Of a stretch of DNA of 46,196 nucleotides, positions 1 to 46,196 are shown in pieces. Position 1 is the stretch's first letter, and every line of letters starts with the position of its first letter. The stretch covers positions 1 to 46,196 of the forward strand of contig CAJGCD010000002.1 in NCBI GenBank assembly GCA_904501715.1, in the 5' to 3' direction. The position numbers were made by a program, and so were the translations under genes. This DNA is from an uncultured Clostridia bacterium (lineage in GTDB: Bacteria; Bacillota; Clostridia; Oscillospirales; CAG-272). The notes below the pieces were generated by a model. It searched no databases and was not told where the DNA came from. It saw nothing but the letters and a program-made list of their open reading frames with translations.

Positions 1-25
1 AAATAACTCCGCATAAATCTTATAT

Positions 26-61
26 AAAAAACCGCGCGAAAGCTTTTTCGTGCGGTTTTTT
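26..61. terminator. bidirectional rho-independent terminator hairpin
   Basis: 11-bp stem (31-41 pairs with 46-56, one G-T wobble) and a 4-nt loop, flanked by an A5 run and a T5 run. It lies 4 nt beyond the stop of the minus-strand XRE gene. Confidence 0.7.
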
Positions 62-64
62 ATA

Positions 65-268
65 TCAAACATCCTTAACGTACACCAATATATCCTCTAC
101 CCTGCAATCCAAATAGGTACACAAATCGTTCAAGGTCACAGTTGTTATAGGCTTATTATGCTTCAATCTATCAAGCAGACTTCTGCTGATATTAAAATCG
201 TTAATAAGCTTATAGGTGGTTATGCCTTTTTTCTTCAGGGTGTTATACAGCGGTTCATAGGAAATCAT
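65..268 (-). CDS. small XRE/Cro-C1 family HTH transcriptional regulator (YozG-like), 67 aa
   Basis: ORF 65..298 trimmed to the ATG at 268, which has a GGGAGGG SD (rc of 275-281) 6 nt upstream. The HTH core is ITTYKLINDFNISRSLLDRLKHNK. The C-terminal LNDLCTYLDCRVEDILVYV is typical of short YozG-type regulators. Confidence 0.8.
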   Translation of the reverse strand: MISYEPLYNTLKKKGITTYKLINDFNISRSLLDRLKHNKPITTVTLNDLCTYLDCRVEDILVYVKDV

Positions 269-324
269 ATTTAGCCCTCCCTTTTCTATCTTCGACAATT
301 TATATTATATTTATTATCTTTTTC

Positions 325-353
325 TTGACAATTGTCGATATATAGAGTATAAT
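325..353 (+). promoter_or_regulatory. sigma-A promoter with overlapping operator palindrome
   Basis: TTGACA (325-330), 17-nt spacer, TATAAT (348-353). The perfect palindrome GACAATTGTC (327-336) overlaps the -35. A third CGACAATT half-site lies at 293-300. Confidence 0.7.
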
Positions 354-391
354 AGAAGTGCCCTGAGAAAAATCAGAAGGAGAAGCATCTC

Positions 392-769
392 ATGAAGAAA
401 AAAGAAGTATCCGAATTAATGAAAAAATTTTATCTCTTTGGCTGCGGAGGCTTTGCAGTCGGTGCAGTACTTGCTGTAATTATGATATTTATAAACTCTA
501 TGTTAATGCCCATATTTTTAATGTTCGGCATGGCACCTGTGCTTGTTACATTTTTTACATTTTATACCAAGGCTAAAAAAATGGAAGCAAATGCTTGTAT
601 AAAATGCCCTTCGCCAAAGCAAACCGTTATAAGTGAGGATATACGCCTCCCCGATGAAACTATCGATGGTGTGCTTTGCGAGGTTCATCAGGTAACGCAC
701 ACCTGTCAGGATTGCGGTACTGAATACATCTGTACCGAATATAAGCGACTTAAGAAATCCAACAACTAA
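392..769 (+). CDS. hypothetical membrane protein with C-terminal zinc-ribbon-like Cys pairs
   Basis: AGGAG SD lies upstream. There are two hydrophobic helices (aa ~14-65), then CIKC...CQDC Cys pairs. It is divergent from the XRE gene. Confidence 0.6.
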   Translation: MKKKEVSELMKKFYLFGCGGFAVGAVLAVIMIFINSMLMPIFLMFGMAPVLVTFFTFYTKAKKMEANACIKCPSPKQTVISEDIRLPDETIDGVLCEVHQVTHTCQDCGTEYICTEYKRLKKSNN

Positions 770-796
770 AACATATCTCAGGGCAAAAATAATAAT

Positions 797-826
797 CCAC
801 CCGCATATGCGGGTGGTATTCCATTT
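797..826 (+). terminator. rho-independent terminator (weak T tract)
   Basis: Stem CCACCCGC (797-804), loop atat, stem GCGGGTGG (809-816), followed by tattccatttt. Confidence 0.5.
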
Positions 827-895
827 TGGGCATGGCCCTAATAAATTGTTACTTGCCACCCGTAAACGGGTTTACGTTAAATTCTATTATACATT

Positions 896-1062
896 GTAGG
901 GACAGGCGTCCCCGACTGTCCGCTTTAGCATAAATTCAATTTTTGCTCACACGGAAGCACCAAGGCACTCCCCTACCTATCTTAAAATGATGTTCAGCCA
1001 CTTTCCGTGAGTTTCGGCTTTACTTATCGTTTTTTCGGACAGTCGAGGACGCCTGTCCCTAC
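896..1062. repeat. REPIN/MITE-like element: two inverted GTAG-headed hairpin repeats flanking 113 bp
   Basis: GTAGGGACAGGCGTCCCCGACTGTCCG (896-922) and its inverted copy at 1036-1062 differ at 1 of 27 positions. Each copy folds as GGACAG-loop-CTGTCC. Confidence 0.75.
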
Positions 1063-1157
1063 AAACACTTTTCTTTGTTTTATTCTTAACCCTTTATTCT
1101 TTTTATTCTCATCGGTTAACATGTTTTGAACCCCGCCATCGCGTGGTTTTCGTTATA

Positions 1158-1197
1158 CAAAAACCCGCATCGGAAATTTTCCGATGCGGGTTTGTTT
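1158..1197. terminator. bidirectional rho-independent terminator (ends ldhA)
   Basis: AAACCCGCATCGGAAA (1161-1176) pairs with TTTCCGATGCGGGTTT (1178-1193). It directly abuts the ldhA stop at 1196-1198. Confidence 0.8.
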
Positions 1198-2191
1198 AAT
1201 CTATCAATATCTCATTGTCACATTTTCCGTTTTTGACTATATCCACGATGTTTTTGACCGTGGTCTCGGCAATATTCTCAAGCGCCTCCTCGGTAAGGAA
1301 AGCCTGATGGGAGCTTACTATGACGTTTGGCATAGATATGAGCCTTGCCAAGGTGTCATCCTCAAGTATATGCCCCGAAAAGTCCTCGAAGAAGAACTCG
1401 CTCTCCTCCTCGTAAACGTCAAGGCAGGCGGCTCCCACCTTTCTCGATTTTATCCCCGTCAAAAGCGCCTCGGCATCCACCAGCGCGCCTCGCGAGGTGT
1501 TAAGAATGACCACCCCTCGCTTGCATTTTTCAAGGGATGCTCCGTCGATTATGTGGTAAGTCTCCTCGGTAAGCGGGCAGTGGAGAGATATGATATCACT
1601 CTTTCTGAAAAGCTCGTCAAGCTCCACGTATCTTACAGTGTCGCCGTTGTCCAGCCCCTCTGCTCTGTACTTATCGTAAGCCAGAACCCTCATGCCAAAG
1701 CCGCGGCAGATATCTATAAACACTCTGCCTATACGTCCCGTACCTATAACTCCCACGGTTTTTCCGTGAAGGTCAAAGCCTGTCATTCCCGAAAGGCTGA
1801 AATTGAAATCTCGGGTACGGATATAAGCCTTGTGGATACGGCGAATTGAGGTGAGAAGCATCGCCATGGTATGCTCCGCCACGGCGTATGGCGAATACGC
1901 GGGAACTCTCAAAAGCCGCACCCTGCCCTTAGCATGCTTTAAGTCAACGTTATTAAAGCCCGCGCACCTGAGAGCAACTATGCTTATGCCCATCTCATTC
2001 AATCGGTCTATCACGGCGGCGTTCACAGTGTCATTGACAAATACGCACACCCCGTCAAAGCCGCCCGCCAGGTCAACGGTATCCTCGTTGAGCTTAGTCT
2101 CAAAATATTTGAATTCCACCCCGCTCACGCCACCGAATTTTTCAAAGGATGGCTTGTCGTAGGGCTTTGTATCAAAAAAAGCTATCTTCAT
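1196..2191 (-). CDS. ldhA: D-lactate dehydrogenase (D-isomer-specific 2-hydroxyacid dehydrogenase), 331 aa
   Basis: Start trimmed to the ATG at 2191 with a GGAGGAAG SD. It looks colinear with E. coli LdhA as recalled from memory: ALRCAGFNNVDL, RVPAYSPYAVAEH, GKTVGVIGTGRIG, SLHCPLT, NTSRGALVD, DVYEEE..FFFED, SSHQAFLTEEAL. Confidence 0.9.
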   Translation of the reverse strand: MKIAFFDTKPYDKPSFEKFGGVSGVEFKYFETKLNEDTVDLAGGFDGVCVFVNDTVNAAVIDRLNEMGISIVALRCAGFNNVDLKHAKGRVRLLRVPAYSPYAVAEHTMAMLLTSIRRIHKAYIRTRDFNFSLSGMTGFDLHGKTVGVIGTGRIGRVFIDICRGFGMRVLAYDKYRAEGLDNGDTVRYVELDELFRKSDIISLHCPLTEETYHIIDGASLEKCKRGVVILNTSRGALVDAEALLTGIKSRKVGAACLDVYEEESEFFFEDFSGHILEDDTLARLISMPNVIVSSHQAFLTEEALENIAETTVKNIVDIVKNGKCDNEILID

Positions 2192-2307
2192 TCTTCCTCC
2201 AATAATATATTTCCTTAATGATAATCTTTCCAATTTTTCGTGTTTTTTTCGTCACGGTCAAATATTTATAAAGAAAAAGCTGTCAACTCAGAACAGCTTT
2301 TCTTTTT

Positions 2308-3243
2308 TTACAGACTTACCAATACTATAGCGACAACTACCACCACAAGTCCTACTATCTTTTTGACAGTGACCCTATCCTTAAATACTATAACGTCCAA
2401 AAGGAACGTACCCACTACGGTAAGTCCTCTGGAAAGCGGATAGTAAATGGCTGACGGAAGCTGAGCCGCGTATGAGGTAAACAGCTCTGCTACGTAAAGA
2501 GAAACCGCCGCTATCAGTATATATGCCCATACCTTCTTGTAGGGATACTCGACCTTGGCAGCGCTGCCATCCGACACGGACGCCGAGACGCGCTTGCTTT
2601 CTGTTTTACGGTAAACGGCGAAAAGCATCAAAAACACCGCAAGCACCGTTACGAAATTTATAAAGGTAAAATATTCGATAGTACCAAGTCCCCTCTGGGA
2701 AATATGGTAAGTATAATACTTCTTAAATATGGAAGCCACGGTGATGCTGAGAGCGCACACCGATATTATTACTACCTTCAAGGCAAGGCTTCCCTTATGC
2801 TTTGCTTCCTTTTCCTTGCTCATAAAAAGGAATACGGAAATGAATATCAGCGCACAGCCTATCCATTGCAGAGGCGAAACGCTGTCTCCGTCGTAAAGGA
2901 ACGGAGCGAGTATCAGCGGGATCACAAGAGAGCCTATCATACTAACGCTCTCTATGAGCGTAAGAGGTACAAGCCTTGAGGAAAGTATCCATGTGAAAAG
3001 ATTGAACGCCGTACCTACTGCCGAGATTATTATGATGATATGTCCGAAAAGCGTGGTAGTGCTTCCGTCGGTCACGAGCCAGATAATAAGACTGACCAAA
3101 AGACATATAAGCGAGCGCATCAGGTTTATACAAACGCTGTTAAACGCGCCGGGCGCGAGCCCTCCGCACCTTTTCATAGCAAATTGCTTTCCGCAGATCC
3201 CTAACTGAGCCAGAAGCAAAGCTCCATAAAACAGTATATCCAT
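2308..3243 (-). CDS. DMT-superfamily (EamA-like) 10-TM transporter
   Basis: 311 aa and uniformly hydrophobic, with about 10 predicted helices arranged as two 5-TM halves. The substrate is unknown. Confidence 0.6.
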   Translation of the reverse strand: MDILFYGALLLAQLGICGKQFAMKRCGGLAPGAFNSVCINLMRSLICLLVSLIIWLVTDGSTTTLFGHIIIIISAVGTAFNLFTWILSSRLVPLTLIESVSMIGSLVIPLILAPFLYDGDSVSPLQWIGCALIFISVFLFMSKEKEAKHKGSLALKVVIISVCALSITVASIFKKYYTYHISQRGLGTIEYFTFINFVTVLAVFLMLFAVYRKTESKRVSASVSDGSAAKVEYPYKKVWAYILIAAVSLYVAELFTSYAAQLPSAIYYPLSRGLTVVGTFLLDVIVFKDRVTVKKIVGLVVVVVAIVLVSL

Positions 3244-3275
3244 AAAAAGTACGAAACCTTCTTAAACAGCCCTTA

Positions 3276-4091
3276 TTATTCGTGATATCCTCTCTCGCGA
3301 AGCAGCTGAAGAACTACGTCGGGATTATTACAGGTAATAAGCGTTGCCTTGTTTGCGATAGCCATATCCACGCCCTCGGCATCCTTAACGCAAGCGCCTG
3401 CCCAAGGCTGAGGTCCGCACTTTGCCATAGCTGCAAACTCCTCGGGAGTCGCCATATTAAGTTTGCAGGCAAAGGAGCCCTTGAACATACAGGTGCAATA
3501 TCCGTAGGAATAGGGGTCAAGAGTCTGCTCTCCGCCCATTACGTGGCTGGGATAGTAAACGTGCTGGCGGTACTTTTTACCGTGCTTCTTGTATATGTAT
3601 TCGTTAAGAGGATTAGAGAAAGAATTAAGAACTACTCTGTCGGCATATCCGTACTCGTCCACCATAGCCAGAACTCTGTCGCATACGTCATAGGCTATGA
3701 CCTCGTTGCCGGGGGTGTTGGGGTACTCCTTAAGCTCTATGTCAAGAGTGAGAGTGGGATGGTCCTTAACAAGGTCCATAAACTCCTTGAAGGTGGGTAT
3801 CTTCGTTCCCTTGAATTCCTCTCCCTTATATGAGCCCGCGTCAAGCTCAAGAAGCTGTGCAAGAGTCTTTTCATTCACCTTGCCCGTTCCGTCCGTAGTG
3901 CGGTCAACGGTAGCGTCGTGTATGATGACCAGCTCGTTGTCTGCTGTCACTCTCACGTCTATCTCCACCTGATCAACGCCAAGCTCTATTGCCTTTTCAA
4001 AGGCGATCATAGTATTCTCGGGATATTTTGCACACCATCCTCTGTGTGCCGCAACGTAGATATTCTTTTCACTTTGCTTCCAGTAATTCAT
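3276..4091 (-). CDS. glycerophosphodiester phosphodiesterase (GDPD family), canonical active site
   Basis: Start trimmed to the ATG at 4091 (GAGGAGAA SD). Motifs seen are AAHRG..YPENT, VEIDVRVTADNELVIIHDATVDRTTDGTG. Confidence 0.85.
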   Translation of the reverse strand: MNYWKQSEKNIYVAAHRGWCAKYPENTMIAFEKAIELGVDQVEIDVRVTADNELVIIHDATVDRTTDGTGKVNEKTLAQLLELDAGSYKGEEFKGTKIPTFKEFMDLVKDHPTLTLDIELKEYPNTPGNEVIAYDVCDRVLAMVDEYGYADRVVLNSFSNPLNEYIYKKHGKKYRQHVYYPSHVMGGEQTLDPYSYGYCTCMFKGSFACKLNMATPEEFAAMAKCGPQPWAGACVKDAEGVDMAIANKATLITCNNPDVVLQLLRERGYHE

Positions 4092-4207
4092 AATATTCTC
4101 CTCGCTCAAATATTTTTTGCGCTTTGTGGCGCTTGTCACATAAAGCGTTTATTGTTTTCGTTAAGTTTATCACAAATGCCCATCACTGTCAAGCGATTGC
4201 GAAAAAA

Positions 4208-4960
4208 TTATCCCAGCATAACGTCGGTAATGAGCATTACGCAAAATCCCACCAGCAGCGCGTAGGTAGCGCCTCGCTGATGCCCGTGCGCATGTGTTTC
4301 GGGTATCATTTCGTCGCTTATGACGTAAAGCATAGTTCCGCCCGCGAAGGCAAGAGCAAAGGGCAGAATAAAGGATGCCACAGTGACGGCAAAATAACCT
4401 ATAAGCGTGCCTACCACCTCAATAAGTCCTGTAAGCATGGCAATAAAGAAGGTCCTCGACGGCTTCACTCCCGCCGCAAGCATGGGCGAGATTATCACCA
4501 TACCCTCGGGTATATTCTGCAAGGCTATACCGCCCGCTATGACCAAGGCTCCCGCGGTATCACCCGAGCCAAAGCCCACTCCCGCGGCTATACCCTCGGG
4601 AAGATTATGTATTGCTATGGCGCTGACAAAGAGCAGCACCTTGCTAAGATTTGCGTTGGAGTGGCTCTCCGACTCCTGACCCGCCAGCCTATGAAGATGC
4701 GGTACAAGCTTGTCTATAAGATTAAGGCACAGCGCTCCCGCGAATATTCCTGCCACCGTCATAAAAATACCGTAGCTTCTTCCGTTCTCCAAGGAGGGCA
4801 CAATAAGCCCAAGCACAGCCGCCGCCAGCATAACCCCCGCCGCAAAGGATAGAACTATGTCAGAAAAGCTATGGGATATTTTTTTGAAAGCAAAGCCGAT
4901 TACGGCACCTATAACGGTAGCTCCGCCTACTCCCAAGGCGGTCAGCAGCACAAGCTCCAT
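4208..4960 (-). CDS. ZIP family metal (zinc) transporter, ZupT/GufA-like
   Basis: 250 aa polytopic protein carrying HNLPEGIA and LQNIPEGM motifs. Confidence 0.85.
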   Translation of the reverse strand: MELVLLTALGVGGATVIGAVIGFAFKKISHSFSDIVLSFAAGVMLAAAVLGLIVPSLENGRSYGIFMTVAGIFAGALCLNLIDKLVPHLHRLAGQESESHSNANLSKVLLFVSAIAIHNLPEGIAAGVGFGSGDTAGALVIAGGIALQNIPEGMVIISPMLAAGVKPSRTFFIAMLTGLIEVVGTLIGYFAVTVASFILPFALAFAGGTMLYVISDEMIPETHAHGHQRGATYALLVGFCVMLITDVMLG

Positions 4961-4977
4961 TATCTATCCTTTCCGAA

Positions 4978-5013
4978 AACCGCCTTCTCTGCCGTTTTTG
5001 CAGAGAGGGCGGT
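4978..5013 (-). terminator. rho-independent terminator after the phosphofructokinase gene
   Basis: ACCGCCTTCTCTGC / GCAGAGAGGGCGGT stem. On the minus strand it is followed by TTTTCGG, and it lies only ~15 nt upstream of the ZIP start codon. Confidence 0.7.
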
Positions 5014-5038
5014 CGTTCTTTGTTTGTAATTTACCCCA

Positions 5039-6283
5039 TCAAAGAATGAGATATTGAGGAATTCCCTTATAATACGTGGGGGTAGCCTCACCCTCAATAA
5101 GAGGAAGTATATATCGGCAGCACTCCTCGGTAACAAAATCTCCCTTGTCGTTTATAAACTCGTCGGGCACAAATTTGACCTTGTTGGCTATATCCGCCAC
5201 TCTTCTGTGTCCTATGGCTGCGCAGTAGGGCGCGTCGGAAACCCGCTCGAATACCATCATATCTCCGCTGACTCCCTGCTCGGTAGCCGCGCGGACAGCT
5301 TCCTTTCCTATTGCTACGGATTCATTGATATCGGTCTTTGAAAAGAGATGTCCCGCACAGCGCTGAGGCAGATTAAGCTCCACCGCTCTTACCTTACATC
5401 CAAATCTCAGCTTGACCGCCATTTCAAGGGCTTTCGCCGTTCCCGACAGATATTTGTGTCCAAACACGTCGGCACTGCCGCTCTGAGTGCTCTCTCCCAC
5501 GTAACGTCCGTCGGCAAAGCGGATACCCTCTGACACCGCTATCACAAGATTGGGATGCTTCCTGAAGGCATTCTCCACCGAGTCGTAAAAGGCGTTCATA
5601 TCAAAGACCCTCTCGGGCAGATACACAAGGTCGGGGGCCTGTCCGTTTATGACCGAGCCTACGGCAGATGCGGCTGTCAGCCAGCCCGCGTCTCTTCCCA
5701 TTATCTCAACAATGGTCACCGCCTTAGTGGTATATACGGCACAGTCGCGGATTATCTCCTGCATAGTGGTGGCTACGTATTTTGCAGCCGAGCCGTACCC
5801 GGGGGTATGGTCTGTCTCTATAAGGTCATTATCTATCGTCTTGGGTATTCCCACCACGCGGATATCGTAGCCTATCTTCTCTCCGAATGCCGATATCTTT
5901 GCCACGGTGTCCATAGAATCGTTACCGCCTATATAGAAGAAATACCTTATATCATTTTCGGCAAATATGCGAAATATCTTCTCAAATACCACAATATCGG
6001 TATCCGATGCCGAATTGGGGTCGGGCAGCTTCATACGGCAGGAGCCCAGCGCCGCCGCGGGAGTGCGTTCAAGCATCCTCAGCTTTTCCGAATCGTTAAG
6101 TGTCTCGTTGAGATTTATTATCCTTCTCTCCATCAAGCCCTCAACACCGTTTCTCATTCCGTATATAGTACGTATATATTTACTGGCGATAGCACCCTTG
6201 ACCACGCCCGTAAGCGTAGCGTTTATAGCGGTGGTCGGTCCTCCCGACTGTCCTACTATGGCATTTCCGAAAAGCTCTTTCAT
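5039..6283 (-). CDS. 6-phosphofructokinase, long Clostridia type (probably PPi-dependent)
   Basis: Motifs seen are GQSGGPT, IGGNDS, IPKTIDNDL and MGRDAGWL. The Lys in PKTIDND is the signature usually linked to PPi-PFKs. A GGAGGA SD is present. Confidence 0.85.
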   Translation of the reverse strand: MKELFGNAIVGQSGGPTTAINATLTGVVKGAIASKYIRTIYGMRNGVEGLMERRIINLNETLNDSEKLRMLERTPAAALGSCRMKLPDPNSASDTDIVVFEKIFRIFAENDIRYFFYIGGNDSMDTVAKISAFGEKIGYDIRVVGIPKTIDNDLIETDHTPGYGSAAKYVATTMQEIIRDCAVYTTKAVTIVEIMGRDAGWLTAASAVGSVINGQAPDLVYLPERVFDMNAFYDSVENAFRKHPNLVIAVSEGIRFADGRYVGESTQSGSADVFGHKYLSGTAKALEMAVKLRFGCKVRAVELNLPQRCAGHLFSKTDINESVAIGKEAVRAATEQGVSGDMMVFERVSDAPYCAAIGHRRVADIANKVKFVPDEFINDKGDFVTEECCRYILPLIEGEATPTYYKGIPQYLIL

Positions 6284-6380
6284 TTTTTCCTCCGAGAATA
6301 TTTTTCTTTCATCTTATCTTTTTTGCATCTACCGCATAATATTTAGCGAGCACAATTGAAAATTCAAAAGGAGAAATCTT

Positions 6381-7058
6381 ATGTTTACAAGTATCCTGTC
6401 CCTTTTTTCAAGCTTTATCAATCTTATCCTTGGCATCAACACGCCCGGCAACTATCCCCCTCCCCTTCCCGCGGAAGAGGAGCACAGGCTTTTCCTCAAA
6501 GCCGAGGACGGTGAGAGCGCGGCGCGTGAGAAGCTGATACTTCACAACCTGCGGCTGGTGTCCCATATCGTGAGAAAATACTATTCCTCCGCCAAGAACC
6601 AAGAGGACCTGGTATCCATAGGAACCATAGGTCTTATAAAGGCGGTAGACAGCTTTCACGTAAGCACGGGTGCCCGTTTTGCCACCTACGCGGCAAAATG
6701 TATACAAAACGAGATACTTATGCACTTCCGTTCTCAGAAAAAGCTTGCCGCCGAGGTGTCGCTCAGCGACACCATAGACGTAGACCGTGACGGGAATCCC
6801 CTTACTTATATGGACGTAGTCTGCACCGAGGAATCACTGGATTCCGAGGTAGCCAAAAAGCTCTACTCCGACAAGGCTATGCGCCTCATTTCCACCGTGC
6901 TCGATGCGCGAAGCAAGAAAATAATCGCTATGCGCTACGGACTTGGGGGCAGAAAGCCTCTGACTCAGCGTCAGGTAGCCGAGCGCCTTGGCATCTCCCG
7001 CTCTTACGTAAGCCGCATCGAGAAAAGTGCTCTGTCGAAGCTGAAAAATTATTTTTAA
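6381..7058 (+). CDS. sigK: sporulation sigma factor, SigK-like (pro-sigma with N-terminal pro-sequence)
   Basis: AAAGGAG SD. A hydrophobic pro-sequence ends at ..[37 protein letters not shown] and [14 protein letters not shown] match SigK better than SigE. The gene is uninterrupted. Confidence 0.75.
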
Positions 7059-8419
7059 TTCTTAAGCGAGTGTATAGGCGCGGGAACTCTGCCGCCTCTT
7101 GCTATGAAATCTGCGCAGGAGTACTCGCTGACCTTCATTATGGGCGCATAGCCCAGAAGTCCGCCGAACTCCACAGACTCGCCTACCGTCTTACCGTATG
7201 CGGGAATAATTCTCACCGCCGTGGTCTTGGTGTTAGCAACACCGATAGATATCTCGTCGGCAATGATACCGCATATGGTGGACGCAGGTGTATCTCCCGG
7301 CACTGCTATCATATCAAGTCCCACCGAGCAGACCGCGGTCATAGCCTCAAGCTTCTCAAGTGTAAGCGAGCCCACTCTTGCCGCATCTATCATACCCGCA
7401 TCCTCTGAAACGGGAATAAACGCGCCCGAAAGTCCGCCAACGTGTGAGGAAGCCATGACTCCGCCCTTCTTTACCGCGTCATTGAGCAGAGCAAGAGCGG
7501 CGGTAGTTCCGTGAGTTCCGCACTTCTCAAGTCCCATTCCCTCAAGTATGTAGGCAACCGAGTCGCCCACAGCGGGGGTGGGAGCGAGGGAAAGGTCCAC
7601 TATACCAAAGGGCACGCCAAGACGCTTCGACGCCTCGGTAGCCACAAGCTGACCCATTCTGGTTATCTTGAATGCGGTCTTTTTTATTACGTCGGCAAGC
7701 TCGGAGAAATTGCAATTTCCCGCTCTCTTTATAGCCGAGCTTACCACTCCGGGGCCCGAAACGCCTACGTTTATAACCGTTTCAGCCTCCCCGACACCGT
7801 GGAAGGCGCCCGCCATAAAGGGGTTGTCCTCGGGAACGTTGGCGAATACCACCAGCTTGGCGCAGCCCATTGACTGGTTATCGCGAGTCAGATAAGCCGC
7901 CTCCTTGATAACGTGACCCATCATAGCCACCGCATCCATATTGATGCCCGCCTTGGTTGACGCCACGTTTACCGAGGAGCATACCCGCTCGGTACAAGCC
8001 AGAGCCTCGGGTATTGCGGCTATAAGATTTCTCGCGTTATCCGTAAAGCCCTTCTGCACCAGCGCGCTGAAGCCGCCGATAAAATTGATACCCAGCGTCT
8101 TTGCCGCCCTGTCAAGCGTCTTTGCTATCTTTATGTAATCATCCTTTGTATATCTGCCGCCCACCAGGGATATAGGAGTCACCGAAACACGCTTGTTTAT
8201 TATCGGTATTCCGTACTCCTTCTCAATGTCACAGCCCACCTTTACAAGGTCACGCGCCTTTGCGGTTATCTTGTCATAGATGCGCTGGCAGACCGTATCT
8301 ATATCATCGCCCGCGCAATCGTAAAGCGAGATACCCATAGTTATGGTCCTTATGTCAAGGTTTTCCTCCTTGATCATATTTATGGTTTCAAAAATATCGT
8401 CAAAACTGAGTAGATTCAA
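7055..8419 (-). CDS. UPF0210 (DUF711, PFL-like) family protein
   Basis: 454 aa starting with ..[22 protein letters not shown], the family hallmark. The apparent start is a TTG at 8419. It is paired with an upstream ACT protein, as is usual for this family. Confidence 0.8.
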
Positions 8420-8448
8420 AATCCTTTCCGCCTTTCGTCCTCAAGCAC

Positions 8449-8718
8449 TCATATTCTGTGCATGGAATTAAAAATATCCTCGTGCATGGTTCGGATGTCG
8501 AGTCCCGCATCCTCTCCCAGCTTCTTCATCTCATCCACGAATGACGTAAAGGGGATGCTTATGTCGGATATGTCTATCACCATTATCATAGCGAAATATT
8601 CCTTCAAAACACTCTGTGATATTTCTACTATGTTTGCCCCCGATTCCGCGCACTTTGCGCTTACCTTTGCTATTATTCCCTTGCTGTCGTGTCCGACCAC
8701 GGTTATTATCGCATTCAT
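8449..8718 (-). CDS. ACT domain-containing protein (UPF0237)
   Basis: 89 aa beginning MNAIITVVGHDSKGIIAKVS. AAGGAAG SD. It is the first gene of a two-gene operon with the UPF0210 gene. Confidence 0.8.
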   Translation of the reverse strand: MNAIITVVGHDSKGIIAKVSAKCAESGANIVEISQSVLKEYFAMIMVIDISDISIPFTSFVDEMKKLGEDAGLDIRTMHEDIFNSMHRI

Positions 8719-8767
8719 ATCGCACTTCCTTAATCAATTATTATGAGCCATTATCTCATACGTCTTT

Positions 8768-8796
8768 ATTATAACACAAATCGCCTTTTTTTGCAA
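8768..8796 (-). promoter_or_regulatory. sigma-A promoter of the ACT/UPF0210 operon
   Basis: On the minus strand: TTGCAA (8791-8796), 17-nt spacer, TATAAT (8768-8773). Confidence 0.6.
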
Positions 8797-8943
8797 CCGA
8801 TTTTTCGCAAATGGGGACGACAAAATTCCTGACCGCTCAATAGACTTCGTCAAGCTTTTACCAAGGACGACATATTGTTCCTTTTTTTGTGTTGAAAAAT
8901 AAAATTATCTTTCGAATACGCACTAAATATTTTATGTATTTTA

Positions 8944-8972
8944 TTGACTAATTTTCCATATATTGGTATAAT
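8944..8972 (+). promoter_or_regulatory. consensus sigma-A promoter of the 1411-aa ORF
   Basis: TTGACT (8944-8949), 17-nt spacer, TATAAT (8967-8972). Confidence 0.75.
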
Positions 8973-9015
8973 ACTTTTATGAAAGCTAAATTTTTCGGAG
9001 GATAGCAAAAAACAT

Positions 9016-12000
9016 ATGAAAGCAAAAGAATTACACGCAAAAAACGGGGATTTTCGACACAGATTTTACGCAGCCTTGGCTCTGCTGATTTTGTCGATGA
9101 TATTCTTCCCCCTCATAGTCACGGCAAATACATCGGCGCAGGATTTTAGTGCGGAAAATCACAACCTTATCGAATCCTATCTTGCTGATATCGGCGAGGA
9201 GATAAGCCGGTACAAGCAGATGGACCCGACCCCTACCAAAAGCATATCCGCAGAAGTAACCAACGTCATAAACAAATACAGAAGCGAGCTGTCAGCTCTT
9301 GACGGACACGAGGACTCCTCAAAACGGTCAATGAAATATGAAATAGACCAAGCCTATGTCCGAAGCACCAGCGCAGGCAGCCTTGCGTGGATATATTTCT
9401 TCAATATAAAGGATATATCCTCCCCCTCATCCATAAGCACAGTAAAGGATGTCTACGATAACGCTCTTTTGAAAATAGGCGAGGATATGAGCGCGGAATC
9501 CTTAAGGACCACCTGCTCCGATCTGTGTGTAGAGCTGAACAGAGCAGTCTACACGGAAAAAATTTCCTTGCTGCTGCGCGAGGGAGATTCCCAGCAATGT
9601 CTGGGATACGTTGATTTAGCTCTCGGAAAGCTCGCAAACATTAAATCCGACTCCACGGGCGGCGGTGAGTTTGTTACTGTTTTTGAGGAAACAAAGGAAT
9701 TACTGTTACTGCAACGGGCACGCGACAGCCTTTATTCTCAAGCCGTAGATATCTTTTCCATAATAAGACCCGATGAGGACATCAAGGAAAACAGCCGAGT
9801 AGGCGTGTTCAACATTCAATTGGGAGACGCAGACAGCATAGCGGCAATGAATGAGGAAATGAGAACGCTCATAGACGACCTGACAGAGTCCTTCATAGGC
9901 AAAAAATATACCAATATATTTATAAGCAATTTGGTCGTATCGGTCAACGATATAGCAACAAGAGCAACCGCCGCGGGAGAGGCGGGAGATTTTACGGCAC
10001 CGTTTGAGGGCTACACCCTCGCATACGAAAAGGCGCGCGCCAAGGACGAGATACTAACTCTGCTCCTGAAGGACGGAGAGGACAGCGAGCTTACACGCAT
10101 AGAAGGCTTATTTAACGGTTACGGCTGCATAATAGACAGCTGTACAAGCGCCTTGGAGATAAAAGCCGAAATAAAGCGTGCCAACTATGAAAAACAGCTG
10201 TATTCGGCGTTGAAGAGCGCTCACTCCGACCTTAATATAATTTTAGGAAGCTATGATAGCTCTTCCTTTCTCTCGCGTCTCAAGGACTGCTACGACAGCG
10301 CCTTTGTTTCTCTGAGCGTTCTGTCGAGCTCCTCGGCACAGTTTGATGAAAATTGCAATAAATCTCTTGAAAAGGCTCTTGGGGAGATGAGAGATATAAT
10401 CCAAGAGGCAAAAGCCCAAAGATATCTTATAGACCACAGCGCCATAATCAAGAAAAGCCGTGACGAGCTGACTAAAGCGGACGAAACAGCCCTGAGAATA
10501 GCCATAACCGACTATCTCAAGCTTGAAAACTCGGTTGGAGCCGTAATATCAAGTCAAATAAATTCTATAATTGAAAAATACAAGACCGTTTTAGGAATAT
10601 CAATACGCTCTCTCCGCGATGATGACCTATATTACTTGGATTTGTGCGAAATTATAATAAACGAATTAAAATCAACACCCACAAATAATATTGATGAATT
10701 TTATAATAATTGTGACATAATACTTTCAAAAGCCAACACCCTTTCCCAGATAGTGTCCTATTACCGTCAGTTATACTCCGCCGAGCTGTATAAGTCTTAC
10801 ACGGACGAGGAAAAGCAGTCTCTCTCACAGGCATGCAAGGATGCCGCAAGCAAGCTCAGGGACTTGAAGCTTTTACCGAGCAGCGGCCACGATGAAGTGT
10901 TGAAAATTACAATAATAGATTTTGACAGAATAGACCAAGGTGTACGGGTAAGAGCATCGGCAAGAGGAAGCGAAAACGCAAATATACAAAAGCTCATCTC
11001 GGATGCCAAGGCCACTATTTTTCTATGCACCGACAGAAACGAGATGACAGTAATAGCCGACAAGGCTATCTTCAAAATAAACCGCCTTCTGACAGTGGAT
11101 ACTATGATCTCCCGCTCCGACGAATGCTGCTATCTCATTAAAAAGATGAAGTTTATATCAGAGGAGGATAAGGATTCTTACACCGCAAAAATAGAAAACC
11201 TTAAAAAATCGCTTACCGAGGAGGCTACCTTAGCGCAAAACGTCACCGTTCTCGACTTTGTGTGGAATAGCTTTACAGAGGAGCTTAACAGCATCCTCAA
11301 GAGTGCTCAGGAAGCCGACCTCAAAAAAAGCCGTGAGGAATACTCTGCCCTCATAATCAAGGACCGAGAAAAATTCGAAGAAGCCATCGGCGCCTTCGCG
11401 CAGCTCAGCGCCACACGAAAGAAGGAGCTTCTCGACTCCGCGGTAGCACTGTGCGCAAAATTCACCGCTGATATACAGAGCTGCGAGAGCAGCGATAAAG
11501 TAACGCAAGCCTACGCAACCGCCCTTGAACAGCTCCATGCTCTGGAGCTGACAGCGTCGGGAGAAAATCTTACCATCTATAAGGGCACCGTAACAATAGA
11601 GCTGGACAAGCTGTGCCCCGCCAAAGAGAACTACTCGGCAGACAATTACACTAAAATTCTCGATACCATAGCGAATGCCAAGAAAAAGCTCTCCTCCTGC
11701 GTCAGCATATCCGAATGCACCGCTCTTCTTGATACCACCGCAAAGAGCATCGACAATATAAACGACCTTCTGGAGGATGCCAAGGCTTCCGCCCTTGATG
11801 CCCTGCGAGATGCGCTTAAGCTTTGCACGGATAACACCTCGCTCTATTCCTCGGACAATATCGCTCTTGCAAAAAAGCTTTACGACGATGCCGAGAAAGC
11901 CATAAATCAATATAAGGAAATATTCAACATTCCCCAGCTTAACGAGAGCCTTGCCCAAGCGCTGGAGCTTATCCGCGGCGTGCGCAGAGATACTCTGTAC

Positions 12001-13251
12001 ACCTCAAACGAGGCGTCGGTCATCACCTCTCCTAAGGCAGAATACCCTCTGGGCTACGATTTTTCCACAGGATATTGGGGAAAGGTGTACTCCAAGAACG
12101 GCATACTTTCGGGAGCATCCCTGTCTATAAGTGAGTCAGCCGAGGATCTGAAGGCACTTCAGAAGCTCATACGAAGAGCTGTAAAAAATGACGGTATCAC
12201 TGTATACGGAGAACTGAGTGCAAAGGAGCGCAAGATGCTGCAAAAATGCGTGGTCGCTCTGGGGCTGGATATATCCCTCTCGGAAATCTCAAGCGATGCA
12301 AAAGGCTACACGCTTCAAATGCTTCTTCCCTCCTCATATAAGGACGAAAACGTGCTGGGTCTTGCCTTTGTGGACAAGGACGGCAGGGTGGAATTTTACA
12401 GCATAGAGCAAAGAGATCTGCTTATATCGCTGAACACCTCACATTTTTCGAGCTATTACGTTCTCTGCGAGGAAACCATAGACCTGACTCCCCTTCTTAT
12501 ATTCCTTATAATTCTTCTGGTGTTTGAGATAATCGTATTCTGCTTCGTTATGTTCCTGCGATACAACCGCAGGAGAAAGGAAAAAAATATGCTTCCCGAA
12601 AGCTTTCTTTACAGTTTAAATCCCTTCCTTGCGTATACCGCTCTTCGCATAAAGCCCTCAAACGCGGTGGAGCTGACCGTTCTCCTGTCGGTAGCCGCCT
12701 TAGCTCTCGGCTGCGGAATAGCTTTTCTGGCGCGGGCGGAGCTCTCCTTCCTGAAAAAGCAAAAGGGTGAGGACATTCATCCCCGCCACGCAAGACAGAG
12801 CCAACCCGAGCTTGATAAAAAGCGCACACCTATGTTACGCCCCAAGCCCTCGCTCCTAAAGGAGAGATCATCCGAGCTTCTCCCCGAGGGTCAAGAGGTT
12901 CCCGTGCTGTGCGGAGCCCCGGCGGACAGCGAAGGTGACATTGAAGCCCTTTTCTTTGACGGTGTGTCTCACGAGGAGGACACCGAAGGCGAAGCCGAGC
13001 CCAAAGAGGCGCGGCAGGCATCCCACCGCGCCGAAATAAATCTTGACGTTATTGCCGAAAAATTCCGCGACGGCGAGCTCGTAACCGTAGAGGCACTGAA
13101 AAAGAAACGCCTTGTGAGCAAGAAAGCCGACTATGTAAAGATACTCGCACGCGGAGCGCTTACAAAGCCTCTCATAATCGAGGCGCACGATTTCAGCCGA
13201 GCCGCCGAGGAAATGCTTACAGCAGTAGGCGGCGAGGCAATACGGATATAA
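9016..13251 (+). CDS. giant membrane-anchored helical-repeat protein with C-terminal uL15-like domain (1411 aa)
   Basis: Uninterrupted ORF. It has an N-terminal hydrophobic anchor or signal, ~1100 aa of Ala/Leu/Glu/Lys/Ser-rich sequence, then two hydrophobic segments (nt ~12484-12560 and ~12668-12735). An acidic/Pro-rich linker follows. The last ~70 aa resemble the C-terminal half of ribosomal protein uL15. Confidence 0.8.
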   Translation: MKAKELHAKNGDFRHRFYAALALLILSMIFFPLIVTANTSAQDFSAENHNLIESYLADIGEEISRYKQMDPTPTKSISAEVTNVINKYRSELSALDGHEDSSKRSMKYEIDQAYVRSTSAGSLAWIYFFNIKDISSPSSISTVKDVYDNALLKIGEDMSAESLRTTCSDLCVELNRAVYTEKISLLLREGDSQQCLGYVDLALGKLANIKSDSTGGGEFVTVFEETKELLLLQRARDSLYSQAVDIFSIIRPDEDIKENSRVGVFNIQLGDADSIAAMNEEMRTLIDDLTESFIGKKYTNIFISNLVVSVNDIATRATAAGEAGDFTAPFEGYTLAYEKARAKDEILTLLLKDGEDSELTRIEGLFNGYGCIIDSCTSALEIKAEIKRANYEKQLYSALKSAHSDLNIILGSYDSSSFLSRLKDCYDSAFVSLSVLSSSSAQFDENCNKSLEKALGEMRDIIQEAKAQRYLIDHSAIIKKSRDELTKADETALRIAITDYLKLENSVGAVISSQINSIIEKYKTVLGISIRSLRDDDLYYLDLCEIIINELKSTPTNNIDEFYNNCDIILSKANTLSQIVSYYRQLYSAELYKSYTDEEKQSLSQACKDAASKLRDLKLLPSSGHDEVLKITIIDFDRIDQGVRVRASARGSENANIQKLISDAKATIFLCTDRNEMTVIADKAIFKINRLLTVDTMISRSDECCYLIKKMKFISEEDKDSYTAKIENLKKSLTEEATLAQNVTVLDFVWNSFTEELNSILKSAQEADLKKSREEYSALIIKDREKFEEAIGAFAQLSATRKKELLDSAVALCAKFTADIQSCESSDKVTQAYATALEQLHALELTASGENLTIYKGTVTIELDKLCPAKENYSADNYTKILDTIANAKKKLSSCVSISECTALLDTTAKSIDNINDLLEDAKASALDALRDALKLCTDNTSLYSSDNIALAKKLYDDAEKAINQYKEIFNIPQLNESLAQALELIRGVRRDTLYTSNEASVITSPKAEYPLGYDFSTGYWGKVYSKNGILSGASLSISESAEDLKALQKLIRRAVKNDGITVYGELSAKERKMLQKCVVALGLDISLSEISSDAKGYTLQMLLPSSYKDENVLGLAFVDKDGRVEFYSIEQRDLLISLNTSHFSSYYVLCEETIDLTPLLIFLIILLVFEIIVFCFVMFLRYNRRRKEKNMLPESFLYSLNPFLAYTALRIKPSNAVELTVLLSVAALALGCGIAFLARAELSFLKKQKGEDIHPRHARQSQPELDKKRTPMLRPKPSLLKERSSELLPEGQEVPVLCGAPADSEGDIEALFFDGVSHEEDTEGEAEPKEARQASHRAEINLDVIAEKFRDGELVTVEALKKKRLVSKKADYVKILARGALTKPLIIEAHDFSRAAEEMLTAVGGEAIRI

Positions 13252-13286
13252 AAATAGCCTGTTGCGTGAAGCAACAGGCTATTTTC
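13252..13286. terminator. bidirectional terminator between convergent genes
   Basis: AGCCTGTTGC (13256-13265), loop gtgaa, GCAACAGGCT (13271-13280), flanked by A and T runs. Confidence 0.8.
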
Positions 13287-13770
13287 TCTGCCTTTTTCGC
13301 AATATTAACACTAAATAAAACACCAATGTGCAAATCAGCGCCCCCGAGCTGTCTATAAGCACGTCGCTAATGCTTCCCACTCTGTCCTCAACAAAGAGCT
13401 GGATGCTCTCATCTATGCAGGCAACCGCCACCGCGGTGGGAAGCGCAAGCCAGAGAGCGGATATCCTTTTGAGTGAGCTGTCCTTATTTATACCCAAAAT
13501 AAAGCAGTAATCAAAGCAAAGCAAAAATGCCAGCAGGGCAAATTCAAGGAAGTGAGCGGTCTTTCTCACAAAATATCCCGATATGTAAAATCCGTCTATA
13601 AACTGCCCGAAAAATGCGTTGATGCGCTCGGTTACCGTGCCGCTCATCGCTCCCGACACAACTCCCCGCTGCAAGGAGTTACCCCATATAAACACGATCC
13701 ACAGAAGCGAAAGACAGAAAAAAACCGTCATACATATTCGTTTTTTCAATTTCGTCACCCCCCCTTGCAA
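13279..13770 (-). CDS. VanZ family membrane protein
   Basis: Motifs RKTAHFLEFALLAFLL and DESIQLFVEDRVGSISDVLIDSSGA are present. The start is uncertain: the maximal ORF begins with TTG at 13770, with alternatives at TTG 13749 (after a poly-G SD) or ATG 13731. Confidence 0.75.
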   Translation of the reverse strand: MQGGVTKLKKRICMTVFFCLSLLWIVFIWGNSLQRGVVSGAMSGTVTERINAFFGQFIDGFYISGYFVRKTAHFLEFALLAFLLCFDYCFILGINKDSSLKRISALWLALPTAVAVACIDESIQLFVEDRVGSISDVLIDSSGALICTLVFYLVLILRKRQRK

Positions 13771-13833
13771 GAAAAATTATAACATAATAATATGAAAATC
13801 TCAAGACAAATATTTGAAATCGACATAAAATAC

Positions 13834-13862
13834 TTGCTTTTTTTATTGGATTATGTTACAAT
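13834..13862 (+). promoter_or_regulatory. sigma-A-type promoter of smpB
   Basis: TTGCTT (13834-13839), 17-nt spacer, TACAAT (13857-13862). Confidence 0.55.
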
Positions 13863-13894
13863 ATATTGCAAAATACCGAGAAAGGAGAGCTTAT

Positions 13895-14374
13895 ATGGCA
13901 AATCATACGCAGATAAAGACCGTGGCGCAGAACAAAAAAGCATATCACGACTACTTCGTGGACGAAAAATACGAAGCGGGAATAGCTCTCTACGGTACAG
14001 AGGTCAAAAGCATCCGTATGGGCGCGGTAAATCTTAAGGATACCTACTGCTCACTCAAAAACGGAGAGCTTTTCGTGGTAGGTATGCACGTCAGCCCCTA
14101 CGAGAAGGGCAATATCTTCAACCGAGAGCCAAGACGCGAGCGAAAGCTCCTTATGCACAAGAGAGAGATAATGAAGCTGGGCGGTCTTGTAGCACAAAAG
14201 GGTTATACACTCGTTCCCCTCTCGCTCTACTTTTCGGGCAAAAATCTCAAGGTGGAGATAGGGCTTTGCCGAGGCAAAAAGCTCTACGACAAGCGTGACG
14301 CTCTCGCCGAAAAGCAGGCAAACCGAGAGATGGACAGACGGATGAAGGATTCCTCAAAGGGATACCGCGAATAG
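13895..14374 (+). CDS. smpB: SsrA-binding protein SmpB
   Basis: Start trimmed to the ATG at 13895 (AAAGGAGAG SD). Motifs seen are [24 protein letters not shown] and the C-terminal basic tail. It lies immediately upstream of tmRNA. Confidence 0.95.
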
Positions 14375-14416
14375 GCTACTTTTTACCTCTTCACTATTAC
14401 TTCTTACTTCAATTAT

Positions 14417-14784
14417 GGGTCCGTAAAGGTTTCGACGGGGATTTTGAGGTATGATAAGCGGGTAGAGCCGGGCAATCTCTTAAAAGGCCTAACTTTAAAA
14501 TTAAACGCTAACGATAACGTTGCAATGGCTGCCTAAGGGCAGTGCCGCGGCCTGAGCGCCGCCCGTTCCTCCCGAGAGTATCGCGGCTCGGGACTGAGCG
14601 TCAAGTAAGCGGTGAACGTGCGTCGGTCTTTCGCCATTGAGCCGACCACGCAGAAAATGGCTACCCGAGTGGGAAGTCTGTCTGTTGACGTCCGACAAGG
14701 GGAATTCTAAAAAACAGACTGCACCCGGAGAAGGTCATATCAAGAGGTTTTCGGACAGGGGTTCAATTCCCCTCGGATCCACCA
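14417..14784 (+). ncRNA. ssrA: tmRNA (SsrA), one-piece
   Basis: The 5' GGGTCCG.. pairs with the 3' ..CGGATCC-ACCA, including the G3:U pair. The T-arm is GGGGTTCAATTCCCC. The tag reading frame at 14507-14533 encodes ANDNVAMAA, followed by TAA (14534-14536). Confidence 0.9.
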
Positions 14785-14792
14785 AAACAGCA

Positions 14793-14820
14793 AAAGGCGT
14801 ACGCAAGTGCGCCTTTTTGT
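14793..14820 (+). terminator. rho-independent terminator after tmRNA
   Basis: AGGCGTAC / GTGCGCCT stem with loop gcaa, followed by TTTTT. Confidence 0.75.
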
Positions 14821-14984
14821 TGTTTTGCGGAGCCATATAAACGGGGAATTGAACGCAGAGAGCAAAACAACCCGGTGAGTTGTTTTGCGAACGGTGACCG
14901 AAGATTTTTGCGAGATATTACATAAGATAAAATCCCAAATATCGAGCAAAAATCAAGAACAATTCCCCTTGTAAAAGATTGTTT

Positions 14985-16775
14985 TTATTTTATCTCCTCA
15001 AAATCAGCCGCGCCGTGCTTGCAGAGAGGACAGATGAAATCCTCGGGAAGCGTTTCTCCCTCGTACACGTATCCGCATACCTTGCAAACGTAGCCCTTCT
15101 TGCCCTCGGTCCGGGGCTTAGGCTTCACGTTCTCCTGATAATAGGTATAGGTCATAGTGGGTCTGTCGGATATAACTCTTGCTTCCTCCACCGAGCAGAT
15201 GAACATTCCGTGAGTGCCAAGGTCAACGTAGTTCTCAACCTTAAGGGACATAAAGGCATTTATGTGCTTTGGAAGGAATACGAGTCCGTTATCCGAGCGC
15301 AGAGGCGTGCAGTCGGCAAACTTGTCAACGTTTCTGCCGCTTCTGAAGCCGAATGCCTCAAATACAGCAAAAGGCGCATCAACAGTCAGACAGTTTACGT
15401 TCATCTTTCCCGTCTGCTTGATAACGTGATGGGAATAGTTCTCCTTATTTATAGTAACAGCCACCCTGTTGGGGGTATTTGTAACCTGTGTAACCGTATT
15501 TACGATAAGTCCGTTATCCTTTTTTCCATCATTGGACGTAACAACGTAGAGTCCGTACCCTATCCTGAAGAGTGCGGTCATATCGTTCTTGTTCGCGGTA
15601 GAATCCTGCTGCGCAAGATACTCGCGGCAAAGCTCCTCGGCAAGAGCGTTAATCTGCTCTGTGCTCTCTTTGTTAAGTGCTGACATTATCTTAACGGAGT
15701 TCTCGGCATATTTAAGATTTTTAGAATCCTCCAGCATCATTTTCATAACCTTTGTAGCCAAGGGAGCCCAGCTTCCGTTCTCTATAAACGCCACAGTCTT
15801 GTTTTGGAAATTACGCTCGGTGAGCCCGTGGATAAAGTGGCGCATAAAGGGGAATATATCGGCATTATAGGTGGTGGTTGCGAAAACTATCTTGTTATAT
15901 CTGAAGGCATCCTCAATAGCCTCTGCCATATCGCATCTCGCAAGGTCGTTGACTACTACCTTGGGGCATCCGTTTTCCTTCAGCTTTTCGGCAAGAAGCA
16001 TCACTGCCTTCTTTGTGTTTCCGTAAACCGAGGTATAAGCTATTACCACGCCCTCGCTTTCGCTCTGATAGCTTGACCAGGTGTTATACAAGCCTATATA
16101 GTAGCCGAGATTTTCTGTAAGGATAGGTCCGTGCAGAGGGCAGATGATAGCAATATCGAGTCCCGCCGCCTTTTTAAGAAGAGCCTGTACCTGCGCGCCG
16201 TACTTACCTACGATACCGATATAGTATCTTCTCGCCTCGCAAGCCCACTCCTCCTCTACGTCAAGCGCTCCGAATTTTCCAAAGCCGTCCGCCGAGAAGA
16301 GCACCTTGTCCTTCGTGTCGTAGGTAACTATTACCTCGGGCCAGTGCACCATAGGCGCACCAACGAAGGCAAGCTCACGGTCGCCCAAAGAAAGGCTGTC
16401 CCCCTCCTTTACCACTATCTGTCTGTCGGCAAAATCGTCGCCGAAGAAGTTGTTCATCATTACGAAAGCCTTAGCCGAGGAAACTATTTTAGCCTCGGGA
16501 TAGGTCTTTGCGAAGGTAGCTATGTTTGCCGAATGGTCGGGCTCCATATGCTGTACTACCAGATAGTCGGGGGCTTTAGCTCCCAGCACGTTCTGAATAT
16601 TATCAAGCCACTCGTGACCGAAGCGGGCATCAACCGTATCCATAACGGCAATCCTTTCGCCCAAAATAACGTACGAGTTATACGCCATTCCGTTGGGAAC
16701 GTCATACTGACCCTCAAAAAGGTCGATGCTGTGGTCGTTTACGCCCACGTATTTTACTGTTTCTGTGATGTTCAT
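14985..16775 (-). CDS. multidomain flavodiiron protein: MBL-like diiron + flavodoxin core fused to flavin-reductase-like domain and C-terminal rubredoxin
   Basis: 596 aa. The diiron motif is HMEPDHS. A flavodoxin-like segment (VVIAYTSVYGNT) follows, then a flavin-reductase-like segment (GLYVVTS..DGKDNG). The C-terminus CKVCGYVY..CPLCKHG is a rubredoxin. Confidence 0.85.
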   Translation of the reverse strand: MNITETVKYVGVNDHSIDLFEGQYDVPNGMAYNSYVILGERIAVMDTVDARFGHEWLDNIQNVLGAKAPDYLVVQHMEPDHSANIATFAKTYPEAKIVSSAKAFVMMNNFFGDDFADRQIVVKEGDSLSLGDRELAFVGAPMVHWPEVIVTYDTKDKVLFSADGFGKFGALDVEEEWACEARRYYIGIVGKYGAQVQALLKKAAGLDIAIICPLHGPILTENLGYYIGLYNTWSSYQSESEGVVIAYTSVYGNTKKAVMLLAEKLKENGCPKVVVNDLARCDMAEAIEDAFRYNKIVFATTTYNADIFPFMRHFIHGLTERNFQNKTVAFIENGSWAPLATKVMKMMLEDSKNLKYAENSVKIMSALNKESTEQINALAEELCREYLAQQDSTANKNDMTALFRIGYGLYVVTSNDGKKDNGLIVNTVTQVTNTPNRVAVTINKENYSHHVIKQTGKMNVNCLTVDAPFAVFEAFGFRSGRNVDKFADCTPLRSDNGLVFLPKHINAFMSLKVENYVDLGTHGMFICSVEEARVISDRPTMTYTYYQENVKPKPRTEGKKGYVCKVCGYVYEGETLPEDFICPLCKHGAADFEEIK

Positions 16776-16824
16776 ATATTTCTCCTTTGCTTTATATATA
16801 CATTCTTCCCTTTTTCAAGTAAGC

Positions 16825-18045
16825 TCAATCAAAATATCTCAGACTTACGTCAACGGGCACCTTTCCCGTTTTCACGTAGCCGGGAAAAAGCTTGTTTGCC
16901 TGCTCAAGCACCGAGGTGTCCGACAGCTCGGCGGGAGGTATCTCTCCGTATATGGCTCTGTATATCATATGCGCTCCTACGTATCCCGCAAGAGGAGTGC
17001 TGTGCTTATGCGCGTCGTCAATGCAGAACTCCCACATATCCACGCCGCTCTCAATAAGCATATTTATCTCTCCGCGCCAATCAAGGGTCTTAAGCTCAGG
17101 GCATCTTTCCTGCGCCTTCTTGATGCAATCCTCAAACTCGTTATGAGCGGGGAATATTACCAGCTCGGTGTCGGACTCATTGCACGCCTCCTCAAGGATG
17201 GCAAGATGGTCCGCCTCCTCGTGAGCGTAAAAGCCGCATATAAATACGCAATCGTAGACACCGTTTCTTATTTCGTGCATAAGCGCCGCGTCTCCGATAT
17301 AGGTATCAACCTCAGCCATTCCTCTGGTCACCGCCGTCATATCAAGCTGTTTGCCGCCCGCGTTAAGCATATCCTGAAGTATATAGCCTATTTGAGAGGT
17401 GCCTATAAAGCTGTTGCCCAGAATGATCACCTTGCCGTCGGCTACGTGAGAGAGCATATTCAGATTGAGCTGGTTTCCAAGGCTCTCTGTTCGGGGTGCC
17501 ACCGTTAGCATACTGCAGCCCGATTTGTCAAGCTCGGAGTAATCGCAAACCATTGTAACGGTCTTTTTGGAGCTGTCCTCATATTGGTATCTTATTCTAT
17601 GCCTGAATTCGGGACCGTCCGCACCGTCCTTCATCTCTATTCTTCTCTCTCTGGTGATACCTCTGGAATTATCCTTTGACAGTGATATCTCCTGCCAATC
17701 CGATATATCCTCAGCCTCACCCGCAAATACCTTTCCTATTTCCTTGCCGCCGCGCAGGAGAGCGTATTCGCCCGCCTTAGGGCTTACGAGCCACTCGGTG
17801 GGAAAGGACATAACAAAGGCTATGTCGCTGTCACTAAAGCCGAAATATATCTCCTGAAGCTTTGACACAGAGCGGCACTCTATATCCAGATATGCCTCCT
17901 CCTTTTCGGTCTTCTTCCCACTCTGAGCGGGGGGAGTCTGTGTGCTTCCGTCATTTGAGTCTCCCGTAACAAAGCTCATATCTATGGTGCATCCGCACAG
18001 AAAAAGTGAAAATGCCAACAATATTGCCAAGAAAGTCTTTTTCAT
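16825..18045 (-). CDS. lipoprotein with SGNH/DUF4886-like C-terminal domain
   Basis: Lipobox LFLCGC follows a signal peptide. The C-terminal half carries ILGNSFIGTS and DDAHKHSTPLAGYVGAH, reminiscent of SGNH-type hydrolases. Confidence 0.55.
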   Translation of the reverse strand: MKKTFLAILLAFSLFLCGCTIDMSFVTGDSNDGSTQTPPAQSGKKTEKEEAYLDIECRSVSKLQEIYFGFSDSDIAFVMSFPTEWLVSPKAGEYALLRGGKEIGKVFAGEAEDISDWQEISLSKDNSRGITRERRIEMKDGADGPEFRHRIRYQYEDSSKKTVTMVCDYSELDKSGCSMLTVAPRTESLGNQLNLNMLSHVADGKVIILGNSFIGTSQIGYILQDMLNAGGKQLDMTAVTRGMAEVDTYIGDAALMHEIRNGVYDCVFICGFYAHEEADHLAILEEACNESDTELVIFPAHNEFEDCIKKAQERCPELKTLDWRGEINMLIESGVDMWEFCIDDAHKHSTPLAGYVGAHMIYRAIYGEIPPAELSDTSVLEQANKLFPGYVKTGKVPVDVSLRYFD

Positions 18046-18127
18046 AAGAGCCCCCTCCGTTTTGTAATTTGATATTATGATTATACCACATTTATATACG
18101 TTATGTCAATAAACCAATGCTTCCCTA

Positions 18128-18156
18128 TTGAATTTTTTCTTACACAGTAGTATAAT
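18128..18156 (+). promoter_or_regulatory. sigma-A promoter of the radical SAM gene
   Basis: TTGAAT (18128-18133), 17-nt spacer, TATAAT (18151-18156). Confidence 0.65.
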
Positions 18157-18186
18157 ATAAGGCAGTAAAGCTTTGGGAGGTACTGT

Positions 18187-19035
18187 GTGTATTCAAGAGT
18201 CTACGTTGAAATAACGAATATATGTAATATGAGCTGCTCCTTCTGCCACGGCACGCGAAGAGAAAAAAGGCAGATGACTTTGGGAGAATTTGCTCGCGTG
18301 GCGGGAAATCTGCGAGGTATTACCGAGTACTTATATCTCCACGTGATGGGAGAGCCGCTGACGCACCCTATGCTTCCCGCGTTTATTGAATACGCTAACA
18401 AATGCGGCTTCAAGGTAGCCATCACCACCAACGGCACGCTCTTGAGGAATATGGGCGAAAAGCTTATTCTGGCGGGAGTCTACAAGGTAAATATTTCTCT
18501 TCACAGCTTTGAGGGCGAAAACAGTCAGAAACAGACCGAATATATAGAGAGCTGTATAGATTTTGCCGACCGCGCAAGCCGTGCGGGCGTACTTACGGTC
18601 CTGCGGCTATGGAACAGAGCGGACGACGAGAGGGGAGAGAGAGCGGCAGAGCGCAACAGTCTGACACTCTCACTTCTCAAGGACCGCTTTGGCGGGGATT
18701 GGCACATAGGAGCGCGTGGAGCGCGAATACGCGACAAGCTGCATATTGAATACGGAGAGCGTTTTGGGTGGCCCGATATGAATGCTCCCGACCTTGGAGA
18801 GCGCGTATTCTGCCACGGACTTGACGATCATTTCGCCATATTGGCAGACGGAAGCGTAGTTCCCTGCTGTCTTGATGCCGAGGGAGATATGACTCTGGGA
18901 AATATATTTGAGAGCGATATCCGCAGCATACTTGCGTCGGATAGAGCCCAAAAAATTGCCGAAGGCTTTAAAAATAAAATAGCGTCCGAGGAGCTTTGCA
19001 GAAAATGCGCCTACGCCAGACGCTTTAAAATATAG
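18187..19035 (+). CDS. radical SAM / SPASM-like domain protein
   Basis: GTG start 7 nt after a GGGAGG SD. CNMSCSFC is a CX3CX2C cluster at aa 13-20. The C-terminus is Cys-rich (CHG..PCCLD..CRKC). Confidence 0.8.
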   Translation: MYSRVYVEITNICNMSCSFCHGTRREKRQMTLGEFARVAGNLRGITEYLYLHVMGEPLTHPMLPAFIEYANKCGFKVAITTNGTLLRNMGEKLILAGVYKVNISLHSFEGENSQKQTEYIESCIDFADRASRAGVLTVLRLWNRADDERGERAAERNSLTLSLLKDRFGGDWHIGARGARIRDKLHIEYGERFGWPDMNAPDLGERVFCHGLDDHFAILADGSVVPCCLDAEGDMTLGNIFESDIRSILASDRAQKIAEGFKNKIASEELCRKCAYARRFKI

Positions 19036-19058
19036 TTTTGAAAAAATCTCTTAATCCC

Positions 19059-19087
19059 TTGACTTCAATCTGCAAAAGTGCTATAAT
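19059..19087 (+). promoter_or_regulatory. sigma-A promoter of the lipoprotein gene
   Basis: TTGACT (19059-19064), 17-nt spacer, TATAAT (19082-19087). Confidence 0.7.
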
Positions 19088-19121
19088 CAAGACATAAATT
19101 ACTTAGGAGGTAATTATAAAA

Positions 19122-20666
19122 ATGAAAAAATTAGCATTGATTTTACTGGCGATCATTCTTTGCTTCTCCCTCTGCCTTACGGGCTGTAACAAGGACAAGA
19201 ACACCGCAAGCAGCTCCGAGACCTCGGGAAGCACAACTCCCGCTCCCGCACCTCAGCCCCTTGATAAAACGGCTGCCGTAGAGGCATTCAACTCATTTGA
19301 TATAACCAAGATAATGGACAACACAGGTCTTTCAAAGGACGACGTGACCAAGCTTGCCACTGACCTTAAGGTCGGTATGGATGCAAGCGTCAAGGTAGGC
19401 AACAGCACTATGAACGCTTCTATCGCCATAAAGGACGGCTACGCCTATTATAACGTGGCAGAAGGCGAGCACGGTGAGGAATTCTGGCTGTACTTCGGCA
19501 ACGGAAGCCTTACCGCATTTGAAAAGGAAGACGGCAAATGGGAAATTGCCGGACAGAACGAGCCCGAGGCGCAGCCTCAGCCCACCGAAAAGCCCGCTCA
19601 AACTTATCAAACTAATAGCCCCCAGCTTATGGCTGACGTAACCGAGGAGCCCAAAACACAGCTTGACGCTATGTACGCACAGGCAGAAGAGATACTCAAG
19701 CTCATAAAGAAGCCCGAGCTTAAGGATTCTCACCTTACCGAGAAGGACGGATTGTTCTATATCAGCAACGACTTTATCTTGGACGCAATCAAGGCTAACG
19801 CGGCATTCTTCTTGGGATATGATCCCGAGGAGGCTATTCCCGCGGAGGAGCTTAACGATTTTATGGATGAAGCCAAGGAAAGCCTTGATGCTTCGGGACT
19901 TGAGATAGCCTTCGCGGCAAACAACAAGGCTGTGACCAAGCTTCACGTGGCTATAAATACTGATGAGACCACCGAGCTCGGCAAGGAGATTATTTCCGAT
20001 TACTTTATGTCCGCCGCATCCATAGATATGGATATCACCGATGACGGTATGACGGTTAAGAGCCTTACCTTCAAGCAAACTCATTCCTTCGAGAAGTATG
20101 AAAAGGGTCTCAAGCCCGAGTCCACAATAACTCTTAACACCGTATTCAACGACAAGAACGAGCCCGTAGGCTTCAATCTTGACGTAGCGGCTACCGCTGC
20201 GAAGCAGGATTGGAAATATGATGATGAAGCCAACGACGCTAATACCGATATATACGAAATAGTTATGTACAAGGCTACCGTAAAGGGCTTTGTTGACAGC
20301 AGCAAGTTTACTACCGCAGGTGCGGAGTGCGCAAATCTTACCTTCAAGCTTGAGCCCACAAAGGCGTTCAAGAGAACGGTAGTTTACACCCAAACACAGA
20401 TCAGCGAGCACCATTATAAATCTGAAAAGACATCCGATACCTCAGTAGCTATGGCGCTGTCGGATGCAGACTGCTTTAACGCCTCTGCCGAGCTTAAGAT
20501 AACCTGCGAGAGCGCTAACAAGCTTGTTGCGGCAGGCTCATTGAGCTTAACCGCTGGCGACGAATCTATGACCTATACCGCTACGGGTAACCTTTATATG
20601 AACAATGTTCTTAACTTCCCCACCTCTATCCCCGCAGAGATTACCGCTTACGTTAACGCACAGTAA
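19122..20666 (+). CDS. hypothetical lipoprotein (514 aa)
   Basis: AGGAGG SD. Signal peptide with lipobox LTGC. A Ser/Thr/Pro linker precedes an acidic extracytoplasmic domain with no motif I recognise. Confidence 0.6.
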   Translation: MKKLALILLAIILCFSLCLTGCNKDKNTASSSETSGSTTPAPAPQPLDKTAAVEAFNSFDITKIMDNTGLSKDDVTKLATDLKVGMDASVKVGNSTMNASIAIKDGYAYYNVAEGEHGEEFWLYFGNGSLTAFEKEDGKWEIAGQNEPEAQPQPTEKPAQTYQTNSPQLMADVTEEPKTQLDAMYAQAEEILKLIKKPELKDSHLTEKDGLFYISNDFILDAIKANAAFFLGYDPEEAIPAEELNDFMDEAKESLDASGLEIAFAANNKAVTKLHVAINTDETTELGKEIISDYFMSAASIDMDITDDGMTVKSLTFKQTHSFEKYEKGLKPESTITLNTVFNDKNEPVGFNLDVAATAAKQDWKYDDEANDANTDIYEIVMYKATVKGFVDSSKFTTAGAECANLTFKLEPTKAFKRTVVYTQTQISEHHYKSEKTSDTSVAMALSDADCFNASAELKITCESANKLVAAGSLSLTAGDESMTYTATGNLYMNNVLNFPTSIPAEITAYVNAQ

Positions 20667-20675
20667 TCAAATAAT

Positions 20676-20716
20676 AAAAATCACGCAGCCGCTTTTGCGG
20701 CTGCGTGATTTTTTCT
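20676..20716 (+). terminator. rho-independent terminator
   Basis: AAATCACGCAGCCGC / GCGGCTGCGTGATTT stem with loop tttt, followed by a T-run. Confidence 0.85.
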
Positions 20717-20726
20717 TTTCTACATT

Positions 20727-20798
20727 AAGGATAAGCTGACATGGCAGCAGTATGCGGGAATTACCCTCTGCCTCGTGGGAACCTGCCTGTTTTTGTGA
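20727..20798 (+). pseudogene. possible 3' relic of a DMT/EamA-type transporter gene
   Basis: This frame reads ..KDKLTWQQYAGITLCLVGTCLFL-stop. That looks like the last TM helix of a DMT/EamA or SMR-type protein. It has no start codon or upstream body and is followed by its own terminator. Confidence 0.3.
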
Positions 20799-20800
20799 TA

Positions 20801-20832
20801 AAAAAGGAAAGAGCCTCGCTCTTTCCTTTTTA
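20801..20832. terminator. bidirectional terminator
   Basis: AAAGGAAAGAGC / GCTCTTTCCTTT stem with loop ctc, lying between the relic and the TauE gene end. Confidence 0.75.
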
Positions 20833-20839
20833 TTTATCC

Positions 20840-21580
20840 TCAAATCAACGATGTTATGATATTGATAATTCCGCTGACCGCCATAACTCCATAGACCGAT
20901 TTTTTAATAAGCTTGGGCTCTGCTTTGCTTCTTGCGAGCTTCCCAAGCAAAGCACCTGCAAGCATTCCAAGAGCACCGAACAAAATGCCCCACCATACGT
21001 TCAGAGTCATAAATCCCGAAAAGGCTTTCATTGTCACTCCTATAACTCCCGACAGAAAGAAATACGCCGATATAGTCGCCATATAACTGTCCGTATCCTC
21101 CTCGGATTGCAAATAATAGATAACCACGGGAGGACCGCCTATGGAAAACAAACCGCTCATAACACCCGAAAGCGAGCCCGCTATAAGACCCGCATACCAT
21201 GTTGGTTTTATCTTGATCTTGTCCGAAAAGAAGAAAAAATACACGCTGAGAGCAAAGAGAGCTATTCCCAAAAGTAAAACCAGCGTATCGTTTTTGGCAT
21301 CCTTCATAAAGGATATTGAAAGATAATTGAATATCAAGCTCCCCACCAAGGGAAAAACAAGGTTTTTCCAATTTATTTTGCGGAACAAGGTAACAGCAAC
21401 CAAAATTGAGGTCACTGCCCCCAAAATAGTGGACAGCATATTTGCCTCGATATACAGTAAAAAGCTTGGCAAAAAAATCATCGCCACGATACCGAAGCCA
21501 AATCCCGTAACGCTTTGAGTATAGCTTGCAAGAAAAGCTACTCCCGCAATTAAAATAATTTTATATATTTCTGCTTCCAT
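20840..21580 (-). CDS. TauE/SafE (TSUP) family sulfite/anion exporter
   Basis: 246 aa with 7-8 TM helices. The N-terminal ..ASYTQSVTGFGFGIV is typical of the family. Confidence 0.8.
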   Translation of the reverse strand: MEAEIYKIILIAGVAFLASYTQSVTGFGFGIVAMIFLPSFLLYIEANMLSTILGAVTSILVAVTLFRKINWKNLVFPLVGSLIFNYLSISFMKDAKNDTLVLLLGIALFALSVYFFFFSDKIKIKPTWYAGLIAGSLSGVMSGLFSIGGPPVVIYYLQSEEDTDSYMATISAYFFLSGVIGVTMKAFSGFMTLNVWWGILFGALGMLAGALLGKLARSKAEPKLIKKSVYGVMAVSGIINIITSLI

Positions 21581-21603
21581 AGTTCCTATCTAAATCCCTA
21601 TTT

Positions 21604-22293
21604 TCATACTTCGCGGCGAAACAGAGTCATTTCGCCGTTCTTTACACGGTTAACGAAGTCAGTCTCGTCAACAATAGGAGTATCGGACTGCATTCCCCCA
21701 AGAGTTTTCTGCTTCGCTCCCGAGTGATTATCCGAGCCCGCAAAGGACAACAGACCGTAATTCTTGGCGTATTCCTCCGCCATTTTGTTTTCAAAATCGG
21801 TACGGCAACCGTTATAAATCTCTACCCCATGAACGTGTCTTGGAAACAAACGGATGCAAGCAATATAGCTTGCCTCACGGAAGGGGTGCGCCTGAATGAC
21901 CAGAGCCCCATGCTCTGACATTAGGCTAAGCTGCTGCCGCTTTTCCATTCCTTCTATTTCGGGATGCATCAAAAACCATTCCTTATCAAGCCCGTAAACA
22001 AGAAAATCGGTTCCGCCGTAGGACGTCTCAATTCCGCAAAAAACAGACAACCCAAGCTCCTTGCCTATGCGAACTCCCTCCTCATAGTCAGAGAAGAAAA
22101 AGTTTATGCGCTCCTCATAAGGCATACTACGGTCTATATTTATATTTCCGTCAATAAAGTGATTTGTTATAAATATTCCCTCATAGCCTTGGCTTTTATA
22201 AAATTCCACAACATCTCTCACCGTCACCCTTGCGCATTTGCTTACCGGGTAGGTGTGAAGATGGGTTTCGTATAGGTACTCTCCGTTACTCAT
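21604..22293 (-). CDS. PHP-domain metal-dependent phosphoesterase
   Basis: THLHTYPVS, ITNHF, QAHPFR and GSDNHS His/Asp motifs are present. AAGAGGAA SD. Confidence 0.75.
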   Translation of the reverse strand: MSNGEYLYETHLHTYPVSKCARVTVRDVVEFYKSQGYEGIFITNHFIDGNINIDRSMPYEERINFFFSDYEEGVRIGKELGLSVFCGIETSYGGTDFLVYGLDKEWFLMHPEIEGMEKRQQLSLMSEHGALVIQAHPFREASYIACIRLFPRHVHGVEIYNGCRTDFENKMAEEYAKNYGLLSFAGSDNHSGAKQKTLGGMQSDTPIVDETDFVNRVKNGEMTLFRREV

Positions 22294-22367
22294 ATCTAAT
22301 TCCTCTTTATTGTACTTAATAAAGTATAGCCCCCCTTAAAGTCTGCAATAGTTGCCGAGAGCATTTC

Positions 22368-23183
22368 TCAGATATACAATTTCGGCAAGATTGCTTTTTC
22401 GTCGACGAGCGGGTCGGCTCCCTCTGAATTTTTCATAATACTCTCCATAACGTCCTTCATAATACGCGCGTCGCACAGTTGTGCGGGGGCGTTCCCGATA
22501 AATCCGTCGCGTATTGCACCGTGGTAACGGAATGCCGTCTCATACTTTGGGAAGCGCAGCGAAACGTCATCGGTAAAAGAGGTCTTATGGGCGCGTATTT
22601 TGGTCTTTACAAGCTCTCCCGAGCTGAGCTTTACGGTTACGTCAAGAGGCTCGGAAAGTCTGTTGGACGTACCGATAATCTCCTCAACACAGTGCAGATA
22701 GGTGTTTTTATTGTGCGCAACGCCCGCGAGCAGAATATATCCTCCCTCGCGGTATATCTTCCCGTAACAGCTCTCGGGAGCAGTTCCTGAGGTTACGTTT
22801 ATCTCATCCTTTATAAATTCGAGCGCTCTGCGGCGGTTTCCGAAGACCGTCATAGAGTGAGTGGGATTCTCTGAGCGTATTCCTCTTTGGTCCGCCGCGG
22901 CAAAATCCGAAAACGCACCAAGACAAGTCTTGGGGTCGTTCATATCAAGTGTGATATCCTTTTTCAGATTAGCCCAGGTGTGTGTGGGAACGCAAAAAAG
23001 TCCCCCCTCCGAGGTAAAATATTCTATCATTGCGTCAAGAAGAGTCTTAGCTCCTCCCTCGACTTTGCCTATAAGACGAATCGAGGAATGCATCAAAACA
23101 ACCGAGCCCCTTGGCTCGCCCATAGCACTAAGCTGGTCGATTATATCTTCTTTCGTGTAAACTCTATTCAAATCTAAAGTCAT
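22368..23183 (-). CDS. AAC(3)-family (Antibiotic_NAT) N-acetyltransferase homologue
   Basis: Start trimmed to the ATG at 23183, 21 nt after the upstream stop. VVLMHSSIRLIGKVEGGAKTLLDAMIEY..GGLFCVPTHTW matches the AAC(3) fold signature. Confidence 0.7.
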   Translation of the reverse strand: MTLDLNRVYTKEDIIDQLSAMGEPRGSVVLMHSSIRLIGKVEGGAKTLLDAMIEYFTSEGGLFCVPTHTWANLKKDITLDMNDPKTCLGAFSDFAAADQRGIRSENPTHSMTVFGNRRRALEFIKDEINVTSGTAPESCYGKIYREGGYILLAGVAHNKNTYLHCVEEIIGTSNRLSEPLDVTVKLSSGELVKTKIRAHKTSFTDDVSLRFPKYETAFRYHGAIRDGFIGNAPAQLCDARIMKDVMESIMKNSEGADPLVDEKAILPKLYI

Positions 23184-23203
23184 AGTTACACCGCCTCTGC
23201 GCC

Positions 23204-24037
23204 TTACCAAAGGCACTTTTCCGAAAGCTCTGAAATATCTCCGTCCCTGAAGCCTACGGCGAGAAGATATTTTTCCACGGCAGGGCGCACGTCCGCATAT
23301 CCGTTGTGGGAATCCGAGCCGTAGGTAACAGGAATGCCCATTTCAAACAGCTCGCGGAGGAATTCCGCGTACTGACGTCTGAATTTTTCCGTAGCCTTGC
23401 CCGAGGTAAAGAAATGCGAGTTGCATTCAACGTATTTCCCGTTTTCCTTCAGCGCCGAGGCAATATCTATATTCATTGAGCGGGGAATTATCGAAAAGTC
23501 ATCATACCAGATGGCCTTGCCGTGATACCAAGGATGACCGAGTACGGTGACACGCTCGTCGCAGGCCAGCCACATCTGTTGACGGTACCATTCCTTGATG
23601 CAGGCGTCAAGGTCGACGGGAAGAGCCTTTGCCCCGGGGACATCCACACGCCAATGAGCTGCGCCGATGGCGTATCGCACGCCGAGAGAGATAAGCTCCT
23701 CTTTTGTAGCGGCAAGCTCGATACCGTAGGGCGTTCCCTGCTCGGGAGGTAGGTAGCCTTCTCTTGTTCCCGTTTTCGCGATATAGTCAAATTCGGGCTT
23801 TTCAATGGGAGTAAGCTCAACACCGAGTATCATATAAGGATACCTTTTCTGAGCCTCCTTAACCGCTGCCGCAGACGCGCGGAGATCACCCATAAATTTT
23901 TCATCGTTAAAATTTGCGTGGTCGGTAATTCCAACAAAGCGCAATCCCTGCGCCTTAGAGTTAGACGCTATGGTCTCAATCGGCGCACTTGCGTCGTATG
24001 AATATTCACTGTGTATGTGCCAATCAGAATGAATCAT
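23204..24037 (-). CDS. PHP-domain metal-dependent phosphoesterase (second paralogue)
   Basis: ATG at 24037 lies 7 nt after an AGGCGG SD. Motifs are DWHIHSEYSYD, GITDHANF and YGSDSH. Confidence 0.75.
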   Translation of the reverse strand: MIHSDWHIHSEYSYDASAPIETIASNSKAQGLRFVGITDHANFNDEKFMGDLRASAAAVKEAQKRYPYMILGVELTPIEKPEFDYIAKTGTREGYLPPEQGTPYGIELAATKEELISLGVRYAIGAAHWRVDVPGAKALPVDLDACIKEWYRQQMWLACDERVTVLGHPWYHGKAIWYDDFSIIPRSMNIDIASALKENGKYVECNSHFFTSGKATEKFRRQYAEFLRELFEMGIPVTYGSDSHNGYADVRPAVEKYLLAVGFRDGDISELSEKCLW

Positions 24038-24060
24038 TTTCACACCGCCTTTCTGGGTTT

Positions 24061-24089
24061 ATTATAGCACACATTTGCGGGAATGTAAA
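24061..24089 (-). promoter_or_regulatory. sigma-A promoter of the PHP-AAC(3)-PHP operon
   Basis: On the minus strand: TTTACA (24084-24089), 17-nt spacer, TATAAT (24061-24066). Confidence 0.6.
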
Positions 24090-24155
24090 GAAGAATTTGC
24101 ATTTGGCACCAGTGGACACGCCTGCGGCGAGGATTCGCACGCTCTCCGCCTGACC

Positions 24156-24226
24156 GTAGGGGTCGGCGCCTCGACGACCCGAAAAATCCATCGAACAAAC
24201 GGGCTGTCGTGGGCGCCAGCCCCTAC
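24156..24226. repeat. second REPIN-like doublet of GTAG-headed hairpins (20-bp spacer)
   Basis: GTAGGGGTCGGCGCCTCGACGACCC (24156-24180) is the forward copy. The inverted copy at 24201-24226 reads GTAGGGGCTGGCGCCCACGACAGCCC as its reverse complement. Confidence 0.7.
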
Positions 24227-24408
24227 CGAGAACAGCGGCGAATGCGAACCTAATTCCGCTGCGCGGGGCGGGCACTAGGGTACTCGCCGTTGGCGAGGAT
24301 TCTTCGCCGAGCCTCCCGTGAGCGAGCTCCCGTCGGCTTTCGGCTCGAATGCGAACCTAGCTCCACAACGCTTCGCGTTGCGTAGCAACGTTTCGAAGCG
24401 TTAGTGCT

Positions 24409-24453
24409 CCAGCCAAACAACAAAAAAGCCACCCGGTTGGGTGGCTTGTTGTT
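24409..24453 (-). terminator. rho-independent terminator of tRNA-Gln inside a longer palindrome
   Basis: Core stem GCCACCC (24428-34) / GGGTGGC (24439-45), with T6 on the minus strand. The outer 15-bp arms at 24409-23 and 24446-60 extend the palindrome into the tRNA 3' end. Confidence 0.8.
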
Positions 24454-24529
24454 TGGCTGGGGCACTAGGATTCGAACCTAGGTAATGACGGAGTCAGAGT
24501 CCGTTGCCTTACCGCTTGGCGATGCCCCA
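24454..24529 (-). tRNA. tRNA-Gln (anticodon CTG), CCA encoded
   Basis: Manual cloverleaf. The acceptor is TGGGGCA/TGCCCCA, the anticodon loop CTCTGAC, the T-arm CTAGGTTCGAATCCTAG. Confidence 0.9.
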
Positions 24530-24540
24530 TTGACTTGGCT

Positions 24541-24569
24541 ATTATATCACAAAGAATTTCCTTTGTCAA
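24541..24569 (-). promoter_or_regulatory. consensus sigma-A promoter of tRNA-Gln
   Basis: On the minus strand: TTGACA (24564-24569), 17-nt spacer, TATAAT (24541-24546). Confidence 0.8.
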
Positions 24570-24673
24570 GCCTTTTTTGAAAAATATTTCCTCTCTTTTT
24601 TATCCTGTTTCATATATATATTTCCTCTATTTTATATTTTTATTCCATTTTGAAAAATATCGTCAAAATGTGA

Positions 24674-24702
24674 TTGAAAATCCTTCGATAATGTGTTATA
24701 AT
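24674..24702 (+). promoter_or_regulatory. sigma-A promoter of tRNA-Arg
   Basis: TTGAAA (24674-24679), 17-nt spacer, TATAAT (24697-24702). Confidence 0.75.
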
Positions 24703-24717
24703 ATGTAGGTCATATAT

Positions 24718-24794
24718 CTGCCCGTGGCACAGCTGGATAGCGCGTCAGACTCCGACTCTGAAGGTCGAAGGTTCAAATCCTTTCGGGCAGGCCA
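24718..24794 (+). tRNA. tRNA-Arg (anticodon CCG), CCA encoded
   Basis: Manual cloverleaf. The acceptor is CTGCCCG/CGGGCAG, the anticodon stem TCAGA/TCTGA with loop CTCCGAC, the T-arm GAAGGTTCAAATCCTTT. The D stem has one A-C mismatch. Confidence 0.85.
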
Positions 24795-24795
24795 A

Positions 24796-24835
24796 ATAAC
24801 CAAAGGGGTAGCAACACTACCCCTTTGGTTATTTC
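24796..24835 (+). terminator. terminator hairpin after tRNA-Arg
   Basis: 14-bp stem AACCAAAGGGGTAG / CTACCCCTTTGGTT with loop caaca, followed by ATTT. Confidence 0.7.
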
Positions 24836-24943
24836 ACTTATCCCTTTCGATGCGGAGCCTCTCCAATGCCATAGGCATTGGATTAATCGGCGCATACCAC
24901 TCACTTCCCTTTCTATCTGTCTTTCGCGCCGATTTAGGTTCCT

Positions 24944-24965
24944 AAATCCTTTCGGGCAGGCCAAA
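24944..24965 (+). repeat. direct duplicate of the tRNA-Arg 3' end (att-like)
   Basis: AAATCCTTTCGGGCAGGCCAAA is identical to 24775-24796. The similarity extends 5' to AGGTTC with a 2-nt indel. Confidence 0.8.
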
Positions 24966-24997
24966 AATTCGACAAGTTTCGACTTGTCGAATTTTTT
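24963..24997 (+). terminator. rho-independent terminator-like hairpin
   Basis: AATTCGACAAGT / ACTTGTCGAATT stem followed by T6. Confidence 0.7.
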
Positions 24998-25108
24998 ATC
25001 CGAGCCGCAGGCCGCCCTTGTTCTTTTTTAAAACAATTGTTAATTTTATGTGTTTGATCGAATGAACAATTCAAGTCATTTTGTGAGGAATATATATAGG
25101 ATTACATT

Positions 25109-25924
25109 TTATGTTTTATTCCCCTTATGAAATTTTCTATACTGTGAGGGGGAGCATCCCACCTTTTCTTTAAATATGTTGGAAAAATAATACTCATCGG
25201 AGAAGCACAGCTTCGTGGCGATTTCCTTTACAGAAAGGTTCGTGTCGATAAATAGCTTTTTGGCAAAGTCCATTTTTTTATTCAAAACGTAAGTGTAAGG
25301 CGTTATTCCATAAAGCTTTTTAAATATCCGTATAGTTTGAGATTCGGACTTGGAAATATGCTTACACAAAAGCTCCAAGTGAAATTTTGAGGTTATCTGG
25401 GTATTTAAAAAGTCCTTCATTTCCATGCCTATGATTGAAGTCACATCGTCCTTTTTCATATTAATGTGCATCTTCAAAAATATCTCGTTCAATATCACGA
25501 TCAATTCGGGAGTGTTATCCATTCTCCCTTTCTTGGCGATTTCTATAATTTGCTTGATCTCGTTTCCAAGATCAAGTCCGACGAAATGAGCCGTATCTAA
25601 TAATCCGTAACCCTCAATAAGATTTTCGACAAGCTTTCCCGAAATATTTATGAAATGCTTTTTCCATGGATCATCGCTGTTTGAAAAGTAATAGTGGTCT
25701 TTGCCCGCGTGGAGAAAATAGCTGTCACCTGCTTTTGGAAAATAGGTCTGGTCATTGAGCTTTATCGTGCCGCCTCCCTCCTCAACGTATTCTATGCACC
25801 ACACCTCTGATGAAGGTCGGTATATCTTATAATTTTTGTCGGGAAATGTTGTTCCACATAATTGGAATTTTATAAGACCTTGCATTTTTCCTTTTTGGTT
25901 TATTCTGTATAGCTCTTCTTTCAT
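25109..25924 (-). CDS. AraC family transcriptional regulator (cupin + HTH)
   Basis: C-terminal AraC HTH (..ITPYTYVLNKKMDFAKKLF..SVKEIATKLCFSDEYYFSNIFKEKVGCSPSQYR). Start set at ATG 25924 (GAGGAA SD 7 nt upstream), with ATG 25942 as an alternative. The longer ORF to 26176 overlaps the divergent gene and looks spurious. Confidence 0.8.
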   Translation of the reverse strand: MKEELYRINQKGKMQGLIKFQLCGTTFPDKNYKIYRPSSEVWCIEYVEEGGGTIKLNDQTYFPKAGDSYFLHAGKDHYYFSNSDDPWKKHFINISGKLVENLIEGYGLLDTAHFVGLDLGNEIKQIIEIAKKGRMDNTPELIVILNEIFLKMHINMKKDDVTSIIGMEMKDFLNTQITSKFHLELLCKHISKSESQTIRIFKKLYGITPYTYVLNKKMDFAKKLFIDTNLSVKEIATKLCFSDEYYFSNIFKEKVGCSPSQYRKFHKGNKT

Positions 25925-26020
25925 GCGTGTATTCCTCATCATTTTGCTTGTCTTCTCTATTGTATTATCATTATTATAACAGTATAATGAAATAAAATCA
26001 ACATTTTGGGAGGAAAATTT

Positions 26021-27952
26021 ATGAAATTCAGACCTGCGGCTGTTCCGCTTATTACAGTTGATCCTTTTTTCTCTATTTGGTCGTGCAATGACGCACTTTA
26101 CGCTTCCCCCACAGAACATTGGTCGGGCAGACCCTGTCCCATTGTTGCAGGTGTTTTTATTGACAATACATTTCATTCCGTAAGTGGCTTTGACATCGAC
26201 GGCAAGCTTTTCAAGAAACGTATTTATCAGAGAAGCGTGGAAATCACTCCCACAAGCTCTATATACAAATTTGAAAACGAGTGGGTAAAGCTTGAACTTA
26301 CCTTTACAACTCCCCTTCTTCTCGACCGTCTTGACATACTTTCACGTCCTGTAAGCTACGTTGCATACAAGATCGAGAAAAAGTGCGACAAGCCTATGAG
26401 ATTTATGTTCGGTATCAGCACACGTGCATGTGTTGATAAGAAAAGTCAAAGAGTTGAAATTAAGAAAAACGACTTCTCGCTTTCATGCGGCAACGTTTGC
26501 CAAAGCCCTCTTTCCCAGTCGGGCGACAACGTTATGATCGACTGGGGTTATCTCCATCTCTGCGACAAGGGTGCAAGAGTTGGCAGAATACTCGACCAGG
26601 AAAGAATAGAGATACTTCCCACGAACGATACGTATAACGGATATGACGACGGCGCATTCCTCTTTGCTATGAGAAACGAGCTTGAGGGTGTTGTTACTGT
26701 AGCTTACGACGAGATAAAGCCTATTGAGTATTTCGGTGACCAGCTTGATGAGTGCTATAAGGAGCATTTTGATAGCTTTGGCGATATGGTTAAGTCTGCT
26801 ATTCGCGAGTACCCCGAGATAAAGAGGCTTTGCGACGAATTTGATACCAAGCTCACCAAGGAGACCGAAAAGCTTGGAGAAAATTATAAGAACATTACCT
26901 CTCTTGCTTACCGTCAGGCAATTGCGGCTCATAAGCTTGTAAAGGATACCGAGGGCAACATACTCTTCCTTTCAAAAGAAGATGACTCCAACGGATGTAT
27001 CGCAACGCTTGACGTTACATACCCCTCAATTCCTCTCTTCCTTAAATACAATCCCGAGCTTGTAAAGGGGATGCTTCGTCCGATCATTAAGTTTGCTAAG
27101 TCGGATGCGTGGAAGTTTGATTTCACGCCTCACGATGCAGGTCAGTATCCTCTTTGCAACGGTCAGGTCTACGGGGTACAGGCACTCTTCTTGAGCGGCG
27201 GCGGAAACAGAGGAAACAGATTCTTCGGTGAGATCGAGCTTGAAAGACAGATGCCGGTTGAGGAAGCGGGTAATATGCTTCTTTGCCTTGCCGCTGTTAA
27301 GAAATATTCGGGCGGCGACCAGACCTTGTTTGACGAGAACAGGGCGCTTATGAAGCGGTGGGTCGACTATCTTGTTAACTTTGGCTACGATCCCTCCAAT
27401 CAGCTTTGTACCGATGACTTTGCGGGTCATCTCGCGCGCAACTGCAACTTAAGCCTTAAGGCAATTCTCGGAATCGCGGCGTATTCCGAGCTTTCGGGGG
27501 ATGCTTCCTACATGGAGATCGCCAAGAAATACGCAAAGCAGTGGGAGATGGATGCCAAGGCAGAACACGGCGGAACACGTCTTACCTTTGACGGAGCCGA
27601 GACCTGGAGCCTTAAGTATAACATTGTTTGGGATAATCTGCTTGGCTACAATATTTTCTCCGATGATGTAAAGATAAACGAGATAAAGATTTATATGTCC
27701 AAGATGAACCGCTACGGAGTCCCCCTTGATAGCCGTTCGGATTACACAAAGATCGACTGGCTTATGTGGTCAACCCGCATTTGGGATGACAAGGAATATT
27801 TCGATGCTGTTTGTCAGTCAATGATCAATATGATAAACGAAACTCTCGACCGCGTGCCTCTTACCGACTGGTACTATACAAGCACTGCTGACTACCGCGA
27901 ATGCAGAAACAGAAGCGTAGTAGGCGGATTATTTATCAAGCTTCTTGACTAA
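26021..27952 (+). CDS. glutaminase-A-like / DUF4965-DUF1793 family protein (putative glycoside hydrolase)
   Basis: ATG at 26021 follows a GGGAGGAAA SD. The N-terminal FRPAAVPLITVDPFFSIWS and the overall ~640 aa size match the bacterial DUF5127/DUF4965/DUF1793 architecture as I recall it. No signal peptide is visible. Confidence 0.6.
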   Translation: MKFRPAAVPLITVDPFFSIWSCNDALYASPTEHWSGRPCPIVAGVFIDNTFHSVSGFDIDGKLFKKRIYQRSVEITPTSSIYKFENEWVKLELTFTTPLLLDRLDILSRPVSYVAYKIEKKCDKPMRFMFGISTRACVDKKSQRVEIKKNDFSLSCGNVCQSPLSQSGDNVMIDWGYLHLCDKGARVGRILDQERIEILPTNDTYNGYDDGAFLFAMRNELEGVVTVAYDEIKPIEYFGDQLDECYKEHFDSFGDMVKSAIREYPEIKRLCDEFDTKLTKETEKLGENYKNITSLAYRQAIAAHKLVKDTEGNILFLSKEDDSNGCIATLDVTYPSIPLFLKYNPELVKGMLRPIIKFAKSDAWKFDFTPHDAGQYPLCNGQVYGVQALFLSGGGNRGNRFFGEIELERQMPVEEAGNMLLCLAAVKKYSGGDQTLFDENRALMKRWVDYLVNFGYDPSNQLCTDDFAGHLARNCNLSLKAILGIAAYSELSGDASYMEIAKKYAKQWEMDAKAEHGGTRLTFDGAETWSLKYNIVWDNLLGYNIFSDDVKINEIKIYMSKMNRYGVPLDSRSDYTKIDWLMWSTRIWDDKEYFDAVCQSMINMINETLDRVPLTDWYYTSTADYRECRNRSVVGGLFIKLLD

Positions 27953-27978
27953 TCGGCATTTATTGAGGTCAGAATATC

Positions 27979-28015
27979 AAAAAAATACCGAGAACACAGT
28001 TCTCGGTATTTTTTA
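27979..28015 (+). terminator. rho-independent terminator
   Basis: AATACCGAGAAC / GTTCTCGGTATT stem followed by T6. Confidence 0.85.
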
Positions 28016-28016
28016 T

Positions 28017-28098
28017 CCAAGCCGCAGGCTTGGCATATCATCAGCCCTTCGGGCTGTATCTCGTCACGCGCCAGCGTATATCTTTCCTGCGGCTTTTT
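28017..28098 (+). other. structured GC-rich intergenic element (candidate small RNA, repeat or second terminator)
   Basis: The outer 10-bp stem pairs AAGCCGCAGG (28019-28) with CCTGCGGCTT (28086-95), followed by T-run. Inside is CAGCCCTTCGGGCTG (28042-56), a cUUCGg-type hairpin. An alternative local hairpin is CCAAGCCgcaGGCTTGG (28017-33). Confidence 0.5.
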
Positions 28099-28229
28099 GA
28101 TATACACGGCATTGTCGTGATCCAAGAATTACTTCCTTCTTTGCCCAACATTTTATTCTATCGATTGACAACCCCTCAAAGAATGATATAATAACGCCGA
28201 AAGAATTATTTCGTAAAGGAGCTTATCAA

Positions 28230-28850
28230 ATGATTAAAAACGTGGTTTTAGACATTGGGAACGTTATGGTCAGCTTCTACCCCGACCTCTACATATCTCA
28301 ATTTGTCTATCGCAAGGGCGAGATAGATTACTTCAACAAAATATGCTTCAACAGCGAGGAATGGAAGCAGGGTGACACGGGCGATGCCTCCCGCGTGGAC
28401 ATCATCAACTCTATCTGCAAAAAATATCCCGAGGACGCCGAAAAAATCCACCAAATAATGGACAATTGCGACGAAATGCTCCGAGCTTCCGAGAAAAACA
28501 CAAGCCTTTTAAAAAAGCTTCATAACGCGGGTATCGGTGTGTACTTTCTCTCAAACACCAATCCCGAGGCATTTGACTATATGACCTCGCGCCACGAATT
28601 CTTTAAGTATATGGACGGAGGCATAGCCTCATATCAGGACGGACTGATAAAGCCCGGCAAGGATATATTCGAGCTGTTCCTAAGCAGATACGAAAAGCTT
28701 GCCGAGGATTGTGTGTTCGTAGACGACACTCCCGTCAACACCGAAGCCGCGGCAGCCGTGGGCTTTAACACTGTAATTCTGAAGAATATAGATGATCTTT
28801 CTATGGAGCTCTGCAAATTTCCCGAGCTTAATGCGATCATAAATCTGTAA
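28230..28850 (+). CDS. HAD-superfamily hydrolase (subfamily IA-like phosphatase)
   Basis: Motif I is VLDIGNV, motif II FLSNTN, motif IV VFVDDTPVN. AAGGAG SD. Confidence 0.75.
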   Translation: MIKNVVLDIGNVMVSFYPDLYISQFVYRKGEIDYFNKICFNSEEWKQGDTGDASRVDIINSICKKYPEDAEKIHQIMDNCDEMLRASEKNTSLLKKLHNAGIGVYFLSNTNPEAFDYMTSRHEFFKYMDGGIASYQDGLIKPGKDIFELFLSRYEKLAEDCVFVDDTPVNTEAAAAVGFNTVILKNIDDLSMELCKFPELNAIINL

Positions 28851-28861
28851 GGAGAATTTAT

Positions 28862-29683
28862 ATGGACTCTCTGTTTGACCTCTCAAAAAAGCACGTCCTT
28901 ATAACCGCACACGGCGGCTACAATGCGGGTATAATCACCTTTAACTCCCTTCTTGGCTTTGAGGCGGCAGTCAAAGCCGGGGCTGACATAATCGAGCTTG
29001 ACGTAGCACGCTCGGCAGAGGGCAAGCTCTACGTCTTTCACCCCGGTACCGAAAAGCGGATGCTCGGATATGACTGCGACATCACAAAAATGACCAACGC
29101 CGAGATAGACGCCCTGAGAAATCAGACCTCAGACCTTCCCGTTCCTACTCTCGACGACGTATTCGAAGCCTTTAAAAACCGTTGCTATATCAACACCGAC
29201 AAGGCATATTCCTGCTTTCCCGAGTTAGTAAAAGCGATCCGCCGCCACGGTATGGAGGAGCAGATAATTCTGAAGGGCAGCGCAGGCAATAAAGAAATAT
29301 ACGATATGACCGAGGAGCTTGCTCCCGATATTCCCTTTATGGCAGTATCCACCGACACCGACAACGCGCTTGAGGCGTGCCGCAACAGAAATATAAATTA
29401 TATAGGCAGTGAGGTGGTATTCGCCAAGGATAACGCCCCTGTTGCTCAGGACTCATATATCGAAATGATGCACAAAAACGGCAAGCTTATATGGGTCAAT
29501 CCTATTCTTTTTTGGCTTACCTGCCCCTTAGTGGGCGGTCACGATGACCACATCTCTCTGCTGGGAGAGCCTGATAAGGGCTGGGGCTGGCTGGCGGATA
29601 AGGGCTACGACATCCTACAGACCGACTGGGTCACCGATTGCATCTCATATTTAAAAAATTCCAACAAATATTACAAAGGCTAA
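28862..29683 (+). CDS. GDPD-like protein with divergent active-site residues
   Basis: The GDPD scaffold is ITAHGG...IIELDVARSAEGKLYVFHPG. HRG is replaced by HGG, PEN by FNS and HD by HP. Confidence 0.6.
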   Translation: MDSLFDLSKKHVLITAHGGYNAGIITFNSLLGFEAAVKAGADIIELDVARSAEGKLYVFHPGTEKRMLGYDCDITKMTNAEIDALRNQTSDLPVPTLDDVFEAFKNRCYINTDKAYSCFPELVKAIRRHGMEEQIILKGSAGNKEIYDMTEELAPDIPFMAVSTDTDNALEACRNRNINYIGSEVVFAKDNAPVAQDSYIEMMHKNGKLIWVNPILFWLTCPLVGGHDDHISLLGEPDKGWGWLADKGYDILQTDWVTDCISYLKNSNKYYKG

Positions 29684-29696
29684 AGGAGCTCTTATT

Positions 29697-31634
29697 ATGC
29701 TTAACTATTCAATAATGCGTCTTGACGCGGCGCACGTGGACGAGTACTGCGAGGATATCAGATACCAGATAGAAAACGGCATCTCCACAATGCCACTTTT
29801 CGCAATGACACTTACACCCGAGGGAGACCCCGCCATAGATAAGGCGTCTCTTCTGTGCGAGACCTACAAAAAATATAAATCAAAGCTGGACTCTATGGGA
29901 CTGCCCTCGGGCGTTCTTGTTCAAGCGTCCATAGGTCACGGCTGGAAGCTCAATCAGGAATCGGCGTTTCAAAAATACGTAGCTCTCTCAAACGGAGAGG
30001 AGCTTGCCATCTGCTGTCCCTACGACAAGGGCTTCAGAAAATACATCCGCGAGGCGGCGGCTACCATAGCCCGTGAAAAGCCCGACCATATAATGTTTGA
30101 CGACGACTTCCGTCTTATGGGCGACCGCCCCACCCTTGCCTGCGCCTGCCCCTTACATATGGCTGAATTCAACCGTCTCAGCGGCGAGAGCTTCACTCGC
30201 GAGGAGCTTATTGAAGCCTTTAAAAGGAACGATGAAAAATCCAAGCTTTACAGAGAAATATTCGTAAGAACACAGATAGACTCGCTTATAGAATGCTCAA
30301 AGGAAATGAGAGCGGGAATAGACTCGGTTGACCCCTCGCTCCCCGGCTCATTCTGCGCCTGCGGCGACGGAACAGAGGGCGCCTACGAGATAGCCTCTAT
30401 ACTTGCGGGAAAGGGTAACCCCATAGTTCTGCGTCTGCACAACGGAAACTACTGCAAGGCAGACCCCAGAAACTTCATTCACGCTATCCACAGAGCGGCA
30501 ACAGAAATATCTACTCTGCGCGGAAGACCCGACGTGCTCCTGGCAGAGACCGACACCTGCCCACAGAACAGATATTCCACCCCTGCCTCCCGTCTGCACT
30601 CTCAATTCACCTTCGCTATTCTTGAGGGCGCAAGGGGAGCTAAGCACTGGATAACCAGAGGCATATTCGAGCCCAAGAGCGGTGTGGCATACAGAAAGAA
30701 GCTTGCAAAGTACAGCGGCTTTTACAACGAGCTTGCGGCTATAAACGGCAATCTTACGTGGCTTGGCTGTAAGATACCCGTATCACCCCGTCCCTTTTAC
30801 CCGCTCGTCGAGGGAGAAACCGAGCTCTCCAAAAACGACGGCTGGTGCGCTCACGTGCTTGACCGCTTCGGTCTGCCCATACACTTTTCCAATAGCGGCA
30901 AGGGAGTTTGCTTCTTTGACGGAACACGCGAGCGTGACTTTACCGACGAGGAGCTTCTCGAAATGCTTAGCGGCGGTATGATTCTTGACGCCGTTGCCGC
31001 AGAAAGATTTATAGCCCGCGGCTTTGGCAAATATCTGGGAGTTGACCTCAGACGCAGGGCTGCAAACGAGCCTAACGCGAGCGGAGAGATCTACTACCCT
31101 GCGGGGCAAAGCTCAGCTCAGCAAAACGTGCGTGAGATAATCCCGATTTGCGACGGTGTAAAACGCTATTCCGACGTATATCATCTCCGTGACGGAAAAT
31201 ATACGGACATTCTCTTCCCCGCCGTTACCTCCTACAAAAATGAGCTTGGCGGAACAGCGGTAGTATTTGGTGGAGAGTCAACCTTTGAATACGACATCGT
31301 TCACGCCTTCGGCTTCCTTACCGAGGCGAGAAAAAATCAGCTCGTGCAGATACTGACAGACCTTGACGCTCTACCCGTATATTATCCCGAGGACGCCGAG
31401 GTGCTTATGAAGGCAGCGGAGATGGAGGACGGCAGAATGCTCTGCGCTGTGCTTAATATGACACTTGATATGCTTCCCGACTTCCCGCTGGTTATCCGCA
31501 AGGACGTCAAGAGCATTAAACGTCTGTGCGCCGACGGAAGCTATGAAAGCGTTGCGTTTACAAAGAACGGCGACCTTTACACACTCGACCTGACGGTAGG
31601 AATATTCGATCCGTTGATACTTATATTAGAATAA
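29697..31634 (+). CDS. hypothetical protein, 645 aa, no motif recognised
   Basis: AAGGAG SD lies 13 nt after the upstream stop, suggesting an operon with the HAD and GDPD-like genes. No signal peptide or TM segment is visible. Confidence 0.6.
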   Translation: MLNYSIMRLDAAHVDEYCEDIRYQIENGISTMPLFAMTLTPEGDPAIDKASLLCETYKKYKSKLDSMGLPSGVLVQASIGHGWKLNQESAFQKYVALSNGEELAICCPYDKGFRKYIREAAATIAREKPDHIMFDDDFRLMGDRPTLACACPLHMAEFNRLSGESFTREELIEAFKRNDEKSKLYREIFVRTQIDSLIECSKEMRAGIDSVDPSLPGSFCACGDGTEGAYEIASILAGKGNPIVLRLHNGNYCKADPRNFIHAIHRAATEISTLRGRPDVLLAETDTCPQNRYSTPASRLHSQFTFAILEGARGAKHWITRGIFEPKSGVAYRKKLAKYSGFYNELAAINGNLTWLGCKIPVSPRPFYPLVEGETELSKNDGWCAHVLDRFGLPIHFSNSGKGVCFFDGTRERDFTDEELLEMLSGGMILDAVAAERFIARGFGKYLGVDLRRRAANEPNASGEIYYPAGQSSAQQNVREIIPICDGVKRYSDVYHLRDGKYTDILFPAVTSYKNELGGTAVVFGGESTFEYDIVHAFGFLTEARKNQLVQILTDLDALPVYYPEDAEVLMKAAEMEDGRMLCAVLNMTLDMLPDFPLVIRKDVKSIKRLCADGSYESVAFTKNGDLYTLDLTVGIFDPLILILE

Positions 31635-31673
31635 AAAATTGGGGGCGAAGGAAATCCTTCGCCCCCAATTTTC
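31634..31673. terminator. bidirectional terminator between convergent genes
   Basis: AATTGGGGGCGAAGG / CCTTCGCCCCCAATT stem flanked by A6 and T4. Confidence 0.85.
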
Positions 31674-31674
31674 A

Positions 31675-33066
31675 TTAAATATTATACTCTTTAAGATATT
31701 CCTTGGTATTCTCAAGCATTTCGTTATAAAGCTTTCTCGCGTCGTCAAAGCCTAAGGTGACCAGCGGGTCGTTAAGGAAGGCTGTGAAGGCAAGCTCGGT
31801 ATCGCGTGTGAGCGCCGCTTCAACTACCGTCTCCTGCTCAGCAACGATACGTGAGATAAGTCCGTATATCTCGGTAGGAACAGGTCCCGCCATTACGGGC
31901 TTTATTCCGTCAGCGCTGAATACCGCATTGGTCTCAACCACCACACCAAGAGGAAGATTGGGTATCTGTCCTACGTTGGGAAGGTTTACGTTGGTTACCA
32001 TAGTATGAAGTCCGAGGAGCGCTCTCATCTGATTTACTCCGTCCTCGCCCGTTGCTCCCAGCTTTATCTTCTCTTCTCCGCTTCTCTTTCTGCGGCTTGC
32101 CTCAAGCCTGTTTGCAAGATCCTGCTTACGCCACGAAACGGGGGTAAGTCCAAAGCCCCAGCTTCTTGCAGCCTCGGGCGAAGAAAGATACCATTTGCCC
32201 TCACAAAACTCCGCAAGATGTCTGTCGCCTGCGGCTGCGATATATCCGTATCTGCGGAACAGGTCGAATTTTACCTTCTGACAGCAGTCAAATACGTTGT
32301 TCATCCAGTTATCATCCTTGCCCTTGGTAAATCCGCTCTCTGCGTATTTGTCGGCAAATTCACGGTATACGGGGAAAAGGTCTATATTCTTATAGTGTGC
32401 CGAGGTCAACCACGTAAAGTGGTTGACACCTGTAACGTTGACCTTTATCTCATCTCTCGTTACGTCCTTGATACCAAGAGAATCCTCAAGCATTGCCTTC
32501 AGCACTCTCTGTGTTCCGAAAACCTCGTGACAGCATCCAAACGCCTTTATTTCGGGGAAAACTCTGTAAAGAGTACGGGTTATCATTGTCATAGGGTTAG
32601 TATAGTTTATAACGTAAGCGTTAGGGCAATGCTCCTTTATGCCCTCTGCTATGACCTCTATCATAGGGAGAGTGCGAAGCGCTCTTACTATACCGCCGGG
32701 GCCGCTGGTGTCGCCCACCGACTGGTATATACCGTATTTTTCGGGAGTATGCACGTCACTCGCCATCTCGTCAAAGGTTCCTGGGAGTATGGATATAACA
32801 ACGAAATCCGCTCCGTCAAGAGCCTCGCCCAGAGTTTCGGTAGCCACGTAATTCCACTTTGATACCGCGCCCTCTACGTCATTATACATATTTCCTATTA
32901 TCTCGTTGTGCTTAGCCGCCTCAAGGTCTATGTCGTAAAGTGCCACCGTACCGCTCATATCGGGAGCCGACGCAAGGTCACTCATAAGTCCCCACGCCCA
33001 TCCTCTTGAGCCTCCGCCCACGTAAGCTATCCTTACTTCTTCTATTCTGTTTTCAACGCGTTTCAT
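31675..33066 (-). CDS. glycoside hydrolase family 4 (NAD/Mn-dependent alpha-glycosidase; LplD/alpha-galacturonidase-like)
   Basis: Motifs are IAYVGGGSRGWA (Rossmann), INYTNPM and GCCHEV. Length is 463 aa. Confidence 0.85.
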   Translation of the reverse strand: MKRVENRIEEVRIAYVGGGSRGWAWGLMSDLASAPDMSGTVALYDIDLEAAKHNEIIGNMYNDVEGAVSKWNYVATETLGEALDGADFVVISILPGTFDEMASDVHTPEKYGIYQSVGDTSGPGGIVRALRTLPMIEVIAEGIKEHCPNAYVINYTNPMTMITRTLYRVFPEIKAFGCCHEVFGTQRVLKAMLEDSLGIKDVTRDEIKVNVTGVNHFTWLTSAHYKNIDLFPVYREFADKYAESGFTKGKDDNWMNNVFDCCQKVKFDLFRRYGYIAAAGDRHLAEFCEGKWYLSSPEAARSWGFGLTPVSWRKQDLANRLEASRRKRSGEEKIKLGATGEDGVNQMRALLGLHTMVTNVNLPNVGQIPNLPLGVVVETNAVFSADGIKPVMAGPVPTEIYGLISRIVAEQETVVEAALTRDTELAFTAFLNDPLVTLGFDDARKLYNEMLENTKEYLKEYNI

Positions 33067-33215
33067 ATTTAGAGCCTCCTTGTATAAGCTTTATGCTACC
33101 ATTATATATCAAAATAACACTGCTTTCCTTAATATATTTGATAAATTCCAAATATTTTCTTGATTTTTTTGATACAGTATGCTATACTTTATAAAAATAT
33201 CTGCGGGAGGTAAAA

Positions 33216-34016
33216 ATGTCTGCGCCGCAAAAATACCCCGAAAAATATTTTCGTTTTGAAACCGATATAAACGCAAAGCCCATAGTGGGACAACGGCATT
33301 ATCACAACGCCTTTGAAATATATTACCTTGAAAAGGGCGAGTGCCACTACTTTATACATAACAAGAGCTATGAGGTAAAGGATGGCGACCTCATACTTAT
33401 CCCCGAGGGAGTGATACACCATACTACCTACCGAGAGGGCATACACAGCCGAAAGCTGCTATACTGCTCCCAAGCCTTTATTCCCTCCTCTGTCGCAGGC
33501 AGGCTCTCATCACTTATCTATCTTTACAGAAACGATAGGGCAGCAAATGAAATAAAGACGATTTTCGCGGATATAGAGCGGGAATATTCCAGCCCCGACG
33601 TATTTTCTCAGGGAATAGTCGCCGCCAAGGTAGAGCTTCTCTTTTTCCTTCTGGCGCGGAATGAAAACCAATGCCCAAGGATAAGCGAAGGCAATGCCTA
33701 CGTAAGTGCCGCGGTAGAATATATACGCAAGAATTTCTCGGGCGAAATAAGTCTTTCCGACGTAGCGCGTCACGTATCCGTAAGCCCCGAGCATCTTTCG
33801 CGCATCTTCAAAAAGGAGACGGGCTTTGGCTTTTCCGAGTATCTGACTCTGGTGCGTCTGCAAAAGGCAGAGGAGCTTCTGCGAAACGACAAAGCGCTTT
33901 CCATCGCGGAAATAGCCTACCGTTGCGGCTTTAATGACAGCAATTATTTTTGCGAAAAATTCAAGAGAAGCTACGGCGTGCCTCCGCTCAAATACAGAAA
34001 GTCCTACGCAGTATAG
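33216..34016 (+). CDS. AraC family transcriptional regulator (cupin + HTH)
   Basis: GGGAGG SD. An N-terminal cupin (HYHNAFEIYYLEKGE) precedes a C-terminal HTH (IAEIAYRCGFNDSNYFCEKFKRSYGVPPLKYR). It is divergent from the GH4 gene. Confidence 0.85.
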   Translation: MSAPQKYPEKYFRFETDINAKPIVGQRHYHNAFEIYYLEKGECHYFIHNKSYEVKDGDLILIPEGVIHHTTYREGIHSRKLLYCSQAFIPSSVAGRLSSLIYLYRNDRAANEIKTIFADIEREYSSPDVFSQGIVAAKVELLFFLLARNENQCPRISEGNAYVSAAVEYIRKNFSGEISLSDVARHVSVSPEHLSRIFKKETGFGFSEYLTLVRLQKAEELLRNDKALSIAEIAYRCGFNDSNYFCEKFKRSYGVPPLKYRKSYAV

Positions 34017-34084
34017 AAATTTAAATCGACCTAAATATATCAAAAAGGAGATAAAACCCATAAACTAAAATATCATTCTAAGTA

Positions 34085-34442
34085 GCGCCGCAAGGACCGC
34101 CGTACCGTACCGCGGGAGCTACTCAAGCTCTTATGTTGGCTATGGTAGCACTTGTAAACCCCAAGACGAGGTAATACTGCAAGGTCCAAACCGTCCCGAC
34201 TACAAAGGTCAGATAGATATGGTCAACGCCAAGGCTGTTTACGCAAAGATAGATGAGAGCAACGGCTTTAAAATGACTGCCGACGTCATTGAACCGCTCA
34301 TTACCGAAAAAACAAAGCTGATAATCATCAATTCTCCCTCAAACCCTACGGAGAGGGATATATGAGAATTTGCTACGCTTCGGAATACGAGCGCTTGGCA
34401 GAAGCTTTGGAACGCATGAAAAAAGCCTTCGGGACAAAATAA
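34085..34442 (+). pseudogene. relic of a class I/II (aspartate-type) aminotransferase gene
   Basis: Fragments read GATQALMLAMVALVNP, then (after a frameshift) DEVILQGPN..DY...AKAVY...ENGFKMT....ITEKTKLIIINSPSNPT. This joins directly to ..YMRICYASEYERLAEALERMKKAF-stop. The N-terminus and ~200 internal codons are missing. Confidence 0.7.
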
Positions 34443-34479
34443 AAAACGAACGGGTGACCTGCGGTCACCCGTTATTTTA
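34443..34479. terminator. bidirectional terminator
   Basis: AACGGGTGACC / GGTCACCCGTT stem with loop tgc, flanked by A6 and T4. Confidence 0.8.
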
Positions 34480-34481
34480 CT

Positions 34482-35390
34482 TTATATGCCATTCCACTCA
34501 TCCTGCCAATTGACAGTGATATCGTTTTTTTCGTCTATCTCAATGGGAAGAATACTGTAACCCGACTTTTTCAGGTTATGGGGTATCCAGTGGTCGAGCA
34601 TAAGATAAAATCTGCCATCCACCTCGAATATATAGCTGCTCTGACCGAAAAAGGTCATCCTTGAATTCTCACCCACACAGGGATTGTCGATAAGCTTCCA
34701 TTTTCCAAGAAGCTGAGGGCATCTTGCATAGAGGGCGGCGTTGGGATTCCATCCCGTACAGCCCGAGGTTATCATATAATACATTCCCTCGTGGAAAAAG
34801 AGCGCGGGCGCTTCCCTCTCCTGGTCTGCCATTACCGACACATAAAATCCGTCAAGGTCGTCGTAGTCCTCATTCAGCCTTGCAATGTTGAGAGTCTTGT
34901 TCCAGTCCTTTGAGTGGACCAGATAAGCCGTTCCGTCAACGTCCTTATAGATAGTCATATCTCGGGAGTCCTGACGGTTGGGTACGGTCACCCTTTTAAG
35001 CACAAAGGGACCCGTAGGCGACTCCGATACCGCTATACCCACTCCCGCGTAGGTATAATCCGCGCTGTCTATATGCATCCACAGCACAAAATTCTTGTTT
35101 TTTTCATTATATATCACCTTCGGACGCTCCATGACCTTTGAGGTATGTATGTAGCTTGCGGGGTCATCCTTGTTGCTTTCAAATACAAGCCCCTCGTACT
35201 TCCAATTTACAAGGTCCTTTGAGGAATAGCAGTAAACGCCGATAACGTCAACTCTGTTTCTGCCGGGACAGTTGTCCGCCCCCTTATTCTCACCGTACCA
35301 ATAATATGTATCCCCGTGCTTGATTATACATCCGCCGTGTGCCTGAATATCATTGCCGCAGATATCCTGCCATATGGTTCCGTTTTTCAT
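34482..35390 (-). CDS. glycoside hydrolase family 43 (subfamily-24-like, exo-beta-1,3-galactanase-like)
   Basis: Start trimmed to the ATG at 35390 (AAGGGGGAG SD). The sequence QAHGGCIIKHGDTYYWYGENKG, the WKYEG motif and the ~300 aa five-bladed propeller size fit the family. No signal peptide is visible. Confidence 0.7.
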   Translation of the reverse strand: MKNGTIWQDICGNDIQAHGGCIIKHGDTYYWYGENKGADNCPGRNRVDVIGVYCYSSKDLVNWKYEGLVFESNKDDPASYIHTSKVMERPKVIYNEKNKNFVLWMHIDSADYTYAGVGIAVSESPTGPFVLKRVTVPNRQDSRDMTIYKDVDGTAYLVHSKDWNKTLNIARLNEDYDDLDGFYVSVMADQEREAPALFFHEGMYYMITSGCTGWNPNAALYARCPQLLGKWKLIDNPCVGENSRMTFFGQSSYIFEVDGRFYLMLDHWIPHNLKKSGYSILPIEIDEKNDITVNWQDEWNGI

Positions 35391-35460
35391 TTTACTCCCC
35401 CTTGCTTTGATAAAAAATTCTATCATATTCAAAAATCTTTGTCAACCCAAATTTATCAAC

Positions 35461-35489
35461 TTGACAATAAATATTTCAAATGATATAAT
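35461..35489 (+). promoter_or_regulatory. consensus sigma-A promoter of the CN-hydrolase/GDPD-SDR-GH78 operon
   Basis: TTGACA (35461-35466), 17-nt spacer, TATAAT (35484-35489). Confidence 0.8.
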
Positions 35490-35519
35490 GGATTCATCTT
35501 GTAGTAAGGAGCTTTTATT

Positions 35520-37124
35520 ATGAAGATTTGTATCATTCAGCCTGCCTATTCCACCGATTTTTCCAAGATAGACTATTACTTTGACGAGCAGTTAAAGCTC
35601 ATAGATATGTGCGACGACAGTATGGACCTTATAGTTCTGCCAGAGGCATGCGATATACCCTGCCTTGCGGATTCCAAGGAAAATGGAGAGTTGGCAAGCG
35701 CAAAATTTAACAAGCCCATTCTTGACAAAGCGGCAGAGGTCGCAAGACGCTGTAACGCGCTTGTTTTCGTAAACGCCCGTTCATACGAGGAAAGCGGAGC
35801 ACGCAACACGACCTATGCATTTGACAGAAGCGGAAATATAGTGGGCAAATATTTCAAGCAGCACCTGACCCCCGGCGAGGTCACAAAAAGCCGACTTGAC
35901 AGCGATTACAGCTTTGAGTTTTCCGAACCCACCGTGGTGGAGATTGAGGGCATACGCTTCGGCTTCCTTACCTGCTACGACTTCTATTTCTACGAGGAAT
36001 TTGCCAACATGGCAAGGCAGGATTTAGACGTGGTCATAGGATGCTCCCACCAGCGGAGCGACACTCACAGAGCTCTTGAGATAATGTCGCAAAACCTCGC
36101 TTATAACACCAACGCCTACGTTATACGCTCCTCGGTATCTATGGACGAAAACTCCGATATCGGCGGCGCTTCTATGGTAGTCGCCCCAACGGGTGAGATA
36201 CTTGCGCACCTTTACAGCAAGGTAGGAATAGCTACCGTTGATATCGACCCCCACGCAAAATATTACAAGCCCGCGGGCTTTGGGAATCCCCCCTCGGCAC
36301 ACTATGAGTATATAGAAAAGGGGCGTCGCCCTTGGAAATACCGTCCTGCGGGAAGTGCCATAGTCCGTCACGACGAGATAATGAAATATCCCCGTGTCTG
36401 CGCACACAGAGGCTTTAATACTATCGCTCCAGAAAACAGCCTCCCCGCCTTTGGTGCCGCAGTGGCAATGGGCGCGGAGGAAATAGAATTTGACCTTTGG
36501 TTTACAAAGGACGGAGAAGTAGTATCTATCCACGACCCCACTCTTGACAGAGTGTCAAACGGCACGGGAATGGTATGGGAGCACACCCTCGCACAGCTCC
36601 GTGAGCTTGATTTTGGCATAAAGCACGGTGAAGCCTTTAAGGGCATGAAGATACCCACCTTTGAGGAAATACTGCAAAAATTCTCCTGCCACTGCGTAAT
36701 GAATATACATCTTAAGACCGAGGGAGACAAGCCCGAATATCTGAGCAAGGTGGTAGACCTTATCAAAAAATACGACTGCGAAAAGTACGTATATTTTACG
36801 ACGGGTGACGACAAGCTTTTAGAAAGGCTACAAAAGGAATACCCGCATATCCCCCGCTGCTGCGGTGCGGGAGGAGGAGCTTGGGAAATAGTTGAGCGAG
36901 CTATAAAATACGGTTGCAAAAAGGTACAGCTTTTCAAACCCTATTTCAATCAAGCTATGATAGATAAGGCTCACGAAAACGGGATAATATGCAACGTATT
37001 CTGGTCGGACGACCCCGTGGAATCGCAGGAATTCCTTGACATGGGAATAGACGTTATTCTGACCAACGACTACAACCGCATAGCAAAGGTCGTAGCAAAA
37101 AAAGAAAAATATATAACCTATTAA
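35520..37124 (+). CDS. fusion protein: N-terminal carbon-nitrogen hydrolase (nitrilase superfamily) + C-terminal GDPD
   Basis: aa 1-~270 carry the E-K-C triad contexts LIVLPEA, KYFKQHL and GFLTCYDFYFYE. aa ~290-534 carry the canonical GDPD motifs CAHRG..APENS, IEFDLWFTKDGEVVSIHDPTLDRVSNGTG. Confidence 0.8.
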   Translation: MKICIIQPAYSTDFSKIDYYFDEQLKLIDMCDDSMDLIVLPEACDIPCLADSKENGELASAKFNKPILDKAAEVARRCNALVFVNARSYEESGARNTTYAFDRSGNIVGKYFKQHLTPGEVTKSRLDSDYSFEFSEPTVVEIEGIRFGFLTCYDFYFYEEFANMARQDLDVVIGCSHQRSDTHRALEIMSQNLAYNTNAYVIRSSVSMDENSDIGGASMVVAPTGEILAHLYSKVGIATVDIDPHAKYYKPAGFGNPPSAHYEYIEKGRRPWKYRPAGSAIVRHDEIMKYPRVCAHRGFNTIAPENSLPAFGAAVAMGAEEIEFDLWFTKDGEVVSIHDPTLDRVSNGTGMVWEHTLAQLRELDFGIKHGEAFKGMKIPTFEEILQKFSCHCVMNIHLKTEGDKPEYLSKVVDLIKKYDCEKYVYFTTGDDKLLERLQKEYPHIPRCCGAGGGAWEIVERAIKYGCKKVQLFKPYFNQAMIDKAHENGIICNVFWSDDPVESQEFLDMGIDVILTNDYNRIAKVVAKKEKYITY

Positions 37125-37135
37125 AGGAAAAGAAA

Positions 37136-37906
37136 ATGAAAAATATAGCAATTGTAACAGGAGCGGGCGGAGGCTTCGGCAAGGAGCTTACCAAGCTTTT
37201 GTTAAAGGAAAATGATATAGACGAAATATGGGCGATAGGCAGAAATGAGGAAAAGCTTGCTCGGCTTAAGGATGAGCTGGGCGATAAAATAAATCCCCTG
37301 CCCTTAGACCTCTCACACAGAGAAAGCTATAGCAAGATAGCCGAGCGCCTTAAGGAGGAGCCTACCAGAGTAGCCTATCTTATAAATAACGCGGGATACG
37401 CAAAATTCTGTTCATATTCCGACGTTGACGTGGACGGTACTCTCAATATGATAGACCTTAACGTGTGCGCCGTAGTGGCTCTTTGCCTCGCGTGCATCCC
37501 GCATATGGACAAGGGCTGCCGCATTATGAACGTGTCCTCACTTTCCTCCTTCTTCCCCCTGCCCTATCTCAATACCTATGCCTCCACCAAGGTTTTCGTA
37601 AGAAACTATACACGGGCGCTGAACGTTGAGCTTCGTGATAAGGGAATAACCGCTACAGCGGTGTGTCCGGGATGGATGAGCACTGAGCTTTACGACAGAG
37701 CAAAAATAGGCGCCAAAAAAGAAGCAAACAATTATTTTGGAATGAAGCATCCCGCAGACGTGGCAAAAAAAGCTTTTAAGGACACTAAAAAAGGCAAAGC
37801 CTTCTCCACCTACGGCATCTATGTGAAGTCCATACACCTTCTTTCAAAGCTTCTTCCAAAAAGACTTCTTATGCGCTTCTGGATGATGCAGCAAAAAATA
37901 AAGTAA
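37136..37906 (+). CDS. short-chain dehydrogenase/reductase (classical SDR)
   Basis: TGAGGGFG, NNAG and YASTK motifs are present. The start lies 11 nt after the upstream stop. Confidence 0.85.
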   Translation: MKNIAIVTGAGGGFGKELTKLLLKENDIDEIWAIGRNEEKLARLKDELGDKINPLPLDLSHRESYSKIAERLKEEPTRVAYLINNAGYAKFCSYSDVDVDGTLNMIDLNVCAVVALCLACIPHMDKGCRIMNVSSLSSFFPLPYLNTYASTKVFVRNYTRALNVELRDKGITATAVCPGWMSTELYDRAKIGAKKEANNYFGMKHPADVAKKAFKDTKKGKAFSTYGIYVKSIHLLSKLLPKRLLMRFWMMQQKIK

Positions 37907-37977
37907 TCCTCTTGCGAATCCCCAAGTTTTGTGCTATACTCAAAATATTGATATTACTCTGCAAGGAGGAAACAAAA

Positions 37978-40137
37978 ATGTTGGAAATAGCAAAATATAT
38001 ATACAACGAGGGCGGAAAGCACGACCCTGTATTCAGACGCAGATTTGAAGCAAAAAGCGGCTCGTCAGCAACGCTTACCGTGTCGGCGCTCGGTGTATTT
38101 ACAGTATATCTTAACGGCAAAAAGCTCGGTCGTGAGCTTCTTGCTCCCGGTTGGCAAAACTACGCCGAGCGAATAGCCGCTGTTACCTATAAGATAGATA
38201 AGCTGAGAGCTAAAAACACCCTCGAGATATACGCGTCCTCGGGCTGGTATTCGGGAAGCATCTGCGTATTCTACTGGGATCCCGACAAGCTTTACCCCAA
38301 GCATCCCACCTGCGTTATTGCCCAGCTTGATTATACGGCACCCAACGGTAAAAGGGCAACTATCGTCACCGACGAGAGCTTTGAGGTCAGCGATTCCAAG
38401 GTTATACATTCGGATATATACGACGGCATAATATACGACGCCAATTTTAAAGAAAAGTGGCATCCTGCGACTCTACATGAGTACACCAAGGAAAAGCTAT
38501 ATCCCTTTGACGGAGCTCCAGTCACCGAGCACGAAACCGTATTCCCCTCAAAGCTGATAATCACACCCCAGGGTGAACGCGTCCTTGACTTTGGCATCAA
38601 TATGGTTGGATACCCCGTCATAAAACTCAATGGAAAAAAGGGGCAGAAGGTCAGCTTCTCATTTGGCGAGATACTGGACAAGGACGGGAATTTCTATAAC
38701 GATAATTACCGCAACGCCAAGTGCAGATACGACTATACCTGCAAGGACGGCGAGCAGAGCTTTAAGCCCATAGGTACGTTCTACGGCTGGAGATATCTGC
38801 GCATAGATGAATTTCCTCACGAGTATAAAGAGCTTACAGATGAAATAACGGCTGTGTGGATACACTCCGATATGAAGCGCACGGGATATATAAATACTTC
38901 AAATCCCCTGCTTAACCGCCTTTTCGAGAATATAATCCGCGGACAGCGCGGAAATCACGTGGATATCCCCACCGACTGCCCTCAAAGAGATGAGCGCCTT
39001 GGATGGACGGGTGATGCGCAGGTATTCGTAAAGACTGCGGCATACAATTTCAACATCCTCGAATTCTTCCGTAAGTGGCTTACGGATATGGTGATCTCTC
39101 AATCTCCCAGCGGCATGATCCCCCGAGTTATTCCCGTCCCTAACTACGTCGGTTCATGGAGAGAACAAAGCGCTCCCTGCTCTGCTTGGTCGGACGCCGT
39201 AACCATCTGTCCTATGGAGCTGTATATGGCATACGGCGACCGCTCTATCCTTACACTAACCTTTGAGGCTATGAAAAAGCACGTCGACTGCATAACTCAA
39301 AGAACTACCACGAAATATCTGTGGACGGGTGACGAGCAGCACGGCGACTGGCTGGGTCTTGACGCTCCCTTCGGCTCGTATAAGGGAAGCTCCTCCGAGG
39401 ATATCATTTCCTCGGCGTACTACGCAAGATCCACCGAGATAGTCTGCAAAGTGGGACACATTCTCGGCGAGGACGTAGGTGAGTACGAAAAGCTCCTTGA
39501 AAACATCAAAAAAACGTATACAGATACCTACGAGGACGCTCTGAAAACTCAAACAGAGTGCGCACTATCGCTCCACTTCGGACTCGTAAGAGATAAAGAA
39601 AAGATAACGGCACGCCTTGTGGATAAAATACACGCCGCGGGAGATAAGCTCGAAACAGGATTTATAGGAACTCCCTATATCCTCCACGCGCTGTCAAGCA
39701 ACGGCGAGAGCGAACTTGCGTATAAGCTCCTGCTCAATAAGGAGTATCCCTCCTGGCTCTACCCCGTTACTATGGGAGCGACTACCGTCTGGGAGCATTG
39801 GGACGGACTTCGCCCCGACGGGGTGCTCTGGAGCACAGATATGAATTCCTATAACCACTACGCATACGGAGCCTGTGCCGATTGGATGTATTCGGTAGCG
39901 GGAGGAATAAACACCGACCCCGAATATCCGGGATATGAGAGAGCCATCATAGCTCCCGTTCCCTCCAAACAGCTCGGCACATTCAGCGCCAGATACGAAA
40001 CGGCGTACGGCGAGATAGCCTCCTCCTGGTACTACGAGGGCGATACGGCACATTATACAGTAACTACTCCCGTTCCCTCCAAAATAATAATAGAGGGAAA
40101 AACCTACGAGGTAGAGGCAGGAACCTATACGTTCTAA
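37978..40137 (+). CDS. alpha-L-rhamnosidase (GH78)
   Basis: Start trimmed to the ATG at 37978 (AAGGAGGAA SD). The hallmark DCPQRDERLGWTGDAQVF is present, followed by a C-terminal (alpha/alpha)6 region. No signal peptide is visible. Confidence 0.85.
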   Translation: MLEIAKYIYNEGGKHDPVFRRRFEAKSGSSATLTVSALGVFTVYLNGKKLGRELLAPGWQNYAERIAAVTYKIDKLRAKNTLEIYASSGWYSGSICVFYWDPDKLYPKHPTCVIAQLDYTAPNGKRATIVTDESFEVSDSKVIHSDIYDGIIYDANFKEKWHPATLHEYTKEKLYPFDGAPVTEHETVFPSKLIITPQGERVLDFGINMVGYPVIKLNGKKGQKVSFSFGEILDKDGNFYNDNYRNAKCRYDYTCKDGEQSFKPIGTFYGWRYLRIDEFPHEYKELTDEITAVWIHSDMKRTGYINTSNPLLNRLFENIIRGQRGNHVDIPTDCPQRDERLGWTGDAQVFVKTAAYNFNILEFFRKWLTDMVISQSPSGMIPRVIPVPNYVGSWREQSAPCSAWSDAVTICPMELYMAYGDRSILTLTFEAMKKHVDCITQRTTTKYLWTGDEQHGDWLGLDAPFGSYKGSSSEDIISSAYYARSTEIVCKVGHILGEDVGEYEKLLENIKKTYTDTYEDALKTQTECALSLHFGLVRDKEKITARLVDKIHAAGDKLETGFIGTPYILHALSSNGESELAYKLLLNKEYPSWLYPVTMGATTVWEHWDGLRPDGVLWSTDMNSYNHYAYGACADWMYSVAGGINTDPEYPGYERAIIAPVPSKQLGTFSARYETAYGEIASSWYYEGDTAHYTVTTPVPSKIIIEGKTYEVEAGTYTF

Positions 40138-40142
40138 AAAGC

Positions 40143-40177
40143 AAAAGGCATATTTCAAAAGAAATATGCCTTTTTTG
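40143..40177 (+). terminator. rho-independent terminator
   Basis: AAAGGCATATTTC / GAAATATGCCTTT stem followed by T-run. Confidence 0.85.
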
Positions 40178-40188
40178 ATTTAAAGTCC

Positions 40189-40217
40189 TTGACAAAGGAA
40201 GCTTTGTGTGATAAAAT
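40189..40217 (+). promoter_or_regulatory. sigma-A promoter (extended -10) driving the tRNA-like leader and tRNA-Ser
   Basis: TTGACA (40189-40194), 17-nt spacer, TGaTAAAAT (40209-40217). It matches the tRNA-Gln promoter at 25 of 30 positions. Confidence 0.75.
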
Positions 40218-40247
40218 ATAGACCGTGCCGATATTTTGGCTACATAC

Positions 40248-40329
40248 GGAGGGATATTTCGCCTGCGGCGAATGTTGCGAAGTGGATTCGCTTGCCTTAC
40301 GGCAACCGAGCCACATCTCAATCCTCTCC
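40248..40329 (+). other. tRNA-Ser-like pseudo-cloverleaf (degenerate tRNA or structured leader) containing a GC-rich repeat
   Basis: The 5' GGAGGGATAT is identical to the tRNA-Ser 5' end. The 3' AATCCTCTCC resembles its T-arm/acceptor 3' side. Three internal hairpins are present (40258-72, 40277-91, 40292-305), but their loops are too short for a functional tRNA. Confidence 0.5.
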
Positions 40330-40340
40330 TCATTTCATTC

Positions 40341-40429
40341 GGAGGGATATCGAAGCGGTCATAACGAGGCGGTCTTGAAAACCGTTTGGGTTCACGCCCA
40401 CGTGGGTTCGAATCCCACTCCCTCCGCCA
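40341..40429 (+). tRNA. tRNA-Ser (anticodon TGA), long variable arm, CCA encoded
   Basis: Manual fold. The acceptor is GGAGGGA/TCCCTCC, the anticodon stem GCGGT/ACCGT with loop CTTGAAA, the T-arm GTGGGTTCGAATCCCAC. Confidence 0.9.
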
Positions 40430-40432
40430 CAA

Positions 40433-40468
40433 AAACACCCCTTGGGCAAGTGCCCGAGGGGTGTTTTG
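40433..40468. terminator. bidirectional terminator (tRNA-Ser / feo operon end)
   Basis: ACACCCCTTGGGC / GCCCGAGGGGTGT stem with loop aagt, followed by T4. Confidence 0.8.
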
Positions 40469-40684
40469 TTATTTATCCTCTATATGACAGCCGCAACAAG
40501 AGCTGCAACCGCCCTGTTTATTTTCCTTTTTGTCCTTTGCCGCGCAAGAGCAGCTATCGGGACATCCTATACATTTTTTACCGCTCTTCTTTGCCTTGAT
40601 TATGTAAGCTAACGCTGCGCCCACTATCAGAACGATAGCGGCAATTACGATTATATCTACAAGCTCCATTTCCTCACCTATCAT
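40469..40684 (-). CDS. FeoB-associated Cys-rich membrane protein
   Basis: One TM helix (IIVIAAIVLIVGAALAYII) is followed by a Cys-rich tail (CIGCPDSCSC..CSSCCGC). ATG 40684 overlaps the feoB stop (ATGA). An alternative start is ATG 40669. Confidence 0.8.
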   Translation of the reverse strand: MIGEEMELVDIIVIAAIVLIVGAALAYIIKAKKSGKKCIGCPDSCSCAAKDKKENKQGGCSSCCGCHIEDK

Positions 40685-42744
40685 ACATTAACGGTCTCTT
40701 TATGAGCGGCCTTTCCCGCGAGAGCGTATTCAGCCTTGAGCTGCTTATTCTTTCTTATGATAAGAACGGTTATAACTGCCGCAAAGAGTGCTACTATAGC
40801 CCAACCAAGGATAGGCATCCAGAGAGGACCGAAGCTGCGAGTGGTAAAGAGGGTTCCAAAGAAGAAGGTAAGGAAGCCTACGCTGTATCCTACTCCGAAC
40901 TGAAGTCCGATACCTGCCCAGAGCCATTTTCTGCTCTTGATCTCGGAGTTCATAGCACCTATTGCCGCGAAGCAAGGAGGTGTAAAGAGGTTAAACATAA
41001 GGTATGCAAGAGCCGCCGCTCTGGATATAGCAAACACAGCCGCAACCGCTCCTCCTGCTCCCTCCATAAGGGCAAGCTCCTCGGTATCAATAAGATTTTC
41101 AAGTCCAACGAAGCACACCGCAAGAGTTCCAACTACGTTCTCCTTTGCGATAAATCCTGTTATCGCCGCAGCGGCAAGCTGCCAAGCAAGAACGCCTACG
41201 ATTGGTGCCACAATATACGCAAAGGGCGCGGCAACCGTTGCAAGAATAGACTCTCCCGCATTATCAACAGGCTTGAAATCCCAGCCAAAGGTCTGCATGA
41301 GCTGTACAGCAAAGTTACAAACGAGAATGATAGTACCCGCCTTAACTACGTATGACCATCCTCGCTGGCACATAGAAAGAAATGCCTTCCATACGCTGGG
41401 AGCTTTATATTCGGGAAGCTCGATAATAAAGAACGACTTTTTCTTCTTACTTCCCGTAAGCTTGTTGACCAGCAACGCGCAAAGGAATATAATTATGATA
41501 CCTACGAAGTACATCAGTGTACCTACCCAAGCGGCATCCTCGAAGAACGCGCCCGCAAAGAGTGCGATAACGGGAAGCTTTGCTCCGCAGGGCATAAAGG
41601 GTGCCAGCATAGCGGTAGCTCTGCGCTCACGCTCATTACGGATGGTACGGCAAGCCATAACTCCGGGGATTGCGCATCCTGTTCCCATAACAAAGGGTAT
41701 CACCGATTTTCCCGACAGCCCCACCTTTTTAAAGATAGGGTCAAGCACCACGGTAGCGCGCGCCATATATCCGCAATCCTCAAGAAGGGCTATCATAAAA
41801 TACATCACCATAACCAGCGGCAAGAAGCCTACCACAGCTCCCACACCGCCGATGATACCGTCGATCACGATAGAGGTCAGAAGAGGATTCGCCCCCTCCA
41901 TAAGACCGCCGACCCATTCTCCAAACATCTCTATAAAGGTAACAAGCCCGGGGAGAGTATATCCGTTTGAAAACTCATAACCCTCTGCGATCCAAGGACC
42001 TAACCACGCCTGAGATATCTGAAAGACAAGGAACATTACCACCGCGAATATTGGTATTCCCGCCCACTTGTTGGTAAGCACCGCGTCTATCTTATCTTGA
42101 AAATTCTTATTTTTTGTAAGTGTTTTTCTGGTTTCGACCTCTTTAACTATGCCGTTCACAAAGGCAAAACGCTTTCTGTCCGCCTCTACTACGGCTTTTT
42201 TATCAGATAAATCTATCTTTTCTTGAACGTAAGGCGCGGTCTGCTCTCTGCCTATAACCGACATCACCTCCGACACCACGTTCTCTATTCCCTCGCCCGA
42301 TATAGAAGCCGTTTCCACTACGGGACATCCAAGCATCCCCGAGAGTGCCTTCACGTCTATCCTATTATGCTTTTTCTTGTTTGCGTCAGTCTTGTTGAGC
42401 GCTACCACCATAGGTATTCCCAGCTCAAGAAGCTGTGTGGTAAAGAAAAGACTTCTGCTGAGATTGGTGGCGTCAACTATGTTGATTATTGCGTCGGGAT
42501 TCTCGTGCTTTACGTAGGAGCTGGTTATGCTCTCCTCCGAGGTAAATGGCGACATAGAGTACGCGCCGGGGAGATCCACCGCAACAAGCTCCTCGCCGCT
42601 CTTATGAAGACTCCTTTTTATAGGATGCTCTTTTTTATCAACGGTAACACCCGCCCAGTTTCCGACCTTTTCATTTTTACCCGTCAGGGCATTGAACATC
42701 GTCGTCTTTCCGCTGTTGGGGTTACCCGCCAATGCAATTCTCAT
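40681..42744 (-). CDS. feoB: ferrous iron transport protein B
   Basis: N-terminal G-domain (GNPNSGKTT, DLPG, NKTD) plus a polytopic permease domain. Length 687 aa. AGGAGGAA SD. Confidence 0.95.
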   Translation of the reverse strand: MRIALAGNPNSGKTTMFNALTGKNEKVGNWAGVTVDKKEHPIKRSLHKSGEELVAVDLPGAYSMSPFTSEESITSSYVKHENPDAIINIVDATNLSRSLFFTTQLLELGIPMVVALNKTDANKKKHNRIDVKALSGMLGCPVVETASISGEGIENVVSEVMSVIGREQTAPYVQEKIDLSDKKAVVEADRKRFAFVNGIVKEVETRKTLTKNKNFQDKIDAVLTNKWAGIPIFAVVMFLVFQISQAWLGPWIAEGYEFSNGYTLPGLVTFIEMFGEWVGGLMEGANPLLTSIVIDGIIGGVGAVVGFLPLVMVMYFMIALLEDCGYMARATVVLDPIFKKVGLSGKSVIPFVMGTGCAIPGVMACRTIRNERERRATAMLAPFMPCGAKLPVIALFAGAFFEDAAWVGTLMYFVGIIIIFLCALLVNKLTGSKKKKSFFIIELPEYKAPSVWKAFLSMCQRGWSYVVKAGTIILVCNFAVQLMQTFGWDFKPVDNAGESILATVAAPFAYIVAPIVGVLAWQLAAAAITGFIAKENVVGTLAVCFVGLENLIDTEELALMEGAGGAVAAVFAISRAAALAYLMFNLFTPPCFAAIGAMNSEIKSRKWLWAGIGLQFGVGYSVGFLTFFFGTLFTTRSFGPLWMPILGWAIVALFAAVITVLIIRKNKQLKAEYALAGKAAHKETVNV

Positions 42745-42790
42745 TTGTTCCTCCTGATATAAAAATTTTATTTTTATCTATCTTATTCGC

Positions 42791-42810
42791 GAGTTTGCCA
42801 CTGCTAACTC
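42791..42810. promoter_or_regulatory. 20-bp palindromic motif (copy 2) in the feoA-feoB spacer
   Basis: GAGTTTGC-CACT-GCTAACTC is an 8-4-8 inverted repeat with 1 mismatch. It matches the 43083-43102 site at 15 of 18 core positions. Confidence 0.55.
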
Positions 42811-42844
42811 GCCTCCAAAAAAAATAATCCGAGGATTATTTTTT

Positions 42845-43057
42845 TCAGATAATTATTGCGTCAGCCAGCTGGTCGTCGATATTATATCTACCGTCCTTGA
42901 TAGAAACGACACATCCGCGCTTGCGATGCGAAATTACCGTAATGGGCTCTCCGCTGTAACAACCCAGCGAGAACAAGAACGCATCAAGCTCTTCGTCATC
43001 GGTCTCGATGCCCTTAATGATATATTCCTTTCCTTCTTCCGCGGAACGTAAAGTCAT
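42845..43057 (-). CDS. feoA: FeoA family protein
   Basis: 70 aa SH3-like FeoA (YIIKGIETDDEELDAFLFSLGCYSGEPITVIS..). GGAGG SD. Confidence 0.9.
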   Translation of the reverse strand: MTLRSAEEGKEYIIKGIETDDEELDAFLFSLGCYSGEPITVISHRKRGCVVSIKDGRYNIDDQLADAIII

Positions 43058-43082
43058 AACGGCCTCCGATTTTGTTTTTAAT

Positions 43083-43102
43083 GAGTTAGCCTTTGCTAAC
43101 CC
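43083..43102. promoter_or_regulatory. 20-bp palindromic motif (copy 1, candidate metalloregulator operator) at the feoA transcription start
   Basis: GAGTTAGC-CTTT-GCTAACCC lies immediately downstream of the -10 of the feoA promoter. Confidence 0.6.
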
Positions 43103-43108
43103 TGATAT

Positions 43109-43137
43109 ATATTACACCTTTTTTCCTATTTTGTCAA
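43109..43137 (-). promoter_or_regulatory. sigma-A promoter of the feo operon
   Basis: On the minus strand: TTGACA (43132-43137), 17-nt spacer, TAATAT (43109-43114). Confidence 0.7.
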
Positions 43138-43215
43138 TAGCTTTTTAAAAAATTTTTCTATAAATTTAACCAATTTAAACGGCTTACCGAAAATATCCTC
43201 TCGGTAAGCCGTTTG

Positions 43216-44817
43216 TTATCTTTCCCACTTTTCCGTAAGAGCTCGTATCTGAGAGGCAAATCTCGCGTTTTCCTTGTTTGGTCTGCTCTCGCACCTCTTT
43301 GCTAACGCCAGAAGCATTTCCGCCTGAGCTACCAGCTCGGAGTGAACACTGTTGCGCCTTGCCCTTGCCTTAGCCGCATCAGCCGCCGTGGCGCGTTTGC
43401 TTTCGGTGTAGGCGGTCATTATTCCTCTGGCAAGGTCGTACTCGGTTCCGCTGAAAGGAGTTTCCGCCGCGTATCCCCTTTGATTAAGCTCATCCTTAAG
43501 CGACCGTATGGAGTCCTCAGTTCCGTGGTTGAGAAAAACTATGGTCGGCTTTTTCTCAAATCCCGAAAGCCACTTCATCAATCCGTCCTTGTCAGCGTGT
43601 CCGCTCGTACCCTTAAGAGAGCGTATCTCGGCGCGCACGGCTATCTCCTCTCCGAAGAGCTTTACAGACTCCACACCGTCAAGGAGCATTCTTCCAAGGG
43701 TCGCCTCTGCCTGATATCCTACGAAAAGGATAAGGTTTTGCGCTCTCCAGAGATTGTGCTTAAGATGGTGGCGTATTCGCCCCGCCTCGCACATTCCGCT
43801 GGCGGAAAGTATCACCTTCGGAGTATTGTCATCGTTTATGTGTTTGGAATCCTCCACCGTCACAGACAATCTAAGATCCTTAAATCTTATGGGGTCTATT
43901 CCCTCTTTGATAAGCGCGTTAGTTTCCTCATCAAAGCAGGAAGGGTCACACTTAGAGAATATTTCGGTAGCCTCCACGGCAAGCGGACTGTCAACATATA
44001 CAGGAAAATTTCCTTTTTTCACTAAGCCCCTCTGCTTTATTTCCCTAATAGCGTATAGCATCTCCTGAGTGCGCCCAACGGCAAAGGAGGGTATTATCAC
44101 GTTTCCTCCCCTTGAGAGCGCTCTGTCTATATGCTCCGCAAGAACCTCCACCGTGTCTGTATCTCTGTCGTGCTCTCTGTTGCCGTAGGTTGACTCAAGA
44201 ACCAGATAATCCGCATCTTTAACCGTCAGAGGGTCCTTTATAATAGGCTGGTCTGTATTTCCCACGTCGCCGCTGAAAACTATTTTCTTCTCGACCGCTC
44301 CCTCGCGCATCCATATTTCAATAGCCGCCGAGCCGAGAAGATGTCCTATGTCGGCAAAGCGTATATCAACTCCCGCGGCTACGGTAATTCTCTGGTCATA
44401 GGGTATTCCCTTAAAGAGAGAGATAGCACCCTCCGCGTCCTCCATATCGTATATGGGAGAATATGCCTCCTCACCCGCGCGCTCAGCCCGTCTGTTTTTC
44501 CACTCCATCTCGGACATCTGTATATGAGCGCTGTCACGCAGCATGATGTCACAGAGCTTTGCGGTCATCTCAGTGGAATAGATAGTGCCTCTGAAGCCGT
44601 CCTTGTAAAGTCTGGGTAACATTCCCGAATGGTCGATATGAGCGTGGGTGAGAAATACCGCGTCTATCTGACTTGCGGGTACGGGTATAGGCACGTTCTG
44701 AAAAACGTCTATCCCCTGCTCCATACCGCAGTCAACAAGATAGTACCGACCGCTTATCTCAAGCAACGTGCAACTGCCCGTAACCTCGTTAGCCGCGCCT
44801 ATGAACTGTATCTTCAT
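43216..44817 (-). CDS. MBL-fold beta-CASP family hydrolase (RNA-metabolising, CPSF73/RNase-J-like)
   Basis: Start trimmed to the ATG at 44817 (AAGGAGGAAG SD). The motifs THAHIDHSG and ESTYG and a beta-CASP region are present, with a C-terminal RNA-specificity-like extension. Confidence 0.8.
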   Translation of the reverse strand: MKIQFIGAANEVTGSCTLLEISGRYYLVDCGMEQGIDVFQNVPIPVPASQIDAVFLTHAHIDHSGMLPRLYKDGFRGTIYSTEMTAKLCDIMLRDSAHIQMSEMEWKNRRAERAGEEAYSPIYDMEDAEGAISLFKGIPYDQRITVAAGVDIRFADIGHLLGSAAIEIWMREGAVEKKIVFSGDVGNTDQPIIKDPLTVKDADYLVLESTYGNREHDRDTDTVEVLAEHIDRALSRGGNVIIPSFAVGRTQEMLYAIREIKQRGLVKKGNFPVYVDSPLAVEATEIFSKCDPSCFDEETNALIKEGIDPIRFKDLRLSVTVEDSKHINDDNTPKVILSASGMCEAGRIRHHLKHNLWRAQNLILFVGYQAEATLGRMLLDGVESVKLFGEEIAVRAEIRSLKGTSGHADKDGLMKWLSGFEKKPTIVFLNHGTEDSIRSLKDELNQRGYAAETPFSGTEYDLARGIMTAYTESKRATAADAAKARARRNSVHSELVAQAEMLLALAKRCESRPNKENARFASQIRALTEKWER

Positions 44818-44948
44818 AGTATCTTCCTCCTTATTAGATTTTGACAAGCTTTCCCCTTTCAATTATATTATACCACAAAAGCGTCTATATTTCAACTCAT
44901 AAAAAAATTAAGCCTGAGCATCCTAAAAATATGAAAAGAGGATAATTT

Positions 44949-45167
44949 ATGCCGTATTTTAGTTATCACGCCACAGCAAAAAAGCTTATCCGCGAGGGTA
45001 AGCTCAGGAGCTATTTTTTCACCGAAAGATACCGCTCCGTATCCCCCGCTCTTGTTTTGCTCTTTGACGACTTAAAGCACCCCGTTATGCCAATACGTGA
45101 GCATCATTGGGAGGAATATATGAGAATTATATCGGAGCTATCGTCAAGGAAAAGACCTTTAATTTAG
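44949..45167 (+). CDS. small conserved hypothetical protein (72 aa)
   Basis: AAGAGGA SD. I believe the sequence MPYFSYHA..ISPALVLLFDD.KHPVMPIREHHWEEY recurs in Clostridia, but I cannot name a family. Confidence 0.55.
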   Translation: MPYFSYHATAKKLIREGKLRSYFFTERYRSVSPALVLLFDDLKHPVMPIREHHWEEYMRIISELSSRKRPLI

Positions 45168-45189
45168 TACAGCTAAATCGCTCAAATTC

Positions 45190-45221
45190 AAACACCTCCC
45201 TGATTACCCAAGGAGGTGTTT
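45190..45221. terminator. hairpin between convergent genes (weak terminator)
   Basis: AAACACCTCC / GGAGGTGTTT 10-bp stem with a 12-nt loop. The T tracts are poor. Confidence 0.4.
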
Positions 45222-45228
45222 GACAAAT

Positions 45229-45789
45229 TTATTTTACTTCTTCCATACGAAGCGAATATCCAAGCAGCTCGCCGATACTTGTAATCTTTCCCCTAACCGT
45301 AACCGTGTCGCCCTTTGATTTGTTCATTAGATATTCTCTTTGCCCATCATCCTTTATATAACACATTACGGTATCAAAATTCCACTCCGAGGCGGTAACC
45401 GATTCTATGGTAATATATTTTCCGTCACTGTCAAAACTTGATATTTTTCCCGTTAGCTCTACGTATTTATTTTGATAATCCTTTTCAGCCTTCAAAGCGT
45501 TCTGCTTCAGATCCTCCAGCATTTTGTCAATATCCACTTTTTCATACTTATTCTCTTGCGATTCTGCCGTTCCGGCTCCACTGTCTGTGCCTCCGTTTTC
45601 TAAAGTTGCATCTTCACCACCGCTACCTATCGCCGCTATAATAAGTACTCCCAAAACAATTATTGTCCAAAACCACCATTTAGTATATATGGGCTTAGGT
45701 AATTTAACATTGCACACGGGACATTTCTTCATTTTTAGGGTTACATCAGTGTTGCCACAAGTAGGGCATTTGATCTGTTTGTTTTTCAT
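45229..45789 (-). CDS. zinc-ribbon / single-TM / OB-fold-like (tRNA_anti-like) membrane protein
   Basis: CPTCGN..CPVCN is followed by a TM helix (WWFWTIIVLGVLIIAAI) and a Gly/Ser/Glu linker. The C-terminal YVELTGKISSFD...GDTVTVRGKITSI is typical of OB-fold cassettes. GGAGAG SD. Confidence 0.65.
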   Translation of the reverse strand: MKNKQIKCPTCGNTDVTLKMKKCPVCNVKLPKPIYTKWWFWTIIVLGVLIIAAIGSGGEDATLENGGTDSGAGTAESQENKYEKVDIDKMLEDLKQNALKAEKDYQNKYVELTGKISSFDSDGKYITIESVTASEWNFDTVMCYIKDDGQREYLMNKSKGDTVTVRGKITSIGELLGYSLRMEEVK

Positions 45790-45832
45790 TTTGCTCTCCT
45801 TTTATGCGATTCAGTTTGATTGTGTATATATT

Positions 45833-45876
45833 ATACTCAATTTTTGAGTAATTGTCAATACTCAAATTATGAGTAT
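45833..45876. promoter_or_regulatory. tandem operator palindromes in the divergent XRE control region
   Basis: ATACTCA-N5-TGAGTAA lies at 45833-45851. The perfect ATACTCA-aatta-TGAGTAT lies at 45858-45876. The centres are 25 bp apart. Confidence 0.7.
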
Positions 45877-45914
45877 GGTACACTTTTTACACAATTATAT
45901 TTTAAGGAGATTTT

Positions 45915-46124
45915 ATGAATTACCGTATAAGAATGAGAAATCTTAGAGAAGACAGGGATTTAACTCAAAAGCAAGTCGGAGCGCTTATTAATAAATCTCA
46001 ACAAGGGTACAGCCACATTGAGGACGGACGGGCGGAACTAAAAATTGACGATCTTATAAAGCTGTGTAAATTTTATAATGTTTCATCTGATTATTTGATA
46101 GGTCTTTCAGATAACGTAAGATGA
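45915..46124 (+). CDS. XRE family HTH transcriptional regulator (69 aa)
   Basis: AAGGAG SD. The sequence LREDRDLTQKQVGALINKSQQGYSHIEDGRAELKIDDLIKLCKFYNVSSDYLIGLSD is a classical HTH_3 repressor. Confidence 0.85.
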   Translation: MNYRIRMRNLREDRDLTQKQVGALINKSQQGYSHIEDGRAELKIDDLIKLCKFYNVSSDYLIGLSDNVR

Positions 46125-46196
46125 TTTATAAATATTATCTACCCGCGAGTCGATATTTATTATTTTGTGGCGACAATCCGCACCAGTCGCATAGTC

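Follow-up and report, generated by a model that had tools for sequence, protein, structure and literature searches.

GTAGGG-headed hairpin repeats of an uncultured gut Clostridia bacterium are very probably REPs, with RAYT-type transposases in related genomes

Four hairpins in a 46,196-nucleotide stretch of DNA from an uncultured Clostridia bacterium (the window, meaning throughout the whole stretch that was analysed) are very probably GTAG-tagged REPs, arranged in BIME/REPIN-like inverted doublets and belonging to a GTAGGG-headed superfamily of gut Clostridia. This REP/RAYT reading is supported by the enrichment of the motif, by the covariation of its stems and by a RAYT that is tied to the REP in relatives. 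An initial annotation of this DNA had proposed a REP/REPIN-like repeat served by a RAYT-type Y1 transposase, and in these three respects the proposal stands; the 167-bp MITE unit that it also envisaged does not.

The motif can be written YY-GTAGGG-NNNN-G-CG-loop-CG-A-NNNN-CC-G, and its four copies form two inverted doublets. A search pattern that contained the shared letters only (GTAGGGNNNNGCGN{3,4}CGANNNNCC, that is GTAGGG-N4-GCG-N3-4-CGA-N4-CC) matched the window at 896-921 (+), 1037-1062 (-), 24156-24180 (+) and 24201-24226 (-). There was no fifth match, and 0.00 matches were expected from 100 dinucleotide-preserving shuffles; the four copies and the two inverted doublets of the initial annotation were thus all found again at their positions. 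A hairpin was headed by 4 of the 14 GTAGGG hexamers of the window, compared with 0 of 18 in the reversed sequence, and the density of the motif is low (4 copies in 46 kb). With the limits of the REP unit of approximately 29 nt drawn from the flank logo of related copies, copy A (894-922, + strand), the left arm of doublet 1 with its head outward, consists of TT, the GTAG head, GGACAG-G-CG-TCCC-CG-A-CTGTCC and a final G. Copy B (1036-1064, - strand), the right arm, is the same unit with one loop difference (TCCT instead of TCCC), the single loop change that had been described. In doublet 2 the left arm, copy C (24154-24181, + strand), has the stem GGGTCG/CGACCC and a 3-nt loop, and the right arm, copy D (24200-24228, - strand), has the stem GGGCTG/CAGCCC and lies 20 nt from copy C, heads outward. 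The compensation between these two stems and the GGACAG/CTGTCC stem of doublet 1, also pointed out initially, is borne out in the window copies. Folding gave the same hairpin for all four, in which a 6-bp stem is followed by an unpaired G/A, then by an inner CG:CG pair and a loop of 3-4 nt, and in 4 of 4 the stem begins directly after GTAG. Given their composition, isolated 35-nt folds of the copies are ordinary (z from -0.5 to -2.5), and the structural evidence is therefore one of comparison and not of energy. Rfam matches were limited to tRNA and tmRNA, both for the whole window at the gathering threshold and for the surroundings of doublet 2 at permissive E-values. Three further readings, chance, CRISPR repeats and integron attC sites, were discarded, as the spacing is irregular, there is no array and the consensus is unlike.

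The boundaries and head of the unit were defined from an alignment of 171 related 26-nt copies from other genomes. GTAG is invariant in these copies and is preceded by two pyrimidine-rich positions, with T in 63% and 70%, which mark a conserved start; the dinucleotide at this point is TT in 47%, while CT, CC, TC and AT account for 9-12% each. The conserved end is a G right after the stem (75%), beyond which the flanks are only A+T-rich. The imperfect palindrome of the unit measures 25-27 nt and so falls within the 20-40 nt of the REP definition. Stem pairing was examined on viral contigs with a loose pattern that did not demand pairing of the four free stem positions. Among the 124 matches, 0, 1, 2, 3 or 4 of these positions were complementary in 26, 47, 16, 4 and 31 respectively, a bimodal split that is a chance class plus 31 perfect hairpins. 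The fully complementary four-letter stems were of 10 distinct types. A pre-filter for at least 3 of 4 pairs left 33 distinct sequences, in which 98.9% of cells were paired, 35 cells were altered on both sides and four pairs showed double changes; this level was reached by 0 of 500 shuffles, and slid registers came nowhere near it. The initial annotation had named a failure of the stems to covary as a finding that would count against it, and the stems do covary. The stem mismatch was G/A in 201 copies, a number that the search patterns partly force, and it was kept in 17 of 19 copies ascertained without G/A (as A/A, A/G, T/C or C/A); the remaining two had a G/T wobble and a C/G pair.

The motif was strongly enriched beyond the window, both by word depth and in other genomes, and on this point, which the initial annotation had named as a possible refutation, nothing spoke against it. 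Contigs of four gut metagenomes were compared with positions 300-1700 of the window; in one of these runs, X1, 88% of the words of this region are present, so that it carries the strain of the window. Unique flanks had a word depth of 8.5-9.5 in X1 and of about 0-20 across the four metagenomes. The arms of doublet 1 reached 227-4698 in the four runs, 20-500 times the flank depth, with 0-8 for the interior (958-1004), and other metagenome contigs join the same arms over 23-28 nt of unrelated sequence. Over-representation is thus confined to the arms, which makes the hairpin of approximately 29 nt, and not the 167-bp block, the repeated unit. A scan of species-representative genomes (MAGs) with the exact 26-mer of doublet 1, leaving two loop positions free, located it in at least 120 stretches; counted by accession prefix, about 90 species-level MAGs are represented. 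Among the matches listed, all hosts are Clostridia from animal or human gut, and they include Oscillospiraceae, Acutalibacteraceae, Ruminococcus sp., Faecousia, Flemingiibacterium, Avispirillum, Ructibacterium and other Clostridia/Eubacteriales.

The 120 stretches among the matches listed provided 763 kb of MAG sequence, at most 8 kb per stretch, in which 238 of 435 GTAGGG hexamers head a hairpin, compared with 2 of 240 in the reversed sequence. For the 120 ascertained loci listed there are 151 REP clusters; the 31 in excess, which were not ascertained, amount to about one per 25 kb. Open stretches of at least 150 codons make up 85% of the bases of these listed matches but contain only 25% of the REP midpoints. 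Pairs within 250 nt, again among the matches listed, were heads-out in 44 cases, heads-in in 22 and direct in 19 (66 inverted versus 19 direct); their spacers range from 2 to 239 nt, and arms also occur singly. The intergenic bias and orientation pairs that the initial annotation had proposed to count are therefore present at the listed MAG loci, where the REPs are mostly intergenic and mostly in inverted pairs, and both window doublets are likewise intergenic and beyond terminators. Five IMG/VR contigs (L098, L114, L037, L070 and L119), with phage-like gene order and 57-65% G+C, carry 6-12 GTAGGG hairpins each, of many stem and loop types, which fill most intergenic gaps and often stand as head-to-head or tail-to-tail pairs. 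Given the many other stem and loop types on viral contigs, the window motif is one family within a GTAGGG-headed superfamily. An orthologous REP doublet was also seen in two MAG species (L237:3066-3136 and L238:776-850); it is approximately 97% identical where the surrounding alignment averages 81%, and in L238 two changes disrupt the head and stem of the second arm.

No inverted repeat of the window is longer than doublet 1, whose 29-nt arms (894-922 and 1036-1064) are 97% complementary. As single-stranded DNA, the 187 nt of the region fold at -41.2 kcal/mol, against -15.2 kcal/mol when shuffled (z = -9.1). The 113-nt spacer (923-1035) contains a third, decayed REP absent from the initial annotation, a GTAGGGG-headed hairpin on the minus strand at about 946-976 with its head at 976. 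The internal inverted segments CACGGAAG and CTTTCCGTG that the annotation did report are present and are paired in the centroid fold. The spacer is partly conserved in four MAG loci (L140, L239, L212 and L231), and relatives of the block occur in unrelated contexts in L140 (76% over 187 nt), L239 and L212, the last with a left arm of a different REP type. In light of the third hairpin and of these relatives, doublet 1 is more aptly called a small BIME-like cluster, made up of three REPs, than a MITE. The resemblance to a MITE that had been suggested is accordingly set aside: the interior is not over-represented, no target-site duplication was seen and the unit is the hairpin of approximately 29 nt. 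The spacer was also considered as a decayed piece of a RAYT gene, but translations read by eye showed no similarity, and a comparison of nucleotides 800-1200 with all loci returned no RAYT locus among the matches listed. On the left, the gap that holds doublet 1 is bounded by a terminator-like hairpin (797-816, + strand) that belongs to an ORF of 125 aa (392-769). The right bound is a terminator-like palindrome (1161-1193, - strand) just past the stop of a 2-hydroxyacid dehydrogenase gene (1196-2191, - strand) that is convergent toward the gap. This palindrome was listed on the plus strand by the scan, and its symmetric stem was taken as serving the minus-strand gene too.

Doublet 2 lies between the terminator (24426-24447) of a tRNA-Gln gene (24454-24529, - strand) and a promoter-like site (24089-24061) of a PHP-family gene, which is strong (11 of 12 matches). 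Both sites are bounded by their own terminators with T-runs and the REPs lie beyond these, so a REP is unneeded as a terminator at either. The tRNA-Gln terminator is formed by a 33-nt inverted repeat, 82% complementary (24402-24467), with one arm that reaches into the 3' end of the tRNA-Gln gene itself. The neighbouring G+C-rich spacer (24080-24400) had no Rfam match. It contains two tandem units that resemble tRNA 3'-end pieces (GGGCACTAGG..GGATTC..CGAA..CGAACCTAG) broken by small hairpins, with direct repeats at 24105-24136/24271-24302 and 24239-24264/24346-24371; the REP doublet sits inside the first unit, and the units may be remnants of old attachment sites. Other RNA genes of the window are a tmRNA gene (14417-14784), ordinary and with the tag ANDNVAMAA, and genes for tRNA-Arg (24718-24794) and tRNA-Ser (40341-40429).

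Comparison with relatives of the two flanking genes yielded no empty site or insertion polymorphism for either, and synteny is lost exactly at both REP sites. Relatives of the dehydrogenase (about 90-96% identity; L240-L246) remain syntenic until right after the terminator, with one contig ending early, and mgtE and metG follow downstream of the dehydrogenase in L240-L245, where this gene is 90-94% identical. On the window side (1-1195) the 125-aa ORF, which is Cys-rich and membrane-associated, and a small HTH gene replace mgtE/metG, and the ENA contig ends there; with respect to L240-L245 there is thus a break of synteny at the REP site. Relatives of the PHP gene (78-84% identity; L247-L251) have upstream regions unrelated to that of the window. 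When the two window proteins at the flanks were looked up exactly, the same proteins occurred only on contigs of the own assembly and on one Logan contig, which starts 150 nt upstream of the PHP gene.

A candidate enzyme for the repeat was found in related genomes. The window itself contains no RAYT gene by tblastn with a RAYT query over its 46 kb, in agreement with the initial annotation. A motif screen of the 120 MAG loci among the matches listed found ORFs with MPNHIHLL and YIYENP, and tblastn identified RAYT homologues in 12 of these 120 REP-ascertained loci: L122 (two genes), L139, L143, L146, L149 (truncated), L165, L177, L185, L191, L204 (partial), L229 and L235. By rough arithmetic, with a single-copy gene of approximately 530 bp and genomes of approximately 3 Mb, about 0.3 such loci would be expected by chance. 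A Y1 transposase gene in relatives, to which the initial annotation had tied its proposal, therefore exists and is physically linked to the same REP in these 12 of the 120 loci listed. A regex screen of 119 viral loci found no HUH/Y ORF. The protein has an HUH motif and a catalytic Tyr in a Y-x3-NP context, and it matches NCBIfam NF047646 ('REP-associated tyrosine transposase', REP_Tyr_transpos) with an E-value of 7e-18 and a score of 64.9 bits, below the curated 80. Pfam Y1_Tnp scored 22.3 against a cut-off of 23 for one RAYT and did not match two others; the REP-coded inserts described below probably lower these family-model scores. The only significant sequence match in the PDB was E. coli TnpAREP, 4ER8 (E 1e-6), in which NIWQpRFwEHaiRN aligns with NIWQaRFnDHivRN of the RAYT. 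The contacts of TnpAREP with GTAG are W94, Q95, E100, H101 and R104 (Quentin et al., PMC6006769), and the aligned RAYT segment covers this region with D in place of E at E100. By fold, too, an AlphaFold (AF2) model of the RAYT (pLDDT 72.7) matches 4ER8 best (E 6e-8, TM 0.52-0.56); IS200/IS605 transposases (ISDra2 and IS608; E 3e-6 to 1e-4) come next, and identity with 4ER8 is only about 26% over the aligned fold. The family is large, with 4632 proteins at E < 1e-10 in a word-indexed search and 17,145 cluster representatives at E < 1e-3 in an exhaustive one; its records are mostly unnamed, 'transposase' or 'hypothetical protein', and one JGI record reads 'REP element-mobilizing transposase RayT'. 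Among the RAYT-like contigs of X1 there is one at a depth of 8.65, near the 8.5-9.5 of the window, a depth that does not on its own link it to the genome of the window.

All complete RAYT genes (10 in 9 loci) contain the REP twice within the ORF, in frame, inverted and with heads outward, and in each the intragenic REP is of the type that belongs to that RAYT paralogue. The first REP lies just after the first strand (beta-1) and is read as VGTGVLDCP, the second, translated as GQSRTPVPT, falls between the HUH and Tyr motifs, and the arms are 139-157 nt apart; the same REP is also found downstream of the RAYT gene in 3 loci. At L122:5009-6622 there are two tandem RAYT paralogues, 37% identical, which carry different REP types at the same two in-frame sites, one the type of the window and the other GTAGGGGCRATTCACGWATYGCCC (read as VGAIHELP and RAIRESPLQ). 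REP type thus follows the RAYT paralogue in this pair (L122a versus L122b). The relationship was extended to 98 aligned representatives (50%-identity clusters from the exhaustive search, 37-70% identical to the query), 55 of which have recognisable REP peptides at both sites; the reverse-complement rule for one REP type is obeyed by the peptide pair in 39 of these 55, against a permutation mean of 12 and maximum of 23 in 2000 trials. The REP-coded residues, 40-44 and 96-107, are the only internal low-confidence parts of the RAYT model. Some RAYT genes contain two to five tandem 27-nt REP units, expansions of two to about eight copies were observed inside RAYT ORFs (L165:586-644; P0283, P0502 and P0437), and the second site of the L143 RAYT has a short repeat of TRTMTR type. 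In L149 (2176-2418), compared with L139 (7280-7804), the RAYT is cut off exactly after the first internal REP while the upstream 2.1 kb is collinear, which suggests a rearrangement at the REP. The embedded doublet brackets the HUH-coding segment, and both of its arms change together with REP type. It is possible, if rather doubtful at present, that this doublet is functional and not merely tolerated, as a self-recognition module or a master copy. Self-recognition would mean that the enzyme binds or cuts its own gene or transcript and so limits its own dose, while a master copy would keep enzyme specificity and repeat sequence locked over long times. A functional doublet would explain the presence of an identical 26-mer in about 90 species despite protein identities of 53-89%.

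We propose a mechanism for these repeats by homology with the TnpAREP proteins of E. coli, Stenotrophomonas and Marinomonas (PMC8266576; 4ER8). TnpAREP binds the folded REP strand and not its complement, depends on GTAG and, for the E. coli enzyme, also on the bulge in the stem (PMC8266576). Cleavage, on either the 5' or the 3' side of the hairpin, falls at a CT or CA dinucleotide and passes through a tyrosine-DNA link, and the strands can be rejoined (PMC8266576). By analogy, the Clostridia RAYT would bind the folded REP on single-stranded DNA, read the GTAG foot and the mismatched stem, and use its tyrosine to cut at a nearby pyrimidine dinucleotide before rejoining the strands. REPs or REP doublets may thereby be copied or moved into intergenic gaps, and the two sites of the window would be insertions of this kind, in tail DNA or DNA that is not transcribed: doublet 1 is flanked by convergent terminators, doublet 2 by the terminator of a tRNA gene and the promoter that follows. 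This scheme, which is drawn from the tested enzymes, agrees with the conserved mismatch and with the pyrimidine pair that precedes GTAG. Against it is that the 5' dinucleotide is mostly TT (47%), in contrast to the CT that those enzymes cut.

Another possibility is that the hairpins are structural signals of the host, such as terminators, stabilisers of mRNA 3' ends or protein-binding sites, which are kept by host selection and are not mobilised. The REPs do lie downstream of genes and between convergent genes, E. coli REPs are described as having such secondary roles (PMC6006769), and the orthologous doublet of L237 and L238 is better conserved than its flanks. However, both window sites already have T-run terminators with the REPs beyond them, the REPs themselves lack a T-run, and terminators would not be expected to show an invariant GTAG head, physical linkage to RAYT genes or one identical 26-mer across about 90 species. 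We therefore regard host signalling as unlikely to be the explanation; a host role could coexist with mobility, and it is only as the sole explanation that it fails.

Mobility could also be of a different kind from that of REPs. The shared architecture of a hairpin with a 5' guide, together with the weaker matches of the RAYT model to the TnpA proteins of ISDra2 and IS608 (E 3e-6 to 1e-4), would fit ends that IS200/IS605-type elements have left behind (remnants of tnpA/tnpB units, like PATEs) instead of REPs served by a domesticated RAYT. This is very improbable, as the linked proteins match the REP-associated family and 4ER8 best, their Y-x3-NP signature is that of class 2 according to Quentin et al. 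(PMC6006769), and left and right ends are identical in sequence where a distinct LE and RE would be expected; no tnpB was noticed next to the hairpins. It is still harder to believe that doublet 1 is a classical MITE, a deleted insertion sequence of DDE type that moves as a 167-bp unit, even though its 29-nt terminal inverted repeats, its length of 167 bp and its very stable fold (z = -9.1) are what such an element would show and relatives of the complete block, with its interior, occur in other MAGs in different contexts (L140, 76% over 187 nt). It is the arms that are over-represented in metagenomes and not the interior, and these arms occur singly, head-to-head or in direct orientation with spacers of 2 to 239 nt. 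Beyond the YY and the G, the 171 related copies have no conserved flank or target duplication; moreover, each arm is itself a GTAG-footed hairpin, and the linked gene is of the HUH/Y1 and not of the DDE type. REPs mobilised by a RAYT are thus the explanation that we favour for both doublets.

Work on REP/RAYT systems has dealt almost exclusively with Proteobacteria. A survey of GTAG repeats reported hosts among Proteobacteria, Cyanobacteria, Chloroflexi and the PVC group and no Firmicutes (PMC3733652), and the RAYT survey mentioned Clostridia only for group 1 (PMC5581495), which equals subclass 2.1, beside whose genes no REPs were found (PMC6006769). RepRanger lists three Bacillota genomes and makes no mention of the GTAGGG motif, and a targeted literature search for REP-associated tyrosine transposases in Clostridia returned nothing further. 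The kind of system is therefore a known one, in a host group, Clostridia, that we did not find in the REP/RAYT surveys consulted. The concept of REPs is left unchanged, but the host range of REP/RAYT is extended to uncultured gut Clostridia, with a large and diverse superfamily and its cognate RAYTs. GTAGGG-REPs explain a common source of contig breaks in assemblies of gut metagenomes and, we infer, may underlie some spurious 'hypothetical proteins'. They also offer a natural series of matched enzyme-repeat pairs with which the reading of hairpins by HUH enzymes can be studied.

The nearest sequence and fold match among known systems is REP/BIME with RayT of E. coli (TnpAREP, 4ER8; group 2 of Bertels, subclass 2.2 of Quentin). 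The repeats share a 5' GTAG foot, an imperfect palindrome, a conserved stem mismatch and alternating extragenic clusters, and the proteins share the HUH/Y1 type and the WQ..(E/D)H..R segment. They differ from E. coli in the Clostridia host, in a foot extended to GTAGGG, in a mismatch that is a single purine-purine pair, in a 5' dinucleotide that is mostly TT and not CT, in the presence of the REP inside the transposase ORF and in a protein identity of approximately 26%. REPs inside tnpAREP genes are the mark of subclass 2.4, or group 4 of Bertels (Quentin et al. [quoted passage not shown] As compared by description, intragenic REPs and a G-C rich stem foot are common to this subclass and the Clostridia system; no long C-terminal extension was seen in the Clostridia RAYTs in this comparison, and, unlike subclass 2.4, every complete Clostridia RAYT seen has two fixed sites that form an inverted doublet. 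The D at the position of E. coli E100 is a change reported for subclasses 2.5 and 2.7 (PMC6006769). The fixed in-frame doublet is possibly a variant of the REP/RAYT arrangement.

With the REPINs of P. fluorescens (Bertels and Rainey; group 3), whose RAYT is single-copy in Pseudomonas, the Clostridia repeats have in common two inverted REPs that form one long hairpin and are tied to a RAYT. They are unlike REPINs in that the single REP, and not the doublet with its spacer, is over-represented in the community of the window, and in that spacers vary widely. The ends of IS200/IS605 elements such as IS608 and ISDra2 likewise combine a subterminal hairpin, a 5' guide tetranucleotide and an HUH/Y1 enzyme that acts on single-stranded DNA; the Clostridia repeats differ from these in having no distinct left and right ends, and in a protein that groups with the REP-associated class.

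What the first reader, a model, noticed from the sequence alone, without database searches (positions are those of the whole stretch)
9016..13251. Giant envelope-anchored helical-repeat protein ending in a ribosomal uL15-like domain
Seen in sequence: one uninterrupted 1411-codon ORF sits behind a consensus promoter. It begins with an N-terminal hydrophobic anchor or signal (..LIVTANTSA/QD). About 1100 aa of Ala/Leu/Glu/Lys/Ser-rich sequence follows, with recurring Y-x(3)-Y/N...L..A..K helix-bundle-like modules, then a beta-looking juxtamembrane segment. Two hydrophobic segments follow, each trailed by a basic cluster (RYNRRRKEK; KKQKGEDIHPRHARQ), then an acidic/Pro-rich linker. The last ~70 aa (nt ~13030-13248) read INLDVIAEKFRDGELVTVEALKKKRLVSKKADYVKILARGALTKPLIIEAHDFSRAAEEMLTAVGGEAIRI. 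From memory, this tracks the C-terminal half of bacterial uL15/RplO: vNL..L.....g.eVt.e.L...g.i.k....vKiLg.G.L.k.l.v.a..fS.sA.e.i.aaGG....i. Established knowledge: uL15 is normally a free ~145 aa ribosomal protein whose globular C-terminal part contacts 23S rRNA. Inference: the tail could be an rRNA- or ribosome-binding module tethered to a very long surface scaffold, perhaps for ribosome tethering or RNA sensing at the membrane. I know of no characterised protein with this architecture. Basic residues follow both hydrophobic segments, so whether the tail is cytoplasmic is ambiguous.
Basis: partly seen in the sequence, partly recalled or inferred. Interest (0 to 1): 0.78.

Follow-up and report, generated by a model that had tools for sequence, protein, structure and literature searches.

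The report
Surface rod protein with cytoplasmic uL15-like tail
A real, conserved gene of gut Clostridia encodes a long helical surface protein whose inner end is a copy of the globular half of ribosomal protein uL15; hundreds of unrelated membrane proteins carry the same tail and nobody has studied it.

Summary
ORF 9016-13251 (1411 aa) sits behind a near-consensus promoter. Its last 73 residues match the Pfam L15/L27A domain over the whole model (E 1e-15 to 1e-17). An AlphaFold model of the tail (pLDDT 97-98) retrieves only ribosomal uL15 chains from the PDB.

The fusion is not an assembly artefact. Thirteen independent genome assemblies (MAGs) and about 50 protein clusters share the architecture. 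The tail is the most constrained part (dN/dS 0.03, against 0.13 for the ectodomain).

The tail is not a one-off. An exhaustive search found 356 cluster representatives at E<=1e-10. The best 150 all carry it at the extreme C-terminus, on proteins of about 90 to 5520 aa. These include LRR/Ig adhesins, proteins anchored by an N-terminal TM segment, and soluble forms.

Comparing these architectures places the tail in the cytoplasm, on a disordered acidic tether below the membrane anchor. It is not a ribosomal protein: it lacks the uL15 N-terminal extension and scores below the rplO equivalog cut-off.

Function is untested. My best guess is a cytoplasmic docking module, possibly for rRNA or the large ribosomal subunit. 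I found no literature on it; databases call it "uL15 family ribosomal protein".

The parts
8944..8972 (+). Sigma-70-type promoter: TTGACT, 17-nt spacer, TG-extended TATAAT
   Evidence: Matches 11 of 12 positions with TG before the -10 hexamer; sequence read.
8997..9002 (+). Shine-Dalgarno GGAGGA, 13 nt upstream of the ATG
   Evidence: Read directly from the sequence.
9016..13251 (+). Complete CDS, 1411 codons plus stop
   Evidence: Purifying selection along its whole length against L001 (dN/dS 0.03-0.39). Full-length relatives in 13 MAG loci.
9016..9138 (+). Signal peptide or signal anchor, aa 1-41: basic n-region, 18-residue h-region, TSA/QD
   Evidence: Sequence inspection. A hydrophobic N-terminal segment is present in nearly all full-length relatives.
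9139..11970 (+). Extracytoplasmic all-helical rod, aa 42-985: about 35 helices, net charge -43
   Evidence: AlphaFold pLDDT 88.8. No Pfam or NCBIfam family. Foldseek gives only weak local matches to EbhA, BibA, Embp and vinculin. Faint ~60-aa internal repeats.
11971..12471 (+). Juxtamembrane alpha/beta domain, aa 986-1152, ending in the HFSSYYVL...DLTP motif
   Evidence: pLDDT about 97. The HFSxY...DLTW motif is shared with single-TM relatives.
12472..12555 (+). TM1, aa 1153-1180: stop-transfer anchor with a nearly invariant Glu1171, followed by the basic cluster RYNRRRKEK
   Evidence: Hydropathy. AlphaFold helix aa ~1158-1190. Relatives average 5.3 Lys/Arg in the loop after it. E1171 is invariant in A1.
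12556..12738 (+). Basic loop plus predicted membrane hairpin, aa 1181-1241: short Pro-rich hydrophobic segment, a turn (PSNA here, PxGG in many relatives), then a 22-residue TM
   Evidence: Charge and hydropathy pattern over 48 relatives. The same hairpin occurs in P0065, P0079 and P0106, and is absent from single-TM relatives.
12739..13029 (+). Disordered Glu/Pro-rich cytoplasmic tether, aa 1242-1338
   Evidence: pLDDT 40-50. Least conserved region: identity 0.16 and dN/dS 0.34. Composition.
13030..13248 (+). uL15 C-terminal-domain homologue (PF00828), aa 1339-1411, at the extreme C-terminus
   Evidence: Most conserved region: identity 0.64 and dN/dS 0.028.

Best explanation
The gene encodes a Sec-exported, membrane-anchored surface protein.

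Anatomy: a rod of helical bundles about 950 residues long, plus an alpha/beta juxtamembrane domain, stands outside the cell. One stop-transfer helix (with a conserved Glu) and a short membrane hairpin hold it in the membrane. A disordered Glu/Pro-rich tether of about 95 residues hangs into the cytoplasm. The tether ends in a 73-residue domain that descends from the globular C-terminal half of Firmicute ribosomal protein uL15.

Family: the protein belongs to a large, uncharacterised Firmicute family defined by this tail. The tail always lies at the extreme C-terminus, usually after a membrane anchor and an acidic tether.

Proposed mechanism: the tail is a cytoplasmic docking module. The only known activity of this fold is binding structured large-subunit rRNA on the ribosome surface. 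The tail keeps nearly all positions conserved in real uL15 and adds conserved basic residues. The most likely partner is therefore RNA, probably the large ribosomal subunit or a precursor of it. That would link an envelope protein physically to the translation apparatus.

Status of each step:
- Shown: homology, fold, conservation, family breadth.
- Inferred with good support: cytoplasmic location.
- Inferred weakly: RNA or ribosome as the partner.

My sub-confidences are: architecture and homology 0.95, cytoplasmic tail 0.8, RNA/ribosome docking 0.3.
For: Homology and fold:
- PF00828 covers the full model at E 1e-15 to 1e-17.
- PDB uL15 chains align at residues 73-143.
- The tail model has pLDDT 97-98. 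The top 50 Foldseek hits are all uL15/eL27a, with globular-domain-only superpositions of 1.9-2.2 A over 75-80 columns.

The gene and the fusion are real:
- Seven aligned homologues, 13 syntenic MAG loci and about 50 clusters with a homologous ectodomain.
- dN/dS is below 0.4 throughout. The tail is at 0.028, the ectodomain 0.127 and the linker 0.337.

Family breadth:
- 2041 representatives at E<=1e-3 and 356 at E<=1e-10. The best 150 all carry the tail at the C-terminal end, on proteins of about 90-5520 aa.
- 3242 clusters at 90% identity score E<=1e-5.
- Partner regions include BspA-LRR, Flg_new and Big_3 domains, and large ectodomains followed by one TM and a Pro/Glu linker.

Cytoplasmic location:
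- Relatives with a signal peptide, one TM (sharing the query's HFSxY..DLTW motif), KKK and an acidic linker of net charge -40 to -116 before the tail.
- Proteins anchored by an N-terminal TM with Lys/Arg after it.
- Soluble forms with no TM or signal peptide: P0292, P0363 and the CAG:313 protein.
- In the query family, 5.3 Lys/Arg follow TM1 and 5.3 follow the last TM. A nearly uncharged 16-aa segment and an 8-aa turn lie between them.

Retention of uL15 features:
- The tail-family profile scores 62 bits against Firmicute uL15. N-L-D, VT, VKILxxGxLxKxLTVxAxxFSxxA and GG are shared; K52, K54 and R69 are family-specific.
Against: - There is no experimental or co-evolutionary evidence for any partner.
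- In the ribosome, much of the binding energy of uL15 is generally attributed to the N-terminal extension, which is absent here. The uL15 site on mature 50S is already occupied by the resident protein.
- The shared conserved positions could be fold determinants rather than RNA contacts. I could not map them onto rRNA contacts because no coordinates were available.
- The tail's net charge is only modestly positive (mean +2.1, range -4 to +8) and does not differ from canonical C-domains.
- Gene neighbourhoods give no consistent functional signal.
- AlphaFold shows only two long helices after the ectodomain. The intervening hydrophobic segment is modelled as two short helices of low confidence, so the hairpin topology rests on comparative argument.
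Confidence: 0.45

Rival explanations
1. The uL15-derived tail has been exapted as a protein-protein module in the cytoplasm, for example for clustering, localisation, or recruitment of a dedicated partner. It has no contact with RNA or ribosomes, and its similarity to uL15 reflects only fold maintenance.
For: - The tail lacks the N-terminal extension that anchors real uL15.
- Several conserved positions are family-specific: LKEKKL, ARG and KMIxLTGG, against LvEtGi, GnG and EAIEAAGG in uL15.
- It often co-occurs with a second, unknown, conserved ~140-aa cytoplasmic domain and a short EAxxLMSDExA motif, which suggests a dedicated cytoplasmic assembly.
- Its net charge is unremarkable.
Against: - No non-RNA function is known for this fold.
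- Almost every position conserved in canonical uL15 globular domains is retained, including surface Lys residues.
- No conserved partner gene was seen in any neighbourhood.
Confidence: 0.35
2. The protein spans the membrane only twice after the signal peptide. Tether and tail are then extracellular, and the tail binds an external polyanion such as teichoic acid or extracellular nucleic acid.
For: - Simple hydropathy finds two strong TM segments after the N-terminal one.
- AlphaFold draws two long helices, with only short low-confidence helices between them.
Against: - Relatives with a signal peptide and a single TM, relatives with only an N-terminal TM followed by Lys/Arg, and soluble relatives with no signal all carry the same tail.
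- Basic clusters follow both TM1 and the last TM in 48 relatives. A nearly uncharged hydrophobic 16-mer and a short turn lie between them, which fits a hairpin.
Confidence: 0.07
3. The tail is a functional ribosomal protein: either an alternative uL15, or a precursor from which a uL15-like piece is released into ribosomes.
For: - The PF00828 match is strong.
- NCBI names relatives 'uL15 family ribosomal protein' or '50S ribosomal protein L15'.
Against: - TIGR01071 scores 46-51 bits against a cut-off of 77.95 and covers only model positions 69-142.
- There is no Gly/Arg-rich N-terminal extension.
- The gene is not in a ribosomal operon.
- The family scores 96-126 bits on its own profile, while PDB uL15 chains reach at most 62.
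- The tail is covalently tied to membrane proteins of up to 5520 aa.
Confidence: 0.03
4. The ORF is an assembly or frameshift artefact that joins a surface-protein gene to a ribosomal-protein gene.
For: None found.
Against: - The same end-to-end architecture is found in independent assemblies from many samples.
- Codon-level purifying selection runs across the junction.
- The tail lacks the first half of uL15, so no intact rplO could have been joined.
Confidence: 0.01

Closest known systems
Bacterial ribosomal protein uL15 (RplO; Pfam PF00828, TIGR01071)
   Same: - The last 73 residues are homologous to uL15 residues ~73-143 and have the same fold.
- The conserved N-L-D, VKILxxGxLxK, FSxxA and GG positions are shared.
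- The closest matches are Firmicute uL15 chains.
   Different: - No N-terminal Gly/Arg/Lys extension, and below the equivalog cut-off.
- Not a free ~145-aa protein and not in the spc operon.
- Fused behind a membrane anchor and an acidic tether.
- Forms its own clade: 96-126 bits on the family profile, against at most 62 for PDB uL15.
Giant staphylococcal surface proteins Ebh / Embp (also the helical domain of BibA)
   Same: - Signal peptide, very long rod of helical bundles, C-terminal transmembrane anchor and a cytoplasmic tail (general knowledge of Ebh).
- Weak local structural matches to EbhA 2dgj, Embp 6gv5 and BibA 6poo, with probability 0.8-0.9.
   Different: - No FIVAR, GA or DUF1542 Pfam hit and no significant Foldseek E-value.
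- Different juxtamembrane domain.
- To my knowledge, Ebh has no ribosomal-protein domain in its cytoplasmic tail.
Membrane-ribosome tethers (mitochondrial Mba1/mL45, Oxa1/YidC C-terminal tails)
   Same: A functional analogy only. These are membrane-anchored proteins whose matrix or cytoplasmic part contacts the large ribosomal subunit (general knowledge). The best explanation proposes the same kind of contact for this tail.
   Different: No sequence or fold relationship. Those tethers act at the tunnel exit during membrane-protein insertion, whereas uL15 lies elsewhere on the subunit. Ribosome contact is not demonstrated here.
LPXTG / sortase-anchored Gram-positive surface proteins
   Same: An N-terminal signal peptide and a C-terminal hydrophobic segment followed by a basic cluster.
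   Different: No LPXTG motif near the anchor; the only match is an incidental LPSSG at aa 620. About 230 further residues follow the first anchor.

Membership tests
Pfam PF00828 (Ribosomal_L27A; L15/L18e/L27A domain superfamily) | Score above the gathering threshold, with full coverage of the domain model | tested here: met
   58.1 bits in the whole protein and 64.5 on the tail alone, against a cut-off of 21.5. Model positions 1-71 of 72 are covered.
Pfam PF00828 (Ribosomal_L27A; L15/L18e/L27A domain superfamily) | The L15/L18e alpha/beta fold | tested here: met
   AlphaFold pLDDT 97-98. Foldseek probability 1.00 to uL15 chains, rmsd 1.9-2.2 A over 75-80 columns.
Ribosomal protein uL15 proper (RplO, TIGR01071 equivalog) | Whole-protein score at or above the NCBIfam cut-off (77.95 bits) | tested here: not met
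   45.9-51.3 bits, on model positions 69-142 only.
Ribosomal protein uL15 proper (RplO, TIGR01071 equivalog) | N-terminal Gly/Arg/Lys-rich extension (about residues 1-70) that penetrates the rRNA core | tested here: not met
   No alignment to model positions 1-68. The preceding 97 residues are a Glu/Pro-rich disordered linker.
Ribosomal protein uL15 proper (RplO, TIGR01071 equivalog) | A free protein of about 145 aa, encoded in the spc ribosomal operon next to secY | tested here: not met
   The protein is 1411 aa. Its neighbours are ACT/DUF711 and VanZ/SmpB/tmRNA.
Ribosomal protein uL15 proper (RplO, TIGR01071 equivalog) | Stoichiometric component of 50S subunits | not testable with these tools
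   Needs ribosome proteomics.
Tail-defined family proposed here: C-terminal uL15-like module on Firmicute membrane proteins (databases: 'uL15 family ribosomal protein') | uL15-like domain at the extreme C-terminus, scoring far above canonical uL15 on the family profile | tested here: met
   The query scores 126 bits and relatives 96-126. PDB uL15 chains score at most 62. The tail is C-terminal in all 150 best hits.
Tail-defined family proposed here: C-terminal uL15-like module on Firmicute membrane proteins (databases: 'uL15 family ribosomal protein') | Preceded by a low-complexity acidic or Pro-rich tether and, in most members, a membrane anchor with a basic cluster on the tether side | tested here: met
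Ebh/Embp-type giant helical surface proteins | FIVAR / GA / DUF1542-type repeat domains | tested here: not met
   No Pfam hit in aa 1-1339. Foldseek E>=0.09 to EbhA, BibA and Embp.
Ebh/Embp-type giant helical surface proteins | Signal peptide, helical-bundle rod and C-terminal TM anchor with a cytoplasmic tail | tested here: met
   This is a resemblance of design, not shown homology.
Sortase (LPXTG) substrates | LPXTG motif immediately before a C-terminal hydrophobic segment and a short basic tail | tested here: not met
   The regex finds only LPSSG at aa 620. About 230 residues follow TM1.

The most novel reading that the evidence does not exclude
The uL15-derived tails are ribosome or pre-50S docking sites. 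Through them, Clostridia and related Firmicutes tie envelope proteins to the translation apparatus: giant adhesins, rods like this one, and small N-anchored proteins. This would be a bacterial transmembrane link between the cell surface and ribosomes. It could, for example, position ribosomes under sites of envelope assembly, or immobilise surface proteins on the bulky polysome mass. It would be built by exapting half of a core ribosomal protein.
Probability: 0.2. Interest if true: 0.88.

Novelty: new variant of a known kind. Interest (0 to 1): 0.7.

Why it matters
As far as I know, the L15/L18e fold has only ribosomal members. Here half of a universal ribosomal protein has been copied and fixed as the cytoplasmic end of hundreds of different membrane and surface proteins in gut Firmicutes. 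It is under stronger constraint than any other part of those proteins.

Whatever it binds is probably important for how these poorly studied bacteria organise their envelope proteins. If the partner is the ribosome, this would be a new way to couple the cell surface to translation.

There is also a practical consequence. Annotation pipelines label these genes 'uL15 family ribosomal protein' or '50S ribosomal protein L15'. That is misleading and can corrupt marker-gene counts and ribosomal-protein phylogenies built from MAGs.

Tried and rejected
- Literature: four full-text searches (uL15, PF00828, L15-like, Ribosomal_L27A, L18e, transmembrane, paralog) found nothing on this architecture.
- Ectodomain identity: no Pfam or NCBIfam family. 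The family profile against PDB hits only uL15, through the tail. Foldseek found nothing at E<=1e-3.
- 'Free' small uL15-like proteins: the ones I inspected were fragments. P0170 and P0238 are cut by scaffold gaps inside acidic repeats, and P0048 lies at a contig end. They are therefore not evidence for a free paralogue. P0292 and P0363 do appear to be genuinely soluble, but they carry an extra domain.
- Second cytoplasmic domain found in many relatives (alignment A5): no PDB or Pfam match, and all homologues are 'hypothetical'. It gives no functional lead.
- Gene neighbourhoods: there is no conserved partner. Synteny with ACT/DUF711 and smpB is simply lineage synteny.
- Net charge of the tail as a test for RNA binding: uninformative.
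- Phage origin: no relative in 2.9 million viral contigs.
- Cluster names: none available.
- Sortase anchoring: no LPXTG motif.
- Canonical rplO in the same genome: not checkable.

Full report
**1. What is in the sequence**

The ORF 9016-13251 on the + strand is uninterrupted and encodes 1411 aa. It is preceded by TTGACT-17 nt-TATAAT with an upstream TG, matching 11 of 12 positions at 8944-8972. A GGAGGA lies at 8997-9002.

The N-terminus has a basic n-region, an 18-residue hydrophobic core and TSA/QD, so it looks like a Sec signal peptide or signal anchor. Residues 42-985 are rich in Leu, Ser, Ala, Ile, Asp, Glu and Lys.

The C-terminal quarter contains, in order:
- a strongly hydrophobic segment followed by RYNRRRKEK;
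- a second hydrophobic segment followed by KKQK...RHARQ;
- a 97-residue Glu/Pro-rich stretch;
- the 73-residue tail.

Every descriptive element of the finding is therefore present at the stated coordinates.

**2. The tail is a uL15 C-terminal domain**

- Pfam PF00828 matches aa 1340-1408 over model positions 1-71 of 72. The E-value is 1.2e-15, or 1.2e-17 when the last 101 aa are scanned alone.
- The bacterial rplO equivalog TIGR01071 matches only its positions 69-142, at 46-51 bits. That is below its cut-off of 77.95.
- phmmer against PDB sequences aligns the tail to residues ~73-143 of uL15, and the best matches come from Firmicutes.
- An AlphaFold model of aa 985-1411, built on a 55-sequence alignment, gives the tail pLDDT 97-98.
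- Foldseek against the PDB returns 56 hits at E<=1e-3. The top 50 are all uL15/eL27a chains of ribosome structures, with probability 1.00. Superpositions limited to the globular domain give 1.9-2.2 A over 75-80 columns.

It covers only the globular half of uL15. The Gly/Arg-rich N-terminal extension that threads into the rRNA is absent. In its place is a linker predicted to be disordered (pLDDT 40-50).

**3. The fusion is genuine and conserved**

- A word-indexed search found six full-length homologues (77-25% identity, 1342-1420 aa), all with PF00828 at the end.
- A scan of one genome per species found 13 full-length relatives in MAGs of Clostridia, Eubacteriales, Lachnospiraceae and Oscillospiraceae, several of them from animal guts.
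- These relatives lie in the same chromosomal position: after the ACT and DUF711 genes and, in most of these loci, before (VanZ and) smpB. The neighbours are 80-97% identical, while this gene is only 37-77% identical. It is a fast-evolving, vertically inherited gene.
- Among the representatives returned by the exhaustive search, about 50 clusters at 50% identity have a homologous ectodomain.
- Against the closest relative (L001), dN/dS by region is: tail 0.028, TM region 0.066, juxtamembrane domain 0.098, helical rod 0.127, linker 0.337.
- Mean identity to 47 relatives is 0.64 for the tail, 0.29 for the rod and 0.16 for the linker.

An assembly or frameshift artefact is excluded, and the tail is the part that selection cares about most.

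**4. The tail is a recurrent module, not a one-off**

An exhaustive phmmer run of the last 101 aa against 1.84 billion cluster representatives gave 2041 hits at E<=1e-3 and 356 at E<=1e-10. All 150 listed hits carry the match at the extreme C-terminus, on proteins of about 90 to 5520 aa. A profile search of the 90%-identity collection found 3242 proteins at E<=1e-5. Where named at all, they are called 'uL15 family ribosomal protein', '50S ribosomal protein L15' or 'hypothetical'.

The partner regions are unrelated to each other:
- P0079 has BspA-type LRRs, Listeria-Bacteroides repeats and Big_3, a typical adhesin make-up.
- P0120, P0121, P0152 and P0154 have large unknown ectodomains, one TM and a Pro/Glu-rich 'extensin-like' linker.
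- A whole class has only an N-terminal TM. It is followed by an acidic linker, one to three copies of an unknown ~140-aa domain, often a short EAxxLMSDExA motif, and then the tail.
- P0292 and P0363 are soluble proteins consisting of that domain plus the tail. P0363 is a stand-alone gene with a 300-nt upstream spacer.

The apparently free ~100-170-aa proteins I inspected turned out to be fragments. They are cut by scaffold gaps inside (EEPVV)n-type repeats or by contig ends. No relative occurs in the viral contig collection.

**5. Topology**

Four lines of evidence place it in the cytoplasm.

(a) Relatives P0120, P0121, P0130, P0145, P0151, P0152 and P0154 have this layout: a juxtamembrane motif HFSxYaiv...DLTWLW, a single very hydrophobic TM, KKK, an acidic linker (net charge -40 to -116) and the tail. 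All but P0145, whose N-terminus is truncated, also start with a clear signal peptide. With a signal peptide and one TM, the tail must be cytoplasmic. The query shares the same motif (HFSSYYVL...DLTPLL) before its TM1.

(b) In the N-terminally anchored class, the N-terminal tip is generally short and nearly uncharged, and Lys/Arg follow the TM. That again puts the C-terminus inside.

(c) Soluble members have no export signal.

(d) Across 48 members of the query's own family, the loop after TM1 carries 5.3 Lys/Arg on average. Next comes a 16-residue, nearly uncharged, Pro-rich hydrophobic segment (mean hydropathy 1.06). Then follow an 8-residue turn (often PxGG) with 0.7 Lys/Arg, a 22-residue TM, and another 5.3 Lys/Arg.

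The pattern in (d) is that of a helical hairpin that starts and ends in the cytoplasm. The same hairpin is present in P0065, P0079 and P0106 and absent from the single-TM relatives, so it is an optional insert.

One caveat: AlphaFold draws only two long helices, with two short low-confidence helices between them. The hairpin therefore rests on comparative argument. I put the cytoplasmic location at about 0.8.

**6. The extracellular part**

An AlphaFold model of aa 41-1150, built on 48 sequences, has mean pLDDT 88.8 and pTM 0.46, as expected for an elongated object. It consists of about 35 helices followed by an alpha/beta domain. That juxtamembrane domain scores pLDDT ~97 in the second model.

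Foldseek finds nothing significant. The best local resemblances are to vinculin, the BibA helical domain, EbhA and Embp, which are rods of helical bundles. Profile self-comparison shows only faint ~60-residue repeats. No Pfam or NCBIfam family matches.

The design recalls the giant staphylococcal protein Ebh: signal peptide, helical rod, C-terminal TM and a cytoplasmic tail. Membership in that family is not supported.

**7. How it probably works**

Shown: a surface rod, a membrane anchor, a flexible acidic tether and a highly constrained uL15-type globular domain.

Inferred: the tail is a docking module in the cytoplasm. The tether lets it search a volume some nanometres below the membrane.

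The only activity known for this fold is binding structured large-subunit rRNA at the ribosome surface. The family keeps essentially all positions that are conserved in canonical Firmicute uL15 globular domains: N-L-D, VT, VKILxxGxLxKxLTVxAxxFSxxA and GG. It also adds conserved basic residues (LKEKKL, ARG). I therefore favour RNA or large-subunit docking, at about 0.3.

The main rival, a purely protein-binding exaptation, is nearly as likely. Four points argue against ribosome docking:
- the N-terminal extension is missing;
- the uL15 site on mature 50S is already occupied;
- the net charge is unremarkable;
- gene context is uninformative.

**8. Comparison with what is known, and novelty**

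The protein is a member of the PF00828 domain superfamily. It fails three defining features of ribosomal protein uL15: the equivalog score, the N-terminal extension, and the size and operon context.

Four literature searches found no description of a membrane-tethered or otherwise non-ribosomal uL15 domain. Databases carry only automatic names.

I classify it as a new variant of known kinds: a ribosomal-protein domain and a Gram-positive membrane-anchored rod, in a combination and on a scale that appear undescribed. Interest is 0.7. The family is large, strongly constrained, specific to poorly studied gut Firmicutes and directly testable. The function itself remains open.

Noticed in passing
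P0049, P0063, P0084, P0093, P0116, P0119, P0131, P0133, P0142, P0150, P0155; also P0065 aa 4477-4903, P0106 aa 5203-5370, P0154 aa 1733-1900 (alignment A5): An unknown ~140-residue cytoplasmic domain (VRYNxSFxAKLIQS...LSYxxVKxRxSW...GR...RGKTLCxYLALDP..Y..TKY...) occurs in 1-3 copies between the membrane anchor and the uL15-like tail in many relatives. It also occurs alone in ~240-295-aa Clostridia proteins. It has no Pfam or PDB match, and the window protein lacks it.
   Followed up: partly
Relatives, 20-90 residues upstream of the tail (e.g. P0005 SVSAEEADALMSDREV, P0292 VSAAEADLLMSDSHAEK): A short conserved motif of the type phi-x-EA-xx-LMSDE-x-A precedes the tail in 46 of 155 relatives. 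It is degenerate or absent in the window protein. It may be a second binding element or a helix that packs on the tail.
   Followed up: partly
window 12526-12528 (Glu1171 inside TM1): A Glu in the middle of the first transmembrane helix is invariant in the close family and at least 90% conserved in 55 relatives. This suggests a polar contact within the membrane, either oligomerisation or pairing with the hairpin.
   Followed up: no
L017-L020 (5400-6402), L021 (5076-7480), L024 (319-753): Several database entries called '50S ribosomal protein L15' or 'uL15 family ribosomal protein' of ~100-170 aa are C-terminal fragments of longer genes. They are cut by 100-N scaffold gaps inside acidic (EEPVV)n-type repeats or by contig ends. 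Such fragments could inflate ribosomal marker counts in MAG quality checks.
   Followed up: yes
L021 1-7480: A 4615-aa surface-protein gene ends in a TM and a short tail. Immediately after it comes a separate gene for an N-terminally anchored protein with two copies of the unknown domain and the uL15-like tail. This may be a 'split' version of the fused architecture.
   Followed up: partly
window 13853-14374 and 14417-14784; L017, L021, L023, L025: smpB and the tmRNA gene (tag ANDNVAMAA) lie just downstream of the giant gene. In other organisms, tail-bearing genes sit next to rpsL-rpsG-fusA-tuf or thrS, or close to tyrS or an EF-G paralogue. Translation genes nearby in 5 of 5 inspected contexts may be chance; this is a post-hoc observation.
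   Followed up: no
window 6381-7058: A sigma-70 family gene whose product starts with a hydrophobic leader and PPPLPAEEE before region 2. It resembles the pro-sequence of sporulation sigma factors SigE/SigK (from memory), which suggests a spore-forming lineage.
   Followed up: no
window 9016-13248 (protein collection cluster): The window protein is filed in a 90%-identity cluster whose representative is a 51-aa peptide and whose other members are 45 aa. This explains why it did not appear as its own hit. It looks like a clustering oddity.
   Followed up: no
window 16825-18045 (-): A 406-aa ORF with no Pfam match at E<=1e-5.
   Followed up: no
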